Shown: one piece after another, positions 1 to 7,761 of the stretch
Position numbering within the stretch: position 1 is the stretch's first letter
How the letters are laid out: each line of letters starts with the position of its first letter
Source of the DNA: a virus
Taxonomy: Duplodnaviria > Heunggongvirae > Uroviricota > Caudoviricetes
DNA: 7,761 nt
Strand: one strand, 5' to 3'
IMG/VR virus record: IMGVR_UViG_2869965101_000010
The notes under the pieces: generated by a model
Seen by the model: the letters and a program-made list of their open reading frames with translations, nothing else
What the model was told of the DNA's origin: nothing
Database searches by the model: none
Position numbers and translations under genes: made by a program

Positions 1-472
1 TTACACATCATTAGTACGTTCCTTATTTCTTGACTGGGACAAATTTGGGACCGATGGGTTCAGAATCGAGTCTATTTGCCGTGCGTGTTCGGTAAGGTGA
101 TTAGGTGCGAGGTGAGCATATCGACGAACCATTTCGATAGACTCCCAGCCTCCCATTTCCTGTAACACTGATAACGGGACTCCGGCCTGAACCAGCCAAC
201 TTGCCCAGGTGTGTCTCAAGTCGTGAAATCTGAAATCATCAATACCTGCTCGTCTCAGCGCCGCTTTCCAGGCTGTGTTTGCGTCATACCGCATCTTCCT
301 GACTGTTGGCGCTTTCGTTCCGTCTGGTTTGGTACAGCTTTCCTTATACACAAATACCCAACGGTGATGATTCCCGATTTGTTTTTTCAATACGCGACAT
401 GCAGTATCATTCAGCGCAACGCCAATTGCGCGGTTTGATTTACTCTCTTCCGGGTTTATCCATGCCACCCGG
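1..472 (-). pseudogene. int: tyrosine recombinase (P4-type phage integrase), C-terminal ~157 codons only; N-terminal part absent, IS600 abuts at 473
   Basis: ORF 1..504 (-) carries the tyrosine-recombinase catalytic region ([40 protein letters not shown]: H-x-x-R box and Tyr nucleophile). Stop codon TAA is at 1..3. The ORF's ATG and first ~10 codons (473..504) lie inside the IS600 terminal repeat, so they are not native. No integrase N-terminus is found to the right of the IS. Confidence 0.8.
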
Positions 473-515
473 TGAGGTGTACTGGCAATAGCGGACACTA
501 CCATTTGTTCTTTTT

Positions 516-1334
516 TTAAGCAGCCATCTGATGATATTTTTCCCTGAAGGCTGCCGGGGAGATATTCCCCAGACGAGAGTGACGACGCTGACGATTGTAG
601 AAAATCTCAATGTATTCCCGTATTACTGAGATGGCTTCATCCTGGTTATTAAAACGATAGTGGCTCAGGCTCTCATTTTTCAGCGTTCCCCAGAAGCTTT
701 CCATCGGAGCGTTGTCGTAACAGTGACCTTTACGCGACATTGATGTTTTCAGACCAGACTGCTCCTGTATGACCCGGTAATCGTATGCGCAGTACTGTGA
801 ACCTCGATCAGAGTGGTGGATTAGCCCGGCAGGTGGGCGCTGGCTCCTGAGCGCCATAAACAGGGCTTTACCTGTCAGCTCTTTTGTCATGCGCTCTCCC
901 ATGGCGTAGCCGACAATTTCGCACGTATAAACATCTTTGATGCCAGCGAGGTACAACCATCCCTCCTGTGTGGCAACATACGTCAGGTCCGCCACCCAGA
1001 CCTGATTTGGTGCTGTAGGAGCGAACGTCTGGTTCAGCAGATTTGGCGCAACTGGCAGATTGTGGTTCGGGTTCGTAGTCGCTCTGAACTTGCGTTTCTG
1101 CTTACAGCGTAGCCTTAGCTCCTTACGAAGACGTGCCAGTCGGTCACGACCAACGATGATGCCATTCTCTGCCAGCTCCGTCTGGAGCCGCCGGGTTCCA
1201 TATGTTTCGCGAGTGCGGATATGTGCCACCTTAATCTCCAGTTTTAGCCGCTCATCACTTTGTTTTCTGTCTGAGGGTTCATGCTGTACCCAGTTGTAAT
1301 AACCGCTCCTGGATACACCAAATACCTGACACAT
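516..1334 (-). CDS. IS3-family transposase OrfB (DDE/RNase-H-fold catalytic domain), 272 aa as called; probably made as an OrfAB fusion
   Basis: ORF track 516..1334 (-); translation contains integrase-core motifs (..WVADLTYV.., ..[10 protein letters not shown].., ..[16 protein letters not shown]..). Stop TAA at 516..518 lies just inside the right terminal repeat. Confidence 0.85.
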
Positions 1335-1369
1335 CGCTTCAATGGGAAATTGTTGTCGCCATTGTTCGA

Positions 1370-1672
1370 TTAACGCGTATTTTTCAGCGACTCCTGTGCA
1401 AAATACGCTGTTGCTTTTTTTAATATATCTCGCTCAAGGCGAGCTTCATTTAACGCCTTACGCAGTTGCAGAATTTCAGATTCCAGTTCAGCCACCGTGC
1501 GGGAACCAGGAGTACCGAGCCCTTTTCTGGCGGCGGTAACCCATTGTCCTAAAGTGCCTTCAGGAAGGGATAATCGGGAAGCGCCTTCACTGATCGAAAG
1601 TTGATTTTCAAGAACCGTTCTGACAGCTTCGGCTTTGAACTCTTTAGAGTAACGTTGGTTTTTTCTGCTCAT
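1370..1672 (-). CDS. IS3-family transposase OrfA (HTH DNA-binding, leucine-zipper part), 100 aa
   Basis: ORF track 1370..1672 (-), MSRKNQRYSKEFKAEAVRTVLENQ...; typical IS3-family OrfA. C-terminal ...LKKATAYFAQ overlaps the A7G slippery run. Confidence 0.85.
   Translation of the reverse strand: MSRKNQRYSKEFKAEAVRTVLENQLSISEGASRLSLPEGTLGQWVTAARKGLGTPGSRTVAELESEILQLRKALNEARLERDILKKATAYFAQESLKNTR
1414..1421 (-). promoter_or_regulatory. programmed -1 ribosomal frameshift slippery site (A AAA AAA G) joining orfA to orfB
   Basis: Plus-strand C-TTTTTTT at 1414..1421 is A7G on the minus strand, in orfA codons TTA AAA AAA GCA (LKKA). A -1 slip lands in the orfB frame (coordinate mod 3 shifts from 1 to 2). 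This is the standard IS3-family OrfAB mechanism. Confidence 0.7.
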
Positions 1673-1733
1673 TATTAGCTCCTTCTGATGCCATTCTATT
1701 TCAGGAAGGAGTGTCCGTTAAACTCAGGCTACC

Positions 1734-1976
1734 TCAGCGGTTACCCTGGCGACGCGCCTTACGCGTTAACCAGCCTTCTGCTTCCAGCCGTGCGATAGCC
1801 GTTCTGACGGTACTCATCCCCGCGCCAATCTGACGGGCAATGGTTTCAATTGATGGCCAGCACACACCTTCGTCATTACTGAAATCAGCCAGGCGGGCCA
1901 TAATTGCCACGCTGGATAACTTCATGCCTGATGCAGCGCAACCATCCCATACATAGCCGGTTAATTTAGTGCTCAT
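1734..1976 (-). pseudogene. N-terminal winged-helix domain of a phage replication-initiator-like (lambda O-like) protein, truncated by IS600
   Basis: 80-aa ORF with an HTH-like segment (..WPSIETIARQIGAGMSTVRTAIARLEAEGWL..). GAGG Shine-Dalgarno 6 nt upstream of the ATG at 1976. Its stop codon TGA (1734..1736) is the first three bases of the IS600 end, so the reading frame is cut exactly at the IS boundary. The functional assignment rests on domain resemblance only. Confidence 0.45.
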
Positions 1977-1985
1977 GACCGACCT

Positions 1986-2324
1986 CTATTTCCCTGAATT
2001 TACGACGAAACTGTTCGAGCGGACTGAAGCATTCATGCTCATAACCTCCGCGGAGGTAGATAACCCGCTGTGTTTCCGGCTCCCAACGAATGACTCTGAC
2101 GGGCACTCCGTAGTGATCTTTGAACCAGCGGTTAACTTGTCGCAAAGGACTGTCTCCTTCTGCCGGTTGAAATCACCCACAGCCCACTCTGCAAAGCTGT
2201 GGGTTACAATTTCCCTGTCACCTGGTACATTCACTGCATAGCAATATTTCACCTTCGCTTTTCCACCCGGTACAGAAAGCGCAATCAGTTGCGAGCGACG
2301 GTAGTGTGTTGTTAAACTGTTCAT
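1986..2324 (-). CDS. hypothetical protein (112 aa), translationally coupled to the upstream CII-like gene
   Basis: ORF track 1986..2324 (-). Its ATG (2322..2324) overlaps the TGA of the upstream gene (2321..2323) as ATGA on the minus strand. GGAG lies about 10 nt upstream. No family recognised. Confidence 0.5.
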
Positions 2325-2890
2325 GCGTTAGTTTCTCCACAACCAGAAGCAATCGACGCCACGACGCCCGGAGCTGCACACTCGCGGGCGTCATTACTTT
2401 CTGAAATGCAAAAAATTTTGTAGACAAGTGCTGCATGCTCCTGCAGCTTCGAAATTGAGAGATACAGCTCGTCGTTAATTGCTGTCTTCTCATGCGGTTC
2501 CACTACACCGTCTTCGATTGCTGAACGAATCTGTTTTGAATAACTGCCGATCTGTTCAATGACTTCCAGCAGACGCTGGTTAATATCGGCGTTGTCCACA
2601 TCCTCGATGTCAGGAAGAGACACAAAGACGCCATTTGCAGACTGCGCCACAGCATCAGCAATGAAGTGAGTGCCACCAGCACGCTGTAAAACCATTGCCC
2701 ATCCCAGCGGGAAAATCTGATCGCCATCTGCACGAAGGCGGTTGAATAAAGCGTTTTCTGTTACATCGAGCCAGTCAGCCGCTTCAGCGTAACCACCCGG
2801 CAACTTTGCGATAGTTTTTCTGACAGCTTTCACGTACCACTCAGGCTGTTTTTCTATTTTCCAGTGATGCTTACCCACGATTAGCCTCAT
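2321..2890 (-). CDS. phage early regulator, CII/YdaT-like (position and HTH-like segment); 189 aa if the first ATG is used
   Basis: ORF track 2321..2890 (-), immediately downstream of the cro-like gene, in the position lambda cII occupies. HTH-like stretch ..[20 protein letters not shown].. No good Shine-Dalgarno before the ATG at 2890; an in-frame GTG four codons later is preceded by GAGG, so the true start is uncertain. Confidence 0.5.
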
Positions 2891-2921
2891 CGTTCTGTGG
2901 TTAAAAATTGAAAGTGTTCTG

Positions 2922-3122
2922 CTAATCTTTCGGATAGATATCCGGTCTTAAGTCAGATTTCGTAATTGCACCTGACGTGCATTGCTCAAGTTTTTTAGCC
3001 AGCACAAAACTGGCTTTTTTATAGCCATTGAAAACCAGCCGTAAGTAGCCTTGTGTTGAGCCAACTTTTCCGGCCAACTCACCCTGCTGTTCTTTGGTTA
3101 AAGAGTCCCAATACGCTTTCAT
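2922..3122 (-). CDS. Cro-like small HTH protein (66 aa), first gene of the leftward early operon
   Basis: In-frame ATG at 3120..3122 (MKAYWDSLTKEQQGELAGKVGSTQGYLRLVFNGYKKASFVLAKKLEQ...) preceded by a strong GGAGG Shine-Dalgarno (reverse complement of 3133..3137) at 10-nt spacing. Divergent from the repressor gene with operators in between. The longer 167-aa ORF in the track is probably an upstream over-extension. Confidence 0.7.
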   Translation of the reverse strand: MKAYWDSLTKEQQGELAGKVGSTQGYLRLVFNGYKKASFVLAKKLEQCTSGAITKSDLRPDIYPKD

Positions 3123-3124
3123 AC

Positions 3125-3149
3125 AATATGTACCTCCAGCGTACATATT
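3125..3149. promoter_or_regulatory. operator site 1: perfect 9-bp inverted repeat AATATGTAC-N7-GTACATATT
   Basis: Read directly from the sequence. Overlaps the cro-like Shine-Dalgarno and start region. Core TGTAC-N7-GTACA is shared with site 2. Confidence 0.65.
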
Positions 3150-3176
3150 ACATGATTGAAATGAACCTTCACGATA

Positions 3177-3197
3177 CTTGTACCTTAGCGGTACAAG
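3177..3197. promoter_or_regulatory. operator site 2: perfect 8-bp inverted repeat CTTGTACC-N5-GGTACAAG
   Basis: Read directly from the sequence; core TGTAC-N7-GTACA. Its left half overlaps a candidate -35 (TTGTAC 3178..3183) that sits 17 bp before a TTTAAT -10 (3201..3206), which would give a near-leaderless repressor transcript starting close to the ATG at 3213 (lambda PRM-like). Confidence 0.6.
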
Positions 3198-3212
3198 GGT
3201 TTTAATTTCGTT

Positions 3213-3887
3213 ATGAAAACAATCCATGACATCCGGCGGTCTAACGCCAGAAAACTGAGAGATGGTGTTGGCGGGAATTCTTCCTTTGCCACTATGATTG
3301 ATCGCGAGCCAACCCAGACCAGCAGGTTTATGGGAGATGGTGCTACTAAAAATATCGGTGACAGCATGGCACGACACATTGAAAAATGTTTCGACCTGCC
3401 TATCGGATGGCTCGATCAAGAACACCAGACAACGAACATCACAAAAAAACCTGATGTTTCAATCACTAACAAACAAATAACGTTAGTCCCTGTCATATCA
3501 TGGGTACAGGCCGGAGCATGGAAAGAAGTTGGCTATTCTGAGGTTGATTTGAGCACAGCAGAAACTTATCCCTGCCCTGTACCCTGTGGCGAAATGACTT
3601 ATATCTTGCGGGTGATTGGTGATTCAATGATTGATGAGTACCGTCCGGGAGACATGATTTTTGTTGATCCTGAAGTCCCTGCTTGCCACGGTGACGACGT
3701 TATTGCGTTGATGCACGATACAGGCGAAACCACCTTCAAGCGATTGATAGAAGATGGAACACAGCGTTATCTCAAAGCATTACACCCAAACTGGCCTGAG
3801 CCCTACATTAAGATTAACGGTAATTGCTCTATAATTGGCACTGTGATTTTCTCGGGAAAACCAAGAAGATACAAAATAAAGGCCTAA
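3213..3887 (+). CDS. CI/C2-family prophage repressor with LexA-like S24 autopeptidase domain (224 aa), apparently intact
   Basis: ORF track 3213..3887 (+). The C-terminal domain aligns by eye with P22 C2 and lambda CI (..VISWVQAGAWKEV.., ..RVIGDSM.., ..ETTFKRLIEDG.., ..KINGNCSIIGTVI..). Predicted Ala100-Gly101 cleavage site, Ser138 and Lys176 at canonical spacing (37 and 38 residues). The N-terminal ~70 aa is HTH-like. Confidence 0.85.
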   Translation: MKTIHDIRRSNARKLRDGVGGNSSFATMIDREPTQTSRFMGDGATKNIGDSMARHIEKCFDLPIGWLDQEHQTTNITKKPDVSITNKQITLVPVISWVQAGAWKEVGYSEVDLSTAETYPCPVPCGEMTYILRVIGDSMIDEYRPGDMIFVDPEVPACHGDDVIALMHDTGETTFKRLIEDGTQRYLKALHPNWPEPYIKINGNCSIIGTVIFSGKPRRYKIKA

Positions 3888-3898
3888 TCAATATTTAT

Positions 3899-3922
3899 GA
3901 ACCTGCTTCGGCAGGTTTTTTT
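3899..3922 (+). terminator. intrinsic (rho-independent) terminator downstream of the repressor gene
   Basis: Stem GAACCTGC / GCAGGTT with TTCG tetraloop, followed by a T-run (3916..3922), beginning 12 nt after the repressor stop codon. Confidence 0.65.
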
Positions 3923-3926
3923 ATAC

Positions 3927-3959
3927 TTGACAATGTACCCCATGGACACACAATGTACC
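3927..3959 (+). promoter_or_regulatory. candidate sigma70 promoter (PL-like) flanked by two operator-like direct repeats
   Basis: Consensus -35 TTGACA (3927..3932), 16-bp spacer, -10 CACAAT (3949..3954). A 10-bp perfect direct repeat ACAATGTACC at 3930..3939 and 3950..3959 contains the same TGTAC half-site as the two operators and overlaps the -35 and -10. Confidence 0.4.
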
Positions 3960-4059
3960 AAAACGAAACAACAAACAGGCAGGATGCCCACGAAGTAGCC
4001 GCCTGGGGCATATGAAGTCCAAGATGATTCGTTAGCAACAAAACGCCCATAGGACGCTT

Positions 4060-4068
4060 CGCTCTTTA
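4060..4068 (+). promoter_or_regulatory. boxA-like element CGCTCTTTA (extended CGCTCTTTAACAA)
   Basis: Exact match to the boxA consensus of lambdoid nut sites and rrn antiterminators as recalled, about 100 nt downstream of the PL-like promoter. No convincing boxB hairpin immediately 3' and no N-like ORF follows. Confidence 0.35.
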
Positions 4069-4376
4069 ACAATTTGAATATTTTCAGCGTCAATGATCTG
4101 TTTAGCTCCCTACAAGTAAATGTAGCGTAGCACCATGATAAATCCTGCTAGTGTTTAGTTAAAAATCGCGCGAGAGCAAGAACGATGTGAGGGCAGGCAA
4201 TACTGATAGTGTTATTGCTATTAGTTTATCAAAAATATTTAGACGACCCAGATGAATATTTTTAATACATACTCCCCCTAATTTAACAGGAGTAAATGTT
4301 GATGAATAACGAGACATCTATACTCAACAATTGTATGATATGAACAATTATATAACATAATGTAGGAAAAATAAAA

Positions 4377-4511
4377 ATGGATTGGCATGACCTTATATCA
4401 AAGGTAATTATCGGACTTGTTACAGGCTCAATCGCAGCTTACTTAACTGCGCGATATGCACTCGGCCGTTATTATAAAGAAAAATGGTGGGACAAAAGAA
4501 TAGATTTGTAG
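4377..4511 (+). CDS. small single-pass membrane peptide (44 aa as found); C-terminus defined by the IS1 junction
   Basis: ATG 4377 with AGGA Shine-Dalgarno 9 nt upstream. Translation MDWHDLISKVIIGLVTGSIAAYLTARYALGRYYKEKWWDKRIDL has one hydrophobic helix and a basic/aromatic tail. The stop TAG (4509..4511) uses G4511, the first base of IS1. Not in the supplied ORF track (under 60 aa). Confidence 0.4.
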   Translation: MDWHDLISKVIIGLVTGSIAAYLTARYALGRYYKEKWWDKRIDL

Positions 4512-4565
4512 GTGATGCTGCCAACTTACTGATTTAGTGTATGATGGTGTTTTTGAGGTGCTCCA

Positions 4566-4841
4566 GTGGCTTCTGTTTCTATCAGCTGTCCCTCCTGTTC
4601 AGCTACTGACGGGGTGGTGCGTAACGGCAAAAGCACTGCCGGACATCAGCGCTATCTCTGCTCTCACTGCCGTAAAACATGGCAACTGCAGTTCACTTAC
4701 ACCGCTTCTCAACCCGGTACGCACCAGAAAATTATTGATATGGCCATGAATGGCGTTGGATGCCGGGCAACTGCACGCATTATGGGCGTTAGCCTCAACA
4801 CGATTTTACGTCACTTAAAAAACTCAGGCCGCAGTCGGTAA
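4566..4841 (+). CDS. insA: IS1 InsA (91 aa)
   Basis: ORF track; [91 protein letters not shown] matches IS1 InsA (zinc-finger/HTH). Confidence 0.9.
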
Positions 4842-4885
4842 CCTCGCGCATACAGCCGGGCAGTGACGTCATCGTCTGCGCGGAA

Positions 4886-5263
4886 ATGGACGAACAGTGG
4901 GGATACGTCGGGGCTAAATCGCGCCAGCGCTGGCTGTTTTACGCGTATGACAGGCTCCGGAAGACGGTTGTTGCGCACGTATTCGGTGAACGCACTATGG
5001 CGACGCTGGGGCGTCTTATGAGCTTGCTGTCACCCTTTGACGTGGTGATATGGATGACGGATGGCTGGCCACTGTATGAATCCCGCCTGAAGGGAAAGCT
5101 GCACGTAATCAGCAAGCGATATACGCAGCGAATTGAGCGGCATAACCTGAATCTGAGGCAGCACCTGGCACGGCTGGGACGGAAGTCGCTGTCGTTCTCA
5201 AAATCGGTGGAGCTGCATGACAAAGTCATCGGGCATTATCTGAACATAAAACACTATCAATAA
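4886..5263 (+). CDS. insB: IS1 InsB (normally expressed as the InsAB' transframe fusion)
   Basis: ORF track 4886..5263, [46 protein letters not shown]...; matches IS1 InsB. Confidence 0.9.
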
Positions 5264-5278
5264 GTTGGAGTCATTACC

Positions 5279-5611
5279 CAGACGGCGTACCACACAGGAA
5301 AAGATCGCAATTGTTCAGCAGAGCTTTGAACCGGGGATGACGGTCTCCCTCGTTGCCCGGCAACATGGTGTAGCAGCCAGTTATTTCTCTGGCGTAAGCA
5401 ATACCAGGAAGGAAGTCTTACTGCTGTGGCCGCCGGAGAACAGGTTGTTCCTGCCTCTGAACTTGCTGCCGCCATGAAGCAGATTAAAGAACTCCAGCGC
5501 CTGCTCGGCAAGAAAACGATGGAAAATGAACTCCTCAAAGAAGCCGTTGAATATGGACGGGCAAAAAAGTGGATAGCGCACGCGCCCTTATTGCCCGGGG
5601 ATGGGGAGTAA
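5279..5611 (+). pseudogene. insC: IS2 insC remnant: first ~8 codons missing and an internal frameshift
   Basis: Track ORFs 5265..5477 (...[34 protein letters not shown] then out of frame) and 5426..5611 ([60 protein letters not shown]) are the two halves of InsC in different frames. Relative to canonical InsC (..[26 protein letters not shown].., from memory), about 4 nt (one CCAG unit) are missing near 5372. Confidence 0.7.
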
Positions 5612-6474
5612 GCTTAGTCAGCCGTTGTCTCCGGGTGTCGCGTGCGCAGTTGCACGTCATTCTCAGACGAACCGATGACTGGATGGATGGCCGCCGCAGT
5701 CGTCACACTGATGATACGGATGTGCTTCTCCGTATACACCATGTTATCGGAGAGCTGCCCACGTATGGTTATCGTCGGGTATGGGCGCTGCTTCGCAGAC
5801 AGGCAGAACTTGATGGTATGCCTGCGATCAATGCCAAACGTGTTTACCGGATCATGCGCCAGAATGCGCTGTTGCTTGAGCGAAAACCTGCTGTACCGCC
5901 ATCGAAACGGGCACATACAGGCAGAGTGGCCGTGAAAGAAAGCAATCAGCGATGGTGCTCTGACGGGTTCGAGTTCTGCTGTGATAACGGAGAGAGACTG
6001 CGTGTCACGTTCGCGCTGGACTGCTGTGATCGTGAGGCACTGCACTGGGCGGTGACTACCGGCGGCTTCAACAGTGAAACAGTACAGGACGTCATGCTGG
6101 GAGCGGTGGAACGCCGCTTCGGCAACGATCTTCCGTCGTCTCCAGTGGAGTGGCTGACGGATAATGGTTCATGCTACCGGGCTAATGAAACACGCCAGTT
6201 CGCCCGGATGTTGGGACTTGAACCGAAGAACACGGCGGTGCGGAGTCCGGAGAGTAACGGAATAGCAGAGAGCTTCGTGAAAACGATAAAGCGTGACTAC
6301 ATCAGTATCATGCCCAAACCAGACGGGTTAACGGCAGCAAAGAACCTTGCAGAGGCGTTCGAGCATTATAACGAATGGCATCCGCATAGTGCGCTGGGTT
6401 ATCGCTCGCCACGGGAATATCTGCGGCAGCGGGCTTGTAATGGGTTAAGTGATAACAGATGTCTGGAAATATAG
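5569..6474 (+). CDS. insD: IS2 transposase InsD (301 aa), intact reading frame
   Basis: ORF track 5569..6474; [34 protein letters not shown]... with DDE-type core (..WCSDGFEF.., ..WLTDNGSCY.., ..[19 protein letters not shown]..). Matches IS2 InsD as recalled. Confidence 0.9.
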
Positions 6475-6550
6475 GGGCAAATCCAATAATAAATCAACAT
6501 ATCATTTCACGCTCCGATTTTCTGTCGGAGGCGAAACTGCGGCTATTCAT

Positions 6551-6856
6551 ATGCACGAAAAAGAGAATCTTGCTGGAGCGTTCTGGCTCGTTTTGCTGAT
6601 CATCGCAGGTTGGGGCGGTCTGGTCCGCTACCTGATAGATGTGAAGCAGAGTAAAGCAACGTGGAGTTGGATAAATGCTCTGGCTCAGATAGTGGTATCA
6701 GGATTCACCGGTGTTATTGGTGGCCTGATCAGCATCGAAAGTGGATTCAGTATTTACATGATTCTCGCGACAGCGGGGATTAGTGGTGCGATGGGTTCGG
6801 TTGCACTGACGTACTTCTGGGAACGACTGACAGGGGTGAAAAATGCAAAATCTTAA
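6551..6856 (+). CDS. phage holin, class I-like (three predicted TM helices), about 101 aa
   Basis: In-frame ATG at 6551 (MHEKENLAGAFWLVLLIIAGWGGLVRYLIDVKQSKATWSWINALAQIVVSGFTGVIGGLISIESGFSIYMILATAGISGAMGSVALTYFWERLTGVKNAKS). Three hydrophobic segments. Its 3' end overlaps the start of the endolysin gene by 14 nt, as in lambda S/R. The track ORF start at 6449 lies inside IS2 and is not native. Shine-Dalgarno is weak. Confidence 0.6.
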   Translation: MHEKENLAGAFWLVLLIIAGWGGLVRYLIDVKQSKATWSWINALAQIVVSGFTGVIGGLISIESGFSIYMILATAGISGAMGSVALTYFWERLTGVKNAKS

Positions 6857-7099
6857 TCCTCAGCGTAAAGCTTTCCTCGATATGGTGGCATGGTCAGAAG
6901 GAACGGATAACGGGCGACAACCGACACGTAACCACGGTTATGATATTATTGTCGGTGGTGAACTCTTCACTGATTACTCCGATCACCCTCGCAAACTTGT
7001 CACGCTAAACCCCAAACTCAAATCAACAGCTGCAGGCCGTTATCAACTTCTTTCACGCTGGTGGGATGCTTACCGCAAGCAGCTTGGGCTGAAAGACTT
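6843..7099 (+). pseudogene. lambda R-type endolysin (lytic transglycosylase), N-terminal ~86 codons; truncated by the IS911-like insertion
   Basis: MQNLNPQRKAFLDMVAWSEGTDNGRQPTRNHGYDIIVGGELFTDYSDHPRKLVTLNPKLKSTAAGRYQLLSRWWDAYRKQLGLKDF is near-identical to lambda R residues 1..~86 as recalled, including the catalytic Glu in WSEGTD. Similarity ends at ~7100 where the IS terminal repeat TGAAGTGG begins; the ORF then reads 11 codons into the IS. Confidence 0.8.

Positions 7100-7761
<662 letters not shown>

Follow-up and report, generated by a model that had tools for sequence, protein, structure and literature searches.

A 7,761-bp stretch of viral DNA (hereafter, the window) carries a set of related 17-bp sites on both sides of a CI-like repressor gene. 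These sites are very likely the OR and OL operators of a lambda-type bistable immunity switch of the e14/SfV group, bound by dimers of the repressor. As judged by sequence identity, the window contains the cohE(ymfK)/croE(ymfT) switch that prophage e14 shares with phages SfV, SfIV, cdtI, Ayreon and Stx2c. Over 2 kb the DNA is 93-97% identical to theirs, the repressor is 99% identical (the value also obtained against the E. coli copies), and all three OR sites, the terminator, PL and the OL sites are common to them. DNA identity reaches 97% with E. coli e14-type loci and 93-95% with SfV and SfIV, and the operator half-sites of K-12 e14 are identical to those of the window. The window differs from the group in the spacers of O1 and O3 and in IS insertions that truncate both early operons.

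Genes and probable operator sites of the divergent region

The repressor gene (3213..3887, plus strand) codes for 224 aa and is the orthologue of e14 ymfK/cohE. Its product matches Peptidase_S24 of Pfam in the C-terminal half (E 9e-25) and the C-terminal domain of lambda CI (1f39, E 9e-9). All 12 homologs compared have A100-G101, S138 and K176 unchanged, and the S24 domain is the predicted autocleavage domain, with an Ala-Gly site and a Ser/Lys dyad. The N-terminal helix-turn-helix domain contains the helix REPTQTSRFMG. Used alone as query in a protein search, this domain returned only fragments, and among its nearest PDB matches, which are marginal (E 0.07-0.2), is 7nkv, by name a "phage repressor protein CI". 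On the other side of a 90-bp gap lies the Cro-like gene (2922..3122, minus strand, 66 aa; ATG at 3122..3120), the orthologue of e14 ymfT/croE, which is named ymfT or cro in the records of E. coli and of SfV. The Cro-like protein matches YdaS_toxin (E 5e-6) and HTH_3 (E 0.006), neither reaching the Pfam cut-offs, and its nearest PDB matches, 8co2 and 8c7k, are again marginal (E 0.07-0.2) and called "antirepressor protein Cro" by entry name. Homologous partners of this gene are also present in distant switches. The second gene of the PR operon (2321..2890, minus strand) encodes a CII-like regulator (Pfam Phage_CP76 (CII), E 2.6e-13) and is the orthologue of ymfL, the name that it bears in the E. 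coli matches. The identities of these genes are established.

Both perfect inverted repeats of the original prediction were found in the gap, whose size of about 90 bp and divergent arrangement it had also described correctly. Site 1, AATATGTAC-N7-GTACATATT, occupies 3125..3149 with its centre at 3137, and site 2, CTTGTACC-N5-GGTACAAG, occupies 3177..3197 with its centre at 3187, 50 bp away. Their common core, TGTAC-N7-GTACA, has only two exact matches in the window, at 3129-3145 and 3179-3195, versus a mean of 0.01 in shuffled sequences, and two matches were reached in none of 200 shuffles. All matches in the window with up to 2 mismatches are located in OR or at PL. That the sites exist and are not random is established.

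The two 17-bp cores will be referred to as O1 (3129..3145, TGTACC-TCCAG-CGTACA, within the extended perfect palindrome 3125-3149) and O3 (3179..3195, TGTACC-TTAGC-GGTACA, within the extended palindrome 3177-3197). The degenerate third site that had been claimed at 3162..3178 (TGAAC-N7-ATACT) is present as O2, TGAACC-TTCAC-GATACT, which abuts O3 and has its centre 43 bp upstream of the cI ATG. Since it has 3 mismatches to the 10 specified bases, O2 is not significant when taken alone; its position is conserved in relatives. The centres of O1 and O2 are 33 bp apart and those of O2 and O3 17 bp. By eye, nothing resembling the motif was seen midway between the palindromes (centre at about 3162), where an OR2 as in lambda would be placed; the conserved middle site is centred at 3170. 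The half-site TGTACC is enriched over the whole window (13 copies versus 2.55 expected). Four of its copies, at 2224 and 2269 (inside ymfM) and at 3503 and 3578 (inside cI), lack a partner half-site and were for that reason not accepted as operators. An Rfam scan of 2880-4560 gave no credible match.

Promoters and the sites downstream of the repressor gene

A simple consensus promoter scan called neither PR nor PRM, and the two promoters were assigned because of their conservation across relatives and, for PRM, also from published RNA-seq (PMC4681348). The elements and the start of PR are inferred from this conservation. The predicted -10 (3145..3150, minus strand) is TAATAT, the last T being the first base of O1, and most relatives have TAATAT, CATAAT, TAGAAT or TTTAAT at this position, with GACAAT and TATCCT in two. 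The predicted -35 (3167..3172, minus strand), which O2 overlaps, reads GTGAAG here versus TTGAAG in K-12 e14 and SfV; TTGnnG with a 16-nt spacer was found in 24 of 28 sequences, and the C at 3172 is rare, occurring in 1 of 85 near-identical copies. An alignment-based scan of viral contigs recovered only 99-100% identical copies and is informative for microdiversity only. O1 overlaps both the PR start, predicted to lie near 3138-3140, and the Shine-Dalgarno sequence of cro (GGAGG, 3137..3133, minus strand), so that the overlap of site 1 with the ribosome-binding site, as originally described, stands. The predicted start would, on the other hand, give cro an mRNA whose very 5' end is taken up by the Shine-Dalgarno sequence; such a placement is unusual and counts against the model.

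PRM (3178..3206, plus strand) consists of a -35 TTGTAC (3178-3183), a 17-nt spacer and a -10 TTTAAT (3201-3206) that ends 6 nt before the repressor ATG (3213), predicting a leaderless cI mRNA. O3 overlaps the -35 and the spacer, in agreement with the overlap that had been proposed between site 2 and the -35 of a leaderless repressor promoter. In nearly all enterobacterial relatives a TnTAAT-like -10 is found 6-7 nt before the ATG. The K-12 e14 PRM has the same sequence and the same -35/-10/ATG spacing as the window, and the K-12 ymfK mRNA is established to be leaderless by differential RNA-seq (PMC4681348).

Downstream of cI, a terminator scan identified an intrinsic terminator (3899..3925, plus strand; stem 3899-3918 followed by a T run), which is kept in relatives and annotated as such in the SfV and Ayreon records. 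It is followed by a PL-like promoter (3927..3954, plus strand) made up of TTGACA at 3927-3932, a 16-nt spacer and CACAAT at 3949-3954, a 10/12 match to the consensus; relatives have CATAAT in place of CACAAT, and the record of phage Ayreon annotates a promoter here. OL1 (3934..3950, TGTACC-CCATG-GACACA) lies between the -35 and the -10 of PL and has 2 mismatches, its right half being degraded in this copy. All 22 relatives compared, and additionally Providencia, Rosenbergiella and Morganella, have a palindrome here with at most 1 mismatch, and the arrangement TTGACn-A-[operator]-TAAT is kept in relatives. OL2 (3954..3970, TGTACC-AAAAC-GAAACA; 2 mismatches) begins at the last T of the PL -10, overlapping the predicted start point, in the same register to this -10 as O1 to the -10 of PR. 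In most relatives its left half is perfect and its right half is nAACA or TTACA. The half-site predicted at the PL-like promoter is thus present, at 3934 and 3954; only the distance of 700 bp had to be corrected, because OL and OR are about 0.8 kb apart (about 750-830 bp). In two relatives (L110 and L112), inserted genes move OL further away.

Conservation among relatives and alternative explanations

The comparative set comprised 25 non-redundant relatives, phages of Pseudomonas and Vibrio among them, in which repressor identity falls as low as 42%. In this set the sites are found at fixed offsets from the repressor gene, with nearly invariant half-sites and free spacers, so that the search beside homologous repressors that the original prediction had suggested returned palindromes at fixed positions in all relatives examined. 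O1 is present in every relative at about -84 from the repressor ATG, with 0-2 mismatches, and in the enterobacterial genera the sites are located at -84 and -34, and the stretch between O1 and O3 is free of indels. Conservation is 0.94-0.99 in the half-site columns versus 0.49 in the O3 spacer, the half-sites of O3 itself reaching 0.99 (19 distinct blocks). O2 is conserved in place, and several relatives are nearer to the consensus than the window: its left half reads TGAACC without exception in 19 distinct enterobacterial blocks and matches TGTACC perfectly in Providencia, Salinicola, Morganella and Pseudomonas phage CF3a, and its right half is GGTACT in 11 loci. Of the 71 motif matches with at most 1 mismatch in the 25 loci (116 kb), 68 are in OR or just after cI.

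Importantly for the assignment, the sites are established to co-vary with the recognition helix of the repressor. Wherever the TQxSR helix is kept the motif is kept, with repressors down to 42% identity, as in Serratia, Providencia, Rosenbergiella, Salinicola, Morganella, Salinivibrio, Pseudomonas phage CF3a and Vibrio phage p42. Homologs with other helices are accompanied by TTTACC-N4-GGTAAA (mEp043), by TTATC-type repeats (BP-4795) or by no such repeat (L113 and Ralstonia RSK1). Homologous repressors with different operators, which would have spoken against the prediction, were accordingly found only where the recognition helix differs.

Both proteins of the switch co-occur in nearly all loci, and because of this the comparative data cannot assign a site to CI or to Cro. 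The palindromes might be recognised by the YdaS-type Cro alone or by the CII-like YmfL, with the CI-like repressor binding elsewhere. Whenever a locus has a divergent gene, the motif does come with a Cro that shares the YLR(L/Q)V helix, and in CP-933P the footprint of the YdaS protein falls in the intergenic region that the repressor also protects (PMC8630535). We consider this explanation improbable, since loci of Serratia (L107) and Morganella (L111), which lack a cro gene and have neither a cro-like nor a CII-like neighbour, keep the sites at the same offsets, and since the motif tracks the TQxSR helix of the repressor across different C-terminal domains, for example in Pseudomonas CF3a. 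Moreover, the intergenic region shows no evident second family of conserved repeats to which the repressor could bind instead, and in characterised lambdoid switches the sites are common to both proteins. Very probably, the YdaS-type Cro binds the same 17-bp sites as well.

Two further explanations do without the repressor. The terminator scan flagged CTTGTACCTTAGCGGTACAAG followed by GGTTTTAATT on the plus strand, as if site 2 (3177-3197) were an RNA hairpin or intrinsic terminator and not a protein-binding site. This is very improbable: the T run is not conserved, relatives having GAATGTCTAATG, CAATGTTTAAT and similar sequences that there constitute the -10 of PRM, while the arms are invariant in sequence and show no compensatory changes, the stem has only 4 G-C pairs, and the motif is found again at O1 and within PL, between its -35 and -10. 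Hardly any credence is left for palindromes that arose by chance or that are recognised by a host factor, for example LexA or a GTAC-specific restriction-modification system, even if GTAC is a palindromic tetranucleotide and the window-wide enrichment of TGTACC could point in that direction. The shuffles, the locations of the matches and a search for the LexA box (CTGT-N8-ACAG, up to 1 mismatch), which found none in 2880-4000 and hence none in the switch region, effectively refute this explanation, and the fixed 11-bp GTAC spacing, the conserved flanks and the fixed offsets from the repressor gene persist in hosts from Escherichia to Pseudomonas.

Proposed working of the switch, known systems and implications

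If the sites are operators of the repressor, dimers of the 224-aa protein would bind TGTACC-N5-GGTACA via the N-terminal helix-turn-helix with the recognition helix ...TQTSR.... In the lysogen, repressor at O1 and O2 would shut off the cro-ymfL-ymfM operon, blocking the PR start and the cro ribosome-binding site from O1 and the PR -35 from O2, and repressor at OL1 and OL2 would shut off PL. Occupancy of O3 by excess CI or by Cro would turn off repressor synthesis, because O3 overlaps the -35 of the leaderless PRM. RecA activated in the SOS response would flip the switch by triggering self-cleavage of the repressor (Ala100-Gly101; Ser138/Lys176). The assignment of proteins to sites, the order of filling, the activation of PRM from O2 and any looping between OL and OR are points that we infer.

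Lambda has the same divergent cI and cro genes with a leaderless cI transcript (predicted in the window), three related 17-bp operators that span about 67 bp and overlap PR and PRM, a homologous S24 domain in the repressor, and a terminator followed by PL with further operators downstream of cI. In lambda, OR2 is located at -42 of PRM, and CI activates PRM from there. The window has a site at about -43, and since O2 thus lies 43 bp upstream of the PRM start, at the position from which lambda CI acts, positive autoregulation of PRM is plausible. The operator sequence TGTACC-N5-GGTACA, however, is unrelated to that of lambda, the best palindrome lies over PRM and not over PR, there are two recognisable OL sites instead of three, and OL and OR are separated by about 0.8 kb versus 2.4 kb. 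Neither the YdaS-type helix-turn-helix Cro nor the CII-like Phage_CP76 protein is detectably related to its lambda counterpart. Lambda operator centres are spaced by 24 and 23 bp, and those of the window by 33 and 17 bp with O2 abutting O3, so that pairwise cooperativity as in lambda cannot simply be assumed.

A switch with a YdaS-type Cro has been footprinted in CP-933P of E. coli O157:H7, namely PaaR2/YdaS/YdaT (PMC8630535, PMC9986795), and works in the manner proposed here. It resembles the window in the short gap that separates the repressor gene, leaderless there and predicted to be so in the window, from a YdaS-type cro gene with a CII equivalent behind it, and in a PL-like promoter with related OL sites. 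The footprints of repressor and Cro overlap over PRM and PR in CP-933P. The two differ in the operator consensus, which is formed by four GTTTAGTAA-type 18-bp palindromes in CP-933P, and in the CII equivalent, YdaT versus Phage_CP76.

The pair of TQxSR helix and TGTACC-N5-GGTACA operator and one fixed O1/O2/O3 geometry might together define a single immunity specificity across bacterial orders. Such a reading spans Enterobacterales, Halomonadaceae, Vibrionaceae and Pseudomonas phages, despite differing C-terminal domains of the repressors. We hold it to be rather doubtful. If the repressors cross-recognise their operators, one immunity specificity would extend over several bacterial orders, and the spacing unlike that of lambda might then mean that binding is cooperative in another way, O1 and O2 being bridged by a tetramer, for instance. 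Tetramer bridging of operators has reportedly been proposed for the distantly similar Rep of SPC32H.

The present copy is a relic in an IS-riddled prophage remnant. The repressor gene, O1 and O3 are intact, site 1 even being a perfect TGTAC-N7-GTACA versus TGTAC-N7-ATACA in SfV. The window has mutations in the PR -35 (the C at 3172), in OL1 (T to C at 3947) and in the PL -10 (T to C at 3951), and because PR, OL1 and PL are altered, the switch may not operate in this genome. The observation is correct but ordinary, since the SfV GenBank record (U82619.2) marks 26377..26445 as "putative operator region", corresponding to 3128..3196 of the window, with the outer edges of O1 and O3 as its limits. 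The full-text literature searched, which did not include the SfV and e14 genome papers, gave no relevant report on a ymfK/cohE operator, motif or binding. No new kind of system is revealed, and the practical value is modest. What is gained for the e14/SfV immunity group is a site map together with an operator consensus that is explicit and can be tested. The group is present in 2699 of 5426 complete E. coli genomes searched, or about half, and also in serotype-converting, CDT and Stx2c phages. The map helps to interpret e14 gene expression, including that of ymfM, an SOS-inducible division inhibitor encoded downstream of PR. It also helps to predict where a prophage remnant in the host and an infecting phage would be homoimmune. 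Homoimmunity with the e14/SfV group would be expected for the window, and the intact repressor of this IS-riddled remnant could still block phages of the SfV/SfIV or Stx2c type.

The locus and its genes

The window is a prophage remnant riddled with insertion sequences, in which the repressor gene is intact. Its first feature is an incomplete tyrosine recombinase ORF (1-504), and it contains four insertion sequences: an IS3-family element (516-1672), which interrupts the PR operon (cro-ymfL-ymfM), and, after PL, IS1 (4566-5263), IS2 (5265-6474) and a second IS3-family element (7108-7761). A holin gene (6449-6856) after IS2 is followed by an ORF without a Pfam match (6843-7133), lysozyme-like by eye, which overlaps the start of the last element.

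The repressor gene (3213-3887, plus strand) encodes, in an unbroken reading frame, a 224-aa protein with a Peptidase_S24 match (E 9e-25), whose C-terminal domain matches that of lambda CI (1f39, E 9e-9) and in which A100-G101, S138 and K176 are invariant among the compared homologs. On the minus strand lie the cro-like gene (2922-3122; 66 aa, YdaS/HTH-like, with both Pfam matches under the cut-offs), the CII-like ymfL orthologue (2321-2890; Phage_CP76) and an intact ymfM orthologue (1986-2324; 112 aa, 96% identical to e14 YmfM), which overlaps the ymfL stop codon by 4 nt and would be controlled by PR. YmfM of K-12 is annotated as a cell division inhibitor and is SOS-inducible according to reports. 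A DUF4222 ORF (1966-2145) overlaps ymfM in another frame.

A 2-kb stretch was matched in 2699 of 5426 complete E. coli genomes, with best matches at 97% identity, where the genes are named ymfK, ymfT and ymfL; in K-12 they lie within the cryptic prophage e14, whose operators and PL are the same as those of the window. Phages SfV, SfIV, cdtI, Ayreon, PhiR29/49 and Stx2c phages match the stretch at 93-97% identity. In the SfV record, 26377-26445 is annotated as "putative operator region" and maps to 3128-3196, which begins at the first base of O1 and ends where O3 does. Therefore, the locus is known, and the prediction of an operator region in it dates from the sequencing of SfV.

Palindromes and promoters

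Two inverted repeats were read between the cro-like and repressor genes, AATATGTAC-N7-GTACATATT at 3125-3149 and CTTGTACC-N5-GGTACAAG at 3177-3197. As originally predicted, both contain a TGTAC-N7-GTACA core (O1, 3129-3145; O3, 3179-3195), with centres 50 bp apart, and the window has no other exact match; in 200 dinucleotide-preserving shuffles of it the matches averaged 0.01 and never reached two. With up to 2 mismatches, five matches were found, all in the cro-cI intergenic region or at 3934-3970, so that the half-sites do recur at the PL-like promoter. Counted alone on both strands of the window, the half-site TGTACC has 13 copies versus 2.55 expected (0 of 200 shuffles reached 13). Eight copies (331, 950, 1285, 2224, 2269, 3503, 3578 and 5892) lie outside these operator regions, within coding or IS sequence, all eight without a partner half-site at N5; the excess may reflect codon or compositional bias.

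PRM (3178-3206, plus strand) consists of a -35 TTGTAC (3178-3183), a 17-nt spacer and a -10 TTTAAT (3201-3206), 6 nt from the ATG, and a TnTAAT-like -10 precedes the ATG by 6-7 nt in nearly all enterobacterial relatives. The ymfK transcript of K-12 is among only five E. coli mRNAs found leaderless by differential RNA-seq (PMC4681348). From these positions, O3 overlaps the -35 and spacer of a candidate leaderless repressor promoter, in agreement with the prediction, and the centre of O2 (3162-3178) lies at -43. The predicted -10 of PR is TAATAT (3150 to 3145, minus strand), the last T being the first base of O1; in relatives it is conserved in function, as CATAAT, TAGAAT or TTTAAT. Its putative -35, TTGnnG, lies 16 nt upstream of the -10, within O2, and the cro Shine-Dalgarno GGAGG (3137 to 3133, minus strand) is inside O1, as had been proposed.

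The cI terminator (3899-3918, plus strand) precedes PL (3927-3954, plus strand; TTGACA-16-CACAAT). Since the layout in relatives is TTGACA-A-[TGTACC-N5-GGTACA]-TAAT-[GTACC-N5-nAACA], OL1 (3934-3950) fills the PL spacer and OL2 (3954-3970) begins at the last T of the -10, in the register of O1 at PR. The window differs from K-12 e14, SfV and most relatives at the PR -35 (GTGAAG versus TTGAAG; position 3172), where no other locus in the comparison reads GTGAAG and 1 of 85 near-identical copies has the change, and by T-to-C changes in the OL1 right half (3947; GACACA versus GATACA) and the PL -10 (3951; CACAAT versus CATAAT). These three changes are consistent with lytic promoters decaying in a remnant with an intact repressor gene.

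PL is closely followed by an element of about 56 nt (3976-4031) that is conserved in K-12 e14 (between ymfK and ymfJ), SfV and 10 other relatives. It reads CAGGCAGGAyGCCCACGAAGTAGCCGCC, a 5-bp stem, the loop GGCRTATGAAKR, the returning stem and then ATGATTCG; compensatory changes occur at 3 of the 5 pairs (RNAalifold), and the window copy has a C-A mismatch within the stem (4003/4022). Rfam has no match for it; a possible role is that of a nut- or put-like RNA for antitermination, or of a leader RNA. CGCTCTTTAACAA (4060-4072), found also in one E. coli relative (locus L003), is presumably a near-perfect boxA of the rrn/P22 type, some 100 nt beyond the predicted start of PL. No N-like ORF was found between it and the IS1 insertion. 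SfV and SfIV have no N (SfIV genome paper).

Conservation and the recognition helix

One-genome-per-species contigs provided 19 loci with repressor identities of 73-99% (Escherichia, Pseudocitrobacter, Klebsiella, Atlantibacter, Leclercia, Phytobacter, Enterobacter, Pantoea, Trabulsiella, Kluyvera, Limnobaculum, Rahnella, Edwardsiella, Entomohabitans and others). All 19 carry TGTAC-N7-GTACA, with 0-1 mismatch, beside the repressor gene at -84/-85 and -34/-35 from its ATG, and the O1-to-O3 block aligns without indels. Among 19 distinct blocks, the majority-base frequency was 0.99 in the O3 half-sites versus 0.49 in the 5-bp O3 spacer, and 0.94 in the half-sites of both O1 and O2. The degenerate third site, O2, has 3 mismatches in the window and is not significant alone, but its left half is TGAACC in every one of these blocks, and 11 loci have GGTACT as the right half, nearer the consensus than the GATACT of the window. 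In the 85 near-identical copies, polymorphisms were concentrated in spacers and inter-operator DNA.

A chance origin of the palindromes is excluded by the shuffles and by placement: 25 non-redundant loci (116 kb) contain 71 matches with at most 1 mismatch, against about 3.4 expected by chance, and 68 of them lie in OR or no more than 130 bp beyond cI; 2 of the 3 elsewhere resemble displaced OL sites. The second palindrome was flagged in a terminator scan, but this reading fails, as the T tract is not conserved in relatives and the arms are invariant, without covariation. LexA regulation was likewise rejected, with no LexA box in the switch region. Since the Cro partners are homologous at every locus with a divergent gene, CI and Cro are inseparable by comparison; the Serratia and Morganella loci keep the sites without any cro gene.

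In a wider sample of full-length repressor homologs down to about 40% identity, those with a REPTQxSR helix had motif-like sites near -84 and near -34, some 50 bp from each other: Serratia (66% repressor identity), Providencia (60%), Rosenbergiella (56%), Salinicola (51%), Morganella (43%; about -78 and -28 from the annotated start) and Salinivibrio (42%). Three of these six also keep a PL with the full palindrome. At L113, whose 40% identical repressor has another helix, the motif was absent. Phage genomes searched with the repressor N-terminal domain gave the same pattern: in Pseudomonas phage CF3a (REPTQVSR), whose repressor differs in its C-terminal part, both sites are exact and lie at about -85 and -34; in Vibrio phage p42 (RSETQVSR) the site at -34 is exact, with a weaker one of AGTACC type recognisable by eye upstream of it. 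Homologs with other helices are accompanied by other repeats: mEp043 (PSYVSR) carries TTTACC-N4-GGTAAA repeats at about -73 and -30 from cI, and BP-4795 (PSQLTQ) TTATC/GATAA-type repeats upstream of cI. None of these operator-like repeats was found in Ralstonia RSK1.

A probable lambda-type switch

The palindromes are real and their interpretation as operators is supported, a lambda-type switch being the best-supported reading. The repressor would block PR from O1 and O2, and PL from OL1 and OL2, while occupation of O3 by excess repressor or by Cro would exert negative control on PRM; O2 at -43 could serve positive autoregulation, and RecA-stimulated repressor self-cleavage would induce the prophage. 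Since the spacing of 33 and 17 bp between site centres differs from that of lambda, the lambda form of cooperativity is not to be assumed here. The nearest experimentally dissected analogue is CP-933P, with a leaderless repressor gene, footprints of repressor and a YdaS-type Cro on the same intergenic region, and related OL sites at a PL, although its operator sequence is unlike that of the window (PMC8630535).

In sum, the locus is known, its type is a textbook one, and the SfV annotation already includes an operator region. The present analysis adds an explicit consensus, a map of five sites and a view of how widely the putative specificity extends across Gammaproteobacteria. The N-terminal domain family, with the differing repeats of mEp043 and BP-4795, might help to read a helix-to-operator code.

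Follow-up and report, generated by a model that had tools for sequence, protein, structure and literature searches.

The interval downstream of the repressor gene (3899-4510) in the DNA that we analysed, a 7,761-nt stretch of Caudoviricetes sequence (IMG/VR record IMGVR_UViG_2869965101_000010; hereafter the window), encodes a conserved RNA of ~65 nt with three helices around a junction, which lies directly behind a repressor-controlled promoter. We regard the interval, with a probability of roughly one-half, as the early-left control region of an SfV/e14-type N-less prophage with a leader that would control transcription elongation in cis. Early antitermination belongs to the textbook picture of lambdoid phages, and there are many temperate phages and prophages of the Enterobacterales without N, among them Salmonella ST64B, e14 of E. 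coli K-12 and the Shigella phages that convert serotype. To our knowledge, early antitermination is understood only for the phages using N and nut sites and for the rare phages with put sites. The three-helix leader RNA has apparently not been described before.

An earlier note on this DNA had placed the interval in the frame of lambda PL/OL. This was right: the prophage is an N-less lambdoid of the SfV/e14 type, and the region corresponds to PL/OL in controlling its early-left genes. The repressor gene (3213..3887, plus strand in the ORF list) encodes a CI-type protein of 224 aa with an N-terminal DNA-binding part and a Peptidase_S24 autocleavage domain (E=9e-25 in a Pfam search). This is the YmfK/CohE-SfV cI allele; the same gene is annotated cI in SfV and SfIV, and homologues with 73-99% identity were found at 19 loci in about 17 genera of the Enterobacterales. 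The OR region between cI and cro (3129..3195, no strand), labelled 'putative operator region' in the SfV record, contains two 17-bp operators TGTACC-N5-sGTACA at 3129-3145 and 3179-3195, both with zero mismatches to TGTAC-N7-GTACA. On its other side, the repressor transcript ends at an intrinsic terminator (3899..3925, plus strand; 8-bp stem, loop of 4 and T-run), which had been claimed in the note and is indeed present, with the hairpin GAACCTGCTTCGGCAGGTTT and T-run at 3899-3918 and the repressor stop 12 nt upstream. A rho-independent terminator is annotated at the same place in SfV, and the terminator is conserved across genera. It shields the early-left promoter from PRM read-through.

That promoter is of the PL type (3927..3954, plus strand), with a 16-nt spacer between the consensus -35 TTGACA, seen already in the note and confirmed at 3927-3932, and a -10 CACAAT at 3949-3954; transcription is predicted to start near 3961. 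The window promoter matched 10/12 consensus positions and that of an intact relative 11/12, the family consensus -10 being CATAAT and the window carrying a T-to-C change. The two repeat copies with a TGTAC half-site were also as described, since ACAATGTACC occurs exactly twice in the window (3930-3939 and 3950-3959) with a chance expectation of 0.45 matches when up to one mismatch is allowed, and its TGTAC(C) half-site is the half-site of both OR palindromes. Repeat and operator pattern matches defined an OL operator over the promoter spacer and the -10 (3934..3959, no strand), of which the left half TGTACC at 3934-3939 is intact in the window, whereas the right half, GACACA at 3945-3950, has 2/6 mismatches to the consensus GGTACA. 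The closest relatives have GATACA at the right half, and an additional half-site copy is located at 3954-3959. In the cross-genus loci L009-L023, the OL family consensus is TTGACAATGTACC-N5-GGTACATAATGTACC, and TGTACC-N5-GGTACA sits between the -35 and the -10, indicating that an OR-type operator overlaps a PL-type promoter. The sigma-70 promoter at 3927-3954 is thus overlapped by the repressor's 17-bp operator. Both the promoter and the operator of the window are decayed relative to the family consensus.

The junction RNA (3964..4039, plus strand; core 3971-4032) begins about 10 nt after the predicted start, between the promoter and a boxA, and was defined using a 108-sequence alignment, covariation, RNAalifold and a covariance model. 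Helix P1 pairs 3971-3975 with 4028-4032 and helix P2 pairs 3978-3980 with 3998-4000, enclosing a near-invariant loop AGGAYGCCCACGAAGUA. G4001 is the linker between P2 and P3, helix P3 pairs 4002-4006 with 4019-4023 around the loop GGCRUAYGAANN, and the junction strand AUGA occupies 4024-4027. About 30 unpaired nucleotides of the element are near-invariant, and conservation stops sharply at the ends of P1. The covariance model built from the element scored 84.5 bits (E=3e-26) on the window stretch, the copy of which carries the mismatches A3973.C4030 and C4003.A4022. This RNA is the most conserved element of the region and had been missed in the note.

Compensatory changes in the 108-sequence alignment were found at 7/8 pairs of P1 and 5/5 pairs of P3. 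Paired cells made up 85.7% of this alignment, compared with 67.8% in shuffles and 21-42% with slid partners, and 311 double-change cells were observed compared with 100 expected, a number matched by 0/500 shuffles. RNAalifold alone recovered P1 and P3, and in a second sample, anchored on another part of the element, 94% of the cells were paired. For P2, no compensatory double changes were detected; its variation in the second sample was only from G-C to G.U (32 vs 32), which points to a plus-strand RNA. The stability of single-sequence folds of the leader was not significant. The covarying helices, together with the near-invariant loops and junctions, demonstrate that a three-helix-junction RNA of ~65 nt is encoded.

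Several other identities for the element were tried and rejected. A kissing loop or pseudoknot between ACGCC of the P2 loop and GGCGU of the P3 loop was unsupported, with the variable pair 22/48 being C.A in 65/108 sequences. The strands at the AUGA junction did not fit a hammerhead, another ribozyme or a K-turn by inspection, and Rfam gave no match to these; ARAGORN reported no tRNA-like gene. A leader peptide inside the element was dismissed, as the AUG of the P3 loop is ACG in one third of the sequences, and so was one starting from the invariant AUGA, where the ORFs range from 2 to more than 15 codons, without a Shine-Dalgarno sequence. Permissive scans with Rfam 15 gave no match at E of 1 or less on the window, nor at the element in 10 relatives. 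A literature search by sequence strings and gene names returned no description of the element, although a prior description is not fully excluded by such a search.

The module forms the 5' end of early-left operons, behind unrelated repressors and promoters and ahead of unrelated first genes. The block 3890-4081, comprising terminator, promoter, leader and boxA, is 88-98% conserved in the phages SfV, SfIV and PhiR29 and was matched in 1,175 of 5,426 complete E. coli genomes, so the features of the region are more than chance. The sequences upstream of the leader fall into at least 54 clusters or promoter types, and among the 86 loci with a strong promoter (at least 9 of 12 consensus positions) the distance from the end of the -10 to P1 is 13-16 nt in 67. 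The same-strand gene just upstream matched HTH_3 in 46/63 and Peptidase_S24 in 27/63 cases, indicating CI-type repressors; these are diverse, with dozens unrelated to each other. The repressor-promoter-leader arrangement is also annotated in ZF40, ST64B and mEp460. Downstream of the leader, at least 78 gene contexts were distinguished. Sorting the first downstream ORFs of 70 contexts gave 51 PHROG families, of which 25 were listed, none with an annotation as N antiterminator. The leader RNA is present in one copy per genome; a copy in E. coli K-12 lies in e14, between ymfK and ymfJ.

This distribution bears on the alternative that the junction RNA acts in cis to hold down the early-left genes (kil, xis, int and morons) or to make their expression conditional, for instance as a riboswitch-like sensor or an attenuator, instead of promoting read-through. 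Three-way junctions with near-invariant loops and junction nucleotides are typical of ligand- or factor-binding aptamers, the element heads an operon whose products can be toxic, and boxA can act negatively, as at suhB, where it promotes Rho termination instead of preventing it. However, the element has no conserved expression platform, with conservation ending at the 3' strand of P1; no conserved terminator or helix sequestering the ribosome-binding site precedes the next gene; the module has been swapped among the downstream contexts mentioned above; and no known Rfam riboswitch class was matched. The ribosome-binding site of the next gene is often only 20-50 nt downstream, in unrelated sequence. 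We therefore consider a regulator of this kind to be improbable.

It also seems rather unlikely that the element stabilises the 5' end, marks a processing site or gives rise, on induction, to a small RNA acting in trans. Its compact fold and 5'-terminal position would fit such a role, the conserved single-stranded loops could serve as seed regions, and processed regulatory RNAs are known from phage leaders; the models for a small-RNA precursor, itself a doubtful proposition, are the P4 CI and P1 c4 immunity RNAs made from operon leaders, or lambda PreS/LPR1. ST64B moreover has a C4-type RNA elsewhere in its genome. In most contexts, however, the sequence past the element has neither a terminator nor a conserved 3' end, and a stabiliser has no need for so many near-invariant unpaired nucleotides. 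The absence of a tRNA-like gene in the ARAGORN search, the lack of a match at the element to Rfam C4 or any other small-RNA family, and the mapping of lambda LPR1 to tL2a rather than to a leader also speak against it.

The junction RNA is followed by a hairpin-boxA module (4044..4072, plus strand), in which a small GC hairpin at 4044-4056, weakened in this copy, precedes an rrn-type boxA. The boxA noted near 4060 was found as an exact GCTCTTTAACAA at 4061-4072; it agrees with the consensus for a functional boxA, GYTCTTTAANA, including the C at position 4, and its 12 nt are identical to the rrn core. It had been called an orphan, which it is not: hairpin and boxA form a unit that is itself conserved, and a conserved structured RNA stands before it. 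The only conserved hairpin is that 5' of boxA, and a boxA stands at a fixed offset 3' of the leader RNA in 27/135 leaders (about 20%). Within the predicted transcript, boxA lies about 100 nt past the start, with no ORF over it and about 300 nt of untranslated sequence after it. Homology to other phage leaders stops at about 4081. The cover of downstream sequence by opposite-strand ORFs had a median of 76% for leaders with boxA compared with 47% for the others (p=0.004, n=12 vs 75), an association drawn from mechanical ORF calls and 12 boxA contexts.

Beyond the leader begins a moron cassette, whose upstream part (4082..4376, plus strand) is untranslated and rich in AT, its GC content falling to 27-35%. 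This part was matched only in 16 near-identical E. coli genomes and in no phage. In agreement with the earlier note, there is no N-sized ORF here: the ORF list has no plus-strand ORF of at least 30 codons starting between 4016 and 4376. The 13-codon mini-ORF is present (ATG 4302, or 15 codons from 4296; stop 4341-4343), and the ORF at 4296-4343 has a Shine-Dalgarno sequence. The 44-codon ORF that had been taken for a membrane peptide also exists (4377..4511, plus strand), but it is not a peptide gene; comparison with the intact homologue WP_001764244.1 of E. coli ECONIH4 showed it to be the truncated start, with an N-terminal transmembrane helix, of the gene for a 198-aa protein. Intact copies of this gene occur in 16 E. 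coli genomes, and it is part of the AT-rich moron cassette; its product is a member of PHROG 17948 (E=6e-95), a PHROG of unknown function, and had no Pfam or PADLOC match. An IS1 of 768 bp (4511..5278, plus strand; terminal repeats GGTGATGCTGCCAACTTACTGAT ... TCATTACC, InsA/InsB ORFs), directly followed by an IS2 fragment, severs the early-left operon 450 bp downstream, inside the 198-aa moron gene, and the stop codon of the 44-codon ORF, across the junction, is made by the IS1 end.

These results bear on two of the three explanations offered in the note. The first was a small toxic membrane peptide of 44 codons, controlled by the repressor and SOS-inducible, with the 13-codon ORF as its leader. 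An ORF with a hydrophobic N-terminus does follow the promoter on the same strand, and morons that adjoin a repressor gene often encode exclusion functions or toxins. Given the interrupted gene and the borrowed stop codon, and with no match to a toxin or defence family, this explanation was largely wrong and we consider it very unlikely; a toxic membrane peptide should be a complete small ORF conserved as such, and the 44-codon ORF is not. The second took the untranslated stretch for the remains of a decayed N gene region. The prophage is heavily degraded, with IS elements at 516-1672, 4511-5278, from 5279 and from 7108 and with truncated integrase and lysozyme genes, which would suit such decay. 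However, the viable phages SfV, SfIV and PhiR29_1 and the intact prophages with the same repressor allele have kept the leader and have no N ORF, selection on the block 3890-4081 as RNA, both purifying and compensatory, is clear, and 4082-4510 is a separate AT-rich moron cassette. An ordinary N gene in intact homologous prophages was looked for and none was found in SfV, SfIV, PhiR29_1, E. coli ECONIH4 or K-12 e14, all of which share the architecture, and we reject a decayed N region as having hardly any chance of being correct. It is the leader system of the window that is a relic, with the -10 and the right operator half mutated, two helices mismatched and the operon cut by IS1.

Among the closest known systems are the put sites. 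Like the new leader, putL and putR of HK022 and putL of HK639 are structured RNAs of ~65-70 nt that directly follow the early-left promoter in lambdoid phages without N; both kinds of RNA are self-contained, with no partner protein gene nearby, and the HK639 put and the new RNA each occur once per genome. The putL of HK022 has been reported as a ~70-nt RNA just 3' of PL that acts independently of protein factors. However, put RNAs consist of two adjacent stems with a 5' pseudoknot or triplex, whereas the new RNA is a three-way junction closed by P1, and the put core CGAACGGCGCG...UAAACCAUGCGUCGG is absent from it, the put sequences of HK022 and HK639 sharing no visible core with it. Our covariance model gave no match to HK022 at E up to 10, and the only match in HK639 (12785-12867, E=2.2) was away from the annotated putL. 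With no similarity in sequence or fold to putL of HK022 or the annotated putL of HK639, the new RNA was rejected as a put homologue. In a 2025 study of phage LLS, whose early-left operon resembles those of ST64B and phiNP, the authors noted the lack of N and speculated about a put-like mechanism.

The leader also shares with nutL of lambda and P22 the promoter-proximal early-left position downstream of cI and the boxA. The boxA of lambda is the weaker CGCUCUUA. In lambda nut, the boxB hairpin is 3' of boxA and the site works with N, whereas in the new leader the hairpin is 5' of boxA, unrelated AT-rich moron DNA follows and there is no N-family gene; its boxA has the full rrn-type consensus and occurs in only about 20% of leaders. 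The order of hairpin and boxA is that of the rrn leader (boxB-boxA-boxC), although no boxC was identified in the new leader. As in rrn operons, CRISPR arrays and suhB, a GYTCTTTAANA boxA is followed by a long stretch that is untranslated or antisense. The new leader differs from these in belonging to a repressor-controlled phage early operon and in its coupling to an extra conserved RNA, and its Nus recruitment is putative only. The P4 CI, P1/P7 c4 and N15 CA immunity RNAs are likewise structured RNAs encoded in leaders of early phage operons, but C4 (RF01695) had no match at the new element, the true C4 RNA of ST64B being elsewhere in that genome, and no target repeats equivalent to seqA/seqC or a1/b1 of C4-type systems were seen.

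The remaining explanation of the note, an RNA-based or host-Nus-only antitermination leader, is the one that we favour, because a covarying, conserved three-way-junction RNA (3971-4032) lies between the promoter and boxA; the RNA leader thus stands, and its function is what we infer, namely a nut/put-like role in elongation control in cis. The nascent junction RNA would act in cis on the transcribing polymerase, doing the work that N-nutL does in lambda or putL in HK022. Where present, boxA may load NusB/NusE, along with NusA, NusG and SuhB, the way it does for rRNA operons and CRISPR arrays. Junction RNA and boxA together would produce an elongation complex resistant to Rho and terminators, which could cross the untranslated or antisense moron DNA and continue into the distal early genes (xis, int and those of the yfdP/Q/R type). 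As similarity to put was not detectable, the analogy with put is one of position and context only. Furthermore, sense-strand intrinsic terminators were not enriched in the 2.5 kb downstream of 94 leaders (0.06 per locus with strict and 1.2 with lax settings) and were fewer than those on the antisense strand, so these counts do not show that intrinsic terminators make antitermination necessary. We propose, more tentatively, that the element represents a second class of phage-encoded, protein-independent processive antiterminator RNA, put-like in function and with a new fold, which would be the missing early antitermination device of a large group, the N-less lambdoid phages and prophages (SfV, SfII/IV, ST64B, phiNP, ZF40, mEp460 and K-12 e14), with an optional rrn-type boxA recruiting host Nus factors against Rho.

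Taken together, a sharply defined, covarying and very widespread RNA module without an Rfam entry occupies the exact position of nut and put sites. The question of its function is thereby directly testable, and E. coli K-12 itself has a copy. If its role in elongation control is true, it would be a new RNA that reprogrammes RNA polymerase, and synthetic biology would gain a portable part; if it has another function, it is still among the most conserved unannotated RNAs of E. coli prophages. With the rrn-type boxA next to it, phage early operons would join rRNA, suhB and CRISPR arrays as targets of host-Nus-only regulation. The leader RNA and boxA, both within the first 110 transcribed bases, may explain how polymerase reads through in lambda-like phages that have no N.

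Alignment of the DNA 3' of repressor homologs (73–99% identity, about 17 genera) revealed a block of ~65 nt directly after the promoter, with conservation far above that of its surroundings and evident compensatory changes. This block (hereafter named the junction RNA; 3971–4032 in the window, between promoter and boxA) is not picked up by the earlier note. An IMG/VR pattern scan for it gave at least 120 matches, as did a second scan anchored elsewhere in the block. It is present in SfV, SfII, SfIV, ST64B, phiNP, ZF40, mEp460, mEp237, YeP1, AH07 and others, and K-12 e14 carries it between ymfK and ymfJ, in a stretch without annotation. In MG1655 this boundary (comparison locus L210, about 4586–4760) is the intergenic region of promoter and junction RNA. 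In a ChIP-chip study of omega-less RNA polymerase, ymfK was one of the genes where occupancy rose most (32-fold) and ymfJ one of those where it fell most (0.07); the contrast at this site may be a coincidence. Partial or second copies were also seen: a Klebsiella spallanzanii leader (L009, 4719–4787) retains no more than P3 and the 3' half, which follow the -10 immediately, an additional 3'-half copy occurs in L199 (3631–3693) and L112 (reverse-strand offset 1596), and L022 has a weak second match (1922–1996, E=0.003).

The 108-sequence alignment, built from matches listed from the first IMG/VR scan, fits a predicted three-way junction. P1 would pair 3971–3975 with 4028–4032 (GCGAA/UUCGC, or CCACC/GGUGG, or GUCAUC/GAUGAC) and P2 3978–3980 with 3998–4000 (GGC/GCC, loop AGGAYGCCCACGAAGUA); a linker of one G (4001) leads to P3, five pairs of free sequence (4002–4006 with 4019–4023, loop GGCRUAYGAANN), and an invariant AUGA (4024–4027) forms the junction. 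In this alignment 85.7% of cells were paired, compared with 67.8% in shuffles and 21–42% with slid partners, and 311 double-change cells were observed against 100 expected, a number reached in 0 of 500 shuffles. Compensatory changes were found at all 5 pairs of P3 and 7 of the 8 tested in P1, and RNAalifold recovered both helices independently. Selection of the first sample by a 19-nt core pattern accounts in part for the invariance of its core; in an independent sample the exact 19-mer was found in 76 of the 123 distinct sequences listed, most others deviating at few positions. P2 varied in that sample solely from G-C to G.U (32 vs 32), which favours pairing on the plus strand. The window copy scored 84.5 bits with a covariance model of the junction RNA; it has mismatches in P1 (A3973.C4030) and P3 (C4003.A4022), and an alternative P1 register (3962–3967 with 4028–4033) is perfect. 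The many invariant unpaired bases, together with the lack of a defined 3' end, make it less likely that the element merely stabilises the transcript or gives rise to an sRNA acting in trans.

The surroundings of the junction RNA were highly diverse. At least 54 clusters of upstream sequence were distinguished; in leaders with a strong sigma-70 match, the -10 most often ends 13–16 nt before P1, so that the junction RNA begins no more than about 10 nt from the predicted +1. The same-strand gene ending 90–280 nt upstream encodes a CI-type repressor, and these repressors represent many sequence types unrelated to one another (HTH_3 in 46/63, Peptidase_S24 in 27/63). Downstream, at least 78 distinct contexts were found, and the first ORFs belong to 51 PHROG families, including kil, exonuclease and many unknowns, with no N (the lambda antiterminator protein) in the 25 of these families listed. 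Since all of these vary and sequence conservation does not extend past P1 on either side, the junction RNA is an autonomous module of the early-left (PL/OL-equivalent) leader, independent of promoter, immunity type and cargo. A classical riboswitch or attenuator is less likely, as no conserved expression platform is present. One more conserved module of these leaders, UAAACGUUCCGC-N7-GGCGAUAAGG, was found in 33 loci (e.g. L032 10231–10255, L053 8986–9010 and L038 3594–3618); in 25 loci it follows the junction RNA by about 25 nt, and in 3 it precedes it by about 40 nt.

Upstream of the junction RNA, the features named in the earlier note are all present: a terminator (3899–3918), a promoter (TTGACA-16-CACAAT, 3927–3954) and two copies of ACAATGTACC, both exact. 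Its operator logic also holds, in that OR and the cross-genus cI-distal promoters share one palindrome: OR has two 17-bp palindromes (TGTACC-N5-sGTACA), and relatives in other genera carry the OR-type palindrome between -35 and -10 as TTGACAATGTACC-N5-GGTACATAATGTACC. The window copy has decayed, because the right operator half (GACACA) and the -10 (CACAAT vs CATAAT) are mutated. An IMG/VR contig otherwise near-identical to the window (L074, 6755–6794, minus strand) has the 20-bp unit ACAATGTACCCCATGGACAC duplicated in tandem, giving its PL promoter one more operator half-site and -10 copy.

Of the DNA that follows the repressor gene, only the first ~190 bp (3890–4081) matched other phages, at 88–93% identity, and the query matched in 1,175 of 5,426 complete E. 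coli genomes; 4082–4510 had no phage match and matched just 16 E. coli genomes, at 97.7%. There is indeed no N-sized ORF, as no plus-strand ORF of at least 30 codons starts within 4016–4376. The proposals that this region is a decayed N region, or encodes a small SOS-inducible toxic peptide, both fail: intact relatives, examined for what normally follows this repressor allele, all lack an N-like gene, and the 44-codon ORF thought to encode the peptide (4377–4511) is real only as the N-terminal piece of a gene that runs on to 198 codons in the 16 E. coli genomes; in the window the ORF takes its stop codon from the first base of IS1. The full-length product has a hydrophobic N-terminal helix, belongs to PHROG 17948 (function unknown) and has no match in Pfam or PADLOC. 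By eye, a hairpin and U-run follow the gene, and its cassette is AT-rich (27–35% GC), a composition typical of a moron. A putative mini-ORF (4296–4343, 13/15 codons, GGAG Shine–Dalgarno) precedes the moron gene by 33 nt. The ECONIH4 relative has it unchanged, and there are 16 homologs only, near-identical (97.7%).

The boxA claimed for this leader is an exact GCTCTTTAACAA at 4061–4072 and meets GYTCTTTAANA, the experimentally derived consensus. It is half of a conserved unit, A-run/GCGCCC-loop-GGACGC/UU/GCUCUUUAACAAUCUGG, found at a fixed offset downstream of the junction RNA (27 of 135 leaders) and also in a Limnobaculum relative whose leader has no junction RNA. The hairpin–boxA order is that of rrn leaders, whereas the elements of lambda nut, the boxA–boxB site, are ordered differently. 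Opposite-strand ORFs covered a median of 76% of the next 600 nt in leaders with boxA and 47% in those without (p=0.004, 12 vs 75 contexts), an association that is suggestive only. PhiR29_1 and SfIV have annotated reverse-oriented genes at that spot, and in the window's relative boxA is followed by AT-rich DNA that is untranslated for about 300 nt. Host-Nus boxA complexes shield rRNA and CRISPR-array transcripts from Rho, and these likewise present boxA with a long untranslated or antisense stretch.

The 7.8-kb window itself is a strongly eroded SfV/e14-type prophage. It contains a truncated integrase (1–504) adjoined by an IS3-family element (516–1672), a replication-gene N-terminus, CII(CP76)-like (2321–2890) and cro-like (2922–3122) genes on the minus strand, an intact plus-strand CI-type repressor with a Peptidase_S24 domain (3213–3887), IS1 (4511–5278) running directly into a 5'-truncated, frameshifted IS2, then holin and lysozyme remnants, the lysozyme gene truncated by a minus-strand IS3-family transposase (7108–7761). 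The repressor allele is shared with Shigella phages SfV and SfIV, Escherichia phage PhiR29 and YmfK of E. coli K-12 e14. Positions 1–1672, 4511–6480 and 7108–7761 form a mosaic of insertion sequences, a density typical of Shigella genomes. Only a mutated remnant of the junction-RNA module survives in the window, and no operon is left there for it to control.

Permissive Rfam 15 scans of the window and relatives gave no match at the junction RNA. The putL sites of HK022 and HK639 (put being their protein-independent antiterminator RNA) resemble each other but have no core in common with it, and the covariance model detected neither. Literature searches by sequence string and topic, King et al. 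2011 not covered, found no description of it; a 2025 paper on phage LLS, whose early-left operon is similar to those of ST64B and phiNP, reported that N is absent and merely speculated on a put-like mechanism. Other RNAs were noted in these phages. Sub-threshold matches to the STnc100 sRNA family (35–40 bits, gathering score 47) lie farther along the early-left operon, 5' of yfdP-like genes, in mEp460 (L153, 3017–3219), ST64B (L151, 2850–2968) and an IMG/VR relative (L060, 235–458). On its cro side (240–428, minus), ST64B, a junction-RNA phage, also has a P1/P4-type RNA immunity module, with strong Rfam matches to C4 antisense RNA (79.7 bits) and, next to it, isrK RNA (64.3 bits). The annotated 'M3-like RNA' of HK639 (L154, 37910–37969), just 3' of a cII-like gene, is unrelated to the junction RNA.

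Taken together, the anatomy, conservation, covariation and context of the junction RNA and the absence of N are directly supported, and by analogy with put we infer a cis effect on the elongating polymerase. Repressor cleavage would allow transcription to start near 3961, the nascent junction RNA would fold and modify the polymerase, and the modified complex could pass through morons that are untranslated or antisense and so transcribe yfdP/Q/R-type genes, xis and int. It speaks against this reading that sense-strand intrinsic terminators were not enriched downstream of leaders; if antitermination is the role, Rho-dependent termination or moron terminators would be its likely targets. The observation in the earlier note stands, and of its interpretations the RNA-based or host-Nus antitermination leader matches the evidence best. 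Of most interest is a structured RNA, widespread and unannotated, which occupies the nut/put position in lambdoid phages that lack N and which the window's lineage couples to an rrn-type boxA.

Follow-up and report, generated by a model that had tools for sequence, protein, structure and literature searches.

A reading frame of 44 codons that follows a Shine-Dalgarno sequence, encodes one hydrophobic helix and stops at the edge of an insertion sequence raises the question of whether this prophage locus carries a small membrane toxin or the beginning of a larger gene. The window analysed here, meaning the whole stretch of 7,761 nucleotides from IMG/VR record IMGVR_UViG_2869965101_000010 (Caudoviricetes), holds this frame at 4377..4511 (+), where its translation is MDWHDLISKVIIGLVTGSIAAYLTARYALGRYYKEKWWDKRIDL.

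An IS1 insertion supplies the end of the 44-codon frame

The features that define the frame and its junction with mobile DNA are as follows.

4364..4367 (+): Shine-Dalgarno sequence AGGA; the TAGG core is kept in the alignment of homologous loci
4377..4510 (+): codons 1-44 and two bases of codon 45 of a 198-codon gene of the phrog_17948 family; residues 1-44 match WP_001764244.1 without a difference
4511..5278 (+): IS1, 768 bp, placed by the alignment break; InsA and InsB match NCBIfam transpos_IS1
5279..6474 (+): 5'-truncated IS2 abutting IS1, placed by the ORF list and by IS2 TnpB (E = 1e-219)

The initial annotation had assigned an AGGA Shine-Dalgarno sequence to ATG 4377 and had traced the stop codon to IS1, and both points were borne out: AGGA lies at 4364-4367 with a spacing of 9 nt to the ATG, and the TAG occupies 4509-4511, with G4511 being base 1 of IS1. 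The alignment with intact E. coli DNA is near-perfect as far as window position 4510 and stops precisely at 4510/4511, where the uninterrupted locus reads TAT and the window reads TA followed by the G of the element. The end of the element coincides with this break at 4511, and both InsA and InsB lie inside it. The stop codon of the 44-codon frame thus exists only because of the IS1 insertion, and, since IS1 directly adjoins the truncated IS2, the native downstream part of the gene (154 codons) has been lost here together with neighbouring early-left genes. A longer native protein with a lost C-terminus had also been proposed, and the intact E. coli loci, which encode 198 aa, confirm it.

The gene copy in the window is an inactivated pseudogene fragment created by IS1. 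We consider it highly probable that the 44-codon ORF is what remains, at the 5' end, of a prophage accessory ("moron") gene of phrog_17948 with 198 codons, into which IS1 inserted after codon 44 and from which the remainder was later lost. The 44-aa product, if made at all, is an accidental by-product and no evolved toxin. The same 44-aa allele is found in IMG/VR contig L044, which is 99.9% identical to the window, and a search for the exact IS1 junction among the GTDB species representatives returned 0 matches.

The uninterrupted gene and the selection acting on it

The analysis of related genomes with megablast, using 3880-4510 as the query, reveals the uninterrupted locus in 16 complete E. 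coli genomes at 97.8% identity, and the gene is carried by 16 of the 1359 E. coli genomes having the neighbouring repressor region. The intact gene measures 597 nt, starts at the same ATG downstream of a ymfK/cI-type repressor gene and encodes RefSeq WP_001764244.1 ("hypothetical protein"), a product of 198 aa whose residues 1-44 are identical to the window ORF; in the intact loci it is followed by an HD hydrolase gene and then by int. Close relatives are few, with only ten among 5.8 billion proteins (from E. coli, Citrobacter werkmanii, Raoultella planticola and other assemblies), and a search for related loci of this close subfamily in GTDB species representatives gave 0 confirmed matches. 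The complete close relatives are 195-201 aa long, share 52-84% identity and keep the frame from end to end.

Among five close relatives, dN/dS (Nei-Gojobori) ranges from 0.13 to 0.2, and it is low in codons 1-46 as well as in the other ~150 codons that are missing here; the full-length protein is the unit under selection. Because the frame is conserved and under purifying selection in the homologues, the 44-codon frame is a real coding frame, as part of the 198-codon gene only.

Family membership, predicted fold and topology of the intact protein

The intact protein matches phrog_17948 ("unknown function") with E = 6e-95 across profile positions 1-185 of 185, and all 61 of the diverse relatives sampled also fall in this family; of the intact protein the window keeps residues 1-44 only. 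A profile search over 1.84 billion cluster representatives (50% identity clusters) yielded 369 relatives at E <= 1e-3, mostly 150-200 aa in length and aligned end to end. Searches of the full-length protein against Pfam, NCBIfam and PADLOC gave no significant match, and the 61 relatives gave scattered chance-level matches only against Pfam and PADLOC. The sequence-profile search of the PDB returned only coiled-coil noise, and Foldseek against BFVD gave nothing at E <= 0.001, the sole match below E = 0.01 being an uncharacterised phage protein. Literature searches for phrog_17948 and WP_001764244 found no papers, and a keyword search of the literature on exclusion morons brought up nothing concerning the phrog_17948 family. 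The family is thus catalogued yet uncharacterised in function.

An AlphaFold2 model built from a 61-sequence alignment (pLDDT 89.8, pTM 0.75) places the hydrophobic segment within a long helix spanning residues 3-70, against which helices 82-104, 112-133 and 139-176 pack to form a four-helix bundle, followed by a disordered tail (177-198). The single membrane helix that had been described for the frame stands up in this context: there is one hydrophobic segment, for which the highest-scoring 19-residue Kyte-Doolittle window (1.71) begins at residue 6, and the predicted membrane helix covers approximately residues 6-28 (nt 4392-4460). The N-terminus before this helix is short and acidic. With flank charges of -2 before and +4 after the hydrophobic segment, the intact protein is predicted, by the positive-inside rule alone, to be a single-pass inner-membrane protein with an N-out/C-in topology and a cytoplasmic bundle.

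Conservation within the family peaks in the juxtamembrane stretch ALxRFYxEKWWEKK, in which W38 is invariant and E35 nearly so. The window copy reads RYYKEKWWDKR at this place, the family form being R-F/Y-Y-x-E-K-W-W-E/D-K-R. The helical bundle diverges fast across the phrog_17948 family.

The frame lies downstream of a repressor gene, pL-like promoter and phi80-type nutL

The region upstream of the frame contains the following elements.

3213..3887 (+): cI/YmfK-type (LexA/S24 family) repressor gene, 224 aa, called from the ORF, a RefSeq homologue ('ymfK: LexA family protein') and NCBIfam LexA/UmuD-like matches
3899..3926 (+): intrinsic terminator of the repressor gene, an 8-bp stem GAACCTGC...GCAGGTTT followed by a T run (scan)
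3927..3959 (+): pL-like promoter TTGACA-16-CACAAT (3927-3954) with repeats (promoter scan)
4060..4072 (+): boxA of nutL, CGCTCTTTAACAA, matching the consensus and aligning with the annotated phi80 nutL boxA
4080..4215 (+): phi80-type nutL structured leader (blastn; conservation over six loci)
4110-4125 (+): boxB-like hairpin CTACA-AGTAAA-TGTAG within the nutL leader

Phage SfV has a terminator annotated at the place homologous to 3899..3926. The pL-like promoter directly behind it scores 10/12 in the window and 11/12 in E. coli ECONIH4, and it is overlapped by two exact ACAATGTACC repeats (3930-3939 and 3950-3959); the cI-cro intergenic region also holds TGTAC-containing palindromes. From this arrangement we infer that 3927..3959 probably represents pL with its operators, in which the ACAATGTACC repeats would be candidate operator half-sites.

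The sequence that follows this promoter resembles a known antitermination site. From 4080 to ~4205 it shows 70% identity in blastn to the annotated phi80 nutL core, which lies between pL and gene N, and the leader as a whole (4060 to ~4215) is homologous to the phi80 boxA plus core, with equal spacing from the promoter. In all close homologous loci, boxA precedes the start codon of the family gene by 305-323 nt. In the RNA structure, 7 of the 33 pairs in the leader show compensatory changes (RNAalifold), and the 4110-4125 hairpin keeps its pairing by compensation. The element is almost identical to that of phi80 in two metagenomic loci (L009 and L010) and recognisable in the Raoultella and Citrobacter loci.

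The long leader is thus a phi80-type nut site, and the ORF occupies the position of phi80 gene N; the P22 sieB position adjoins this slot. The ORF after nutL shows no relationship to phi80 N, and the nutL-bearing loci revealed no N-like ORF near or downstream of the family gene. In family members that are more distant and have nut sites of the lambda or P22 type, a genuine N-like gene lies between nutL and the family gene, and it encodes proteins with N-termini of the form MTRRTQF...RRRERR and C-termini of the form ...GKSIPLI. In the P22 annotation sieB lies in that neighbourhood. The lambda genes ral and sieB lie in the same neighbourhood.

The intact gene has the organisation of a mobile moron cassette

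Between the nutL leader and the start codon, one further feature stands out.

4311..4339 (+): putative sigma-70-like promoter of the cassette, GAGACA-17-TATGAT (promoter scan; conserved blocks)

Across six divergent loci, GACAT and T.GTAT..TA are invariant, whereas the rest of the stretch from nutL to the ATG is poorly conserved, and the conserved blocks (G/A)AGACAT and T.GTAT..TA are the -35 and -10 of this promoter-like site. At the other end of the intact gene, the stop codon is immediately followed in the E. coli loci by a hairpin (AACCCGC-tgg-GCGGGTT) with a T-rich tail. Of 68 distinct family loci, 69% have a terminator-like hairpin no more than 90 nt downstream, as compared with 10% of 924 other genes in those loci, a comparison whose p-values are overstated owing to the relatedness of the loci. 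The family gene likewise exceeds other genes in the loci in its promoter-like score and in the size of its flanking intergenic gaps, with the reservation that promoter and terminator calls are consensus matches and that AT-rich upstream DNA inflates promoter scores. The promoter and terminator of its own that would mark a moron are thus present as consensus matches.

Base composition sets the gene apart as well. The cassette forms a low-GC island in its region of the window (30-36% versus 42-50% in the flanks), and over 80 IMG/VR loci the GC fraction of the gene (0.32-0.42) was always below that of its own locus (0.42-0.55). The family, present in 138 IMG/VR contigs, is found in temperate phages at four kinds of position: 0-4 genes after the S24 repressor (the cI/N region), directly ahead of xis and int, within the head module, where a Mu-F-like gene lies on one side and scaffold and capsid genes on the other, and between lysozyme/Rz and terminase. 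The slot after cI holds unrelated cargo in SfV and PhiR29_1. Among 50,697 phage records the family occurs in only 2 phages (3 records: CobraSix, OS31), both with an integrase gene.

Taken from its sequence organisation, the intact gene behaves as a putatively autonomous, mobile low-GC phage moron cassette with presumptive promoter activity. It is like phage morons such as HK97 gp15, lambda bor/lom and lambda rexAB in forming a promoter-ORF-terminator unit of low GC at variable sites. No sequence similarity to characterised moron products was found, and the likeness concerns gene organisation, not function.

A possible role in excluding other phages

As to what the intact protein may do, we tentatively favour exclusion or abortive infection of other phages from the lysogen as its most likely role, a proposal from context and by analogy that draws on the gene organisation, the sites occupied and the near-restriction to temperate phages. 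The intact protein would be expressed from the lysogen, as we infer for the gene in general, and would act at the inner membrane, where it could bring about a membrane-based exclusion or abortive infection of other phages.

Known exclusion proteins offer partial parallels. The SieB proteins of P22 and lambda are close in size (192 aa versus 198 aa here), and P22 SieB is encoded in the early-left region close to an N-type gene and nutL, with its own promoter according to the P22 annotation, as a prophage accessory gene; P22 sieB lies on the strand opposite to pL, unlike the gene here. SieB is membrane-associated. An hhalign comparison with P22 SieB gave a probability of 0.2%, and Pfam returned no SieB match even at E <= 10. 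P22 SieA and the Sie2009-type injection blockers are likewise small inner-membrane prophage proteins, often encoded beside repressor or integrase genes, and Sie2009 is described with an N-terminal membrane anchor. The cytoplasm-facing four-helix bundle predicted here is not part of the descriptions of the SieA/Sie2009-type proteins, and hhalign against P22 SieA gave a probability of 1%. As the protein is homologous to neither SieA nor SieB and matches no PADLOC model, an analogy is claimed and not membership.

A more specific and somewhat bolder version of this proposal, which we hold with still more caution, is that phrog_17948 may constitute an unrecognised single-gene, membrane-anchored exclusion/Abi system carried as a self-transcribed moron, with an N-out/C-in helix, a juxtamembrane EKWW motif and a fast-evolving cytoplasmic bundle. 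If this were true, the family would in one lineage have come to occupy the position of gene N after a phi80-type nutL, and the copy in the window would be an inactivated form of a new defence gene.

The main rival, which we judge somewhat less likely, is that the intact protein serves the early lytic programme of the phage as the first gene of the pL operon, with a part in host take-over, membrane remodelling or lysis timing. The place of the gene directly after a pL-like promoter and phi80-type nutL, in the gene N slot, would equally fit a lytic gene repressed in the lysogen; more distant members are found behind an N-like gene or in the vicinity of xis/int within the early-left operon, and some members adjoin lysis genes. 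An early lytic function is harder to reconcile with the gene's own conserved promoter-like blocks and terminator-like hairpin, its low GC, the occurrence of members within late structural operons and the near absence of the family from the phage records searched. The gene is also dispensable, as the cargo of the slot varies and the gene is often decayed. Exclusion from the lysogen is the reading that we tentatively prefer, and the intact family, as a compact, confidently folded and widespread prophage moron at classical exclusion-gene positions, presents as a reasonable candidate for phage-defence screens.

Other decayed alleles and the fate of the truncated peptide

The IS1-interrupted copy is one of several broken ones. 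The related prophages L022 and L023 are without IS1 and carry a change from CAA to TAA at codon 47, a separate inactivating lesion, and three decayed database alleles (P0006, P0008 and P0010) have frameshifts or fusions near residues 27-90. From these sequences, the gene loss here looks like ordinary pseudogene decay in cryptic prophages.

A truncated peptide of 44-46 aa that continues to be made and acts in its own right, perhaps as a membrane-active or dominant-negative factor, with truncation perhaps selected, is an improbable alternative to such decay. In its favour, nothing has disrupted the promoter-like site, the Shine-Dalgarno sequence or the start codon, the codon 47 lesion in L022 and L023 falls within 3 codons of the IS1 site, and the segment that remains is the one best conserved in the family. 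The case for selection is weakened because P0006, P0008 and P0010 break elsewhere: lesions at such different places fit neutral decay, and the surrounding prophage is full of IS elements and deletions.

Small-toxin and antiterminator readings

The type I toxin-like character that the initial annotation had given to the frame, with a loose resemblance to Ldr-family peptides, did not survive comparison with the intact loci. That the 44-aa frame is an Ldr-like type I toxin peptide with an upstream leader mini-ORF is now very improbable. The truncated product alone is similar to Ldr and other type I toxins (~44 aa, one hydrophobic helix, and a charged tail that is basic and aromatic), it follows a good Shine-Dalgarno sequence, and residues 3-26 align weakly with Pfam Ldr_toxin (PF13940). 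This alignment, however, scores 11.8 bits (E = 0.27) where the gathering score is 27. The uninterrupted homologues, 150-201 aa in length, show that the ORF corresponds to the opening 44 codons of a longer protein, whose native form of 198 aa is unlike the small (under ~60 aa) hydrophobic peptides of this class; its ~150 missing codons are under purifying selection, and the stop codon of the short version is made by IS1. A permissive Rfam scan of 3800-4600 gave nothing credible, with no family at E < 0.09, and the minus-strand scan for an antisense promoter gave weak promoter-like sites only, one of them across the IS1 junction. The start codon of the upstream mini-ORF, moreover, is not conserved.

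A false small-toxin candidate is thereby removed from the window. The case also illustrates that an IS insertion can turn the N-terminal membrane anchor of a larger protein into a toxin-like mini-ORF, and such IS-made frames are an artefact to filter in small-protein scans.

A replacement of the N antiterminator by the intact protein, acting at the phi80-type nutL, can practically be dismissed: the gene is the first ORF after nutL in five lineages, with no recognised N-like ORF nearby, but the N-terminus of the protein is hydrophobic and membrane-anchored and is without an arginine-rich motif, hhalign against phi80 N gave a probability of 0.4%, and elsewhere the family coexists with a genuine N-like gene or sits in late operons.

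The upstream mini-ORF overlaps the putative cassette promoter

One element of the toxin proposal is physically present in the DNA.

4288..4343 (+): AGGAG and 13-codon mini-ORF (sequence); the peptide is not conserved in the alignment

The mini-ORF was found as it had been described, with AGGAG at 4288-4292, ATG 4302, 13 codons and a TGA at 4341-4343, and an in-frame ATG at 4296 would extend it to 15 codons. A function as a leader is another matter, and the leader peptide was rejected on its lack of conservation: ATG 4302 is ATA in four other aligned locus types (Raoultella, Citrobacter, L010 and L011), a 2-nt insertion is present at this position in L009, and the changes in the frame are mostly non-synonymous (1 synonymous and 6 non-synonymous between the window and Raoultella, in a hand count from the alignment). 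Counted from ATG 4296, a frame of 15-22 codons is absent from L010 and L011 and also present in Raoultella and Citrobacter. The mini-ORF overlaps both blocks of the promoter-like site, and its stop codon precedes the transcription start predicted at ~4346. Since the conserved bases coincide with the -35- and -10-like blocks, conservation in this stretch acts at the DNA level and not on the peptide.

Leader and candidate operators upstream of the moron ORF

The moron ORF, a member of the phrog_17948 family of which codons 1-44 remain in the window, is preceded by the following putative regulatory features.

3122-3200: palindromes AATATGTAC-n7-GTACATATT and CTTGTACC-n5-GGTACAAG, in the cI-cro intergenic region
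3927-3959: pL-like promoter (TTGACA-16-CACAAT), overlapped by ACAATGTACC repeats
4060-4215: phi80-type nutL, also found in loci L008, L009, L010 and L013 and, at 2478-2645, in phi80 (L016)

The nutL leader is made up of boxA CGCTCTTTAACAA and some 130 nt of conserved, structured sequence, in which a boxB-like hairpin (4110-4125) displays compensatory changes. In five prophage lineages it is the moron ORF, and not an N-like gene, that comes after this phi80-type nutL, and no arginine-rich N candidate was seen among the ORFs that come next. Two exact copies of ACAATGTACC overlap the pL-like promoter and have a TGTAC core in common with the cI-cro palindromes; both sets of sites may serve as operators in this immunity type.

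Inactivation of the moron gene

A second viral contig, L044 (IMGVR_UViG_2627853765_000006), matches the window at 99.9% identity along nearly its entire length and has both the 44-aa allele and the IS1 junction at which that allele ends, so that the arrangement is fixed in one or more further sequenced genomes. When the GTDB species representatives were searched for this exact junction, no match came up. A second inactivation was observed in two closely related prophages from IMG/VR, L022 (3357-3497) and L023 (3932-4072), where codon 47 of the same gene is changed from CAA to TAA, at most three codons from the IS1 site; these prophages are without the IS1 and are 98.9-99.7% identical to window 2282-4510. 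The closeness of the two lesions is probably a matter of chance, since the decayed database alleles P0006, P0008 and P0010 are broken at other places.

Rearrangement of the prophage

Beyond the moron gene, the prophage is heavily rearranged at both ends of the window (1-1672 and 7108-7761).

1-504, minus strand: 3' part of an integrase gene, adjoining an IS3-family element
516-1672: IS3-family element
4511-5278: IS1, directly abutting a 5'-truncated IS2
to 6474: 5'-truncated IS2, with TnpB at 5569-6474
6449-6856: 135-aa ORF with hydrophobic stretches, directly upstream of and overlapping the lysozyme-like ORF
6843-7133: lysozyme ORF, which we take to be lambda-R-like, interrupted by an IS3-family transposase gene
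7108-7761, minus strand: that transposase gene, a further IS3-family copy

The direct IS1-IS2 contact (4511-6474) indicates that the remainder of the early-left region has been deleted; in intact relatives this remainder comprises the 3' part of the moron gene, an HD hydrolase gene and xis-proximal genes. The 135-aa ORF occupies the position of a holin gene, but it begins right beside the end of IS2, so that its start may not be native; neither this ORF nor the lysozyme-like ORF had an NCBIfam match.

Family members in the head module

In about 17 viral contigs from IMG/VR (L058, L064, L073, L077, L079, L082, L084-L086 and L091-L097), a family member is inserted on the same strand within the head-morphogenesis module, an unusual location for a membrane-protein moron, with a Mu-F-like gene on one side and the scaffold and DUF6260 capsid genes on the other.
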